64,000 nt of DNA from Longimicrobiales bacterium (GCA_965249725.1 CBDFMQ010000001.1:320001-384000), one strand, 5' to 3'; counted from the first letter of the stretch, positions 1-64,000 are shown. The notes: generated by a model from the sequence alone, not told the origin. Made by a program: numbers and translations.

Positions 1-1011
1 GACGGCACCTGCAGCATCCCGGAGGATGAGATCTTCTCGGGTGGAGTCCGCCGTGACGGGATTCCAGCCTTGTCCGATCCGCCCCTCGTGAGCCCGGATC
101 ACCCCGACGCCACGTACGTGCGGTCATGGGATCGGGTGATCGGGATGGAGATCGACGACACCTACATCGCGGTTCCTCACAACATTCTGTGGTGGCACGA
201 AATCGTGAACTTCAGTGCGCTCTCGAAGCCGTTGGCCGTGACCTATTGCCCGTTGACTGGATCGAGCATGGTCTTCGACCGGACTGCCGCGGGTGGGGCG
301 GAATTCGGGGTGTCGGGGCTGCTCTTCCAGAACAACCTGATTCTGTACGACCGCTCCGAGGAGCAATCGCTGTGGCCGCAGATGTTGCGGGGTGCACGCT
401 GCGGACCGCGCGACGGCCAGCAGTTGGAGATGGTGCCTTCGATCGAGATGCGTTGGGACGCGTGGGTGGGATTGCATCCGGACACAAAGGTCATCGGAAT
501 CAGCAGCGGCCTCAACCGAAACTACCAGCAATACCCTTACGGAGACTACGAGAGCCTGAACAACGAGAGGACGTTGTTCCCGCAGGACAACTTCGACGGA
601 CGGCGTCCGCCCAAAGAGCGCGTGCTGGGGATTCCGTTTGCATCAGGCGGTGGGATGGCGTTCCCGTTCACGGCCCTGGACTCGGGGGGAGACCGGTTGG
701 TGGTGCACTCCCAGGCCGAAGGCGACGACATCGTCGTCTTCTGGGACCGCGACTCCAAGGCGGCCGTGGCGTTCGAGGCCACGCTCGACGGTCAGGCGTT
801 GGAGTTCGAGCTCTCCGAGGGACGCTACGTGGACCTCGAAACCGGGAGCGAGTGGACCCTGGACGGTCGCGCGATCTCGGGAGCCTTGGAGGGGCGGCGA
901 CTCGTCCAGATATCGGACGCGTACGTGGCGTTCTGGTTCGCATGGGCCGCCTTCGTTCCCGGCACGGATCTTTGGCTATCCCAGAGGCCCGTTCCCGGGC
1001 TGACGAACTAG
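1..1011 (+). CDS. DUF3179-type protein, 5'-truncated by the window edge
   Basis: Frame is open from base 1 (..IFSGGVRRDGIPAL..); family motifs HEIVN, TYCPLTGS, FGVSGLL..NLILYDR..SLWPQ, FWFAW. Confidence 0.8.
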   Translation, partial: DGTCSIPEDEIFSGGVRRDGIPALSDPPLVSPDHPDATYVRSWDRVIGMEIDDTYIAVPHNILWWHEIVNFSALSKPLAVTYCPLTGSSMVFDRTAAGGAEFGVSGLLFQNNLILYDRSEEQSLWPQMLRGARCGPRDGQQLEMVPSIEMRWDAWVGLHPDTKVIGISSGLNRNYQQYPYGDYESLNNERTLFPQDNFDGRRPPKERVLGIPFASGGGMAFPFTALDSGGDRLVVHSQAEGDDIVVFWDRDSKAAVAFEATLDGQALEFELSEGRYVDLETGSEWTLDGRAISGALEGRRLVQISDAYVAFWFAWAAFVPGTDLWLSQRPVPGLTN

Positions 1012-1149
1012 AGGCGGCCACCCCGGTACCCCGGTGGATCGCCCCACAAAGGGGTGGCGTCCTGTTCTCGCTCGCCACAGCTTATCCAACCGAGTCCGCG
1101 TCGGAGACTCCTCCGAACCTCAAACGATCAGTCGCTCCGCCTGGCACCC

Positions 1150-3204
1150 ATGCCCGTAGACCCCAATCCCCTCCTTCTGGAAGTCGAGCGAGCGCCCTTC
1201 GATCAGATCGAGGCGTCTCACGTGGTGCCGGGTGTACGTCAGATTCTGAGTGATGCGCGCGCGGCCATCGAAGAGCTTTGCTCGAGACCTCTCCCACCGA
1301 CCTATGAGGATACGATCCGGCGTCTCGACGACGTGATGGAAAGAGTGAAGACGCGGGTCGGTCCTGTGACACATCTTCTGTCCGTTGCTGAAACGCCAGA
1401 GCTTCGGGAGGCCTTCAATGAGGTGCTGCCCGAGATCACCGAGTTCTGGACTCGTATCACGTTGAACGAGGTGTTGTGGAGCCGCCTGAAGTCCTTCGCC
1501 GAGACCGCTGAGGGAGAGGGGCTCGATGGCATCCGGAAGCGCCACCTCGAGACGGTGTTGAGGGATTTCCGTAGGGCCGGCGCCGACTTTAGGGCCGGCG
1601 CCGACCTCTCGCCCGAGGGTAAGGACCAGCTCAGTGCCGTTCGCCTGGAAATCTCCCAACTCCAGCGCAAGTTCTCGGAGAACGTCCTCGATGCCACCAA
1701 TGCCTACACTCTGTTGGTGACGGACGAGGCCCGCCTCGATGGAATTCCGGTCGCGGACCAAGAACAGGCGAGGCAGAAGGCCAGCGATATCGGCAGGCAG
1801 GGCTGGCTTCTCACCCTCGATTATCCATCGTTCGAACCGGTCGTCAAGTACGCCACGGACGGGAGTCTGCGCAAAGAGCTGTTCGACGCCTATGTATCGC
1901 GCTGTCGTGACGGAGAGTTCTCCAATGTGGAAGCCATCCGTCGCCTCCTGGAGCTCCGAAGGGAGCTCGCCGAAGTACTGGGTTACTCCGACTTCCCGGA
2001 CTTCCGCCTCGAGGATCACATGGCGAAGACGGGACAGGCGGCGTTCGAGTTCGTCGAAGAGCTGACCGGCCGAACGCGTCCCTATTGGGAGCGCGATCAA
2101 GGGGAACTCCGGGAGCATGCGAAGGCGCTCGGCCTCGAGGACCTCTATCCTTGGGATGCGGCTTTCGTCAGTGAGGACCTGCGGCGTGCCCGCTACGACA
2201 TCGATGACGAGGTGATCCGGCCGTTCTTCCCGCTGGAGCGTGTATTGGACGGCCTGTTCGAGGTGGCGAGGCGTGTGTTCGGCCTTGCCGTGCAACCCCG
2301 TGAAATCAAAGAGGTCTGGCACCGGGACGTCCTCTTCTACGACCTGTTGGACGAGAACGACGGAACGCGCCTGGGGTCGTTTTACGCGGATTGGCATCCT
2401 CGTCGCGAAAAGCGACAGGGTGCCTGGATGAACGACCTGGCCACCGGAGGGCCGACCGAAGACGGCTTCCGGCCGCACATGGGGATCATCGCCGGCAATC
2501 TCACGCCCCCCAAGGGTGAGATTCCCTCTTTGCTGACGCATAGGGAGGTCGAGACGATCTTCCACGAGTTCGGGCACCTTCTCCACCACCTGACCTCACG
2601 TGTGCCCATCGCGCCGATGGCGGGCATCAACGTGGCCTGGGATTTCGTGGAACTCCCGTCACAGATCATGGAAAATTGGACGTGGGAGGAGGAGGCGCTG
2701 CCCCTCTTCTCGGGCCACTATGAGACGGGCGAGCCGCTCCCGGAGGAGCTCTATGCGCGACTCAAGCGGGCGCGCCGGTTCATGGGCGGCTGGAGGCAGA
2801 TGCGGCAGCTCGCGTTCGGTTTCCTCGACCTTCGACTTCATCGGGACGACGTGTTGCCGGCAGACGCAGACGTAATGGCGCGCATCGAGGAGCTTCTCGG
2901 GGGCTACATGCCGTGCCCGACCTTCGCGAGTGCCCACACGACGACGTCGTTCACGCACGTCTTCTCGGGTGGCTATGCGGCCGCCTACTACTCGTACTTA
3001 TGGTCCGAGGTGCTAGAGGCTGACGCGTTCGGGAGGTTCAAGGAGGAGGGCATCTTCAACCGCGAGGTCGGAAGGGCTTACCTGGACTGCATCCTGACCA
3101 GGGGTGACAGCGATGAGCCTGAGATCCTATTCCAGGATTTCATGGGCCGGGACCCCGATCAGCAGGCTCTTCTCGAGCGGAATCTCGGGCCGCCGCTGGA
3201 GTAG
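1150..3204 (+). CDS. M3 family oligopeptidase (oligopeptidase A-like)
   Basis: FHEFGHLLH zinc motif, WDFVELPSQIMENW, F.HVFSGGYAAAYYSYLWSEVL; ATG 1150 preferred over the upstream start. Confidence 0.92.
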   Translation: MPVDPNPLLLEVERAPFDQIEASHVVPGVRQILSDARAAIEELCSRPLPPTYEDTIRRLDDVMERVKTRVGPVTHLLSVAETPELREAFNEVLPEITEFWTRITLNEVLWSRLKSFAETAEGEGLDGIRKRHLETVLRDFRRAGADFRAGADLSPEGKDQLSAVRLEISQLQRKFSENVLDATNAYTLLVTDEARLDGIPVADQEQARQKASDIGRQGWLLTLDYPSFEPVVKYATDGSLRKELFDAYVSRCRDGEFSNVEAIRRLLELRRELAEVLGYSDFPDFRLEDHMAKTGQAAFEFVEELTGRTRPYWERDQGELREHAKALGLEDLYPWDAAFVSEDLRRARYDIDDEVIRPFFPLERVLDGLFEVARRVFGLAVQPREIKEVWHRDVLFYDLLDENDGTRLGSFYADWHPRREKRQGAWMNDLATGGPTEDGFRPHMGIIAGNLTPPKGEIPSLLTHREVETIFHEFGHLLHHLTSRVPIAPMAGINVAWDFVELPSQIMENWTWEEEALPLFSGHYETGEPLPEELYARLKRARRFMGGWRQMRQLAFGFLDLRLHRDDVLPADADVMARIEELLGGYMPCPTFASAHTTTSFTHVFSGGYAAAYYSYLWSEVLEADAFGRFKEEGIFNREVGRAYLDCILTRGDSDEPEILFQDFMGRDPDQQALLERNLGPPLE

Positions 3205-3251
3205 GCCGTCGAGTTCTCCTCGCCGTCGTGGAAAACCGGGCTTTTCGGGCC

Positions 3252-3280
3252 TTGATGACGGTTTATCGAGTGGTTAGCTT
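3252..3280 (+). promoter_or_regulatory. Putative sigma70 promoter of the tRNA-tuf operon
   Basis: TTGATG-17nt-TAGCTT upstream of tRNA-Tyr. Confidence 0.6.
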
Positions 3281-3357
3281 ATCAAGCTCGCCTGGAAAAG
3301 GCCGCCTATGTGAGGCGGCTTGCTTTGTTCCGGGGTAGAGGCCTCGAAGCCGTAGCC

Positions 3358-3439
3358 GGTGGGGTACCGAAGCGGTCAAACGGGGCAGACTGTAAATCTG
3401 CTGGCTTAGCCTTCGTAGGTTCGAATCCTACCCCCACCA
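3358..3439 (+). tRNA. tRNA-Tyr(GTA)
   Basis: GGTGGGG/CCCCACC acceptor stem, GCAGA-CTGTAAA-TCTGC anticodon arm, long variable arm, GTTCGAATC T loop; CCA not encoded. Confidence 0.96.
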
Positions 3440-3466
3440 CTTGAGTCCCTTGAGAACGATGGCTTT

Positions 3467-3540
3467 GCGGGAGTAGCTCAGTTGGCTAGAGCATCAGCCT
3501 TCCAAGCTGAGGGTCGCGGGTTCGAGTCCCGTCTCCCGCT
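3467..3540 (+). tRNA. tRNA-Gly(TCC)
   Basis: GCGGGAG/CTCCCGC acceptor stem, TCAGC-CTTCCAA-GCTGA anticodon arm, GTTCGAGTC. Confidence 0.96.
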
Positions 3541-3553
3541 CTATACGGATGGC

Positions 3554-3625
3554 GCTCCGATAGCTCAGTGGTAGAGCGCCTCCTTGGTAAGGAGGAGGTC
3601 CCGGGTTCAAATCCCGGTCGGAGCT
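3554..3625 (+). tRNA. tRNA-Thr(GGT)
   Basis: GCTCCGA/TCGGAGC acceptor stem, CCTCC-TTGGTAA-GGAGG anticodon arm, GTTCAAATC. Confidence 0.96.
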
Positions 3626-3703
3626 CTGTAGGAGCTTTGTAGGAGCTTTGTAGGTGTTGCGGGCACACAACTAAGGAAGCGGTCAAACCCAACGAGGGGA
3701 ATA

Positions 3704-4894
<1,191 letters not shown>

Positions 4895-4896
4895 GT

Positions 4897-4990
4897 AGGG
4901 ATTCGCATTTGATCGCGCCGCGACTCGGAGCTAACGCAGCTGCCGCTTCGCGGCAGACCCTCGCTGCGGCGCGATCAAATCCGAATCCCT
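4897..4990. repeat. Branched palindromic element (25-bp terminal inverted repeat plus inner hairpin)
   Basis: AGGGATTCG-c-ATTTGATCGCGCCGC ... GCGGCGCGATCAAAT-c-CGAATCCCT, enclosing CTGCCGC-TTC-GCGGCAG. Confidence 0.85.
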
Positions 4991-5075
4991 CGGACATAGC
5001 GAGATATCCGGGAAGGCGCCCAACAGTGCGCTCGCTTCCGGACGCTTACTGAGGGCTTTGGCGGGAAAATAGAGA

Positions 5076-5228
5076 ATGGCTAGAGATAAGATCATCCTCG
5101 CTTGCACGGAATGCGAGGAGCGGAACTACAGCACGAAGAAGAACAAGCGGCTGCATCCGGAGCGGGTGGAGCAGCGCAAGTATTGCCCGCGGTGCAAGAC
5201 GCACACGGCGCACAAAGAGACTAAGTAA
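5076..5228 (+). CDS. rpmG: 50S ribosomal protein L33 (Zn-binding type)
   Basis: Translated by hand (absent from the ORF track): [50 protein letters not shown]. Confidence 0.96.
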
Positions 5229-5231
5229 CAC

Positions 5232-5444
5232 ATGGCTATAGGCGAGAAAATTACGAGCACTCGGGACTTCGTCGAGGAGTGCTGGGAGGAGTTGGGTAAG
5301 GTTACCTGGCCCGACTACGATCAGCTCAGGAGTGCTACCCTGGTGGTTATCGCCTTCGTGATCCTCATCTCGGGTATCATCTGGATGATGGATGTGGCTT
5401 CCCGGACGGTGATCGGCTTCATCATGGGCATCTTCGGCGCTTGA
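5232..5444 (+). CDS. secE: Preprotein translocase SecE
   Basis: ELGKVTWP motif, single TM helix, position before nusG. Confidence 0.95.
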   Translation: MAIGEKITSTRDFVEECWEELGKVTWPDYDQLRSATLVVIAFVILISGIIWMMDVASRTVIGFIMGIFGA

Positions 5445-5455
5445 GTGAGACGCGC

Positions 5456-6004
5456 ATGATCATGACCTACTCGAAGTGGTATGCGATTCAGACCTATTCG
5501 GGGCATGAGAACAAGGTCCAGAAGCTCATCCAGCGTCGGATTGAAGAAGAGGTCGACGAGGACGCGAGAGAGATCCGCGACGTCGTTGTTCCGACTCAGG
5601 ACGTGGTCGAGATCCGCAACGGAAAGCGGGTTACGGTCACGAAGCGTCTTTACCCTGGATACGTGTTGGTGAACATGGACCTCAACGAAAGGACCATGCA
5701 CACCATCAACAACATCCAGGGCGTCATCAAGTTCGTAGGTGCCGGAAAGGCGCCCCAGCCTCTACACGAGGAAGAGATCAACAAGATTCTCGGAATCGAG
5801 GTGGAGAAAGAGGACGACGGCACTCAGGAGGAGATCCCCTTCCACGTCGGTCAGGTCGTCGAGGTCACGCAGGGTCCGTTCAGTGACTTCTCCGGCACGA
5901 TCCAAGAGGTCTACGCGGAAAAGGGCAAGGTCAAGGTCGAGGTGTCGCTCTTCGGGCGACCGACTTCGGTGGAATTGGATTACACGCAGCTGAAGGGCTT
6001 CTAG
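5456..6004 (+). CDS. nusG: Transcription termination/antitermination factor NusG
   Basis: WYAIQTYSGHENKV, YPGYVLV, KOW domain; start could be 5441, 5456 or 5462. Confidence 0.96.
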   Translation: MIMTYSKWYAIQTYSGHENKVQKLIQRRIEEEVDEDAREIRDVVVPTQDVVEIRNGKRVTVTKRLYPGYVLVNMDLNERTMHTINNIQGVIKFVGAGKAPQPLHEEEINKILGIEVEKEDDGTQEEIPFHVGQVVEVTQGPFSDFSGTIQEVYAEKGKVKVEVSLFGRPTSVELDYTQLKGF

Positions 6005-6036
6005 AGGCCCTGGCGGCAACGTCTCGGGATTAGAAA

Positions 6037-6462
6037 ATGGCGAAGAAGGTCATCGGTTTCATCAAGCTCCACGTTACGGGCGGCCAGGCGAACCCTGCGC
6101 CCCCCGTCGGCCCCGCACTGGGCCAGCACGGCGTGAACATCATGGAGTTTTGCAAGCAGTTCAACTCCAAGACTCAGCAGCAGCCCGGGGTGACGATTCC
6201 GGTGGAGATCACGGTCTATGCTGACCGGTCCTTCACGTTCATCACCAAGACTCCGCCCGCCTCTTTCCTCATCAAGAAGGCCGCCGGCCTGCAGAAGGCT
6301 TCGGGTGAACCCAACCGCGAGAAGGTGGGCAAGGTCAGCCGGAAACAGTTGGAAGAGATCGCCGAGACCAAGTGGGTAGATCTGAATACGCAGGACATGG
6401 ACGCAGCAGTCCGGATGCTATCCGGCACCGCCCGCTCCATGGGCATTGAAGTTGGAGGATAA
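6037..6462 (+). CDS. rplK: 50S ribosomal protein L11
   Basis: [23 protein letters not shown]. Confidence 0.98.
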
Positions 6463-6647
6463 CAATACGTAAATCGCCATAAAGGACTTCAGCGGGTCGT
6501 TCGGGATCTTCCCACAGCGACCATCTGAGAGCGAAGCGAACAGCAGGGAGCGAGGAGAAGATACCGCTCGATCCCGCTGCCACAGTCCGCTGACCACCTG
6601 GTGTGAGCCGCCACGGGTGGGAGGATGAACAAGCCGGCTCTAGAGCC

Positions 6648-7349
6648 ATGCCAAAACACGGTAAGAGATTCCGTGACGCCAGGGCCAAGGTGCCTGTAGG
6701 CGTCCAGTTCAAGCCCGACGAGGCGGTCCAGATGGTCAAGGATCTCGCGTCGGCGAAGTTCGACGAGACCGTCGAGGTCGCAACCTGTCTGAACGTCGAT
6801 CCCAGGAAAGCCGATCAGATCGTTCGAGGTACAGTCGTACTCCCCCACGGCACCGGTAAGACCGTTCGGGTGCTCGTGATCGCCCAGGGCGAAAAGGAGA
6901 CCGAGGCTACCGAGGCGGGCGCCGACTATGTGGGCACGGAGTACGTCGACAAGATCCAGCAAGGTTGGATCGATTTCGACGTGTGTGTCGTCACGCCGGA
7001 TCTCATGGGCAAGGTTGGCCCGCTCGGCCGCATTCTCGGTCCACGCGGACTCATGCCGACTCCCAAGAGCGGTACCGTGACGTTCGATGTCGGTCGTGCA
7101 GTCAAAGAGATCAAGGGCGGTAAGATCGAGTATCGCGTCGACAAAACCGGGAATGTGCACTGCCCCATCGGACGCGTGTCGTTCGAGCCGGACCAGCTGA
7201 ACGACAACCTGGGCGCCATCATGGACTCGATCGTTCGTGCCAAGCCGTCAGCGGCCAAGGGCACTTATGTGAAGAGCGTGACGATTTCGAGCACGATGGG
7301 GCCTGGCGTTGCGATTGATCCAAACCTGTTTCTTCGCCGGAGCCTATAG
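6648..7349 (+). CDS. rplA: 50S ribosomal protein L1
   Basis: MPKHGKR start, [18 protein letters not shown]. Confidence 0.98.
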
Positions 7350-7880
7350 ATGAATCGCACGGAAAAAGAAGCCTTCGTCGCGGACTTCCGCGACAAGGTC
7401 GGACAGGCTCCGGTCATGTACCTCACCGACTTCACCGGACTGGATGTGAAGTCGATGACCACGCTGCGGCAGAACCTCAAGGATTCCGGGGCCGAGTACC
7501 TGGTGGTGAAGAACCGCCTGGTTAAGCTTGCCCTGGAAAACCTCGACCTGCCCGACATCACCGAGGTCCTCCTCGGCCCCACCGGGGTCGTGTTGGGCTA
7601 CGAGGGAGTCGTCGAGCCTGCGAAGATCATCAGTGACTTCGCCAAGGAGCACGACGACAAGCCGGTGTTCAAGCTCGGCGTTCTCGACAACAAAGTGGTT
7701 TCGGCCGACGAGATTAAGCGTCTGGCCAAGCTGCCTCCCAGGGAGCAGTTGCTCGCCGAGTTGGCCGGAGCCCTCGAGGCGCCGATGGCCATGCTGGCGA
7801 CCGCTCTGGAGGGCAAGCTCCAGGAGATGTCTGGTCTGCTGGATGCATACAAGCAGCAGAAGGAGGCCGAGGGGGAATAG
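7350..7880 (+). CDS. rplJ: 50S ribosomal protein L10
   Basis: VVKNRL, LAKLPPREQLLA; synteny. Confidence 0.97.
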   Translation: MNRTEKEAFVADFRDKVGQAPVMYLTDFTGLDVKSMTTLRQNLKDSGAEYLVVKNRLVKLALENLDLPDITEVLLGPTGVVLGYEGVVEPAKIISDFAKEHDDKPVFKLGVLDNKVVSADEIKRLAKLPPREQLLAELAGALEAPMAMLATALEGKLQEMSGLLDAYKQQKEAEGE

Positions 7881-7962
7881 CCTCCTGGCATATCAGGTAA
7901 CAACCGGGAATTCACACCCAGCCCTGGGCAGAGACAGGGTGAACTAGGAGAGAGCCACGATC

Positions 7963-8343
7963 ATGGCTACCAATCAAGAAGAGCTTCTCGAGACCATTGG
8001 CAACATGACCGTCCTCGAGCTGTCGGAGTTCGTCGACGCGTTCAAGGACAAGTTCAACGTCACCGCCATGGCCGCCCCCGTAGCCGTTGCAGGCGCGCCT
8101 GCAGCCGGTGGTGCCGAGGCTGCCGAAGAGCAGGATGAGTTCGACGTCGTTCTCGAAGGCATTGGCGACAAGAAGATCCAGGTGATCAAGGTGGTCCGTG
8201 AGGTCACGAGCCTGGGCCTGAAGGAAGCCAAGGAAGTCGTCGACGGAGCCCCCAGCACCGTAAAAGAGGCCGTCACGAAGGACGAGGCGGAGCAGATCAA
8301 GGCGAAGCTGGAGGAGCAGGGCGCTACGGTAGCCCTGAAGTAG
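7963..8343 (+). CDS. rplL: 50S ribosomal protein L7/L12
   Basis: Ala-rich hinge, [23 protein letters not shown]. Confidence 0.98.
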
Positions 8344-8548
8344 GTCACGCCTGTGACGTTACCTCTCGGCTCGGCTGAGAGTCACAAGGTGAGACCCGCC
8401 AGTTTTCGGGATGATCACCAAAGTGCCAACTCGCGTCGGCCCCTGGAGACGTACGCGTATGTCTCTGGGGTCCGTTCGCTTCTTCTGTTATTGAACACGT
8501 GCTCGTTCGGCCTCTCCTCGGGGTTCGGGCCGACAAAGGGGGCAACCC

Positions 8549-12745
<4,197 letters not shown>

Positions 12746-12748
12746 ACG

Positions 12749-17047
<4,299 letters not shown>

Positions 17048-17055
17048 GTGATGGG

Positions 17056-17157
17056 GGAGAGTATCGTCGTCTTCCGCTCCGCGCGGACGCTACGCTCTGC
17101 GGCGTTGCCGCAGACGCCGGGCTTCAACCGCGCTTCGGGAAGGCGACGATCCTCTCC
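17056..17157. repeat. Branched palindromic element after rpoC
   Basis: GGAGAGTATCGTCGTCTTCC ... GGAAGGCGACGATCCTCTCC (18/20 complementary), enclosing TCTGCGGC-GTT-GCCGCAGA. Confidence 0.75.
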
Positions 17158-17248
17158 TCGATCATCTTGTCGGCGTTACGCTGCAACAAGCCGGTAGCAG
17201 GCTTCGCAGGATCTTCCATGTTGGCTTTGAGCGGGGGCGTATAGATCC

Positions 17249-18430
17249 ATGCGCGCCGATCCAGCGATTGACTTTCTTGCCGATGTGTTGGCGGGTCGCA
17301 CACCCTTGGAGCTTGGACCGGCGGGGGCCGATCGGGATCGTACGGTCGAGCTGCTGGGCTTTCACCGACTGATGGGGCTCTGGTACTCGGAGGTGCGCGC
17401 GGCGGGGACCGACCCGGCGGCGGGCCTGGAGCCGGAGCTGGCCGAGAGCCTGAGAGACCAGTACCTGCGGACCGGGTTTCACTCCACTCTGGTCGTCGAG
17501 TCTGCTGAGCGTGCGCGGATGGCCCTTCAGGCTTCCGGGATTCCCTCCATCGCGTTCAAGGGTGTCGCTCTGCTCCAGAACGGGACGTACAAAGAGCCGG
17601 CCCGCCGGAGCCTGGACGACGCGGACCTTCTGGTCCCTGAGGACTCGGCGGGCGCTGCGGTGAAGGCACTTCAGTCCGTGGGCTTCGACCCCTGGGTGGA
17701 ATGGGATGAATCCCGTGTCGGGTGGCTGCCGGCCTTCACCTTTGCGGACACGCGGGCCCCGGAGGGCATGCCGGTCTCTCTCGACCTCCATTGGCGTACG
17801 CCCTACGCGTCGTTTCGAAGCGGATCGGACGTAGACCCACAGGTGTTGTGGGAGGGGGCGGACGTCGAGGCGGGGCTGCCGGCCGAAGAGCCGCACTTCC
17901 TGCTCCTGATCGAGCATTTTCTGAAGCACCTACGGGTGGTGACCCATGCGAGAGCGATCGGGGACATGGTTCGGTCGCTGGACCGAGTTGCCAGGCCCGA
18001 ACTCCTGGTCACCCTCGCGGATCGGCGGGGGAGCCTTCGCGGTCTGCGGGTAATGCTAGCCTTTCTGAGGGACGACCTGGAGGTCCCGGTGCCGGACCCC
18101 ATACTTTCGGGTGTCGGCGTGCCGGGGCGGATGCCGCGCGCCTCCTCCAGGTTCCTGAATCGGGCGCGCCTCTTCGGCACCGAGCCGGCTGTCACGGGCG
18201 GCCGAGTCCGAGGGCTGCGCGCACAGTGGGCGCTCGGCGGATCGCCGTTCTCGATACTGCGCGACGCCTTCGAAGTCGTCCTGCCCCCGAGGTCCTGGCT
18301 GGACCACCGCTATCCGGACGTCGCGGCCGGATGGAGCCGTCGACGTCTGCGTCACTTCAAGGCGGTGGGGGCGTGGCTGATCGGGCAGGGTGTGTCCCCG
18401 CTGTCTCCGAATCAGGAGTTCGAGGAGTGA
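17249..18430 (+). CDS. Nucleotidyltransferase family protein (NTP_transf_5-like)
   Basis: FKGVAL..Y..PARRSLDDADLLV and LDLHW motifs, typical of the uncharacterised nucleotidyltransferases found beside PqqD genes. Confidence 0.85.
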   Translation: MRADPAIDFLADVLAGRTPLELGPAGADRDRTVELLGFHRLMGLWYSEVRAAGTDPAAGLEPELAESLRDQYLRTGFHSTLVVESAERARMALQASGIPSIAFKGVALLQNGTYKEPARRSLDDADLLVPEDSAGAAVKALQSVGFDPWVEWDESRVGWLPAFTFADTRAPEGMPVSLDLHWRTPYASFRSGSDVDPQVLWEGADVEAGLPAEEPHFLLLIEHFLKHLRVVTHARAIGDMVRSLDRVARPELLVTLADRRGSLRGLRVMLAFLRDDLEVPVPDPILSGVGVPGRMPRASSRFLNRARLFGTEPAVTGGRVRGLRAQWALGGSPFSILRDAFEVVLPPRSWLDHRYPDVAAGWSRRRLRHFKAVGAWLIGQGVSPLSPNQEFEE

Positions 18431-19314
18431 GGGTCCGGTTCTCGTTCGAGGGTGCGATGACCGAAGTGCTGGTAGAGGCGACGACGCTCGCTCCCCAGGT
18501 CTCGGCGCTGTTTCCGGGAGGCCGGATCGAGGAGGCCGATGGGACTGAGGCGGAAGAGGGTGCAGCGGAAGGGGGTGTAGCCCCCGGCATGCGTGTCCTG
18601 CCCGAATCGGACGGGTTCGCTCTTCACGTGCAGGACGCGCGAGAGACGTTCGATTCCGTTCCCGACCTGCTGGCGGCGATCGAGTTCGCCGTAGTGAACG
18701 ACCTTCTCGCTCAAGATGTGGGGAGCACCCACCTGCATGCGGCAGGTGCGATGACCGAACGGGGCGCCGTGTTGGTCTCGGGTCCCTCGGGCGCCGGCAA
18801 GTCCAGCATGGCGTTGGCGTGGTCCTTGGCGGGACATCGACTCCTGGGCGACGATGTCGTACGCCTCGATGAGAACGGCTTGTTGGGACCCTTTCCCAAG
18901 CTGCTCAAGGTGGACCCGCTCCTGTTGCCGGAGCATGGGCTCGCCCCGGAGGATACTCCTGCTTGGGATCCCGAGGCCGACGAGGCGTGGTTCGACCCGA
19001 CGACTGCCGGCGGTTGGGCAAACAAGGGGAGTCGCGCGGCCGTCTTGGCCCGGATAGAGTATGGTGACTTGGAGAGGACGCAGATCCGAGAAGAAGAGGC
19101 GGGCGTAGGCCTTCGCATTCTCTTGGATTCGGTGCAGGCGACGGGCTTACGGAGAGAGGAGAGCATGGACCGCTTTATCGCCCTGTTGGAGGGTGTTCGG
19201 GTGTTCGATGTGCGTTACGCGTCGTCCCGAGATGCGGCCCGTGCGATCGCCGAGCTGGCCGAGGAGGCCGGAGAGTCGCCGACTCGGGTGTCGGAGACTC
19301 GGGTCGAGTCGTGA
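18427..19314 (+). CDS. HPr kinase-related P-loop kinase
   Basis: HLHAA..GAVLVSGPSGAGKSS..LLGDD; the GTG start overlaps the upstream stop (GTGA). Confidence 0.85.
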   Translation: MRVRFSFEGAMTEVLVEATTLAPQVSALFPGGRIEEADGTEAEEGAAEGGVAPGMRVLPESDGFALHVQDARETFDSVPDLLAAIEFAVVNDLLAQDVGSTHLHAAGAMTERGAVLVSGPSGAGKSSMALAWSLAGHRLLGDDVVRLDENGLLGPFPKLLKVDPLLLPEHGLAPEDTPAWDPEADEAWFDPTTAGGWANKGSRAAVLARIEYGDLERTQIREEEAGVGLRILLDSVQATGLRREESMDRFIALLEGVRVFDVRYASSRDAARAIAELAEEAGESPTRVSETRVES

Positions 19315-19601
19315 CCGGCTCCGGCATGCCCGCGAACGCGGGCCACCCGAGGGTGAGGGACGACGCGGTCTTTCGGTCTCTCGGAACGGAGTGGGTGGTG
19401 TATGATCCCCGCACGCAGCTGCTGCACGTGCTGAACACCACGGCGGCTCTCGTCTGGTCGTCCTGTGACGGCTCTCGGTCACCCGAGGACATCGCACGTG
19501 AGTTGACCGAGGTCCTGTCCGAGGCTCCTTCCGGGGATCTCGTCCTCGAAGAGGTGCGCGAGACGATCGACGGATTCCGAGGCCAGGGACTGCTCGAGTG
19601 A
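19311..19601 (+). CDS. PqqD-family RiPP recognition element (RRE)
   Basis: 96 aa; EWVVYDP....HVLNTTAALVWSSCDGSRS.EDIA..L...V...I..F...GLLE. Confidence 0.9.
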   Translation: MTGSGMPANAGHPRVRDDAVFRSLGTEWVVYDPRTQLLHVLNTTAALVWSSCDGSRSPEDIARELTEVLSEAPSGDLVLEEVRETIDGFRGQGLLE

Positions 19602-20590
19602 GCACCCCCTATTACGCGAGCCTGCTGAGTTACTCGAACCGCATCGACCTCTTTCGGCGCGCGATCGAGGAGGCCGTGAGACCCGGCGACCGAGTGCTTG
19701 ATGTCGGAACGGGCCTGGGGACGTTCGGCTTCTTCGCGGCGCAGTCGGGGGCCGAGCGTGTGGTGGCCGTCGACTCGAGCCCGGTAGTCCACCTCGCGGA
19801 GACTCTGGCTTCGGCGAACGGGCTGGCTGACCGGATTGAGTTCGTTCGGGGCTCCCTTCCGGGTGCGCCCATCCAGGGGGAGTTCGACGTCATCATCTTC
19901 GAGGACTTCCCGACGCCGTTCCTCGACCACTCCACATTCGGTCTGCTCAAGACTCTGCAGGAGGAACATCTCGCGCCCGGTGGCAGGGTGCTTCCCCGAT
20001 CGGCTCGCATGTGCCTGGCGCCGGTGCAGTCACATTCCGTATGGAACGAGACGTTTCCCTTGGACGCACAAGGGCACGAGCGCTGGGATCTGGATTGGAC
20101 CGGCATCCGGCCCTTCCTGGCCAATACGCCCCGGCAGCTCAGCCTGAGGCCTGAGGACATACAGGGAGAAGTGGTATTTGGACCCTCCTTGCCGCTGCAG
20201 CCGGTGCCCACGGCTCCGGAGCTTCGGGTAGAGGGGAGCTGGGATGGCGGGGAGCCTGGAGTTGTCCACGGGCTGGCACTGTGGTTCGACCTCGAGATAC
20301 ACGCAGGTGGGTGGATCTCCAACGGCCCGCGGCCGGATACGGAGCCCTGGGGGCAGTGGTTCCTGCCCGTCGACCGGCCGCTCGAGGTAGGTGCGGGACA
20401 AACGCTGCAGGCCTCCGTTTGGCGGGAGGCCTTGGAGCACGGGGCCCCCGGGTGGACGGGGTGGGAGTGCCGGGTCGAGGGTGAGGTGAGGAAGGGCCAT
20501 GAGTTCGCGGGGATGGTCGTTGGCGTCCAGGACTTGACGGACCCAGTGACGGACCCAGTGACGGAACGTGGTAGCGGAGACACCCCGTAG
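19598..20590 (+). CDS. SAM-dependent methyltransferase with PRMT-like architecture
   Basis: R...F..AI....PGDRVLDVGTGLG..AAQSGAERVVAVD, followed by a beta-barrel-like C-domain (VHGLALWFDL..ISNGP..WGQWFLP). Confidence 0.8.
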   Translation: MSTPYYASLLSYSNRIDLFRRAIEEAVRPGDRVLDVGTGLGTFGFFAAQSGAERVVAVDSSPVVHLAETLASANGLADRIEFVRGSLPGAPIQGEFDVIIFEDFPTPFLDHSTFGLLKTLQEEHLAPGGRVLPRSARMCLAPVQSHSVWNETFPLDAQGHERWDLDWTGIRPFLANTPRQLSLRPEDIQGEVVFGPSLPLQPVPTAPELRVEGSWDGGEPGVVHGLALWFDLEIHAGGWISNGPRPDTEPWGQWFLPVDRPLEVGAGQTLQASVWREALEHGAPGWTGWECRVEGEVRKGHEFAGMVVGVQDLTDPVTDPVTERGSGDTP

Positions 20591-20624
20591 CTCCGCGGAC
20601 CGTCCTTTGGCGATGCCCCCAAGG

Positions 20625-20654
20625 TTGACATCCACTCCAGAGTCGGCCGACCTT
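20625..20654 (+). promoter_or_regulatory. Possible promoter for the peptide gene
   Basis: Perfect -35 TTGACA; only a weak -10 (GACCTT at 18 nt spacing). Confidence 0.35.
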
Positions 20655-20723
20655 TGAGAATGGCGCCTGTCCCTAGAAGAGGGGGGCGCCAAACAGTTCT
20701 TGATCCCGTGGGGGAGAGAGTCA

Positions 20724-20936
20724 TTGGACGACCGACGTAGGTTCCTACTCAAGGTGGCGGCGGGTGTCACGTATGCCACGCCGGTGATCCGCACGATGGC
20801 CGCCCCACCCGCGCTCACGGCCCAGGTCACCGGAAAGATGATGATGGGCATGGGCATGGGCATGCTTATCATCGCGCCGCCGCCACCCTCTCCTACGACG
20901 AGTACTGCCCCCTGGGCGAAGAGGCCCCCGGGTTAG
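20724..20936 (+). CDS. Putative RiPP precursor peptide (~70 aa)
   Basis: TTG start after GGGGAGAGAG (alternative start 20700); MDDRRRFLLKVAAGVTYATPVIRTMAAPPALTA-QVTGKMMMGMGMGMLIIAPPPPSPTTSTAPWAKRPPG; co-oriented downstream of the RRE gene. Confidence 0.7.
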   Translation: MDDRRRFLLKVAAGVTYATPVIRTMAAPPALTAQVTGKMMMGMGMGMLIIAPPPPSPTTSTAPWAKRPPG

Positions 20937-21052
20937 CTTCCAGAAGCTCGCCGCACGGCCGCATTTGATCACCCTTCCGCTCCCCTGAGGCATCTGCTCT
21001 CGCGGACCCGCAAGCCCCCGGCTGGAGCGGGTTTTCCGGGTGCTCGAACCCG

Positions 21053-21081
21053 TTGACACCCCCCTAAGCCTCTTTTAACTT
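21053..21081 (+). promoter_or_regulatory. sigma70 promoter of the str operon
   Basis: TTGACA-17nt-TAACTT upstream of rpsL. Confidence 0.75.
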
Positions 21082-21204
21082 TCCAAGTCTTTCCCGGAGA
21101 TGCGCCGACGCGTCGGTGACTCCGGCTCCTAAACCGCGCTAAAACCCGCGCCAGGAAGGCGCGCAATGAAGCGCGTTTTTTTGACGACATGAACCTGGGC
21201 TGAC

Positions 21205-21576
21205 ATGCCTACGATCAACCAACTCGTTCGCAAGGGACGTCGCGAACTTCAGAAGAAGAACAAGTCCCCTGCGTTGCAGAAGAATCCTCAGAAGAGGGGC
21301 GTTTGCACACGTGTATACACCACCACACCCAAGAAGCCGAATTCCGCGCTGCGGAAGGTGGCCAGGGTGCGGCTCACGAACGGGTACGAAGTCACGTCGT
21401 ACATCGGTGGAGAGGGACACAACCTCCAGGAGCACTCGATCGTGCTCATCCGAGGGGGCCGGGTGAAGGACCTGCCCGGCGTGCGGTACCACGTCGTCCG
21501 GGGAACCCTGGACGCATCAGGTGTCAGCGATCGGCGACAGGGTCGGTCGAAGTACGGCGCCAAGAGACCTAAGTAG
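21205..21576 (+). CDS. rpsL: 30S ribosomal protein S12
   Basis: [31 protein letters not shown]. Confidence 0.99.
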
Positions 21577-21586
21577 CGGATAGAGA

Positions 21587-22057
21587 ATGAGTCGTCGCAC
21601 AAGGGCAGTTCGCCGGGAACTCACCCCAGATCCGAGATATGATTCGACCGAGGTGACGAAGTTCATCAACAACCTCATGGTCGATGGGAAGAAGTCCCTG
21701 GCTGAAAAGATATTCTACGGGGCTCTGGATATCTGCGAGGAGCGTTCGGGCCAACCTGGTCTGAACATCTTCTCGCAGGCGCTCACCAACGCGAAGCCCG
21801 CGCTCGAGGTTAAGAGCCGGCGCGTAGGTGGTGCCACATACCAGGTTCCGATCGAGGTCCGGCCTGATCGCCGGGCCGCACTAGCGAGCCGCTGGCTCAT
21901 CAGCTTCTCCCGCAATCGTGGGGAAAAGACGATGGCCGAACGACTCGCGTTTGAATTCCTGGCAGCTAGCCGGGGTGAGGGCGCAACTATCAAGAAAAAG
22001 GACGACATACATCGGATGGCGGAGGCGAACAAGGCGTTCGCCCACTATCGCTGGTAG
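21587..22057 (+). CDS. rpsG: 30S ribosomal protein S7
   Basis: [26 protein letters not shown]. Confidence 0.99.
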
Positions 22058-22325
22058 TCAAAATCCGCTTGAGCCCCAGGTGCCGCTGAACGAGGCCTGG
22101 TAAGAGCTCAACCCTGTTGTCTCGCGCATGTAGCGTCGGGGCACGAAGCGCGGAGGCTGCCGGTGTAAGGCTACGGCAGCCAGACAGAAGGGCGCGCTTT
22201 CTGCTTCAGAATCGCTCGTGCGCTTTTTTTTCCGCCGAAGGGTGTGGTCCGACGACGTCGGCATGTTGGACGTCGACAATGGGAATCAACTGAAGGAAAG
22301 AGTCCGAGAGACGGAATAGAGATAG

Positions 22326-24425
22326 ATGTCCAGACGTACACCCCTGAAGGACCTGAGAAATATCGGCATCATGGCCCACATCGATGCCGGTAAGACGACT
22401 ACGACCGAGCGCGTCCTGTACTATACGGGTCGACTGCATCGGGTCGGTGAGGTTCATGAGGGCGCTGCCACCATGGACTGGATGGAGCAGGAGCAGGAAC
22501 GCGGGATCACCATCACCTCGGCTGCCACGACCTGCCAGTGGGAGCGCAACGAGACCGAGTATCGCATCAACATCATCGATACTCCCGGTCACGTGGACTT
22601 CACCGCCGAGGTCGAGCGCTCGCTCCGAGTCCTCGATGGTGCGGTTGCCGTCTTCTGCGCCGTGGGTGGCGTGGAGCCTCAGTCCGAGACAGTCTGGCGA
22701 CAGGCCGACCGATACGGGGTCCCTCGAATTGCCCTGGTCAACAAAATGGACCGAGTCGGCGCCGATTTCGAGAATGTCCTCGGAATGATGCGCGAGAGAC
22801 TCGGAGCCAACGCCTTCGCCGTCCAGTATCCCCTCGGCGAAGGCGATCTTTTTACGGGTATCATCGACATCGTGGGCCAGAAGGCGCTGCACTATCAGGA
22901 GGAGCTGGGTTCCGAGGTGACCGAGGGCCCCGTACCGGATTCCCTGACCGAGAAGATCGCGGAACTCCGGCACGAGATCATGGAAGCTGCGGTCGAGCAC
23001 GACGACGAACTGCTCGAGAAGTACTTGGGAGGCGAGGAGCTCACCGAGGACGAGCTCCGCAAGGCGATCCGCAGCGCTACCATCTCCGGCAAGCTGTTCC
23101 CGGTCTTCTGTGGCTCGGCGTTCAAGAACAAGGGCGTTCGGGCGATGCTGGACGGCGTGATCGACTATCTGCCGTCCCCGCTCGATGTGCCTCCGATCCA
23201 GGGTCACCTTCCCCAGCACGACGAGACCCACGAGTTCCGGGAGGCATCGGACGACGCCCCGTTCAGCGCGCTGGCGTTCAAGATCATGACCGACCCGTTT
23301 GTCGGGAAGCTCACGTACGTCCGGGTCTATTCGGGTTCGCTCCCGTCGGGCAGTTATGTGCTCAACGCGACCAAGGATCGTAAGGAGCGCGTCGGCCGTT
23401 TGCTCCAGATGCATGCGAACAAGCGGGAGGAGCGAGAAGAGGTCTTCGCGGGCGACATTGCCGCCGTGGTCGGTCTCAAAGACGTGAAGACAGGACACAC
23501 CCTCTGTCACCCGGATTCTCCGATCATTCTCGAGGCGATGAATTTCCCCGAGCCGGTGATCGCGGTGGCCATCGAGCCGAAGACCAGGGCCGATCAGGAC
23601 AAACTGACCGCAGGGCTGGTCAAGTTGGCCGACGAAGATCCGACTTTCCGTGTACGCACGGACGAGGAGACGTCGCAAACCATCATCAGCGGCATGGGTG
23701 AGCTCCACCTGGAGATCATCGTGGACCGGTTGCGCAGAGAGTTCAGTGTGGAGGCCAACATCGGTCGCCCGCAGGTCTCCTACCGCGAGACCATCCGAAC
23801 CCGCTCCGAGAAGGTCGAGGGCAAGTTCGTCCGGCAGTCAGGTGGACGAGGCCAGTACGGACACGTGGTCATCAACGTCGAGCCGTCGGGGGCGGGCATC
23901 GGGTTCGTCTTCGAGGACAAGATCAAGGGTGGCACGATCCCCAGGGAGTACATCAGCTCCGTGGAGCAGGGGGTCAAGGAAGCTCTCGAGACCGGCATCC
24001 TGGCCGGCTATCCCGTCATCGACGTGAAGGTCGAGCTCATCGACGGGTCCTATCACGACGTGGACTCGAGCGAGATGGCCTTCAAGATCGCCGGCTCCAT
24101 GGCGATCAAGAACGGCATCAAGAAGTCCAAGCCCGTGCTCCTGGAGCCCGTCATGGACGTCGAAGTCGTGACGCCCCATGACTACATGGGCGACATCATT
24201 GGCGACCTGTCTTCCCGTAGAGGCAAAATCGGCGGGATGACGGACCGGGGCGATGCCCAGGTCATCGGGGCCAGCGTGCCCTTGGGCGAGATGTTCGGAT
24301 ACGCCACGACCCTCCGCTCGCTGAGCCAGGGCCGGGCCGTGTACACGATGCAGTTCGCCCAGTACGAAGAGGTACCCAAGAACGCTGCAGAGGAAATCAT
24401 CAACGCCAACGGCGGTGGCGACTAA
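22326..24425 (+). CDS. fusA: Elongation factor G
   Basis: [24 protein letters not shown]. Confidence 0.99.
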
Positions 24426-24466
24426 CCGATCACCGGCACAGGCTAGGAAGCCTCCGAGGAAGAACC

Positions 24467-25657
<1,191 letters not shown>

Positions 25658-25669
25658 ATAGAGGAAAAG

Positions 25670-25978
25670 ATGGCAGACAGGATTCGCATCAGGCTGAAGG
25701 CCTTCGACCACTGGGTCGTGGATCAGACGGCGGCGGACATCGTGCGTACGGCGCAGAAGACGGGCGCCAGCGTGCGGGGTCCGATCCCGTTGCCCACGCG
25801 GCGCGAGCGTTGGACGGTGTTGCGCTCGCCTCACATCGACAAGAAGAGTCGCGAGCAGTTCGAGCTTCGGACGCACAAGCGGCTCATCGACATCGTCGAT
25901 AGCCGCCCGCAGACAGTCGACGCGCTGACGAAGCTCGATTTGCCTACTGGCGTAGACGTCGAAATCAAGGTCGACTAA
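25670..25978 (+). CDS. rpsJ: 30S ribosomal protein S10
   Basis: [22 protein letters not shown]. Confidence 0.98.
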
Positions 25979-26595
25979 TGCCTGGATTGATTGGAAAGAA
26001 GATCGGGATGACCCGGATCTTCGACGAGGATGGCGCGGCACAGTCCGTGACGGTCGTGGAGGCAGGGCCTTGCCCGGTGCTCCAGATCAAGAGCGACGAG
26101 ACCGACGGGTACTCCGCCGTCCAGTTGGGCTTCGGCGCCCAGAAGGACAAGCGAGGCAGCATGGCAGAAAAGGGCCATGCCGCGAAGGCCGGAGTCGACG
26201 TGGCTCCTCGCGTTGTACGTGAGTTCCCGGTGGACGAGGGCACCGAGCACGAGCTCGGACAGGCCATCACCGTCGAGGTCTTCGAGGCGGGTGACGCGGT
26301 CAAGGTGACCGGTACCTCGAAGGGGAAAGGCTTTCAGGGCGTTGTGAAGCGTTGGGGCTTCGCAGGGCGGCCGGCTTCGCACGGGCACCCGGGTTCGCGG
26401 ACTCCGGGCTCCATGGGACCCGGAACGGATCCGTCGAGAGTCATCAAGGGCAAGAAGTTGCCGGGCCGCATGGGTGGCCGAAGGGTCACGCTGGGCAACC
26501 AAAAAATCGTGAGAGTGGACGCGGAGCGTAACCTGCTCTTCATCAAGGGTGGGGTTCCGGGATCCAGAAACAGCTATCTGTTGATACAGAAGTGA
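25978..26595 (+). CDS. rplC: 50S ribosomal protein L3
   Basis: GKKIGMT, DGYSAVQLG, SKGKGFQG. Confidence 0.98.
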   Translation: MPGLIGKKIGMTRIFDEDGAAQSVTVVEAGPCPVLQIKSDETDGYSAVQLGFGAQKDKRGSMAEKGHAAKAGVDVAPRVVREFPVDEGTEHELGQAITVEVFEAGDAVKVTGTSKGKGFQGVVKRWGFAGRPASHGHPGSRTPGSMGPGTDPSRVIKGKKLPGRMGGRRVTLGNQKIVRVDAERNLLFIKGGVPGSRNSYLLIQK

Positions 26596-26598
26596 CGC

Positions 26599-27699
26599 AT
26601 GCTTAAAGCACGCTACTACCAGACTGATGGAGCCAAGGGGGGAGAGCAGAAGCTCCCCGAATGGCTCTTTGACGGCGTCGTCAACGAGGACGTCCTCCAC
26701 CAGGTGATCAAGGCCTACCTGTCGAATCAGCGACAGGGGACGGCGGCGGCCAAGTCCCGCGGACAGGTTGCCGGCGGTGCGGCTAAGCCCTGGAAACAGA
26801 AGGGAACCGGTCGCGCCCGTGCAGGAACGATCCGGGCCGCACAGTGGGCCGGGGGCGGCGTGGCCTTCCCTCCGATCCCCCACTCGTGGCGGCAACGGGT
26901 GCCCAAGAAGGTACGGGCCCTCGCCCGCCGGTCCGCGTTCAACACGCGAGCCCAGGGTGAGCGCGTGGTCCTGGTGGACTCCATCGACTTCGAGGCTCCC
27001 AAGACCAAGCAGTTGTTGGCCTTTCTCGCGGCCATCGGCGCGGAGGGAAAGACCCTCGTGCTGACGGACGGCGCCAAGGACAACGTCCACCTTTCGGCGC
27101 GCAACCTGCCGAACGTGGAGACGCGTCCCTTCGGCCAGGAGTCCGCGTACGACATTCTGTGGGCCAACGTCGTGGTCATCGAGAAGGCCGCTCTGGACGC
27201 GGCCGAGCCGTCTGAGGCCGACCGCGAGGCGACGGCGACCAAGGGTCGCGGTGAGGAGCCGGAGGTGCGGGGCCGCGAGCGCGACGCCATAGCGGCCCAG
27301 GCCGAGCGCAGGAAGGCTCGCATGGGCCACAAGAAGACGGCGAAGCCAGTGGCGAAGCCAGTGGCCAAGGCGGCCGCTCCAAAGGCGAAGGCCAAGGCCG
27401 ACGTCGAAGAGGCGAAGCCCAAGGTCGAGACGAAACCGAAGGCCGAGGCGAAGCCCAAGGTAGAGAAGGAAGCTGCGCCCAAGGCGGAGAAGCCCGCCGA
27501 GGCCGCACCGGCCGACGCGGCTGCCGTGAAGCCGCCCAAGGTCGGGGAGTTGGCTGACTTCCTAGCCAACATCGACTCGGCCGACGACGTGAAGGCGCTC
27601 AAGGCCGCCGACAGCCGGAAGACGGCCCAGGCCCACTATGATGCGCGCCTGCTCGAGCTTTCGGGCGGAGCCGACGAGGAGGGTGGCGACGATGCGTGA
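26599..27699 (+). CDS. rplD: 50S ribosomal protein L4 with a long C-terminal extension
   Basis: RQGT..K.R, KPWKQKGTGRARAG; 366 aa in total. Confidence 0.95.
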   Translation: MLKARYYQTDGAKGGEQKLPEWLFDGVVNEDVLHQVIKAYLSNQRQGTAAAKSRGQVAGGAAKPWKQKGTGRARAGTIRAAQWAGGGVAFPPIPHSWRQRVPKKVRALARRSAFNTRAQGERVVLVDSIDFEAPKTKQLLAFLAAIGAEGKTLVLTDGAKDNVHLSARNLPNVETRPFGQESAYDILWANVVVIEKAALDAAEPSEADREATATKGRGEEPEVRGRERDAIAAQAERRKARMGHKKTAKPVAKPVAKAAAPKAKAKADVEEAKPKVETKPKAEAKPKVEKEAAPKAEKPAEAAPADAAAVKPPKVGELADFLANIDSADDVKALKAADSRKTAQAHYDARLLELSGGADEEGGDDA

Positions 27700-28003
27700 C
27701 GTGTACGACGTGATCTACTCGCCGGTCGTCTCCGAGAAGTCCGCACAGGCCATCGATGAACGCAACGTCTACACCTTCATCGTGAACAGGAACGCGAACA
27801 AGATCGAGATCGCCAAGGCCGTCGAAAAGCTTTGGGACGTGCAGGTCAGTCACGTTCGCACCATGCGATATGCCGGGAAGTCCAAGCGTGCCCTGATGGG
27901 CCGCATGTCCCGGAATCCGAACTACGGACGGCGCCCCGCCTTCAAGAAGGCGGTGGTTCAGCTAGCCGAAGGCGACCACATCGAGTTCTACGAGGTCGGA
28001 TAA
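27692..28003 (+). CDS. rplW: 50S ribosomal protein L23
   Basis: PVVSEKS, ANKIEIAKAVE, FKKAVVQL. Confidence 0.96.
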   Translation: MRDVYDVIYSPVVSEKSAQAIDERNVYTFIVNRNANKIEIAKAVEKLWDVQVSHVRTMRYAGKSKRALMGRMSRNPNYGRRPAFKKAVVQLAEGDHIEFYEVG

Positions 28004-28009
28004 CCAACT

Positions 28010-28852
28010 ATGGCTATCAAGAAATTCAAGCCGGTTACTCCGGGAATGCGCTTTCGCTCCATCATCGACAACTCCGACATCCTCACGAAGAAGGATCCGG
28101 AGAAGTCGCTGATGGGGCCGTTGAAGAAGTCGGGTGGGCGGAATCACCACGGGAGGATCACCTCTCGGCGCCGGGGTGGCGGCCACAAGCGCCGTTATCG
28201 CCGGATCGATTTCCGACGCAACAAGACGGGCATTCCCGGTAAGGTCGCTGCCATCGAGTACGATCCGAACCGGAGTTCGAACATTGCATTGATCCACTAC
28301 GTGGACGGCGAGAAGCGGTACATCGTGCATCCGCGGGGCCTGCAGGTAGGCACCACGATCGTGTCGGGACCCGACGCGGACATCCGGGTCGGCAACGCAC
28401 TGCCTCTCGGGAAGATCCCGTTGGGCACGGTGGTTCACAACATCGAGTTGAAGCCGGGTAAGGGCGGTCAGATGGCGCGTTCGGCGGGAGCCGGCGTGCA
28501 GATCGTCGCCAAGGAAGGGAAGTACGTCGCCTTGCGGCTGCCTTCGACGGAGGTCCGGCAGGTGCTCAATACCTGCATGGCCACCATCGGACAGGTGGGG
28601 AACATCGAGTACAACCTCCAGACCATCGGTAAGGCCGGCGCGAATCGCTGGCGCGGCAAGCGCCCCGAGGTCCGCGGTGTGGCCATGAACCCGGTCGATC
28701 ACCCGCTGGGTGGTGGTGAGGGTAGGGCTTCCGGCGGACGTCCTCCGGTGACGCCCTGGGGCAAGCGCGAGGGGACGAAGACCCGCAAGAGGAAGAAGCA
28801 GTCGAACAAGTACATCATCCGCGGACGCAAGCGGGGCAAGGCTACACAGTGA
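28010..28852 (+). CDS. rplB: 50S ribosomal protein L2
   Basis: [18 protein letters not shown]. Confidence 0.99.
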
Positions 28853-28876
28853 TGTCCCTTAGCAGAGGTCGGTTAT

Positions 28877-29164
28877 ATGCCGCGTAGTGTAAAGAAGGGC
28901 CCGTTTATCAACGAGAAGCTCCTCCTGAAGGTCGAGGTCATGAACTCCCGTGGCGAGAAGAAGGTCATCAAGACCTGGGCGCGGGCTTCGACGATCTCTC
29001 CGGACTTCGTGGGACACACGATCGCCGTGCACAACGGGAATAAGTTCATTCCCGTTTACATCACGGAAAACATGGTAGGCCACAAGCTCGGCGAATTCTC
29101 TCCCACCAGGCTCTTCAGGGGTCACAGTGGAAGACTCGCCGACAAGCGGTCCTCGGTGGGGTAG
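28877..29164 (+). CDS. rpsS: 30S ribosomal protein S19
   Basis: [19 protein letters not shown]. Confidence 0.98.
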
Positions 29165-29171
29165 GCGAGAG

Positions 29172-29528
29172 ATGGAAATGCAAGCAAAGGCGATTGCTCG
29201 CCACGTACGGATGAGCCCGCGGAAGATTCGCTTGGTCGTGGATCAGATTCGCGGAAAGTCGGTCAATGAGGCGTATGCGATCCTTCGGTTCTCGAAGAAG
29301 GCCGCCGCGGACCCGGTGAGTAAGACACTGCGCTCCGCCGTGGCGAACGCCCAGAACAAGGCGCAGGACCATGGCGACGTTCTGGACGTGGACGAGTTGG
29401 CGGTGGCTACCGCGTTCGTCGACGAGGGCCCGACCCTGAAGCGTTGGATGGCCCGGGCCATGGGTCGTGCCGGCCGCATCAACAAGCGGACCAGCCACAT
29501 CACTGTAGTTGTGGATACCAAGGAATAA
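29172..29528 (+). CDS. rplV: 50S ribosomal protein L22
   Basis: [22 protein letters not shown]. Confidence 0.97.
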
Positions 29529-29530
29529 GC

Positions 29531-30190
29531 ATGGGACAGAAGACTCACCCATTGGGGTTCCGTCTCGGAATCGTCAAAGACTGGAAGTCTCGCTGGTATG
29601 CCGAGCGTGACTTCCCGCGCCTTCTCAAGGAAGACGAGACGATCCGCACGTACCTCCACAGGCGCCTCGCGCATGCCGCGCTCTCCAAGGTGGAGATCGA
29701 GCGGAAGCCGTCGAAGATCGTCGTCACGCTTTTCACTGCCCGCCCCGGCGTGGTGATCGGAAAGCGTGGAGCCGAGGTCGACAAGCTGCGCGACGAGCTC
29801 GCGGTTCTGACCAAGGCCGAGATCTCCGTGAACGTAGAGGAGATCCGCAGGCCCGAGGTCGATGCCCGTTTGGTGGCCGAGAACGTAGCCCACCAGCTCC
29901 GGCAGAGGATTTCGTTCCGTCGCGCCATGAAGAGGGCGGTCCAATCCGCCATCCGAGGTGGCGCCGAGGGCATCAAGATTCAGTGCGCGGGTCGCTTGGG
30001 CGGCGCCGAGATCGCTCGTACCGAGGGATACAACGAGGGGCGCGTGCCGCTTCACACGCTGCGTGCCGATATCGACTACGCTCAGGTTGCGGCAATCACG
30101 ACGTACGGAACGGTGGGCGTGAAGTGCTGGATCTTCCGCGGCGAAGTGGTTGAAGAGCGCCGTGACCATACGTACTCCACCGGCGCCTGA
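29531..30190 (+). CDS. rpsC: 30S ribosomal protein S3
   Basis: [27 protein letters not shown]. Confidence 0.98.
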
Positions 30191-30236
30191 GCGCCGGCGC
30201 TTGGACACCGGTGATTCACAAGAGGATTAGAAGACG

Positions 30237-30653
30237 ATGCTAGCGCCAAAGCGCGTAAAACACCGCAAGACGCACAAGGGCCGGATGCGCGGCAAAGCGC
30301 TCCGCGGCAACAAGGTCTCGTTCGGCGAATACGGTCTCCAGACGACAGAGTGCGGCTGGATTTCGAATCGCCAGATCGAGGCCGCTCGTGTTGCCATGAC
30401 CCGCCACATCAAACGTGGTGGAAAGGTGTGGATCCGCATTTTCCCGGATAAGCCCATCACGTCCAAGCCTGCCGAGACCCGCATGGGTAAGGGTAAGGGC
30501 AACCCGGAGGGTTGGGTCGCCGTGGTGAAGCCGGGTCGAATGATGTTCGAGCTGGAGGGCGTGCCGGTGGAGATCGCAAAGCGGGCCATGAAGTTGGCCG
30601 CGGCCAAGCTGCCCGTGGCGACCCGCTTCGTCATCCGAGAGCACCAGCTCTAG
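30237..30653 (+). CDS. rplP: 50S ribosomal protein L16
   Basis: QIEAAR, RMGKGKG. Confidence 0.98.
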
Positions 30654-30676
30654 AACTACGAGATAGAGAAGAGACG

Positions 30677-30913
30677 ATGAAGGCTGAAGAGATGCGCGAG
30701 TGGGACAACACAGAGGTCCTCGCCCGGCTCGAGGAGTTGAAGGAGGAGCAATTCCGCCTCCGCTTCCGGACCGGCACCATGGATCTCGAGAATCCCAAGG
30801 TGCTACAGCACATCCGGCGCGACATTGCGCGCCTGAACACGATTCTCCGGGAGCGCGAGATGGCCGGCGCATCCGCAGAGTCAACTGGGCAATCCGAAGA
30901 GTCGACTGAGTAA
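30677..30913 (+). CDS. rpmC: 50S ribosomal protein L29
   Basis: [29 protein letters not shown]. Confidence 0.95.
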
Positions 30914-30915
30914 TC

Positions 30916-31251
30916 ATGACAGACAAAGCACCGGAACAGGCCGAGGCGGCCGAGACTGCACAGGCACCAGAGGTGCCTTTGGCACCCGAAGCCGGCGACG
31001 CGCGAAATCGACGGAAAGTCCGGACCGGCGTGGTGACCAGCGACAAGAGCGACAAGACCGTGACGGTACGAGTGGAGCGGCAGTTCGCCCACGCGTTGTA
31101 CGGCAAGCAGGTCAAGAAGACCAAGAAGTACCATGCCCACGACGAAGACAATCAGTACAAAGCAGGCGACGTGGTCAGGATCGTCGAGACCCGGCCTCTT
31201 TCGAAGACCAAGCGGTGGCGTGTTCTCGAACTGCTTGAACGCTCCGAATAA
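30916..31251 (+). CDS. rpsQ: 30S ribosomal protein S17
   Basis: [21 protein letters not shown]. Confidence 0.97.
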
Positions 31252-31295
31252 GAACGCGCTTCTGACGCGATTTGAACGCGAATTAGGACACAGAG

Positions 31296-31664
31296 ATGAT
31301 TCAGCAGGAATCGATCCTCAAGATTGCCGACAACTCAGGGGCCAAGAGCGCCCTGTGTATTCGGGTCATGGGTGGATCACGGCGACGCTATGCGAGTGTC
31401 GGTGATGTCATCGTGGCGACCGTCAAGGACGCCATCCCCAATTCACCCGTGAAGAAGGGTGAGGTGGTGCAGGCGGTGGTCGTACGCACGGCCAAGGAAG
31501 TGCGCCGCCGAGATGGCACCTATATCCGCTTCGACGACAACGCGGCAGTACTCATCACGCCCCAGGGCGAACCCCGCGGCACCCGCATCTTCGGGCCCGT
31601 AGGAAGAGAACTCCGCGAAAAGCGCTATATGAGAATCGTTTCGCTGGCTCCGGAGGTGCTGTAA
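31296..31664 (+). CDS. rplN: 50S ribosomal protein L14
   Basis: [21 protein letters not shown]. Confidence 0.99.
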
Positions 31665-32002
31665 TGGCCACCAAAGCAACCCATCCTTCGATTGTGCGGG
31701 GTGACCGGGTCAAGGTGATCCGCGGCAACCATCGCGATATGGAAGGCACCGTCCTTCGTGTACTCAGGGACGACGGCCGGGTCGTGGTGGAGGGCGTTAA
31801 CATGCGTAAGCGGCATGAGCGCCCCACCGAGGCGAACCCGGAGGGCGGAATCATGACCTTCGAGGCCCCGATCCATCTATCCAACGTGATGTTGGTGGAT
31901 CAGGCTTCGGATCAGGCGAGCCGGGTCCGCAAGCGGATCGAGGCCGATGGAACCAAAGAGAGGATTGCCGTAAAGACCGGCAATCCGATCCCCAAGCCGT
32001 AG
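31664..32002 (+). CDS. rplX: 50S ribosomal protein L24
   Basis: GDRVKVIRG, VEGVN, EAPIHLSNV. Confidence 0.97.
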   Translation: MATKATHPSIVRGDRVKVIRGNHRDMEGTVLRVLRDDGRVVVEGVNMRKRHERPTEANPEGGIMTFEAPIHLSNVMLVDQASDQASRVRKRIEADGTKERIAVKTGNPIPKP

Positions 32003-32068
32003 CGGGAGCCGTCGACTCACATCGGACCGACGTACACTGCTGTGGTGAGACTGTGGGACTGAGAGAGA

Positions 32069-32644
32069 ATGGAACCGAGATTACTGAGGCACTATAGGGA
32101 GCAAGCCCGGCCGAAGCTGGCGGAGCAGTTCCAGTGGGGTAACCCTCACCGGATTCCCAAGATCGAGAAGGTCGTGTTGAACGTGGGTGTGGGCGAGGCG
32201 GCGAAGAATGCCAAGCTGCTCACGGCCGTCGTGGACGAGTTGGGCGTGATCACCGGTCAGAAGGCCGTGATCACTCGCGCCCGGCAGTCGATTTCGAACT
32301 TCTCGCTCCGCCAAGGCATGCCTATCGGAGCCGCGGTCACGCTCCGTCAGCACCGTATGTACGAGTTCTTGGATCGGTTGGTGAGTATCGCCATTCCGCG
32401 GGTGAGAGACTTCCGGGGTTTGCGTACGCGCGCCTTCGACGGTCGAGGCAACTTCACGATGGGCGTCCGGGAGCAGATCATCTTTCCGGAGATCGACTAC
32501 GACAAGGTCGGTCAGATTCACGGAATGAACATCACCGTCGTCACGACGACCAATAAGGACGACGAGGCACTTGCCTTGCTTCGCGAGATGGGCTTCCCGT
32601 TCCAAGGGACGGACCCCGTCATCATCGGGCAGAACGCCAACTAA
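32069..32644 (+). CDS. rplE: 50S ribosomal protein L5
   Basis: [15 protein letters not shown]. Confidence 0.98.
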
Positions 32645-32664
32645 CACGGACATAGGGGAATTCG

Positions 32665-32850
32665 ATGGCCAGGAAGGCGTTGATCGAGAGGAACAATAGG
32701 GAGCCCAAGTTTCCGGGGCGGCACCGGAATCGGTGTCAGCGCTGCGGGCGCCCACGTGCATTCATGCGGAAGTTCGGGATCTGTCGGATTTGCTTCCGGC
32801 AGATGTCCCTTCGGGGCGAGATCCCGGGCGTCCGGAAGTCAAGCTGGTAA
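32665..32850 (+). CDS. rpsN: 30S ribosomal protein S14 (Zn-binding, type Z)
   Basis: 61 aa, RCQRCGR..CRICFR. Confidence 0.97.
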
Positions 32851-32865
32851 AGGACTGAAACGGCT

Positions 32866-33258
32866 ATGATGACGGATCCCATTGCGGACATGCTCACGCG
32901 CATCCGGAACGCCGGTGGCGCCGGGCATAAGTGGGCGGACATGCCGGTCTCGAAGTTGAAGATCGAGGTGGCGCGCCTACTCAAGGAGAATCACTTCGTC
33001 TACGACTACAAGGTCCTGGACGATGGCAGTTTCGGAGTCCTGCGTGTGTACCTGAAGTACCACGAAGAGGGCCCGATCATTCGACACCTCGAGCGCGTAT
33101 CTCGCCCGGGTCGTCGTCGTTATGTGGCCAAGGACAAGATTCCTCGGGTCCGAAACGGGCTGGGGATGGCGATCCTGTCCACTTCGCAGGGACTGATGTC
33201 AGACCGGGTCGCTCGCAAAGCCGGCATGGGTGGCGAGCTCATGGCTCTGGTCTGGTAA
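32866..33258 (+). CDS. rpsH: 30S ribosomal protein S8
   Basis: DPIADMLTRIRN, SRPGRRRY. Confidence 0.98.
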   Translation: MMTDPIADMLTRIRNAGGAGHKWADMPVSKLKIEVARLLKENHFVYDYKVLDDGSFGVLRVYLKYHEEGPIIRHLERVSRPGRRRYVAKDKIPRVRNGLGMAILSTSQGLMSDRVARKAGMGGELMALVW

Positions 33259-33273
33259 AGGAATAGATCTGAT

Positions 33274-33816
33274 ATGTCTCGGATTGGTAAACAGCCCATC
33301 GAGGTGCCTAAGGGCGTCGACGTGACCGTGAGCGGGCAGAACGTGAAGGTGAAGGGTGAGAAGGGGCAGTTGACCTTCGATGCGCACGCCGACATGGCGG
33401 TCACCCTGGATGACGGGGTGGTGTCGGTGACGCGTCCTTCCGATCAGCCGGAGCACCGGGCACTGCATGGTCTGACGCGCACGCTCATCGCCAACATGGT
33501 CGAGGGCGTGGTCAACGGGTACGCGAAGACCCTGGAGATCCAGGGCGTCGGGTACAAAGCGGAGAAGAAGGGGCAGGGCCTGCTCCTTACCCTCGGCTTT
33601 TCTCACACGATCGACTATCCGGCACCGGCCGGCGTCGATCTCGATACGCCCAACCAGACCACGATCGTCATATCCGGCATCGACAAGCAGAAAGTCGGCC
33701 AGGCGGCCGCAGAGATTCGCGCCTTCCGTCCCCCGGAGCCGTACAAGGGGAAGGGCATTCGCTACCAGGGCGAGCACGTCCGCCGCAAGGCCGGTAAGAC
33801 GGCCGCCGCTACCTAA
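33274..33816 (+). CDS. rplF: 50S ribosomal protein L6
   Basis: [19 protein letters not shown]. Confidence 0.98.
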
Positions 33817-33830
33817 GAACGAACGGGATC

Positions 33831-34211
33831 ATGAGTACTAAGATCAGCAAGAATAGACCGGCCCAGCGAGCCCGACGGCACGCCCGGATCCGGAAGAAAA
33901 TTTGGGGCACCGCCGATCGCCCGCGGCTGGTCGTGTTCCGTTCCCTGAAGAACTTCGAGGGGCAGGTGGTGGACGACGACGCTGGCAAGACGCTGGTCGG
34001 GCTCTCCACCCTTTGTGCCGACCTCGCCGACTTCAAGGCCGAGGGCTCGAACCCGCGGGTCGAGCGTGCTCGGGCTGCCGGGAAGCTCCTCGCGGAGCGT
34101 GCAGTGGCTCAGGGAGTCGAATCCGTCGTGTTCGATCGCGGCGGATATCAGTATCACGGCCGGGTCAAGGCATTTGCCGATGGCGCCCGGGAGGGAGGGC
34201 TTCAGTTCTGA
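33831..34211 (+). CDS. rplR: 50S ribosomal protein L18
   Basis: [21 protein letters not shown]. Confidence 0.97.
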
Positions 34212-34741
34212 TGGCCAGGGATCAAAAACGCAGAGAGAGCCGCGGGCGCGAGTCCGAGTTCACCGAGAACGTGATCCACATCAACCGTGTGGCCAAGGTG
34301 GTGAAGGGTGGCCGCCGGTTCTCCTTCACCGCGCTGGTGTCCGTTGGCGATCAGAAGGGTCGCGTAGGCATCGGGCTGGCCAAGGCGAACGAGGTGGCCG
34401 AGGCCATCCGCAAGGCCTTCGAGCGCGGTAAGAAGGACATGATCGAGATTCCGGTGCAGAACGGCACGATCCCTCACGAGATCGTCGGTCGTTGGGGTGC
34501 GGGGCGCGTCATGATGCGCCCCGCGGCGCCCGGAACCGGCGTGATCGCGGGTGGTCCGGTGCGCTCCGTCCTCGAGGCCGTGGGCATCAAGGACATCCTC
34601 ACGAAGAGTCTGGGAAGCAACAACCCGATCAACGTGGTGCGAGCCACCATGCAGGGACTCACGAGCCTCGTGACGCCCGAACAGGCGGCAAGGGAGCGAG
34701 GCGTTCCCGTGGAGGTCATCCTGGGAGGCGATCGTGGCTAA
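34211..34741 (+). CDS. rpsE: 30S ribosomal protein S5
   Basis: [25 protein letters not shown]. Confidence 0.98.
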
Positions 34742-34916
34742 CAAGCTGTCCATTACCCAGGTCCGGAGTGGTGTCGGTCGCAAGTTCAAACACCAGCGCA
34801 CCCTGACGGCCCTGGGATTCAAGAAGCACCAGCAGACGGTGGTGCATGACGACACGCCTGCGATCCGCGGGATGGTGAAGCAGGTTTGGCACCTGGTAAA
34901 GGTGGAAGAGATCTAA
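34734..34916 (+). CDS. rpmD: 50S ribosomal protein L30
   Basis: [20 protein letters not shown]. Confidence 0.95.
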
Positions 34917-34918
34917 GC

Positions 34919-35647
34919 ATGTCAGAGCTACACGAACTACGTCCCGCTCCCGGCTCGACGAGCCGGTCAAAGCGGAAAGGGCGAGGTCAGGGTTCCGGGA
35001 AAGGCAAGACTGCCGGACGCGGACAGGATGGCCAGAAGTCCCGCAGTGGTGGCTCCGTTCGCCCCGGATTCGAGGGTGGGCAGATGCCCTTGCAGCGGCG
35101 CATCCCCAAGCGGGGGTTCACGCAGCGCAACCGCACGGTGTACCAGATCGTGAACGTGGGAGACCTCGCTCGCATAGAGGGAACTACGGTCACCGCCGAG
35201 CTGTTGAAGGAAGCGGGCTTGATCCGATCTTCGAAGGGGCTGGTGAAGGTCCTCGCCATGGGCGAGGTCAGCCAGGCCTATTCCGTAGAGGCTCACAAGT
35301 TCAGTGGTGGAGCCGTCGCCAAGATCGAAGCGGCCGGCGGATCGACCACGGTCTTGAAGAGCGGCGGAAGCGATTCGACGGCGAAGGGCTCGAAGCTGCA
35401 GAAGAAGCGGGGGCCGAAGGCCTCCGCTGGCGCATCGGATGCTCCGGCGGCCGCAGAGGCGCCGGGGGCGGCTGAAGAGGCGCCCGTCGAGGAAGTGGCA
35501 GCCGAGGCCGAGACCGGCACGGAGGCTGAGGACGCCGCCGACGCGCCCGTCGAGGACGTGGTAGCCGACGTTGAGGCTCCGGCGGCGGAAGCCGCCGTTG
35601 GTGACGACGTTGAAGCTCCAGTGGGCGAAGCGGAGACCGATGGCTAA
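34919..35647 (+). CDS. rplO: 50S ribosomal protein L15 with an acidic C-terminal extension
   Basis: [26 protein letters not shown]. Confidence 0.96.
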
Positions 35648-36953
35648 CCCGATTCCAAATCTCTTCCGGGTTCCGGAGCTCAAAGAGAAGATCCTCTTTA
35701 CGCTCTTCATCATGTTCATCTACCGGGTCGGTGCGCACATCACCGTGCCCGGAGTGGACGTGGGAATCCTCCGTCAGCAGTTCGGAGCCCTTCAGGGTGG
35801 AATCCTCGGCATCTACGACATGTTCGTGGGTGGCGGCCTCAGCCGCGCCACGATCTTGGCGTTGGGCATCATGCCCTATATCTCGGCCAGCATCATGTTC
35901 CAGCTGTTGGCGGCAGTCTTCCCCACCATCGAGAAGATGCAGAAGGAGGGCGAGGACGGACGCCAGAAGCTGACGCAGTGGACCCGTTACACCACGGTCC
36001 TCCTCAGCGCGGTCCAGGGATTCAGCTACGCCGCATTCCTGAACAGTACGGGCGCGGTCCGGAACCCCGGGTTCGTCTTCAATCTGACCACTACGGTCAC
36101 GCTGACGGTCGGAGCCATCTTCGTGATGTGGCTCGGTGAGCAGATCACGGAGCGCGGGATCGGGAACGGAATGTCGCTCCTGATCTTCTTCTCTATCATC
36201 GAGGGTTTCCCGGCGGCTGTGGCCCGGACGTGGGAGTCGTTCGTCGCCGGGCAGATCCAGATCTTCGCGGTCGTCATGCTCGTCGTCGTGCTGATCGCGA
36301 TTACGGCAGCCGTGGTGGCGATGACGATGGGAGCGAGGAAGATACCCGTTCAGATTCCGAGGAAGGTGGTGGGGCGCGGACGTATTCGAGAGGGGCAGAA
36401 GAGTTTTGTCCCCCTGCGGGTGAATTCCGCCGGAGTCATGCCGATCATCTTCGCCCAGTCTTTCATCGTCGTGCCGGGTACGATCGCCCAGTTCGCCGGT
36501 CGGACGGGCGGGTTCCTCGATACCATCGCGGACATCTTCCAGCCCGGAACGGTCTACTACATTACCTACGGTCTCCTGATCGTCTTCTTCACGTACTTCT
36601 ATACGGCCATCATCTTCAACCCAGTCGACCTGGCCGAGAACCTGAAGAAGCAGGGCGCGTTCGTACCCGGCGTGAAGCCCGGAGCGCGGACCGCCGAGTA
36701 CATCGATCGGGTGCTGACCAGGGTGACGCTGCCGGGGTCCATCTACTTGGCGCTGATCGCGCTGGTACCGTTCTGGATCTTCAGCATCTTCAACATCCAG
36801 ACGTTCTTCTTCGGCGGTACCGGCCTGCTGATCGTCGTGGGTGTGGGCCTCGACACCGTGCAGCAGGCGCAGCAGCACCTGCTCCTCCGTCACTATGACG
36901 GCTTCATGAAGAAGGGTCGCGTGAAGATGCGCGGCCGTTCGCGATACATGTAG
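35640..36953 (+). CDS. secY: Preprotein translocase SecY
   Basis: [36 protein letters not shown]. Confidence 0.98.
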
Positions 36954-36973
36954 TCCACCGAGCAAGCTGACAT

Positions 36974-37621
36974 ATGTACGTCATTCTTTTGGGACCCCCG
37001 GGGGTTGGAAAAGGTACCCAGGGGGTCCTTCTTGCCGAAGGTAGGGGCTGGGAGCGGGTGGTCACCGGTGACCTGCTCCGCCAGGCCCGTGCCGAGGGCA
37101 CCGATCTCGGCCGTGAAGCTCAACGCTTCATGGATGCGGGCGAGCTGGTTCCGGACAACGTCGTCATCAGCATGGTGCGAGAGAAGCTGACGGCCATGCC
37201 CGCGGGCATGGGGGTCGTATTCGACGGCTTTCCGCGGACCACCGCTCAGGCGTCCGGTCTCAGCATGATGCTCGGCGAGTTGGGAGCGACGATCGATCAG
37301 GTCGTCGTGCTCGAGGCGGAGGACGAGGCACTCGTCCAGAGAATCTCCGGCCGACGTTCGTGCCCCAAGTGCGGCGCGGTCTACAACGTATTCTTGGCTC
37401 CGCCCGCCGAAGACGGCGTGTGCGACAACGAAGGTGCCGTTTTACAGCATCGCACCGACGATATTCCCGAGACGGTCCAGCATCGTCTCGACGTATACCG
37501 CAAACAGACCGCTCCGGTGATCGACTACTACGAGGCCAGTGCCTCGCGGGTGCACCACGTCGATGGTGAGCAGATCGTCGAGGCCGTCCAGGCGGCCGTT
37601 GTCACTGCTTTGGGCGTCTGA
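36974..37621 (+). CDS. adk: Adenylate kinase (Zn-lid type)
   Basis: GPPGVGKGTQ, DGFPRT, CPKCG lid. Confidence 0.97.
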   Translation: MYVILLGPPGVGKGTQGVLLAEGRGWERVVTGDLLRQARAEGTDLGREAQRFMDAGELVPDNVVISMVREKLTAMPAGMGVVFDGFPRTTAQASGLSMMLGELGATIDQVVVLEAEDEALVQRISGRRSCPKCGAVYNVFLAPPAEDGVCDNEGAVLQHRTDDIPETVQHRLDVYRKQTAPVIDYYEASASRVHHVDGEQIVEAVQAAVVTALGV

Positions 37622-38391
37622 TGGTCCACCTGAAGACCCCCGAAGAGATCGACATGATCGCCCGCGGTGGGGCCATCATCTCCGACTTCCTGTCCGAGGT
37701 GCCCTCTCGCATCGATCCCGGCGTTTCGACGCTGCAGATCGATACGTTCGCCGATGAGTTCATCCGCTCTCACGACGGAGCCGTGCCGGCCTTCAAGGGA
37801 CTCTACGGATTCGCGGGCAGCGTGTGCGTCTCGTTGAACGAGGAGGTGGTTCACGGGATTCCGAAGGCGGACCGGATCCTGGCCGATGGCGACATCGTCT
37901 CGATCGACGTAGGGGTCAAGCTCGACGGTTGGTGCTCCGACTCGGCGTGGACCTTCCCGGTCGGCGAGGTGGACGAACAGAGCCGCCACCTGCTCAGCGT
38001 GACGGAACAGTCGCTCCTCGCCGCCATCACGGCAGCGAAGAGAGACGACCACGTGGGGGATATCGGCGCGGCCGTCATGGCCTGCGTCGAGGGAACGGGG
38101 ATGTACATCATCAGAGACCTCGTGGGTCACGGCGTAGGCCGGGAAGTGCACGAGGAACCTCAGGTTTCAAACCTGGGACGCCCGGGGATGGGCCCCCTGT
38201 TGCGGGAGGGGATGGTCATCGCCATCGAACCCATGCTCGCCCTGGGGACGGACAACATCAGGACGCTGGACGATCGCTGGACCGTGGTGACCCAAGACGG
38301 TACGCGGTCCGCACATTTCGAGCATACGATTGCCGTCACGGCTGACGGGCCCCGCATCCTGACCGGGGCGCCCGTTGAGACGTCGGTCTGA
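37621..38391 (+). CDS. map: Methionine aminopeptidase type I
   Basis: VVHGIP, GHGVG..HEEP, AIEPM, SAHFEHT. Confidence 0.97.
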   Translation: MVHLKTPEEIDMIARGGAIISDFLSEVPSRIDPGVSTLQIDTFADEFIRSHDGAVPAFKGLYGFAGSVCVSLNEEVVHGIPKADRILADGDIVSIDVGVKLDGWCSDSAWTFPVGEVDEQSRHLLSVTEQSLLAAITAAKRDDHVGDIGAAVMACVEGTGMYIIRDLVGHGVGREVHEEPQVSNLGRPGMGPLLREGMVIAIEPMLALGTDNIRTLDDRWTVVTQDGTRSAHFEHTIAVTADGPRILTGAPVETSV

Positions 38392-38416
38392 ATACAACGA
38401 AGACCCCCGGAATGCC

Positions 38417-38445
38417 TTGAAGGGCAGGGGACCTTCCATTATCAT
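38417..38445 (+). promoter_or_regulatory. Putative sigma70 promoter for the rpmJ/alpha operon
   Basis: TTGAAG-17nt-TATCAT. Confidence 0.6.
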
Positions 38446-38483
38446 TACGAGCTCTGCTAGAAACGCAGGTAAAGGCGCGAAAA

Positions 38484-38600
38484 ATGAAGGTTCGTAGCAG
38501 CGTAAAACCGATTTGTGAGCACTGCAAAGTGATCCGTCGCCGAGGTGTGGTGAGGATCATTTGTTCGCGCAATCCGAAGCACAAACAGCGCCAAGGCTAA
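38484..38600 (+). CDS. rpmJ: 50S ribosomal protein L36
   Basis: Translated by hand: [38 protein letters not shown]. Confidence 0.97.
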
Positions 38601-38663
38601 ACGCTGTTTCGCCGACGCAAGTCGGCGCCGAAGTGCAATCGCTAACCAAGTTGAAGAGACGGT

Positions 38664-39044
38664 ATGGCACGCATCGCAGGTGTTGATCTTCCGAAGAGCA
38701 AGAGGGTAGAGGTCGCGCTGACCTATATCTACGGTATCGGCGATTCCCGAGCGCACGAGATTCTCGATGCGACGGGTGTAGATCCGGACCGCCGCACCGT
38801 CGATCTCACCGACGATGACGTGAACAAACTCCGTCGCGAGATCGAGGGCAGCTACAAGGTCGAGGGTGCTCTGCGGACCGAGACCTCCATGAACATCAAG
38901 CGTCTCATGGACATCGGGTGCTACCGGGGGGTCAGGCACCGCAAGGGGCTGCCAGTGCGCGGCCAGCGCACCCACACCAACGCCCGGACCCACAAGGGTT
39001 CGAGGCGGTCCATCGCAGGGAAGAAGCAGGCGCCGAAGAAGTAG
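38664..39044 (+). CDS. rpsM: 30S ribosomal protein S13
   Basis: [25 protein letters not shown]. Confidence 0.98.
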
Positions 39045-39111
39045 TCGACCCCGTCGACCGATGGTCGCCCCCGTCGACCGATGGTCGACTCCGTCGACTG
39101 ATAGTCGATCC
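39044..39111. repeat. 20-nt tandem repeat, about 3.4 copies
   Basis: GTCGACCCCGTCGACCGATG / GTCGCCCCCGTCGACCGATG / GTCGACTCCGTCGACTGATA / GTCGATCC. Confidence 0.9.
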
Positions 39112-39143
39112 AAGACACCGTAAAGACACTAGGACGGTAGCGA

Positions 39144-39704
39144 GTGACCGAAGAAGAGAAAGACGTAACACCGGCAGAGACTGAAGCGGCCTCAGAAGAG
39201 GCCGCCGCAGCGCCCGCAGATGCCGCCGCAGCGCCCGCAGATGCCGCCGCAGCGCCCGCGGAAACGGCAGCGGCCCCAACTGCGTCGTCGTCGGCCCCGG
39301 CCGACGCAGGTTCGGCGACGGAGGCCGCGTCGGGGCGTAGGCGCAGCAAGAAGGTCGTAGAGGCGGAAGGGGTCGCGCACATCCAGGCGACCTTCAACAA
39401 CACGCTGATCACGATCACCGACAACGCGGGCAACACCGTGGTGTGGGGCAGTGCCGGTAAGGCCGGCTTCAAGGGCTCCAAGAAGTCGACACCCTTCGCC
39501 GCCACCGTGGCCGCCGAGCAGTGCGGACGCGAGGCCGTGGCGATGGGGGTAAAGCGCGTGAACGTCCGAGTGCAGGGGCCGGGTTCCGGGCGCGAGTCCG
39601 CGATTCAGGCTCTCTCAGCTGCGGGACTACACGTAAAGAGCATTCAGGATGTCACCCCGCTTCCTCACAATGGCTGCCGCCCGCCCAAGAAACGCCGGGT
39701 CTAG
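39144..39704 (+). CDS. rpsK: 30S ribosomal protein S11 with an Ala-rich N-terminal extension
   Basis: [26 protein letters not shown]. Confidence 0.96.
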
Positions 39705-39716
39705 AAGAGAAACAGA

Positions 39717-40352
39717 ATGGCACGATACACAGGTCCAGTATGCAGGCTCTGTCGCCGAGAGGGGCAGAAGCTCTTTCTGAAGGGTCAGAAGTGCTACACG
39801 GAGAAGTGCGCCGTCGAGCGGCGCTCGTATCCTCCCGGTCAGCACGGCACGGCTCACGCTCGTCGGCGCAAGCAGTCCGACTACGCCGTCCAGCTCCGTG
39901 AGAAGCAGAAGGTCAAGAGAATCTACGGGCTCCACGAGCGTCAGTTCCGGAGTCTATTCGAGCGTGCAAACGATCACGATGGCATCACGGGTGAGAACAT
40001 GCTCATCTCTCTGGAGTCCCGGCTGGACAACGTGATCTTCCGGATGGGTTTCGCACCCAGCCGAGGCGCTGCCCGGCAGATCGTCCGACACCGCCATGTG
40101 GAGGTGAACGGGCGTCCGGTGGACGTTCCGTCCTACCAGGTCGGCCCGGGGGACGAGGTCGCGATCCGACCCAAGTCGAAGGACATGGCGTCGGTGGAGG
40201 TGAGCCTCGAAGCCAGGACCCGACCCGCACTCGTAGAGTGGCTCGTCCTCGACGAGAAGAATCGAGTCGGCCGCATGACCCGTCGTCCCACGAGACAGGA
40301 CATTCCGCTGGCCGTCCAAGAACAGCTCATCGTGGAGCTCTACTCGAAGTAA
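39717..40352 (+). CDS. rpsD: 30S ribosomal protein S4
   Basis: MARYTGPVCRLCRRE, LESRLDN, IVELYSK. Confidence 0.98.
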   Translation: MARYTGPVCRLCRREGQKLFLKGQKCYTEKCAVERRSYPPGQHGTAHARRRKQSDYAVQLREKQKVKRIYGLHERQFRSLFERANDHDGITGENMLISLESRLDNVIFRMGFAPSRGAARQIVRHRHVEVNGRPVDVPSYQVGPGDEVAIRPKSKDMASVEVSLEARTRPALVEWLVLDEKNRVGRMTRRPTRQDIPLAVQEQLIVELYSK

Positions 40353-41413
40353 TGGAGGCTTCCGTGCAGATAGATCTTACCGGATTGGTACTACCCGAGC
40401 GGATCGAGGTCGCCGGGACCTCGGAGGATGGGCGCTCGGCCGAGTTCGTTATCGAGCCTCTCGAGCGTGGCTTCGGCCACACTCTGGGCAACTCGGTGCG
40501 CCGGGTACTCCTGTCGTCGCTCCGCGGGGCGGCCGTCTGGGCGTTCCGGATCGACGGTGTGGTACACGAGCACCAGACCGTCCAGGGAGTGGTCGAGGAT
40601 GTCCACCAGGTCATCCAGAACCTCAAGTCTCTGGTCGTGACGCTGGACGACGACATCGACGAGGCGACCCTCGAGATTCGCGTAAGCGAAACGGGTCCCG
40701 TCACGGCGGCCGACATTACGCCGTCCGGTGGAGTCACCGTCCACGATCCGGACCATCACCTGATGACGGTCCAGGACAAGCGCAAGCTCAACATCGAGCT
40801 GCACATCAACAAGGGTCGTGGTTTCGTTTTGGCGAACCAGCACGAGCTTCCCAGAGGGGCTCCGGTCGACATGGTCCGCATCGACTCGATCTACAACCCG
40901 GTGCGACGCGCCAACTTCTCCGTCGAGGAGACCCGGGTCGGGCAGCGCACCGACTTCGATCGACTGACCCTGTTCATCGAGACCGACGGATCGGTCGATC
41001 CCGAGTCCGCCGTCCGCTACGCATCCGAGCTGGTTCGGAAGCACCTCGAGTTCATGCTCTACTTCGGTGAGGGCGGGGTTCCTCAGATCACGCCTCCGGG
41101 TGCGGTCGAGGTTCCGGATCGCCTACGCGACCTGTTCGACCGGCCCATCGAGGATCTGGCCGAGCTGAGCGTGCGGTCCCGTAACTCCTTGCAGAAGGAG
41201 AACATCTGGACTCTCGGCGACCTCGTTCAGCGTTCCGAAGACGAGATGCTGGGCATCGAGAACTTCGGCAAGAAGTCGCTCAAGGAGATCTCGGATTTCC
41301 TGGATGAGCACGGCCTCCACTTCGGAATGAGCCTCAGGCAGGGAGACGACGGTCAGCTCTTCCTCGTGGACGAGGATCCGGTGGAGCCGGCCGCCGAGGC
41401 CAGCGAGGAATAG
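40352..41413 (+). CDS. rpoA: RNA polymerase alpha subunit
   Basis: PLERGFGHTLGN..RR.LLSS, LSVRS.N.L, NFGKKSL; start 40352 or GTG 40364. Confidence 0.97.
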   Translation: MEASVQIDLTGLVLPERIEVAGTSEDGRSAEFVIEPLERGFGHTLGNSVRRVLLSSLRGAAVWAFRIDGVVHEHQTVQGVVEDVHQVIQNLKSLVVTLDDDIDEATLEIRVSETGPVTAADITPSGGVTVHDPDHHLMTVQDKRKLNIELHINKGRGFVLANQHELPRGAPVDMVRIDSIYNPVRRANFSVEETRVGQRTDFDRLTLFIETDGSVDPESAVRYASELVRKHLEFMLYFGEGGVPQITPPGAVEVPDRLRDLFDRPIEDLAELSVRSRNSLQKENIWTLGDLVQRSEDEMLGIENFGKKSLKEISDFLDEHGLHFGMSLRQGDDGQLFLVDEDPVEPAAEASEE

Positions 41414-41422
41414 GGTAGAGAC

Positions 41423-41776
41423 ATGAGGCATAGAAAGAAGGGCCGGGCCCTATCCCGGACTGCCAGCCACAAGAAGGCGACGCTGCGCAACATGGCGACG
41501 TCACTCTTCGAGCATGAGCGGATCGAGACGACGACGGCCAAGGCCAAAGAGCTTCGCCCGTTCGCTGAAAAGCTCATCACGCTGGGCAAGCGGGGTGACC
41601 TGCACGCTCGCCGACTGGCCCGTCGCCAGATCGCGGACCGTGATGTTCTGGGTAAGCTCTTCGACGACATCGCCCCACGCTTTACCGAGCGGCCGGGGGG
41701 ATACACCCGCATCCTCAAGTTGGGGAATCGTCGCGGAGACGCAGCCGAGATGGCGCTGATCGAGTTGGTCGATTAG
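41423..41776 (+). CDS. rplQ: 50S ribosomal protein L17
   Basis: [23 protein letters not shown]. Confidence 0.98.
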
Positions 41777-41831
41777 ACTGGCGGGATCTCGAATCTCTCG
41801 TATTGAACACGAGCGGGGAGTACAGCATACA

Positions 41832-42395
41832 ATGGCATCCTTCGGGTCCCGAAAAGGCGCTTCTGACGCCCGGTCCGTAATACTGATGGTGGCGACCTTC
41901 GTCATCATCGGTGGCTTCTTGGCCTGGCTGAACATGCAGGCCGCACAGACCGAAGTAGCGGTCGTCGAAGACGCCTCTGGTGGCACTGACTCGCTTGGCT
42001 CGGCTCCCGTTGTGGAGGCCGCAGTGTTCGGATCCGATCCCCTGGCGCACACCGAGGGTGTGATCCGGATCAACAACCTGCCCGTACAGAGCGCCGTAGG
42101 GACCGAGGCGTTCTTCGTGGCGATGACCAACCAGCCGGGTCCGTATCTCGTCAAGATGGGGGCCCGGGTGTTGGCGGACAGCGTTTCGGTACCCAGTGGC
42201 TCAACGGTCTCCCTTGTCGGGCGGGTCTACGCCATGTCGGACAGCGTTTCCGGTGCCTGGGTGGGGAGTGGCGCCCTCGCGGAGGACGACCGGATTCTGG
42301 CGGACTTCGCGACGTCGTACATCGAGATTGAAGACATCATCGTCATGGCCGGCCCGGGCGGCGGCGACGGCGGTGACGGCGGTGGAGATCGATAA
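41832..42395 (+). CDS. Hypothetical membrane-anchored protein
   Basis: N-terminal TM segment (ILMVATFVIIGGFLAWL) and a beta-rich extracytoplasmic part; fills the rplQ-rpmB gap. Confidence 0.7.
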   Translation: MASFGSRKGASDARSVILMVATFVIIGGFLAWLNMQAAQTEVAVVEDASGGTDSLGSAPVVEAAVFGSDPLAHTEGVIRINNLPVQSAVGTEAFFVAMTNQPGPYLVKMGARVLADSVSVPSGSTVSLVGRVYAMSDSVSGAWVGSGALAEDDRILADFATSYIEIEDIIVMAGPGGGDGGDGGGDR

Positions 42396-42425
42396 CTAAC
42401 GGGCGCAGCCCGAGGGTATAGAACC

Positions 42426-42641
42426 ATGGCTCGAGTGTGCTATTTGTGTGGCAAGGGACCCGCGGCGGGAAACAACGTGAGTCACGCCCACAACAAGACC
42501 AGGCGGCGTTGGCTGCCGAACCTGCAGACCGTGAAGATCATAACGCCGAAGGGCGAGCGGCGGCGCGTGCGGGTCTGCACGAACTGCATCAAGGGCGGAA
42601 GGGTCACCAAGGCCCCGCCGGTCAAGGCAGTCGAGGTCTAA
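42426..42641 (+). CDS. rpmB: 50S ribosomal protein L28
   Basis: [30 protein letters not shown]. Confidence 0.97.
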
Positions 42642-42668
42642 AGACGGCGCTTTCGAGCGAGTTCTACG

Positions 42669-42706
42669 CGTCTCCGGGACCTGATGGTCCCGGGGGCGTT
42701 TTGTTT
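42669..42706 (+). terminator. Intrinsic terminator after rpmB
   Basis: CGTCTCCGGGACC-TGAT-GGTCCCGGGGGCG followed by TTTTGTTT. Confidence 0.75.
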
Positions 42707-42797
42707 GGGGGGGCGGAGAGACGGTTGGGGGTCGGGAAGGTCCGCGAACCGCGATTTCCTTGTACTTCCTACCGCATTCTCCCCTATATTATGCCCC

Positions 42798-43601
42798 ATG
42801 AACACTGCCGAGACACTTGAAGTGCCGGTCGGTGTCCCCCCCCTGGCCGGCCGGACCCTGGTGGTTACCAGGCCTGAAGCGCAAGCCACGGAACTCGTCG
42901 AGGCGCTGGAGCGCCTGGGAGCCCGTGTCGTTCGCATCCCCGCCATCCGCATCTCTCCTCCGGAGGATCCCGAGATGTTGAGGCAGGCGGTGCGTAGTGC
43001 GAGTGAGCACGACTGGGTCGTGTTTACGTCTGCGAACGGCGTCCTCGCCTTCAGCAATGCCGCCAACTCGGCCGGTGCGGATCCCCGTGAGGCAGTGGGG
43101 GATACACGGGTCTGCTGCATCGGACCCGCCACCGGGAGGGCAGCGGAAGAGGCCGGGCTCTCGGTAAGCCTCGTCCCGGAGGAGCATGTCGCCGAAGGAG
43201 TGATCGATGCGCTCGCCGCCGTGGAGCCCCTGGACGGCAAGCGTGTGCTTCTGCCCGTGGCGGCCGCGGCGAGGGATGTCCTGCCTGGATGGCTCCGGGC
43301 GCGCGGCGCGGTCGTAGAGGTGATCACTGCCTACGACACTGCGCCCGTCGAGAGGGTGGACGAGGGTGTGACCAAGACGCTCCGTGAAGGGGTGGACCTG
43401 GTGACCTTCACATCGCCGTCATCCGTGCAGGGCTTCGACCGTCTCGTCGGAGAGCCGCCCGTAGCCCCGGCCGCAGTAATCGGCCCAGTCACAGCATCAG
43501 CGGCGCGCGAGGCCGGTTACGATGTTACTGTGCAGGCAGACGATTTCACGGTTCTGGGGCTGGTGGAAGCGGTGGTGCGCCACTACACGGACGAGCGTTG
43601 A
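42798..43601 (+). CDS. hemD: Uroporphyrinogen-III synthase
   Basis: LVVTRP..QA, DWVVFTSANGV, CIGPAT, TFTSPSSV, VIGPVTA. Confidence 0.92.
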   Translation: MNTAETLEVPVGVPPLAGRTLVVTRPEAQATELVEALERLGARVVRIPAIRISPPEDPEMLRQAVRSASEHDWVVFTSANGVLAFSNAANSAGADPREAVGDTRVCCIGPATGRAAEEAGLSVSLVPEEHVAEGVIDALAAVEPLDGKRVLLPVAAAARDVLPGWLRARGAVVEVITAYDTAPVERVDEGVTKTLREGVDLVTFTSPSSVQGFDRLVGEPPVAPAAVIGPVTASAAREAGYDVTVQADDFTVLGLVEAVVRHYTDER

Positions 43602-45094
43602 TGAGCGAAGAACAGCAGAGCGCCGACAGCCCCGTCGACTCGGACGTAGGCGCGGGCGGCGAGGCCATGGTGGATTCAGATCCGGTCGGCCCCGACGGGG
43701 CGGGACCGATCCTGGACCCGTGGATGCTCCGCTACGCGGTTTATGCGTACCTGGTGATGTTGCCGATCGGTCACCTCTTGGTCGTGCCGATCAACGGTGC
43801 CAATGCCACCTTGAGCGACGTCTTCCTGGCCATCGTCATCCTTCTGGGAGCCGTCGCATTCGCCCGTGCGGTTCCCCACTACAGGGCGCGAGGTGGACCG
43901 ACGGCGCCGCACCTACCCGCTCACAAGGCCTTTCATGTGGCCGCCGTGTTGTTCCTGGCTTTCGGCATCTGGGTTGCCCTCGGTGGGACGTGGGGCTTCC
44001 ACAGTGAGTACGCCCTCACGAAGGGTGCGGCGTACGCAGCCCTCGGACTCGGGACCTTGGCGATTCTGTGGTGCGGCGCGGAGTGGGGTAAGGCGGCAGA
44101 CGCGTGGCTGCTGGGGACTGCGGTTTGTCTGGTCGGCGCGTGGGCCCTGGCGTTCGTCGGCCCTGAAGCCGTCCAGGAGCGGGTGGTGTACCGGGGCGGA
44201 TCGATCCGCGGCCTGCCTTTGCCTCGACTGTCCGGTCCCTTCCTGCACCCCAACATGTTCGGCGACTACCTGGTCGTTTCCGGCGCCCTTCTCTGGGCGC
44301 GCTGGCGACCTCTTCGGGCCCGACTAGGGATCTGGGCGACGGTCGGTGCGGCGGCGTTAGCCGTGACACTGTTCCTCACCGTGTCGTCCGCCTGGATCGG
44401 CGCGGGCGTGTTGTTGGCGGTGATCGGACTTCTGACGATGCGGCAGCGTCAGGGACGGGTCTCGATTCACAGGAAGCGGCCCGGCCCCGTGATCTTCTTG
44501 ATGGCCGGTGTGGCCCTATTCGCCGTGTCGTTCCTGGGGATCATGCTCGAGATGACCCTGGAGGTCGGTGGGCTGTCGATCGAGGCGAGCGGGATTCGAC
44601 CGAGCATCTGGGCGTCCGCGTGGGAAGCGGTCTTGGAGTCGCCTTTGGTGGGCGTCGGCGCGAGTCCGTATCTAGCCCAGGCAGCCGATCCTCTGGGCGG
44701 CTCGAGCTATCTGGAGCTTTGGGACGCTCACAGCCTGTATCTCAGCCTGCTCGGCCAATTTGGCATCGTGGGGTTCCTGCTGCTCCTGGGGGCGGTGGTC
44801 GTCCTCGCTCGGGCGATGGTGCGTGAAGGAACCACGAGGCGTCACGCGGCGCTGCTGGTCGCCCTGGTCGCCGTCGCGATCCACGGATTGACCGTCGCGA
44901 GCGAGGACTTCAGGCACATCTGGGCGCTCCTCGGGCTGGTCGGGTTGGCGAGCCTACCGGAGTGGGCGCAGGGGCGTTGGTGGAAGGACCGGCGCACGGA
45001 GCAAGATGTGGAGGCGGCTGAGGCGCTGGGTGGGGAGCGGGGTCGCCGGGCGTCGGACGCTTCAAGCGGTGAACCGGAGGCCGAGACCGCGTGA
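43601..45094 (+). CDS. O-antigen ligase/polymerase-like polytopic membrane protein
   Basis: Many TM segments; RLSGPFLHPN, R..IW......ESPLVGVG, AHSLYL..L...GIVG. Confidence 0.8.
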   Translation: MSEEQQSADSPVDSDVGAGGEAMVDSDPVGPDGAGPILDPWMLRYAVYAYLVMLPIGHLLVVPINGANATLSDVFLAIVILLGAVAFARAVPHYRARGGPTAPHLPAHKAFHVAAVLFLAFGIWVALGGTWGFHSEYALTKGAAYAALGLGTLAILWCGAEWGKAADAWLLGTAVCLVGAWALAFVGPEAVQERVVYRGGSIRGLPLPRLSGPFLHPNMFGDYLVVSGALLWARWRPLRARLGIWATVGAAALAVTLFLTVSSAWIGAGVLLAVIGLLTMRQRQGRVSIHRKRPGPVIFLMAGVALFAVSFLGIMLEMTLEVGGLSIEASGIRPSIWASAWEAVLESPLVGVGASPYLAQAADPLGGSSYLELWDAHSLYLSLLGQFGIVGFLLLLGAVVVLARAMVREGTTRRHAALLVALVAVAIHGLTVASEDFRHIWALLGLVGLASLPEWAQGRWWKDRRTEQDVEAAEALGGERGRRASDASSGEPEAETA

Positions 45095-46439
45095 GACGGA
45101 CCAACGCGGGCGGGGTCGCCATCCTGATGGTGGCGGTGGGGTCGGCGTTGCTTGGGTTGGTGGTGATCGAGAACCCGGGGGTGGCGCTGCCCTTTACGAT
45201 CGAGTTCATCCTCCTTCTCGGCGTCACGACGCTGGGGCTGATGCGTGAGCCGGATCTAGAGGTTCGCGGATGGCTGACCAAGCTGGTGATGGCCGCCCTG
45301 GGGCTGCGTCTTGTCCTCGCGTTATTCGTCCATTTCCAGCTCTCGCCCTATTTCTTTGCGCCTGACGCGATCGGGTACGAGAGTGTGGGGGCCCAGATTG
45401 GCGACTATTGGGCCCGCGGCGGTTTCGTCCCCCAACCGGTGCGAGAGGGCTGGCGTCCGAGCTACATCCACCTCAACGCGGTGTTCCACTTCCTATTCGG
45501 GGAGTCGAGTATTGCCCTGGTGGTACTCAACATGTTTGCTGGGGTGTGGACGGCGCTCCTGACGTTTTACCTGACTCGCGAATTCCTCAGCGTGAAGGCA
45601 GGTAAGGTGGCGGCGCTTCTGACGGGATTCTTCCCGTCGCTGGTGCTCTGGTCGATTCTCAACATCCGGGACGCCTTGGCCACCCTCTTTATCGTCTTGC
45701 TGGTCCTCTACGGTGTGCGTCTTTCGAAGGGTCTTCGAGCCTCGCACGTCCTGATCTTCCTGGCCTCGCTTCTCGGGCTGGGCTTACTACGAGACTACAT
45801 GGCGTTTCTGGTCGTCGTAGGTCTTGCCATGGGGAGCTTCACGGCGCTCCGGCCTGACCGGATTGTTGGGACCATGGCCTTCGGCACCATCATCGCTTTG
45901 GCGTTCACGTACTTCGCGGATCAGGTGGGCCTGTTTTCCACTCTCCGCCCGGAAGATGCACTGGAGACGGCCCAGATTCTCCGCGCCGGTCTGCAGGCCG
46001 ATGCGACATCGGCCTTCGGGCTCGGAGCCGAAACGGAAACCGTGGGCGGGGCCCTCCGGTATCTACCGCTGGGAATATCCTATCTACTTTTTTCACCCTT
46101 CCCCTGGGCCATTCAGTCGTCGCTCCAGCTGACGGCCATGCCCGAGACACTGCTCTGGTATCCGCTCTTCCTCCTGGCATCAAGGGAGTCAGCATCTCGC
46201 TGCAGGGCCGGGTCACCAACGTTCTCATTGTGTTGGCGGTGCTCGTCATCGTGGTCTCCAGCTACGCGCTGGTGGAGGGGAACTTCGGTACCGCCTATCG
46301 GCACCGCGCTCAGATCATGCCGCTCTTCTTCGTCTTCTCGGGGGTCGGGCTTTCGTGGCTGAAGGAACGGGTGATCACGCGCAGTACGTGGTGGCGGGCG
46401 AGGACGGCCCGGGTCCGTATGCCGGCTGCACGAAGGTAG
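45091..46439 (+). pseudogene. GT-C/polymerase-like membrane protein with an apparent frameshift near 46180
   Basis: TM-rich ORF (PDA..Y, FFPSLVLWS..IRD, PFPW) loses sense after LFLLA; the expected C-terminus (EGNFGTAYRHRAQ) lies in another frame ending at 46439. Confidence 0.65.
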
Positions 46440-46474
46440 GCGCGGTGAGCCTGGCTCTGGGAGCTGTCTGAGCG

Positions 46475-48403
46475 ATGTGCGGCATAGGGGGCATCGTCTC
46501 GAGGGCCGACAGGCCCCTCTTCGATGGATCCGAGGCGGTCTCACGGAACATGGCTGTCAGAATGCGGCGCCGGGGCCCGGACCGGCAGGCTGCGTGGGCC
46601 GCACCGTCCTCCCGGTGTGTACTGGGTCATGCCCGGCTTCGGGTGATCGACCTGGAGACCGGTGACCAGCCGATGCGGAACGAGGACGCGTCGGTAGTCG
46701 TCCTGCTCAACGGCGAGATCTACAACTACCGGGAGCTTCGCGAGCAGCTCCGGGGTCGGGGGCACCACTTCCGCACGATGAGCGATACGGAGGTCGTCGT
46801 GCACGGGTACCGGGAGTGGGGGCTCGAAGTGGCGAGCCACCTGGACGGGATGTTCGCGTTCGCGGTGTGGGACGAGCGTGAGCAACGTCTCCTTCTGGGT
46901 CGAGACCGCGTCGGTAAGAAGCCCCTGTTCGTATACCAGGACGAGGGGATCCTGGCGTTTTCCTCGGAGATGAAGGGCCTGCTGGAGATCCCGGGAGTGG
47001 ATCTCGGCCTGAACACGTCTGCCCTGCCCCTGTATCTGACCTACGGGTATGTGCCGAGCCCGGGCACCTTCTACGAGAAGATCGAGAAGCTGCCACCGGC
47101 GTCCTGTCTGGTGATGGAGAACGGTTCTTCCCGAATCTGGTCGTATTGGGATGTCACGTTCGAGCGCAGGGCCGTGCCCTATGACGAGGCCAAGGTCGAG
47201 GTCCGGAGGCTGGTAGAGGCGGGCGTGGAACGGCGCCTGGAATCCGACGTGCCCTTGGGTGCGTTTCTATCCGGAGGCGTCGACTCGACGGTGGTGGTGG
47301 CCGTCATGGCCCGCCTCTTGGACGAGCCGGTACGGACCTTCTCCATCGGCTTCGAAGGGGCTCCCGCGTATGACGAAACGCGGTTCGCTCAGATGGCCGC
47401 GGAGCGTCTCGGCACCGTTCACACTGAGTTCAAAGTCGGCCCCCAATCCGTCGATCTCTTGGATCGTCTCGTCGATGCCTACGACGAGCCCTTCGCGGAC
47501 TCGTCCGCCATTCCTACGTACCTCGTGTCGGCGCTGGCGCGAGACCACGTCACCGTGGCGCTGACCGGTGACGGTGGCGATGAGCTGTTTTGCGGCTACA
47601 AGCGGTTTCGGGCGATGGAGCTCGCTGCCGCGATTCCCGGCTGGTTTGCGGCCGGTGCGGACTCGACGCTGAGGCGTTTTGGCGATCGCAGTGACGTGAG
47701 AAGCGTTCGAGGGCAGATGACCCGGTTCTTCGAGGCCGCCCGAGCACCCGAGGATCGACGTTGGCTGAGGTGGGTCGGCCTCTTCACCGAAGATCTCGAC
47801 AACGTGCTCAGACCTGAACTACGGAGCCGGATTGGCGAGATGGATCTGGCGGTGAGCATTCGCGATCCCATGGCGGAGCTGGCGGGGTCGAGCGTTCTTG
47901 CCCGGGCGCTCTCTGCGAACTTCCGGACGTACCTACTGGACGACCTGCTCGTGAAGGCGGACCGAAGCAGTATGGCCCACGGTCTCGAGTTACGATCCCC
48001 GTTCCTCGACACGGCCCTGATCGAGTACGCGAGCCGGCTCCCCGATGGACATCTTCGGAGGGGTCGCACGCTGAAGCGCGTGCTCAAGGATGCGTTTGCA
48101 GATGTGCTGCCGCACGAGATCCGCCGTCGCGGGAAGATGGGGTTCGGTGTGCCCGTTCCGGACTGGCTTCGAGGGCCCTGGCGCCCCATGGTGGAGGAGC
48201 GAATCCTGTCCGAAGATGCTCGAATCTGGGAGTGGCTCGAACGCGATTACGTTGTGAAGAGAGCGCATCTCCACTTTGACCGACGGGAGGACTTCAGTCA
48301 TCAACTCTGGTCATTGCTCACGCTCGAGACCTGGCTTCAGCAGATGAACGGCCATCCAGGCAGCGTGGAGTCGGAGTCGGACGCCATCCAGGTGAGGGGC
48401 TGA
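46475..48403 (+). CDS. asnB: Asparagine synthase-type glutamine amidotransferase (glycan-associated)
   Basis: MCGI Ntn start, NGEIYNY, FLSGGVDS, LTGDGGDELF, RSPFLD. Confidence 0.9.
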   Translation: MCGIGGIVSRADRPLFDGSEAVSRNMAVRMRRRGPDRQAAWAAPSSRCVLGHARLRVIDLETGDQPMRNEDASVVVLLNGEIYNYRELREQLRGRGHHFRTMSDTEVVVHGYREWGLEVASHLDGMFAFAVWDEREQRLLLGRDRVGKKPLFVYQDEGILAFSSEMKGLLEIPGVDLGLNTSALPLYLTYGYVPSPGTFYEKIEKLPPASCLVMENGSSRIWSYWDVTFERRAVPYDEAKVEVRRLVEAGVERRLESDVPLGAFLSGGVDSTVVVAVMARLLDEPVRTFSIGFEGAPAYDETRFAQMAAERLGTVHTEFKVGPQSVDLLDRLVDAYDEPFADSSAIPTYLVSALARDHVTVALTGDGGDELFCGYKRFRAMELAAAIPGWFAAGADSTLRRFGDRSDVRSVRGQMTRFFEAARAPEDRRWLRWVGLFTEDLDNVLRPELRSRIGEMDLAVSIRDPMAELAGSSVLARALSANFRTYLLDDLLVKADRSSMAHGLELRSPFLDTALIEYASRLPDGHLRRGRTLKRVLKDAFADVLPHEIRRRGKMGFGVPVPDWLRGPWRPMVEERILSEDARIWEWLERDYVVKRAHLHFDRREDFSHQLWSLLTLETWLQQMNGHPGSVESESDAIQVRG

Positions 48404-48405
48404 GC

Positions 48406-50099
48406 GTGAATCCACTAGGTGCCCTCTTGCTGTACGGAGCACTGGCGTTGACCACCACGCTCGTCCTCACGCCTGTCGTGAGGAGCGCAGCGATGCGGTG
48501 GGGCCGCATCTCCCAGGCCCAGCCGGATCGCTGGCACGAGAGACCCACCCCGAATGTCGGTGGTGTGGCCATCTTTGCGGGATTCGCGCTGGCCGTCATC
48601 GTCGGCACTGTGCTCGATTCGGGCAACCTGGCGAGCCTCGACCTGTCGGAGCGGGCCGTCGTGCCCCTCACTCACCGCGAGGGTCTGCTCCTCGCATCGG
48701 TACTGATCTTCGTTATTGGTCTGGTAGACGATTTCGTCCCTTTACGGCCCAGCACGAAGTTGGTCGGAGAGTTGGCCGCGGCAGCGGTGCTGCTCATGAG
48801 TGGCATCGGAGTATGGTTTACGGGGGTCTATGTCGTCGACGTCATGGTGTCGCTGTTCTGGTTCATCGGCATCACCAATGCCCTGAATCTGCTCGACAAC
48901 ATGGATGGTCTGGCGGCAGGGGTGGGGGCCATCGCCGCCGCCTTCTTGGGCATCAACTTCCTCATCGCCGGGGACATGGGCCTGGCCGGGGTGTCGTCGT
49001 CATCGTCCCGGCTGTGGTGCTGGCAGTCCCGATACTCGATACGACCTTCGTCACGGTCACTCGTCTTCTGGAGGGGCGCGCCGTGTCAAAAGGGGGGAGG
49101 GATCACACGTCACACGGTCTGGTGGCCCTGGGCATCCCGGAGAAGCGAGCGGTGTGGCTGTTGTGGGGTCTCGCGGCTTGTGGAGGCGTGATCGGTCTCG
49201 TCATCCGGTCCACGAGCCGCACGGTGGCGTATCTCATGGGTGGCGGAGTGTTAGTCCTCCTCACACTTGTCGGTCTTTACCTGCTCACCTCACGCATGTC
49301 GGCCCTGGACCGCCCCGGAGAGACCACGGAGGGGGTCGGGGCGAGCGGGTTCAACCGTCTTCTGCGGTTGCACCATCGGTTTCCCGTTCTCGCGGTACTC
49401 ATGGATGTGGGAATCGTCACGGTGGCCTATTACGGTGCCTACCTGATTCGGTGGGACACCGACCAGCTTCCGGCTGAGCTCGCATACTTCCGTCGGACGT
49501 TGGCCATGGTGCTGGCACTCAAGATGATCGCCTTTGCGGCGGCGTCAGTCTACGCGCCCCGATGGCGTCACTACAGCCTTTCCGACGCGCTCGTGACGAT
49601 CCGAGCCAACCTCTTTGGAACGCTACTCACCGCCTCGGTTCTCCTCCTGATGGCCCGTATTGGGCTTTCTCGCGGAGTGCTGGTCGTTGATTTCCTCTTG
49701 TGCACGAGTCTCACCATCGTGGCCCGGGGGTCCTTTCGGTTTATCGAGGACGCGGTGGAGAAGTGGTCGGTCGAGGGCGTCCCGGTGGCGATCATTGGCC
49801 GCATCGCGGATGCCGAACTGGCCTTCAAGGCGCTTCGGGGCGTCTCCGAGCCCAACCTTCGGCCCGTGGCGGTCGTGGATCGTACCTATGCGGGAGAGAA
49901 GGGGCGGCTGCGAGGTTACCCGATCCTGGGGGGAGCCGATGGCATCAGGAGGGCTGTTCGCGATTTCGGAGTCAACGCTGTGGTCGTGGTGGATCGTAGG
50001 AGCTCCGGCGGCGTGCGCGACGAGCTCCTCGAGGAGTATCTCGCGACCACGGGCGCGCTCGACGTGTTCGTCCTCCGAATCTCGCTGGAGCCGGCGTAG
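48406..50099 (+). pseudogene. WecA/MraY-family phospho-sugar transferase fused to a CapD/PglF-N-terminal-like domain, broken near 48990
   Basis: TPNVGGVAIF, GLVDD, TNALNLLDNMDGL in one frame; VPILDTTFV..R..GGRDHTSH and the SRGV..D / GYPILG domain in another; the central NxxPAxIFMGD segment is absent. Confidence 0.65.
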
Positions 50100-50102
50100 C
50101 GC

Positions 50103-51326
50103 TTGAAGAACGTTCTGTACATCTCCTACGACGGCCTGACGGATCCTTTAGGACAATCTCAGGTCATTCCCTATTTGACCGGACTCGCGAGGCTGGGACA
50201 CAGCATCACGGTCCTCAGCTGTGAGAAGCGGCACAATTTCGACCAGCACGAGGTTCGCTGCGCGCGGATTCTGGAAGAACACGGAATCGCCTGGCATCAC
50301 GTGCCCTATACCAAGCGACCGCCGGTCTTCTCTACGTGGCGCGACTTGCGGCGCATGGAGGCGACGGGACACCGCCTGCTGAGAGCCGGCAGCTTCGACG
50401 TCCTGCACTGCCGCACGGTCCTTTCAACGATGGTGGGACACAATCTCCGGAAGCGCTACCGGACCAAACTCATCTTCGACATTCGAGGCTTCTGGGCCGA
50501 TGAACGTGTCGACGGCAGGCTCTGGAATCTGGCCAATCCGCTCTATCGGATTCTCTACCACTACTTCAAGAGCCTCGAGTCACGCTTCCTGTGCGAGGCC
50601 GATCTCGTCGTCACGCTCACCGAACGGGCGAGGGATTTCGTTCGGTCTCAGGACGGCCCGGGCGACTGCGCACCGAACGTCCATGTGATCCCGACCTGCG
50701 TGGACACAGAGCACTTTGCGCCGGACCGCTTTGGTAGTGGAGCTTCGGCAGAGGCGAGACGTCAGCTTGGTATTCCCGCCGACAGCTTCGTCCTGACCTA
50801 TCTGGGCTCGCTGGGAACCCGCTATATGCTTCGGGAAATGATGCAGTTCTTTGCCATACTCGCGCGCGAGGTCCCGGAAGCACGCTTCCTCATCGTGACA
50901 CGAGATGACCCGGGAATAGTCCTCTCGGCCGCGGCCGCGGCGGGCGTCGACGCGTCGCACGTCGTGCTCGCCCCGAGCGCCTACGACGACATCCCCGCCG
51001 TTATCGCCGTGTCCGACGCGTCGGTGTTCTTCATCAGGCTGGGGAACAGTGGTAAGGCAGTGTCACCGACCAAACAGGCCGAGCTGCTGGCGATGGGTGT
51101 TCCGGTGGTCTGTAACGCAGGGATCGGCGATTGTGACGAGATCGTGGGCGGCACGGGAGCTGGGGTCGTCCTCGAGTCCATGGACGAGATCGGGTTCCTG
51201 GCGGCGGCTGATCGACTTCGGGAGTGGCGAGGCCTCGACCCCGGGTCCATCCGGGCGGTAGCCCTTGAGCTTCTCTCGCTGGAGAGCGGTATTCAGCGCT
51301 ATCACGAAGCGTGGGAGTCGCTCTAA
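50103..51326 (+). CDS. Glycosyltransferase, GT4-like
   Basis: YISYDGLTDPLGQSQV, FDIRGFWADER, SPTK.AE.LA.GVPVV. Confidence 0.88.
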   Translation: MKNVLYISYDGLTDPLGQSQVIPYLTGLARLGHSITVLSCEKRHNFDQHEVRCARILEEHGIAWHHVPYTKRPPVFSTWRDLRRMEATGHRLLRAGSFDVLHCRTVLSTMVGHNLRKRYRTKLIFDIRGFWADERVDGRLWNLANPLYRILYHYFKSLESRFLCEADLVVTLTERARDFVRSQDGPGDCAPNVHVIPTCVDTEHFAPDRFGSGASAEARRQLGIPADSFVLTYLGSLGTRYMLREMMQFFAILAREVPEARFLIVTRDDPGIVLSAAAAAGVDASHVVLAPSAYDDIPAVIAVSDASVFFIRLGNSGKAVSPTKQAELLAMGVPVVCNAGIGDCDEIVGGTGAGVVLESMDEIGFLAAADRLREWRGLDPGSIRAVALELLSLESGIQRYHEAWESL

Positions 51327-51328
51327 CC

Positions 51329-52234
51329 GTGGACTACAGCCGTGCTCCCGACGACTGGATCGAGACGGCCTTCGGGCGGGTGGCCGCTTTCGATAGCGAT
51401 GCAGACGCGAACGTCGATGCACGCACTGTGACGTCCTTCGGTGAGGAATGGACGAAGTTCAGCGGCTTCACGGAGGATGAGATTGAACGGATCGGGGCTG
51501 AGTATTTCGACGTGGTCGACGAATCGATGCTCGACCGCGATTCCTATGTACTCGATCTGGGCTGCGGGTCGGGACGTTGGTCACGCTACGTCGCTCGGCG
51601 CTGTCGCTTCGTCGAGGCGGTGGATCCCAGCACCGCGGTAGTCGCCGCTCAGGGGCAGGTGAGAGATCTGCGTAACGTTCGAGTAACCCAGGCGTCCGTC
51701 GGCACACTTCCGTTCGAGGACGGGGTCTTCGATTTCATTCTCTGCCTCGGGGCCCTCCATCACATTCCGGATACGGCCCGCGCCTTGAAGGCTGCCGCAG
51801 AGAAGCTCCGCCCGGGAGGCTGGATTCTCTTGTACGTGTACTATGCGCTTGACAATCGCGATGTCGCGTATCGGCTTCTGTTTCGCATGTCGGATCTGGT
51901 ACGCCGCGCGATCTCACGACTCCCTGGGGGTCTGAAACGGGTGGCCTGTGATGGAATCGCGGCGGCGGTCTACCTTCCGCTCGTTACGGTCGCTCGCGGG
52001 ATTGGTTTGGTCTTCGGGCCGGCAACGGCCGAGAAGGTCCCGCTGCATTACTACGCTGACAAGAGTTGGCACGTCATCAGAAACGACGCCCTGGACCGTT
52101 TCGGCACACCTCTGGAGCAGCGGTTCACTCGTGCCGAGATCGCCGAGATGATGACAGACTGTGGCCTCGTCGACCTGAGGTTCTCGGACCGAATGCCGTG
52201 TTGGCACGTTGTGGGTCGCAGGGCGGAGCCGTGA
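51329..52234 (+). CDS. Class I SAM-dependent methyltransferase
   Basis: SFGEEW, VLDLGCGSGRW, FD...LGALHHIPD, LRPGG. Confidence 0.88.
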   Translation: MDYSRAPDDWIETAFGRVAAFDSDADANVDARTVTSFGEEWTKFSGFTEDEIERIGAEYFDVVDESMLDRDSYVLDLGCGSGRWSRYVARRCRFVEAVDPSTAVVAAQGQVRDLRNVRVTQASVGTLPFEDGVFDFILCLGALHHIPDTARALKAAAEKLRPGGWILLYVYYALDNRDVAYRLLFRMSDLVRRAISRLPGGLKRVACDGIAAAVYLPLVTVARGIGLVFGPATAEKVPLHYYADKSWHVIRNDALDRFGTPLEQRFTRAEIAEMMTDCGLVDLRFSDRMPCWHVVGRRAEP

Positions 52235-53343
52235 AGCGACTCCTGGTTATCTGCCCACATCCGGTGAACATGGTGCCGGGTCAGCGACTGAAGTACGAAC
52301 AGTACTTCGATCATTGGCGCGAAAACGGATATCACGTGGAGGTCTCCGCGTTCATGACCCGACGCTTCCAAGACATCGTGTATCAACCTGGCCGGATTCC
52401 CGAAAAGCTCTTCTGGGTGGTCTGGGGCTATCTCCGGAGAATCGGGGATCTGCTCCGGCTTCGCCGGTACGATGGCGTCTACGTTTTTCTTTGGGTGACC
52501 CCACTCGGCCCGCCGCTCTTCGAGTGGCTCTTCTCCATCATGTCCAGGCGCATCGTCTACGACATCGACGACATGGTCTTCCTCGGGCATTCGAGCGAGG
52601 CCAACCGCTTCATGCAGATTCTGAAGGGCCGCCGGAAGATGACCCACCTGATGCGCAAGGCCGATCACGTTATCGTTTGCACCCCGCACCTGGAGGCGTT
52701 CGTCAACCGTTACAATGTCCAGACGACGGACATCTCATCGACGATCGATACGGAGCGTTACCTTCCGGTGAACACTTACGCCGACGATCGACCGCTTACG
52801 CTGGGGTGGAGTGGCAGCCACAGCACGGCGAAGTACCTCCATCTGCTGGACGACGCGCTGCGAGAGCTGGCCGGCGAGATCGACTTTCGCTTGAAGGTCA
52901 TTGGCGACCCGACGTTCTCGGTCGAGGGCGTCGGCGTCGATGCGCAGGCATGGGCCGAACCGACCGAGGTACAGGATCTTCAGGAGATCGACATCGGCCT
53001 GTATCCGCTGCCTGACGAGGAGTGGGTGCTCGGCAAGAGCGGACTGAAGGCGCTCCAATACATGGCCCTGGGAATTCCCACCATCGCCACGGACGTTGGA
53101 GCGATCCGGCGCATCATCGACCATGGCACGAATGGTCTGCTCGTGAGCGATCCGAATGGCTGGACGGAGGCCATCCTCCGGCTCGCGAAGAGCCAGGAGC
53201 TGCGAAGGTCCATGGGCCTCGCGGGGCGGGGGACGGTGGTCGACCGGTTCTCCGTTCGGGCGAATGAGCAGAGGTATCTCGGGGTGCTCAGGGCGGTGCT
53301 CAGTGGGGCCGGAGCCGACGACGAGGGGACGGGCGCCGCGTGA
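52231..53343 (+). CDS. Glycosyltransferase, GT4-like
   Basis: YDIDD, LGWSGS.ST, DIGLYPL..GKSGLKALQYMALGIP. Confidence 0.88.
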   Translation: MKRLLVICPHPVNMVPGQRLKYEQYFDHWRENGYHVEVSAFMTRRFQDIVYQPGRIPEKLFWVVWGYLRRIGDLLRLRRYDGVYVFLWVTPLGPPLFEWLFSIMSRRIVYDIDDMVFLGHSSEANRFMQILKGRRKMTHLMRKADHVIVCTPHLEAFVNRYNVQTTDISSTIDTERYLPVNTYADDRPLTLGWSGSHSTAKYLHLLDDALRELAGEIDFRLKVIGDPTFSVEGVGVDAQAWAEPTEVQDLQEIDIGLYPLPDEEWVLGKSGLKALQYMALGIPTIATDVGAIRRIIDHGTNGLLVSDPNGWTEAILRLAKSQELRRSMGLAGRGTVVDRFSVRANEQRYLGVLRAVLSGAGADDEGTGAA

Positions 53344-54143
53344 GTGGTCGGGGATGGCTGGGGGGCAAGATCCGTACGCTCGTGTGGTTCTTGGTTCGCC
53401 CACGCTTCTACGGGCAAGCGATGAGGGCCGTCCGGTACCGGCTGCTTCCACATCCGGGCGAAAGAACCCGTGACCAGGCTACCGAATGGTGTCGGGCGCG
53501 TGCCATCTCTACCGCCGATGCGCTGGAACACCTGCTAGGCCCCGGTGAGCGGCGGCCGATGTCGGAGGTCGAGGACGCGCGCTATACGGGCGCTCTCGAG
53601 GCTGCGGGCGAGGTACCCGTCTTCATGGGAGGGCCGGGAGATCTGGATCTACTTTTTCACCTCGCCGGGCATGAACGGGTGCGAACGGCAATCGAGACAG
53701 GTGTCGCCTTTGGATGGTCATCTCTGGCTATACTCCTCGGGATGAGGTCAGAGGGACGACTCTTCAGCACCGATATGCCTTATGTTCGCGGAGGCAACGA
53801 AGACTACGTCGGTTGCGTGGTGCCGGATGACCTTCGCGGAGGATGGACACTCATCCGCCTTGCCGACAGGCAAGCCCTCCCCATCGCCCTGAAGGCGTCG
53901 GGCCCGATCCAACTGTGCCACTACGACAGTGACAAGACTCATGTCGGACGCATGTGGGCGTACGCCCTGCTGTGGGATGCCCTCGAACCCGGCGGTTACT
54001 TCGTATCGGACGACGTGAGCGACAACGAGGCGTTCAGGGTTTTTGCGGAGGGGGTCGGACTCGAGCCGACCGTGATTCGCCCAAGAACCGAAGGCGAGAA
54101 GTACGTGGGCGTCTTGATGAAGACCGGAGGAACGCCGAGCTAG
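53340..54143 (+). CDS. SAM-dependent methyltransferase (Methyltransf_24-like)
   Basis: IETGVAFGWSS, HYDSDK, LEPGG..SDDV. Confidence 0.82.
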   Translation: MSGRGWLGGKIRTLVWFLVRPRFYGQAMRAVRYRLLPHPGERTRDQATEWCRARAISTADALEHLLGPGERRPMSEVEDARYTGALEAAGEVPVFMGGPGDLDLLFHLAGHERVRTAIETGVAFGWSSLAILLGMRSEGRLFSTDMPYVRGGNEDYVGCVVPDDLRGGWTLIRLADRQALPIALKASGPIQLCHYDSDKTHVGRMWAYALLWDALEPGGYFVSDDVSDNEAFRVFAEGVGLEPTVIRPRTEGEKYVGVLMKTGGTPS

Positions 54144-55255
54144 GTGCTTCGACACGCCTCCCGATACATCGTCGAGAGAGCGTCGACCATTCCCTGGGCT
54201 TGAAACCGGGACTCTACGTCCTGCCGTCCCTGCTCGACAATGCGCCCCGCGAGCGTTTCGTCGCCCAGGATGCGGAGGATAGCCTCGGCCGTCCGTTCGG
54301 GAGCCTGGTACGGGACCACCAGGGCGTTCCGTTCATGCTCAATGAACTCACTGCCCACGCCCGCGAGCGTGAAGACGCTGGGGACGCCGGCCGCCAGCGC
54401 TTCGACGTAGGTCTGGCCGAACGCCTCGATTCTGAGGTCGATGGGTGTGTGGACGTACACATCGAACAGCCGATAGAGGTCGTGCTCGAACGGGATCTCG
54501 AGATGGTTCTGGGGCGGAAGAGTCTGGACTGCCGCGCGGGTGGCCGAAGCCCCACGGGCATTGGCGAAGATGAACAACGCGTTAGGATACTCGCTAAGGA
54601 CCAGCCTGGCCGCCTCGACAATCCCTTCGATGCCTTTCCAGGCGATGTAGCGTGCGATGATGCCGACCACCGGATGCGCCGATCCGATCGCGTACCTCTC
54701 CCGAAGCGCCTGGACCCTCTCGTCCGAGATATTATCGAAGTCCGCGAACTGGAACCCGTGGTGGACGAGCCGTATCTTGCGGTCCGGCACCCGTTCCATC
54801 TCTCCAAGAACGAAACGGACGTTCTCGCTGATCGCTACCACGTGTGTCGCCAGGCTGTTGAGGAGTCGGTCGATTATGACCCAACGGGGGGCATAATCGT
54901 GGTGGAAAGTCGAATGGTGACGGGTGTAGACCCGCTGGGGAATCCGAAGTAGCCTGGCTGCGATGAGCCCGACCATGTTCGCGGGCAGGAGGTGGGCGTG
55001 GACCGTCTCCGGCCGTGACCGTCGGAGCAGCCTTATCGTCCGCCAAAGCGCCCTCGGTAGGTCGCGATATCCACGGTACGTCACTCTGTCCCAGGGGATA
55101 CCCCTACGGGTCAACTCGCCCTCCAGTGCGGACGGGCCCGGATTGAGGAGGATGAAGCTGAGTTCGAATCGATCGGAGTCCAGCAGGTCCGCCACCCACT
55201 CGAACGCTATGGCCTTGTCGATATCGGCCAGTATGTACACCACCCGTTGGGACAT
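54140..55255 (-). CDS. Glycosyltransferase, GT4-like
   Basis: VHAHL, WKGIE, EAFGQTYVEALAAGVP. Confidence 0.88.
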   Translation of the reverse strand: MSQRVVYILADIDKAIAFEWVADLLDSDRFELSFILLNPGPSALEGELTRRGIPWDRVTYRGYRDLPRALWRTIRLLRRSRPETVHAHLLPANMVGLIAARLLRIPQRVYTRHHSTFHHDYAPRWVIIDRLLNSLATHVVAISENVRFVLGEMERVPDRKIRLVHHGFQFADFDNISDERVQALRERYAIGSAHPVVGIIARYIAWKGIEGIVEAARLVLSEYPNALFIFANARGASATRAAVQTLPPQNHLEIPFEHDLYRLFDVYVHTPIDLRIEAFGQTYVEALAAGVPSVFTLAGVGSEFIEHERNALVVPYQAPERTAEAILRILGDETLAGRIVEQGRQDVESRFQAQGMVDALSTMYREACRST

Positions 55256-55368
55256 ATGCTCCTACGGAGTTGCGTCGATCGAGAGGAGTTTCGGTCCGAA
55301 AGCTAGCGCGCTCGGGACGGAGTCGCACCGGATCCGCAACACGCTGCCCGCCACGACTGGTGGGCGGC

Positions 55369-56280
55369 ATGCGTGAGCGGGCAACATTCGCCGTCGTAAT
55401 CCCCACGTACAACCGGGCGGAGCGACTCGTCCGCACCCTGGATACCGTTTTCCAGCAGGAGGAGCCCGCCACGGAAGTTATTGTGGTGGACGATGCCTCC
55501 ACGGACGAAACCCGGACCGTTGTCGAGGCGCTGGCTGCGACCCACCCGGAACTGAGATACGTTCGGCATGCAGCCAACCAGGAACGTGCCGTATCGCGCA
55601 ACACCGGCACGAGCCACGCCACCGCCGACTACGTGACGTTCCTGGACTCGGACGACCTGATGTACCCTCAGAATCTTAGGGAAGCGGCCGACTTCGTGGC
55701 GGACACGGGTGCCAGGTTCTTCCACAACCTGTTCCACAGCATCGACGAGGCCGGCAACCACCTCAGGCACTTCCCGGCACCGCGATTGGGCAATCCGCTC
55801 CGGGCCCTGGCTCTGGGGAATTTTCCGTCGTGCATCGGCGTCTTCGTCCACCGTGAGATCTATACCGCGTACCAATTCGACACGGACCCGGTGCTCATCA
55901 GTTCGGAGGACTATGAGCTGTGGCTCCGCGTAATGGTCGACTACCCCATTCAGCGCATCCCACGCGTGAACAGTGCATTCGTGCACCATGCGGGCCGATC
56001 CATGGTCAACCAGAATCTGGACACCGCGGAACGCCGTATCGAGTACATCCTCGAGAAGATCCGCTCGGATCCGAAGCTGCAGCAGGCATACGGCCCCTAT
56101 CTGGGTCGCATGTACGCAGGACGGATGTGCTTCCTCGCAAGCTTGGCGAACGATAATGGCGAGTCTCCGGCCGCACTGGCCTATTTGAAGCGCGCCGTGA
56201 CGGAGTACCCCATAATCGCGGTTTACCCCCGGTTCGTCCGCTGCCTCCAGTTGGCGATCCTGAACAGCGTTCGTGGTTGA
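55369..56280 (+). CDS. Glycosyltransferase family 2
   Basis: VVIPTYNRA, VVDDASTD, FLDSDD, EDYELWLR. Confidence 0.9.
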   Translation: MRERATFAVVIPTYNRAERLVRTLDTVFQQEEPATEVIVVDDASTDETRTVVEALAATHPELRYVRHAANQERAVSRNTGTSHATADYVTFLDSDDLMYPQNLREAADFVADTGARFFHNLFHSIDEAGNHLRHFPAPRLGNPLRALALGNFPSCIGVFVHREIYTAYQFDTDPVLISSEDYELWLRVMVDYPIQRIPRVNSAFVHHAGRSMVNQNLDTAERRIEYILEKIRSDPKLQQAYGPYLGRMYAGRMCFLASLANDNGESPAALAYLKRAVTEYPIIAVYPRFVRCLQLAILNSVRG

Positions 56281-56385
56281 ACTCGGCAGCCGCATCGAGC
56301 TTGGGTCCGCCGGATCATCGATTCCGCCTCGACATCCAGAGGCTCAGGGGCGTGGCGGAGGGGCGGGTTTGTACGATCTTGGTCG

Positions 56386-57420
56386 TCAGATCGGCAGAGG
56401 CACCTCGCAGCCGGTCTTGGCGGACTCGTAGATCCCGCGGACGAGTTCGAGGGACTTTCGGCCTTCGCGGCCGTCCGTGCCCGCGTCGGCCTCTCCCCGG
56501 AGCACGGCCAACACATTTCGGTAGTACGGCTCGTGCCCTGAGCCATAGACGGAGTCGGGGTTGGAATTGGCTTTCTCGACCAGCAAGTCGTCGTCGTCGG
56601 CCTCGGCGAATTCCCACTTCTCGATCTTGTTCACCGCCGTGCCACCTATCTTGACCGTGCCGTTCTCGCCGAGGATGGTGAGCGATCCTTCCATGTTCTT
56701 GGGATAGGTGAGCATCGTGACCTCGAGCACGCCGATTCCACCGTGCCGAAACCGGAGAATTGCGGCCCCCGTGTCCTCCGCTTCGATGCTTCGGGCCAGG
56801 GTCACGGTCTTCGCCATGACCGATTCCACCGTCCCGCCCAGCCAAAGAACGAGATCGACGTAGTGGGACGCCTGGTTCATGAAGGCACCGCCATCGAACT
56901 CCCAGGTGCCCCGCCACTTCGCCATATCGTAGTACTCCTGGGGTCGGGTCCACCGGACCGTCGCGTTCACCAGGTGGATACGCCCGAAGCGTCCCTTTTC
57001 GACGGCCGACTTCACGAGCTGGACCGGAGGATTCAGCCGGTTCTGCTTGACCACGAAGAGGTGCACTTTTGCCTCATCACAGGCCTGAACCAGTTCGTCC
57101 GCGGCCTCTAGGGTGATGGCCATGGGCTTCTCGGAGATCACGTGCTTTCCGGCCCGCGCCGCCACGATGCCGTGCGCCGGATGGAGGCCCGACGGGGTCG
57201 CGATGGTGACCGCATCGCAGTCGGCATGCCCCAACATGTCCTCGATCGACCCGAACGAAGGCACCGACCATTGGTTCCCGGCCGCCTGAGCGCGGTCCGC
57301 GTCGATGTCCGAGACGGCCGTCAGCTCGAGCCCGTCGATGGCATCGATGGCCTCGAAGTGGTTCTTGCTGATGCGACCGCAGCCGACGAGGGCGATCCTG
57401 AACGACGACTGGTCACTCAT
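56386..57420 (-). CDS. Gfo/Idh/MocA oxidoreductase, WbpB/WlbA-like UDP-GlcNAcA 3-dehydrogenase
   Basis: GCGRISKNH, TPSGLH, EKPMA, VKQNR.N, DGGAFMNQASHYVD. Confidence 0.85.
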   Translation of the reverse strand: MSDQSSFRIALVGCGRISKNHFEAIDAIDGLELTAVSDIDADRAQAAGNQWSVPSFGSIEDMLGHADCDAVTIATPSGLHPAHGIVAARAGKHVISEKPMAITLEAADELVQACDEAKVHLFVVKQNRLNPPVQLVKSAVEKGRFGRIHLVNATVRWTRPQEYYDMAKWRGTWEFDGGAFMNQASHYVDLVLWLGGTVESVMAKTVTLARSIEAEDTGAAILRFRHGGIGVLEVTMLTYPKNMEGSLTILGENGTVKIGGTAVNKIEKWEFAEADDDDLLVEKANSNPDSVYGSGHEPYYRNVLAVLRGEADAGTDGREGRKSLELVRGIYESAKTGCEVPLPI

Positions 57421-58045
57421 TGTGCGGCTCCGCGTTGGGGGACTCCGCGTTGGGGGACTCAACCATCTCCGCGGCGTCGGACGTCACCACATATGCGGTG
57501 TCACACTCGTCGCAGACTACCCGTCCGTCCGCGGACGCGAGTTTGACGCCGCAGCGACAGGCCCACCCGATGCGCCGGGCAGGCACACCAGCGACGAGCG
57601 CGAAGTCCGGGACGTCCTTGGTCACCACCGCCCCGGCCGCGACGAATGAGTAGGCCCCCAACGTCGATCCGCAGACGATGGTGGCGTTGGCGCCGATCGT
57701 CGCGCCCCGCTTCACGAGAGTCTTCAGATACTCGTGTTTCCGGACCACTTGGCTGCGCGGGTTGATCACATTGGTGAAGACCATCGAGGGACCGCAGAAG
57801 ACGTCAGCCTCGAGCTCGACCCCTTCGTAAACGGAGACGTTGTTCTGGATCTTCACCCGGTCCCCGATCTTGACCCGTCCCATGACGACCACGTTTTGAC
57901 CGAGGGAGCAGTCCGAGCCGATTTCCGCTCCCGGCATGACATGGCAGAAGTGCCAGATCTTGGTCCCCGCACCGACGATGGCCCCGGAATCCACGTAGCT
58001 GGACTCGTGGACGAAGAAGTCGGGTGTGCCGTCGGTAGTGTTCAT
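57413..58045 (-). CDS. Hexapeptide-repeat N-acetyltransferase, WbpD/WlbB-like
   Basis: HESSYVD..KIWHFCH, KIQNNVSVY, GPSMVFTNV.NPRS, GW.C.CG. Confidence 0.88.
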   Translation of the reverse strand: MNTTDGTPDFFVHESSYVDSGAIVGAGTKIWHFCHVMPGAEIGSDCSLGQNVVVMGRVKIGDRVKIQNNVSVYEGVELEADVFCGPSMVFTNVINPRSQVVRKHEYLKTLVKRGATIGANATIVCGSTLGAYSFVAAGAVVTKDVPDFALVAGVPARRIGWACRCGVKLASADGRVVCDECDTAYVVTSDAAEMVESPNAESPNAEPHNE

Positions 58046-59970
58046 ACGCTTCGCCGCGTGGCCCCCGGTGGAACGGTTCGAACGGTTTCGTTTTCGTGAG
58101 ACAGGTCCTGCCCTCGAACCAGTCTCTGGAAGACGCCGCATGACTCCATCAACTCTTCATAGGTCCCGCACCCGACGACCCGACCCTCGTCGAAGACGGC
58201 GATCTGATCACAGTCCATAACGGTCGAGATACGGTGAGCGACGTGGATCAACGTCAGATTGCCGGTGAGGCTCTCCACGGATCTCATCACGGCCGCCTCG
58301 GTCATCGTGTCCAAGGAACTCGTCGCCTCGTCGAGGACGAGCAACTGTGGCTTTCTGTAGAGTGCGCGCGCGATCCCGATGCGCTGGCGCTCCCCCCCGC
58401 TCAAACGGGCACCTCGCTCTCCCACTTCCGTGTTGATCCCGTTCGGCAGCTTCTCGACGAACCATAGGACTCGTGCGGCATCGAGGGCCTCTCTCACCCT
58501 GTCCTCGTCGATGTCGTCTGGATCGAGTCCGAAGGCCACGTTGGCCGCAACGGTATCGTCCAGAAGGAAGATCTCCTGGGGAACCTGTCCGCAGAACTTC
58601 CTCCACACGCGCTCTCTACCGCCGTCGAGCGTCCAGTCGTCCAACGCCACATCGCCTTCCGAGGGCGTGATGAGGCCCATGAGCACGTCCGCGAAGGTCG
58701 ACTTTCCCGAGCCGGAAGGGCCGACGAGGCCCAGCGTCGCGAACCGCGGAACGTGAATCGTCACGTTCTCCAGAGCGGGAGCTTCGCCTCCCGGGTACGA
58801 GAAGCAGATTTCGCTCGCCCTGAGTTCCTTCCAGTCTTCGGGAATCTCGCGTGGTTCCTGGCCGAGCGTCTCGCTCTCCCGAACTGCCAAGCGGTCGAGA
58901 ACCGTCAGGTCCCCTCGGAGGGCTCCCACCGCCGGACGGTAGAACTGAAGTCGATTGGCGGCCTGGAATGCGTGCTGGAGCGACGGCAGGAGCTTGTACC
59001 CACCGAACGCATAAAGACCGAGCCGCGGTAGAATCGCCGAATCTCCGTTCGTGGATATGAAAAAGAACAGAGCCAAGAGAATGATCCCGCCGAACGCCAC
59101 CGCTTCCATGATGAAGCGCGGAGCAAGGCCTATGAGCAGAGAACTCCGCATGGACCGGGAGAAAGCCTTGGCGGCCGGCGTGAATCCCGCGACGAACCGC
59201 TGCGGCCGGTCGGCGAGGACATAGTCCTTGAAGCCACCGAAGGCGTCCTGAGAGAATCGGTACCGCTGGCGATCCGCCGACATGCGTCGCTCGCCAAGCC
59301 AGTTCTGGCGCCGCTTCACCATCGGGTAGATGATCGCGTACATGGAGGCGAGCACGGTTGCCACAACCACCGCCAAGACGGGGTCCACGACGAGGAGCAG
59401 CGTGAAGATGACGAGACCGCTCAGCCCCTCCGAGACCAGGGTCACGATCTGCATCGCGACGCCCTCGCTGAGGCTGCCCGACTCGTTCATGAGCTTCTGC
59501 GTCAGGTCTGCGGAATGGCGGTTCCGAAACTCGAGGTAGGGAAGGGCCAGATATCGGGAGAACAGGTCCACCGTCACTCGGCTGTGCTGATCCCACACGA
59601 AGATCATCACCGACCGCATTCCCAGGGCCGTGAGGAGGTTCGCGCCGGAGATCACGATGATGGAAGCGACACCCGCGAAGACGACGAATTGGGACGGAGA
59701 GCCGAAGCCGACCCACTCGTAGACGGCCGCCGCCCATGAATTGCTCTCAATCAGACCCGGATCCGACACCAGGGCCAGGAACGGCATGACCGAGGCGACG
59801 GAGACGGCTTGGAGGAGAGCGATAACGAATGAAAACCCGATCGCGCCGCCGAGCCGGCGCTTTTCGGCGGGCGTGCAGAACGTGAGGTAGATGCGGATCG
59901 AACTCCAGATCGACGACTCCCTCGGCCGACCGTGGAGGTCTTGCTCGGCTTGCGCCTTGTCGTCCGTCAT
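58042..59970 (-). CDS. ABC exporter, TMD+NBD fusion (PglK/MsbA-like flippase)
   Basis: GPSGSGKST, LSGGERQRIGIAR, LDEATS; the ATG overlaps the upstream TGA. Confidence 0.9.
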   Translation of the reverse strand: MTDDKAQAEQDLHGRPRESSIWSSIRIYLTFCTPAEKRRLGGAIGFSFVIALLQAVSVASVMPFLALVSDPGLIESNSWAAAVYEWVGFGSPSQFVVFAGVASIIVISGANLLTALGMRSVMIFVWDQHSRVTVDLFSRYLALPYLEFRNRHSADLTQKLMNESGSLSEGVAMQIVTLVSEGLSGLVIFTLLLVVDPVLAVVVATVLASMYAIIYPMVKRRQNWLGERRMSADRQRYRFSQDAFGGFKDYVLADRPQRFVAGFTPAAKAFSRSMRSSLLIGLAPRFIMEAVAFGGIILLALFFFISTNGDSAILPRLGLYAFGGYKLLPSLQHAFQAANRLQFYRPAVGALRGDLTVLDRLAVRESETLGQEPREIPEDWKELRASEICFSYPGGEAPALENVTIHVPRFATLGLVGPSGSGKSTFADVLMGLITPSEGDVALDDWTLDGGRERVWRKFCGQVPQEIFLLDDTVAANVAFGLDPDDIDEDRVREALDAARVLWFVEKLPNGINTEVGERGARLSGGERQRIGIARALYRKPQLLVLDEATSSLDTMTEAAVMRSVESLTGNLTLIHVAHRISTVMDCDQIAVFDEGRVVGCGTYEELMESCGVFQRLVRGQDLSHENETVRTVPPGATRRSV

Positions 59971-61841
59971 GCTTCGAAGGTCATGCGATACCATCGCCCG
60001 AAGTTGAGCCACCGCCAAACGACCGGCGTGTAGGCCGTCTTACCGGAGATTACACGGTCGAAGTAGGGGAGCATTCGGTCCGTCCGCAAGAAGGGTACAC
60101 CTCTGTTCATGCCCAGACTCTCTCGGACTGTGTCGGCCGCATCACCCATCCACGTCGATTCAGGCGTGGAGAATCCGATTTTGTCTCGTCGGTCCAAGAT
60201 GGCGTCCGGGACGATGCCGCGCATCGCGGATCGGAGAACGCGTTTCGACTCGCCATTGGCTCCGATCAGGTAGTCCTCCGGAAGACTCAGAAGCAGGTCG
60301 GCCAGGTCGGTCGTCAGAAACGGGAGGCGACTCTCGATGGAGAAGTGCATGGCGTTGCGATCTCCGTGACGAAGGAGCTTCGCCAGGTCGCCCCTCGCCA
60401 CGACACGGGCCAGCTCCTCAACGACCCTCCGTCCGGTGGCGCCGGTGGGTGGAGTCTCCGGCGCCAAACGGGCATCCACCTCGGCGTCCGCTAGCGCACT
60501 CGCGTCCACCCAGTCTGGGAACCCGAATGACGCCCGTCCCCATGCGCCCCGTCGCGCCTGGAAGTGCATGAAGTCCCTCACGGCCCACGAGAAGCTCCGG
60601 CCCGGCCACTTGCCCCAGTTCCAGGCGAAGCGCAGCGCAGCCATCCAGCGGCCGGATTCGACCAGGCTCAGCAGGCGCTGGTTGGGATACCCGTGGTATC
60701 CCGCACAGAGCTCGTCCGCGCCTTGACCCTCGAGCGTGACGGGAATGCCGTTCTCGCGGGCCGTTCTGAACACACGGTATTGCGCGTAGATGCTGGATCC
60801 GCCGAAAGGCTCCCCCTGGGACCGGATCAAGACGTCGAGGTCGTTTGCCAGTCCGGAAGGGGAGGCCGTCACAGCGTGGCCGCGACCACCGACCGTCTCG
60901 TTGACCAGATCGATCCACTTCACCTCGGAGATCCGTGGATCGTCGGCCACGTAGCTGAACGTGTGAATCGGCAGATCGGGTGCCACATGGCGCATTCCGC
61001 ATACGATGGCCGACGAGTCGATTCCCCCGGAGAGCGCGGCTCCTACCGGAACGTCACTCCTCAGGTGCTGTCGGACGTCGTCCAGGAAGCGCTCCCGAAC
61101 GGCTTCGACCGCCTGCGGGTAGGTAAGGGTCGATTCGGCGCGGAAGCGTGGCTCCCACCATCGGGGTAATGGCGCCAACTGCCCGCTCGATAGATCCAGG
61201 CGTAGGGCCGTGCCCTGCGGGAGATGGGAAGCGCCCTGAACGAACGACGCGTCCACCGTATCGTAGTCGCCATGAGCCAGGTAGTCGTAGCTGCGTTGCC
61301 AGTCGAGCCGGGGTTTGCCGGACCGTAGCCGGAGGAGCGCCCCGAGCTCGGAGGCGAAGACCAACGCTCCCTCGGCATGGTCGAAGTACAGCGGCTTGAT
61401 GCCGAAGGGGTCCCGCACGAGGGTGATCGTCTCGGCCTGTGAATCGTAGACGCAGAAGGCGTACATCCCCGTCAGCCGCGGTAGGCAAGCGGGGCCCCAT
61501 TTCGCCCAAGCCTCGAGGAGCACCTCCGAGTCCCCCGAAGAGCGGAATTGGACGCCTTCTCGTTCGAGTTCCCTTCGTAGCTCTACGTAGTTGTAGACCT
61601 CGCCGTTGTATACGAGCGCGTACCGTCCACAGTGCGACCACATAGGCTGTCGCCCACGCTCCGTCAGATCGAGGATGGCGAGGCGGGTATGCCCGAGGGC
61701 CATGGTGCCCCTGTCCGAACGCCGGAACAGCGTGTCCTTTCCGTCGGGGCCACGATGCGTGAGCGCCTCGACCGCACCGGCGAGGCGGTTCTCGGCGTCG
61801 TGAGGCTCGTCCCGCCACCATGCCCCGGCGATTCCACACAT
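59967..61841 (-). CDS. asnB: Asparagine synthase-type glutamine amidotransferase (second copy)
   Basis: MCGI, GHTRLAILDL, LSGGIDSS, GQGADE, DRNAM..SIESRLPFL. Confidence 0.9.
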   Translation of the reverse strand: MCGIAGAWWRDEPHDAENRLAGAVEALTHRGPDGKDTLFRRSDRGTMALGHTRLAILDLTERGRQPMWSHCGRYALVYNGEVYNYVELRRELEREGVQFRSSGDSEVLLEAWAKWGPACLPRLTGMYAFCVYDSQAETITLVRDPFGIKPLYFDHAEGALVFASELGALLRLRSGKPRLDWQRSYDYLAHGDYDTVDASFVQGASHLPQGTALRLDLSSGQLAPLPRWWEPRFRAESTLTYPQAVEAVRERFLDDVRQHLRSDVPVGAALSGGIDSSAIVCGMRHVAPDLPIHTFSYVADDPRISEVKWIDLVNETVGGRGHAVTASPSGLANDLDVLIRSQGEPFGGSSIYAQYRVFRTARENGIPVTLEGQGADELCAGYHGYPNQRLLSLVESGRWMAALRFAWNWGKWPGRSFSWAVRDFMHFQARRGAWGRASFGFPDWVDASALADAEVDARLAPETPPTGATGRRVVEELARVVARGDLAKLLRHGDRNAMHFSIESRLPFLTTDLADLLLSLPEDYLIGANGESKRVLRSAMRGIVPDAILDRRDKIGFSTPESTWMGDAADTVRESLGMNRGVPFLRTDRMLPYFDRVISGKTAYTPVVWRWLNFGRWYRMTFEA

Positions 61842-61867
61842 CGGTCAGCTACGCACCGGACGGGGGC

Positions 61868-63006
61868 TCATCGAGGCTCGCCCAACCAGAGACGCGACAA
61901 GACCGGACCATACCGGTCCATCGTGTGGTTCTGCCGAACCCAAGAAGCGTAGCCGGTTACGTCGACTCGCCCGGAGCGGACGTCGGCCACCGTTCGCCGG
62001 AGAACATCGGGTAGACCGTTCGCGTCCGTGACACGAATCGGACACCCATCGGGCAAGTGGCCTCGCAGGCTCCCGTCGATGCCACAAATGACGGCACACC
62101 CCCGCATCAGCGCTTCGACGCTCTGTAGGCCATACCAGCCGATCGTCAACTGATCCACGACGATATCGGCCCGATCGTAGAGCGCGAACAACATCGGCCG
62201 GGGAACGCTGTACACCGATCCGGTGTCCACCCCCAGCTCGTGGGTGAGGACTGGTTCACACCCGCGTCCTCGGCCTCGAGCGCCTTCGCTGCGGGCTCCA
62301 GCAGTGCCGTGCCTTTCATCGCAACGTTAGAGGGAGCGTGCAGTATGGTGACGTCGCCCGCCGCGTCGGGCAGGGTCAACTCTCCCCGCGGAGCCGAGCA
62401 CTCTGCCTCGAATTTTTCGACGTCCAGGACGACCGGAACGAATTGAGCCGACGGCACGATCTCGAGTAGGTCGGGGGTCGAGACCAGAATGTGATCGGCG
62501 AAATCGACGGCGTCTTGGACGAGACGCCGCTGCCAAGCCGCCGAGAGAGGCGGCGCGTCGGCTTTGGTGGCGACCCCACGGAGGTGGCGATCCTTCCAGA
62601 TCACGTACTCCGGGTTGCGGATATCCGTGCCCACGAAATGCACGATGACGCGCTTTCCAAGGAGCCGATAGAGTCGCAGCTCGAGCCGGCGCAACTTCCT
62701 CGTGAGAAGGGTCTCCCCCGAGAAGAAGTGAAGTATCTGGAAACGCCACAACGCCAGCACGAAGAACAGTAGGGCGTGCGTCCATTGGACCGGCGCTACG
62801 TGATCACTATACTGGACTTCGTAGGTGTAGCTGGTGGGATACTGTGCGTCGGAGACCTTGTGCTTCACGAAGGACTCGACGGTGATCTGGTCCCTTAAGT
62901 GCTGTTCGATCCACTTGGAATAGAGTTCGATCCGCCAGCCGATATCGACCGCGCCGAACAACAACCGCTTCTTTCCTCCACGCCGTTCACGGAAGGGCCA
63001 TCCCAT
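61868..63006 (-). pseudogene. Glycosyltransferase-like gene with an apparent frameshift near 62250
   Basis: HFVGTDIR, STPDL, ILHAPSN...KGT in one frame; ADIVVDQL.IGWYG..SVEAL..G..VI in another. Confidence 0.65.
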
Positions 63007-63067
63007 CGGCAGAGAGCGACTCAGCAATCGAACGAGAATCCTCAACCTCCTGAGGCGTTTTTGGCTG

Positions 63068-63913
63068 TTGCCGGGACTCGAAGGTGTGGCTGCGGCCGCG
63101 TTTGGCGGGTCCCGACTCGGGAGCCGAAGATCACGGCTCCTTCCCAACTACTACCAGTTCCAGCAGCCATGTGAAAGGCTCGTGACGACCGACGAGGGGG
63201 TGACCTTCCTCGCCGACGTGGGCACGCTGTTGGGCTGGTGCCTGCGCTTCAGGATCGAGGATCCCTCGCTGAACGGGCTATTCGGGCTCCTGCGCCCGGG
63301 GATGACGGTCGTGGACGTCGGAGCCAACATCGGGTTCACGGCGCTCACGGCCGCGAAGCGGGTGGGTCCTTCCGGGAGAGTTATCGCTTTCGAGCCGCAC
63401 GCCGCGAACTACGCTGCGCTCCAGGCAAACCTGAAGTTGAATCCAGGGCTGGGTGTGGAGGCGTTCAACGTCGGGCTCGCCCGGGCTTCGGGTGAGGCGA
63501 AGATGGTGGAGCCGTTCGCCAGGAACCCCGGAGGCTTCCGCATTTCGTCGGCCGCCACCGGAGAGAGCATAGCCCTCGAGTCGTTGGACGGGATCATCGA
63601 GCGTGAGGGGATCATGTCCGCCGACGTGCTGAAGATCGACACGGAGGGCTTCGAGCTCGAGGTGCTGACCGGAGCCGAACGTGTTCTGGAAGAGCACCGG
63701 CCCGCCATCTTCATCGAGTTGAGTGAGGACAACCTGCTGGACCAGGGATCGTCGTCCGCCGAGGTGATCTCGTTCTTGATGGACCGTGGCTACAGCGTTC
63801 AAGAGGCCGTTTCCGGGCAGCCGCTTGGGGTCGAGGCGGACTATGCGGGCTGTCATTGTGATGCGATCGCGGTGGCCGCAGATAGAGCCGATCCACACGA
63901 TTCTTCCTTGTAG
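63068..63913 (+). CDS. FkbM-family methyltransferase
   Basis: VDVGANIG, AFEP, LKIDTEGFELEVL.GA; start uncertain. Confidence 0.9.
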   Translation: MPGLEGVAAAAFGGSRLGSRRSRLLPNYYQFQQPCERLVTTDEGVTFLADVGTLLGWCLRFRIEDPSLNGLFGLLRPGMTVVDVGANIGFTALTAAKRVGPSGRVIAFEPHAANYAALQANLKLNPGLGVEAFNVGLARASGEAKMVEPFARNPGGFRISSAATGESIALESLDGIIEREGIMSADVLKIDTEGFELEVLTGAERVLEEHRPAIFIELSEDNLLDQGSSSAEVISFLMDRGYSVQEAVSGQPLGVEADYAGCHCDAIAVAADRADPHDSSL

Positions 63914-64000
63914 CCGCTGTTCGCAGCGGTCATATTTCCGACGGCCACGCCACCCATCACCCAGCTGCGCATCCCGTACCTATGACCCCATCGTCCATCG

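Follow-up and report, generated by a model that had tools for sequence, protein, structure and literature searches.

The window analysed here, a 64,000-nucleotide stretch of DNA from a Longimicrobiales bacterium, contained a five-gene operon of 3.7 kb. The operon would serve the tailoring and Tat-type export of a 70-residue precursor peptide (probability of about 0.6 for this explanation as a whole). It is likely an undescribed cousin of the linear polyphosphorylated peptide (LPP) family first reported in 2026. The leader of the precursor carries both a YxxPxI motif and a twin-arginine motif and is very probably bound by a stand-alone PqqD-fold RiPP recognition element (RRE). An HprK-like peptide kinase is expected to phosphorylate Thr at core position +3, possibly with a short polyphosphate as in LPPs. 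A PRMT-fold SAM-dependent methyltransferase probably methylates the peptide in its core, tentatively on Lys at +5 rather than on phosphate, a terminus or a leader Arg or Lys. As an optional step, with nearly even odds, a nucleotidyltransferase-like protein (NTase) may attach a nucleotide or sugar cap to the phosphate. The bound RRE would mask the export signal until tailoring is complete. On balance, we favour departure of the peptide by Tat and removal of the leader by housekeeping signal peptidase I, which would yield a linear 37-residue extracytoplasmic peptide.

All five genes were located on the plus strand. The NTase, an accessory gene of the NTP_transf_5 family (PF14907), occupied positions 17249..18430 (393 aa). 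It was followed by the kinase (18427..19314, 295 aa), whose GTG start overlaps the NTase stop, the RRE (19311..19601, 96 aa, PF05402) and the methyltransferase (19598..20590, 330 aa), which has a rebuilt substrate pocket. The precursor gene (20724..20936, 70 aa) encoded a 33-aa leader and a 37-aa predicted core. The four co-oriented enzyme ORFs were open throughout without internal stops (17249-20590), and the three GTGA stop/start overlaps described in the sequence-only reading were present at 18427, 19311 and 19598. The GTG start of the kinase is supported by same-genus homologs, which kept VRVRFSFEG but not the downstream ATG; for the RRE, a start at ATG 19326 is also possible. Contigs from four public runs of four studies spanned the cassette without frameshifts. 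No RNA run was listed among the public runs containing the sequence, and a consensus promoter/terminator scan gave no signal beyond chance. The flanks outside the system were two directly read ORFs that we take to be rpoC upstream (12749..17047, plus strand) and rpsL downstream (21205..21576, plus strand). The short peptide ORF noted after the enzymes was confirmed. Its start was moved from 20700 to TTG 20724, most likely the true start because a purine-rich ribosome-binding site lies just upstream and homologs start two to four residues before the RR. The ORF was under coding constraint, its leader differing from that of G002 at 9, 2 and 17 sites in codon positions 1, 2 and 3, respectively. 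A second copy of the peptide, overlooked previously, was present elsewhere in the genome.

The peptide was a member of a conserved Gemmatimonadota family, for which representatives clustered at 50% identity gave 130 matches at E≤0.001. Three long matches were left out (P0040, P0120 and P0135); P0040 looks like a methyltransferase-peptide read-through and P0120 is an unrelated repeat protein. Among proteins of 271-2000 residues, none carried this leader, which is weak evidence. No family in NCBIfam or Pfam covered the peptide, and the ESM Atlas held no match above 0.83. The peptide was found in 28 of 401 genomes of the order; a single-protein scan of genome contigs returned two close relatives only. 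Kinase, RRE and methyltransferase occurred within 6 kb of the peptide at 28 of the 50 peptide loci read, and these complete cassettes, all with an RRE, included those of 12 of 12 genomes belonging to two further families. In the reverse direction, a methyltransferase-anchored search recovered the peptide at 26 of 31 metagenome loci with enough downstream DNA, and at all 24 loci scoring at least 300 bits. These co-occurrence counts were drawn from related genomes and are not independent samples; they agree with the expectation that homologous clusters keep the peptide beside the enzymes.

Conservation was assessed in 116 anchored peptides. The twin-arginine motif RRRFL (residues 4-8, 20733..20747) was maintained with R in 100%, R/K in 100%, F in 88% and L in 86%, and the spacing from RR to Tyr was 13 residues in 116/116. 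The predicted RRE-binding motif YxxPxI (Tyr17, Pro20 and Ile22 at -17, -14 and -12; 20772..20789) was similarly conserved (Y 91%, P 100%, I/V 94%), in line at the motif level with the leader-guided design proposed earlier. A signal-peptidase-I-like site comprised Pro28 (-6), Leu31 (-3), Ala33 (-1) and Gln34 (+1) (20805..20825), where cleavage is predicted. P was present in 92%, A/G at -1 in 93% and Q at +1 in 72%, and the -3/-1 rule as applied fitted 111 peptides. Across the genome, N-termini showed no more than a mild excess of AxA-Gln (5.4% vs 3.5%), which was therefore not used as support. The core contained Thr36-Gly-Lys38 (20829..20837), with the predicted phospho-acceptor at +3 and the candidate methyl acceptor at +5. 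Ser or Thr was found at +3 or +4 in 81 peptides, compared with 32.6 after shuffling; Ser was the usual residue of the family and Thr alone occurred in 13/116. [ST]-x-Met was not enriched over local composition (23 vs 23.7 in the 116 cores). Further along, a Met/Gly-rich repeat (20838..20864) varied in length among strains, with indels of 6 and 12 nt in public contigs (6-nt units), and a Met/His cluster was present in 61/116 cores against 19.9 in shuffled ones. For the role of the peptide, this Met/His-rich stretch would suggest soft-metal (Cu/Ag) binding, the weakest step of the proposal and a rather improbable one. A conserved C-terminal APW..PPG motif (20907..20933) was reflected in [APGT]PW in 83 and PP[PG] in 77 of the 116 cores.

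Two of the proposed Pfam assignments passed their cut-offs, NTP_transf_5 with 74.7 bits (cut-off 31.2) for the NTase and PqqD with 41.9 bits (cut-off 23.4) for the RRE; the kinase stayed below with 24.5 bits for Hpr_kinase_C (cut-off 33.3). The RRE was the single PqqD match in the whole genome. Its best solved match was LppB (9x8z, E 3.8e-4), and the Asn of LN was kept. In a sister cassette, RRE and leader were joined in one protein, this leader being related to the present one (HH probability 45%, E 2e-4). When this natural fusion was folded (eight sequences), the leader reached a pLDDT of about 37-61. The kinase had HPr kinase 1ko7 as its best solved match (E 6.6e-9). It contained an invariant His, GxxGxGKS and Asp-Asp with a spacing equal to that of BsfK H148-G163-G166-G168-K169-S170-D186-D187, all BsfK catalytic residues given in the accessible part of that report (PMC10368454) being retained. 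The predicted cleavage site places the leader and acceptor residues at Tyr-17, Pro-14, Ile-12 and Thr+3, matching the BsfA register of Tyr-17, Pro-14, Leu-12 and a +3 acceptor in the same source; the site was set from the sequence pattern alone. LppA uses Tyr-16, Pro-13 and Ser+3 (PMC13381572). In LPPs, Ser+3 is polyphosphorylated. Speaking against the favoured explanation, LppK rejects Thr (PMC13381572), the predicted acceptor here, and Ser prevails in the present family. The Bradymonas kinase BsfK is RRE-dependent and tolerates Thr at +3 of BsfA, according to the available part of its description (PMC10368454).

The methyltransferase matched Methyltransf_25/31 and, weakly, PRMT_C in Pfam, and its profile aligned with both domains of PRMT6 (E 1.7e-60). 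The structural model (pLDDT 94.9) showed a Rossmann fold with a beta-barrel and superimposed on CARM1 with Z 28.9 and rmsd 3.5 over 299 aligned residues; the next non-PRMT fold followed at Z 14.2. The PRMT fold named in the sequence-only reading was thus recovered; the altered pocket had been overlooked. E102 and D103 were present in 83/83 homologs. In what we take to be the double-E loop, the first Glu was invariant (83/83) and the second position variable (His here); in the presumed THW loop, His was replaced by Pro in 59/83. Judged from these residues, half of the arginine-binding pocket is lost, and the enzyme therefore likely acts on something other than Arg, with Lys+5 as the best guess. 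Core arginine methylation as the general reaction was rejected in view of the altered pocket and of 31/116 cores without Arg.

The closest competitor keeps the same pathway and has the methyltransferase cap the phosphate as a methyl phosphodiester, or methylate a terminus, with the NTase as an alternative cap. We consider it somewhat unlikely. A hydroxyl residue within the first 10 core residues, in 115/116 peptides, was the sole core feature common to nearly all, and intact methyltransferases were found beside cores without Lys, Arg or His (L165 and the second peptide of L166 lack Lys and Arg). Lasso-like clusters of genus g26 carried distant PRMT-fold genes between kinase and NTase, and the newly conserved D103, N242 and H301 could form a metal site. 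Against this, a cationic acceptor would match the invariant Glu-Asp pair, and [ST]-x-K was position-specific, occurring in 54/116 cores compared with 14.8 in local shuffles. In addition, RRE, methyltransferase and peptide occurred with no kinase in the available DNA at L204 and L212/L213, three loci that represent two sequence types. The limited share of [ST]-x-K cores and the intact enzymes beside Lys/Arg-free ones also count against Lys+5 in the favoured explanation, and the loci without kinase count against that explanation as well.

The leader combined two features of Tat substrates at the level of sequence pattern, an N-terminal RRxFL and a signal peptidase site, a character the sequence-only reading had overlooked. 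The genome encodes TatC and two S26 signal peptidases, none of them in the operon and the S26 genes on another contig. A second alternative holds that the modified peptide stays cytoplasmic or uses another exporter, the RR serving in enzyme docking or as methyl acceptor (a leader arginine switch). It is unlikely. For an export signal, the leader has little hydrophobic character, with Lys/Arg at three positions after the RR. Only 82/116 leaders had 13 uncharged residues in a row (12 here, between Lys10 and Arg23), and the median best hydropathy was 1.4. The Tat model TIGR01409 matched 12/117 family members at E≤0.05, a point in favour of Tat export; the peptide of this operon matched no Tat model. 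In the RRE-fused sister, the RR lay internally, about 100 residues from the N-terminus; the enzyme has an arginine-methyltransferase fold, and the only invariant Arg residues sit in the leader. Neighbouring ABC/efflux operons, which adjoined the cassette in several relatives when read by eye, could export the peptide instead and speak against the favoured explanation. Against this alternative, RRxFL and the -6/-3/-1/+1 signal-peptidase pattern occurred in almost all members, no exporter or peptidase gene was present between rpoC and rpsL, and two PRMT residues, the loop's second Glu and the His of THW, were not retained.

The NTase had invariant G105, D126, G145 and H223 among 19 homologs, and K104, D124, H181 and D239 in at least 90%. 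Nucleotidylation had been assumed as a core step; it is not, because 7 of the 28 complete cassettes lacked the NTase. Published NTase homologs, so far as the accessible portions of the reports go, yielded hexose addition or no product (PMC9266682, PMC13381572). The hexose was PsmN-dependent and placed on phospho-Ser (PMC9266682, accessible part), which would fit a secreted peptide that carries or anchors a cell-envelope glycan through a phosphate link, instead of a free natural product. LPP clusters are located in capsule loci (PMC13381572), a polysaccharide locus starts about 23 kb downstream within the window, and one relative (L097) had an adjacent GT2 gene. Such a carrier is still more unlikely than a cytoplasmic peptide, given the cassettes without NTase and the absence of a directly adjacent glycosyltransferase from most cassettes (read by eye). 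A last reading, with ribosomal or transcription proteins of the rpoC-rpsL region as the targets of the enzymes and the small ORF as a bystander, is very improbable: the gap houses the cassette here and in 10 other genomes and there are weak PrmA matches, but most cassettes sit elsewhere and still carry the peptide, the RRE is in every complete cassette, and the same gap in six other genomes holds a different kinase/RRE cassette.

The genome, 96% complete, yielded no YcaO, lasso B2 protease or lasso cyclase, extending the earlier observation that the cluster lacks them; Glu_cyclase_2 had no match in the genome either. Several trans partners were rejected. The two asparagine synthases at 46475 and 59967 belong to the polysaccharide locus as its glutamine amidotransferases; both pass the asparagine synthase cut-off and scored 238 and 251 against 525 on the lasso cyclase model. 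The sole Transglut_core3 match, considered as B2, was a protein of 508 aa, anchored in the membrane and located next to an ABC system, and the only SPASM protein was heme d1/AhbD-like.

The system would supply a defined substrate for bacterial PRMT-fold methyltransferases and NTP_transf_5 proteins, families without one. It is small enough to be reassembled in E. coli and would offer a compact way of asking if Tat export can be gated by an RRE. If the proposal is true, a PRMT fold with a non-arginine target bears on the origin of the eukaryotic PRMT pocket, and the 2026 LPP logic of Bacillota also applies in a diderm phylum that exports by another route. The earlier suggestion of an undescribed RiPP class was overstated. 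A cyclase-free combination of RRE, HprK kinase and NTP transferase is known from LPPs (lppA-K-B-S-D-N, Bacillota; Popov et al. 2026, PMC13381572), and the operon is therefore regarded as a variant. A class of its own is doubtful; it would comprise a leader acting as Tat signal and RRE docking site, an RRE acting as Tat proofreading chaperone, release of the core by a housekeeping signal peptidase, and methylation of Lys or phosphate beside phospho-Ser/Thr by a PRMT-fold enzyme with a rebuilt pocket. No such system with a Tat-type leader and a PRMT-fold enzyme appeared in the searched literature, which included few subscription papers.

The operon shares with LPPs a separate RRE, a kinase resembling HprK, an uncharacterised NTP transferase, the lack of a macrolactam cyclase, YxxP in the leader, a hydroxyl residue at +3 and the RRE, whose best solved match is LppB. 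The LPP leader is cut by a signal-peptidase-type enzyme, and the same type is predicted here. With the LPP leader consensus YxxPxVLxHQxIxFETxxS, agreement is limited to YxxP and the +3 hydroxyl. The twin-arginine leader, the methyltransferase as a core gene and the phylum differ, and LPP clusters have a SipW-like SpI peptidase and an MsbA-like ABC transporter, both missing from this operon. Methyltransf_25 occurred in 7/126 LPP neighbourhoods, and the main text of the LPP paper mentions no methyltransferase, Tat or Gemmatimonad (PMC13381572). Bufferins (MNIO RiPPs) are a precedent in that a general-export signal peptide is their RiPP leader, which a partner containing an RRE is proposed to mask until modification is complete; they differ in using Sec, not Tat, other enzymes and chemistry and Cys-based cores (PMC12452194, accessible part). 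Phosphorylated lasso peptides, as far as described in the accessible parts of the reports, also have an RRE-assisted HprK-type kinase and an NTase gene (Bsf, PMC10368454; paeninodin and pseudomycoidin PsmK/PsmN, PMC9266682), whereas cyclase, B2 protease, ABC exporter and C-terminal Ser are missing here and a Tat-type leader and a methyltransferase are added. The [YW]xxPx[LVI] RRE motif is common to both; this peptide has the lasso Thr at -2, which is rare in the family (5/116), and the lasso Asp/Glu at core 7-9 is absent here and found in 15/116. The HPr-rel-A system (TIGR04352 kinase, TIGR04353 PqqD) has a layout of kinase, PqqD and nucleotidyltransferase. Its models were the best NCBIfam matches of kinase and RRE, far below their cut-offs with 35.8 vs 200 and 24.8 vs 35 bits, respectively; unlike HPr-rel-A, the present system has an added methyltransferase and an identified precursor. 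The methyltransferase shares with eukaryotic PRMTs (CARM1, PRMT1, PRMT6) the Rossmann and beta-barrel fold over about 300 residues, the SAM motif, the helix Arg and the first loop Glu. Unlike them, it has lost the second loop Glu, the THW His and the helix Asp together with the N-terminal helix, and it carries a new invariant Asp103 and a GHEF tail.

The space between rpoC and rpsL held four enzyme genes and a small ORF, all on the forward strand, as the sequence-only reading had it: a nucleotidyltransferase (NTase, 17249..18430), a kinase (18427..19314), an RRE protein (19311..19601), a methyltransferase (19598..20590) and a peptide (20724..20936). The claimed GTGA overlaps were present at 18427, 19311 and 19598. 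The peptide most likely starts at the TTG at 20724, giving 70 residues. Contigs from four public runs of four studies covered the cassette without frameshift, and the Met-Gly repeat of the peptide varied by 6-nt steps among public-run contigs. Among named organisms, the methyltransferase had its closest relatives in Longimicrobiales and Gemmatimonadales bacteria, and one peptide homolog belonged to a Gemmatimonadota bacterium.

An 8-copy peptide profile matched 130 proteins among 1.84 billion representatives. Three long matches were removed, as were 11 rows that were truncated, frameshifted or near-duplicates; with the window's peptide added, 117 peptides were aligned; 116 were anchorable and served for motif counts. 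Positions are relative to the predicted cleavage site. The distance from RR to Tyr was 13 residues in 116/116 peptides and the Pro three residues after Tyr (Pro+3) was invariant. Pro -6, Ala/Gly -1 and Gln +1 made up a signal-peptidase-like site. Ser/Thr at +3 or +4 occurred in 81 of the 116 (32.6 in shuffles), [ST]-x-Lys in 54 (14.8 in local shuffles) and a Met/His cluster in 61 cores (19.9 shuffled), counts that overstate independence because kin share motifs. The Met/His cluster may point to metal binding.

Of 401 genomes from the order, 28 carried the peptide, as did 18 of 401 from the phylum; both tallies count the unpublished genome G025, which supports nothing else here. Kinase, RRE and methyltransferase lay within 6 kb in 28 of the 50 peptide loci read, with the NTase also present in 21 of these 28. 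Three loci were short contigs with the methyltransferase only, eight combined the kinase and RRE with an HTTM gene pair (six confirmed by Pfam), four had the kinase without the methyltransferase (two of them short contigs), two were distant sister types and five were orphan copies, one in the window's own genome (C3:1748387-1748587). Since these loci were selected by peptide, two reverse tests were run, on methyltransferase and kinase. Among 62 methyltransferase-anchored metagenome loci, 31 were usable (score of at least 200 bits and 700 nt downstream), and the peptide stood beside the methyltransferase in 26; at 300 bits or more it did so in 24/24, some being one organism in several samples. 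The clade kinase occurred in 29/401 genomes. Eight kinase copies had not gone into the profile: three had an adjoining peptide, four were cut by contig ends and one (L111) had none. The methyltransferase counts support conservation of the peptide beside the enzymes. Loci L204 and L212/L213, with RRE, methyltransferase and peptide and no kinase in the available DNA, count against a strict kinase link.

Within one family, two different kinase/RRE cassettes shared the rpoC-rpsL position. The window's type occupied it in 11 genomes (L018, L019, L090-L093, L097-L099, L117/L027); the other type, in six genomes (L120, L123-L125, L129, L130), had RRE, twin-arginine leader and Cys-rich core fused in one protein. 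The HTTM subtype (L101, L104, L105, L107-L109, L112, L113), without the clade methyltransferase, carried an HTTM gene (SdpB-like, below cut-off) and a partner membrane gene between kinase and Gly-rich peptide. The orphan second precursor of the window's genome (L017) adjoined a GMC oxidoreductase pair, and an orphan in genome G001 (L110) adjoined a similar oxidoreductase gene. Such copies would be modified in trans. The G001 operon peptide gene (L018:7890-8156) had a frameshift directly past the predicted cleavage site, which reflects either misassembly or decay of the gene while the orphan copy is intact. Near the L017 orphan, a radical SAM-like gene of B12-binding type (L017:10663-17857) was, by eye, apparently split by a transposase-bearing insertion. 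A second cassette in G383 (L111:8308-9906) combined NTase and kinase with an RRE fusion to a 532-aa protein; the leader found no match there.

The reported absence of a class-defining enzyme extended to the whole 96%-complete genome, in which no YcaO, B2 protease or lasso cyclase was found. The one Transglut_core3 match was not a B2 protease, the one SPASM protein was heme-biosynthesis-like, and both Asn_synthase genes were glutamine amidotransferases of a polysaccharide biosynthesis locus and not lasso cyclases. That locus (43598-63913), with its two amidotransferases, follows the ribosomal protein operons. Gene calls of relatives read by eye, with Pfam run on 40 selected proteins, showed no such core enzymes. 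In genus g26, distant PRMT-fold genes stood alongside kinase and NTase in lasso-like clusters, so lasso systems likely share the tailoring trio. These clusters (L021-L024) also had a cyclase-like gene and a YxxPxL precursor; some added an ABC gene and RRE, and inspection by eye revealed no B2 protease.

The first gene matched NTP_transf_5 (Pfam, 74.7 bits), with Lys-Gly and Asp-x-Asp motifs conserved. A conserved SPLSP motif ends the NTase (18403-18420) and resembles, possibly by chance, LSP in cores of the NTase-less HTTM subtype. The kinase His, Walker A and Asp-Asp were invariant in 25 homologs. The RRE was the sole PqqD match in the genome, and the best solved match of its profile was LppB (9x8z). 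The methyltransferase model (pLDDT 94.9) aligned with CARM1 over 299 residues (Z 28.9); the 15 top chains were all PRMTs, followed by a drop to Z 14.2. The predicted fold is that of a PRMT. Of 105 aligned homologs, the closest 83 all kept Glu102 and Asp103 and showed a new GHEF tail, but did not retain the second loop Glu, THW-loop His and helix Asp of PRMTs. The enzyme is probably not an arginine methyltransferase. Lys+5 as methyl acceptor is compatible with this locus, yet cores without Lys or Arg also accompany the methyltransferase. In G289, a core of Gly-Arg-Gly repeats adjoined a different, PRMT5_C-type enzyme (L104:7756-8322 and 11693-12781), possibly a genuine arginine methyltransferase of bacteria next to the peptide it acts on.

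Most likely, the RRE would bind the leader YxxPxI, the kinase would phosphorylate Thr+3, the methyltransferase would methylate the core and the NTase would optionally cap the phosphate. Tat export and signal peptidase I would then release a linear 37-mer. Each chemical or export step is an inference. The genome encodes TatC and two S26 peptidases, and the operon has no exporter or peptidase gene. The Tat step is weakened because the leader is charged and only modestly hydrophobic, and because one sister type has its RR motif after a fused RRE.

The proposal of an undescribed RiPP class goes too far, since the linear polyphosphorylated peptides (LPPs) of Bacillota are already described (PMC13381572) as products of an RRE, a kinase and an NTP transferase without a cyclase, polyphosphorylated at Ser+3. 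The operon resembles the LPP pathway in its predicted working but lacks a dedicated peptidase, an exporter and the LPP leader consensus. Given the predicted cleavage site, Tyr-17, Pro-14, Ile-12 and Thr+3 of the peptide match the register of BsfA, a phosphorylated lasso precursor. The kinase of that system, BsfK, requires the RRE and accepts Thr (PMC10368454). The invariant motifs of the window's kinase have exactly the spacing of the BsfK residues whose importance was demonstrated there. The window's kinase and RRE score below the HPr-rel-A cut-offs. Hexose addition dependent on PsmN is reported (PMC9266682), and bufferins give a precedent for an export signal, there of Sec type, that doubles as RiPP leader (PMC12452194). 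Searches of openly available papers for RRE or RiPP systems joined to twin-arginine, PRMT, HprK or the TIGR families gave no match. The operon is real, conserved and uncharacterised, probably serves peptide tailoring and is of the LPP/phosphorylated-lasso kind; its predicted Tat-type leader and predicted repurposed PRMT fold distinguish it from those systems.
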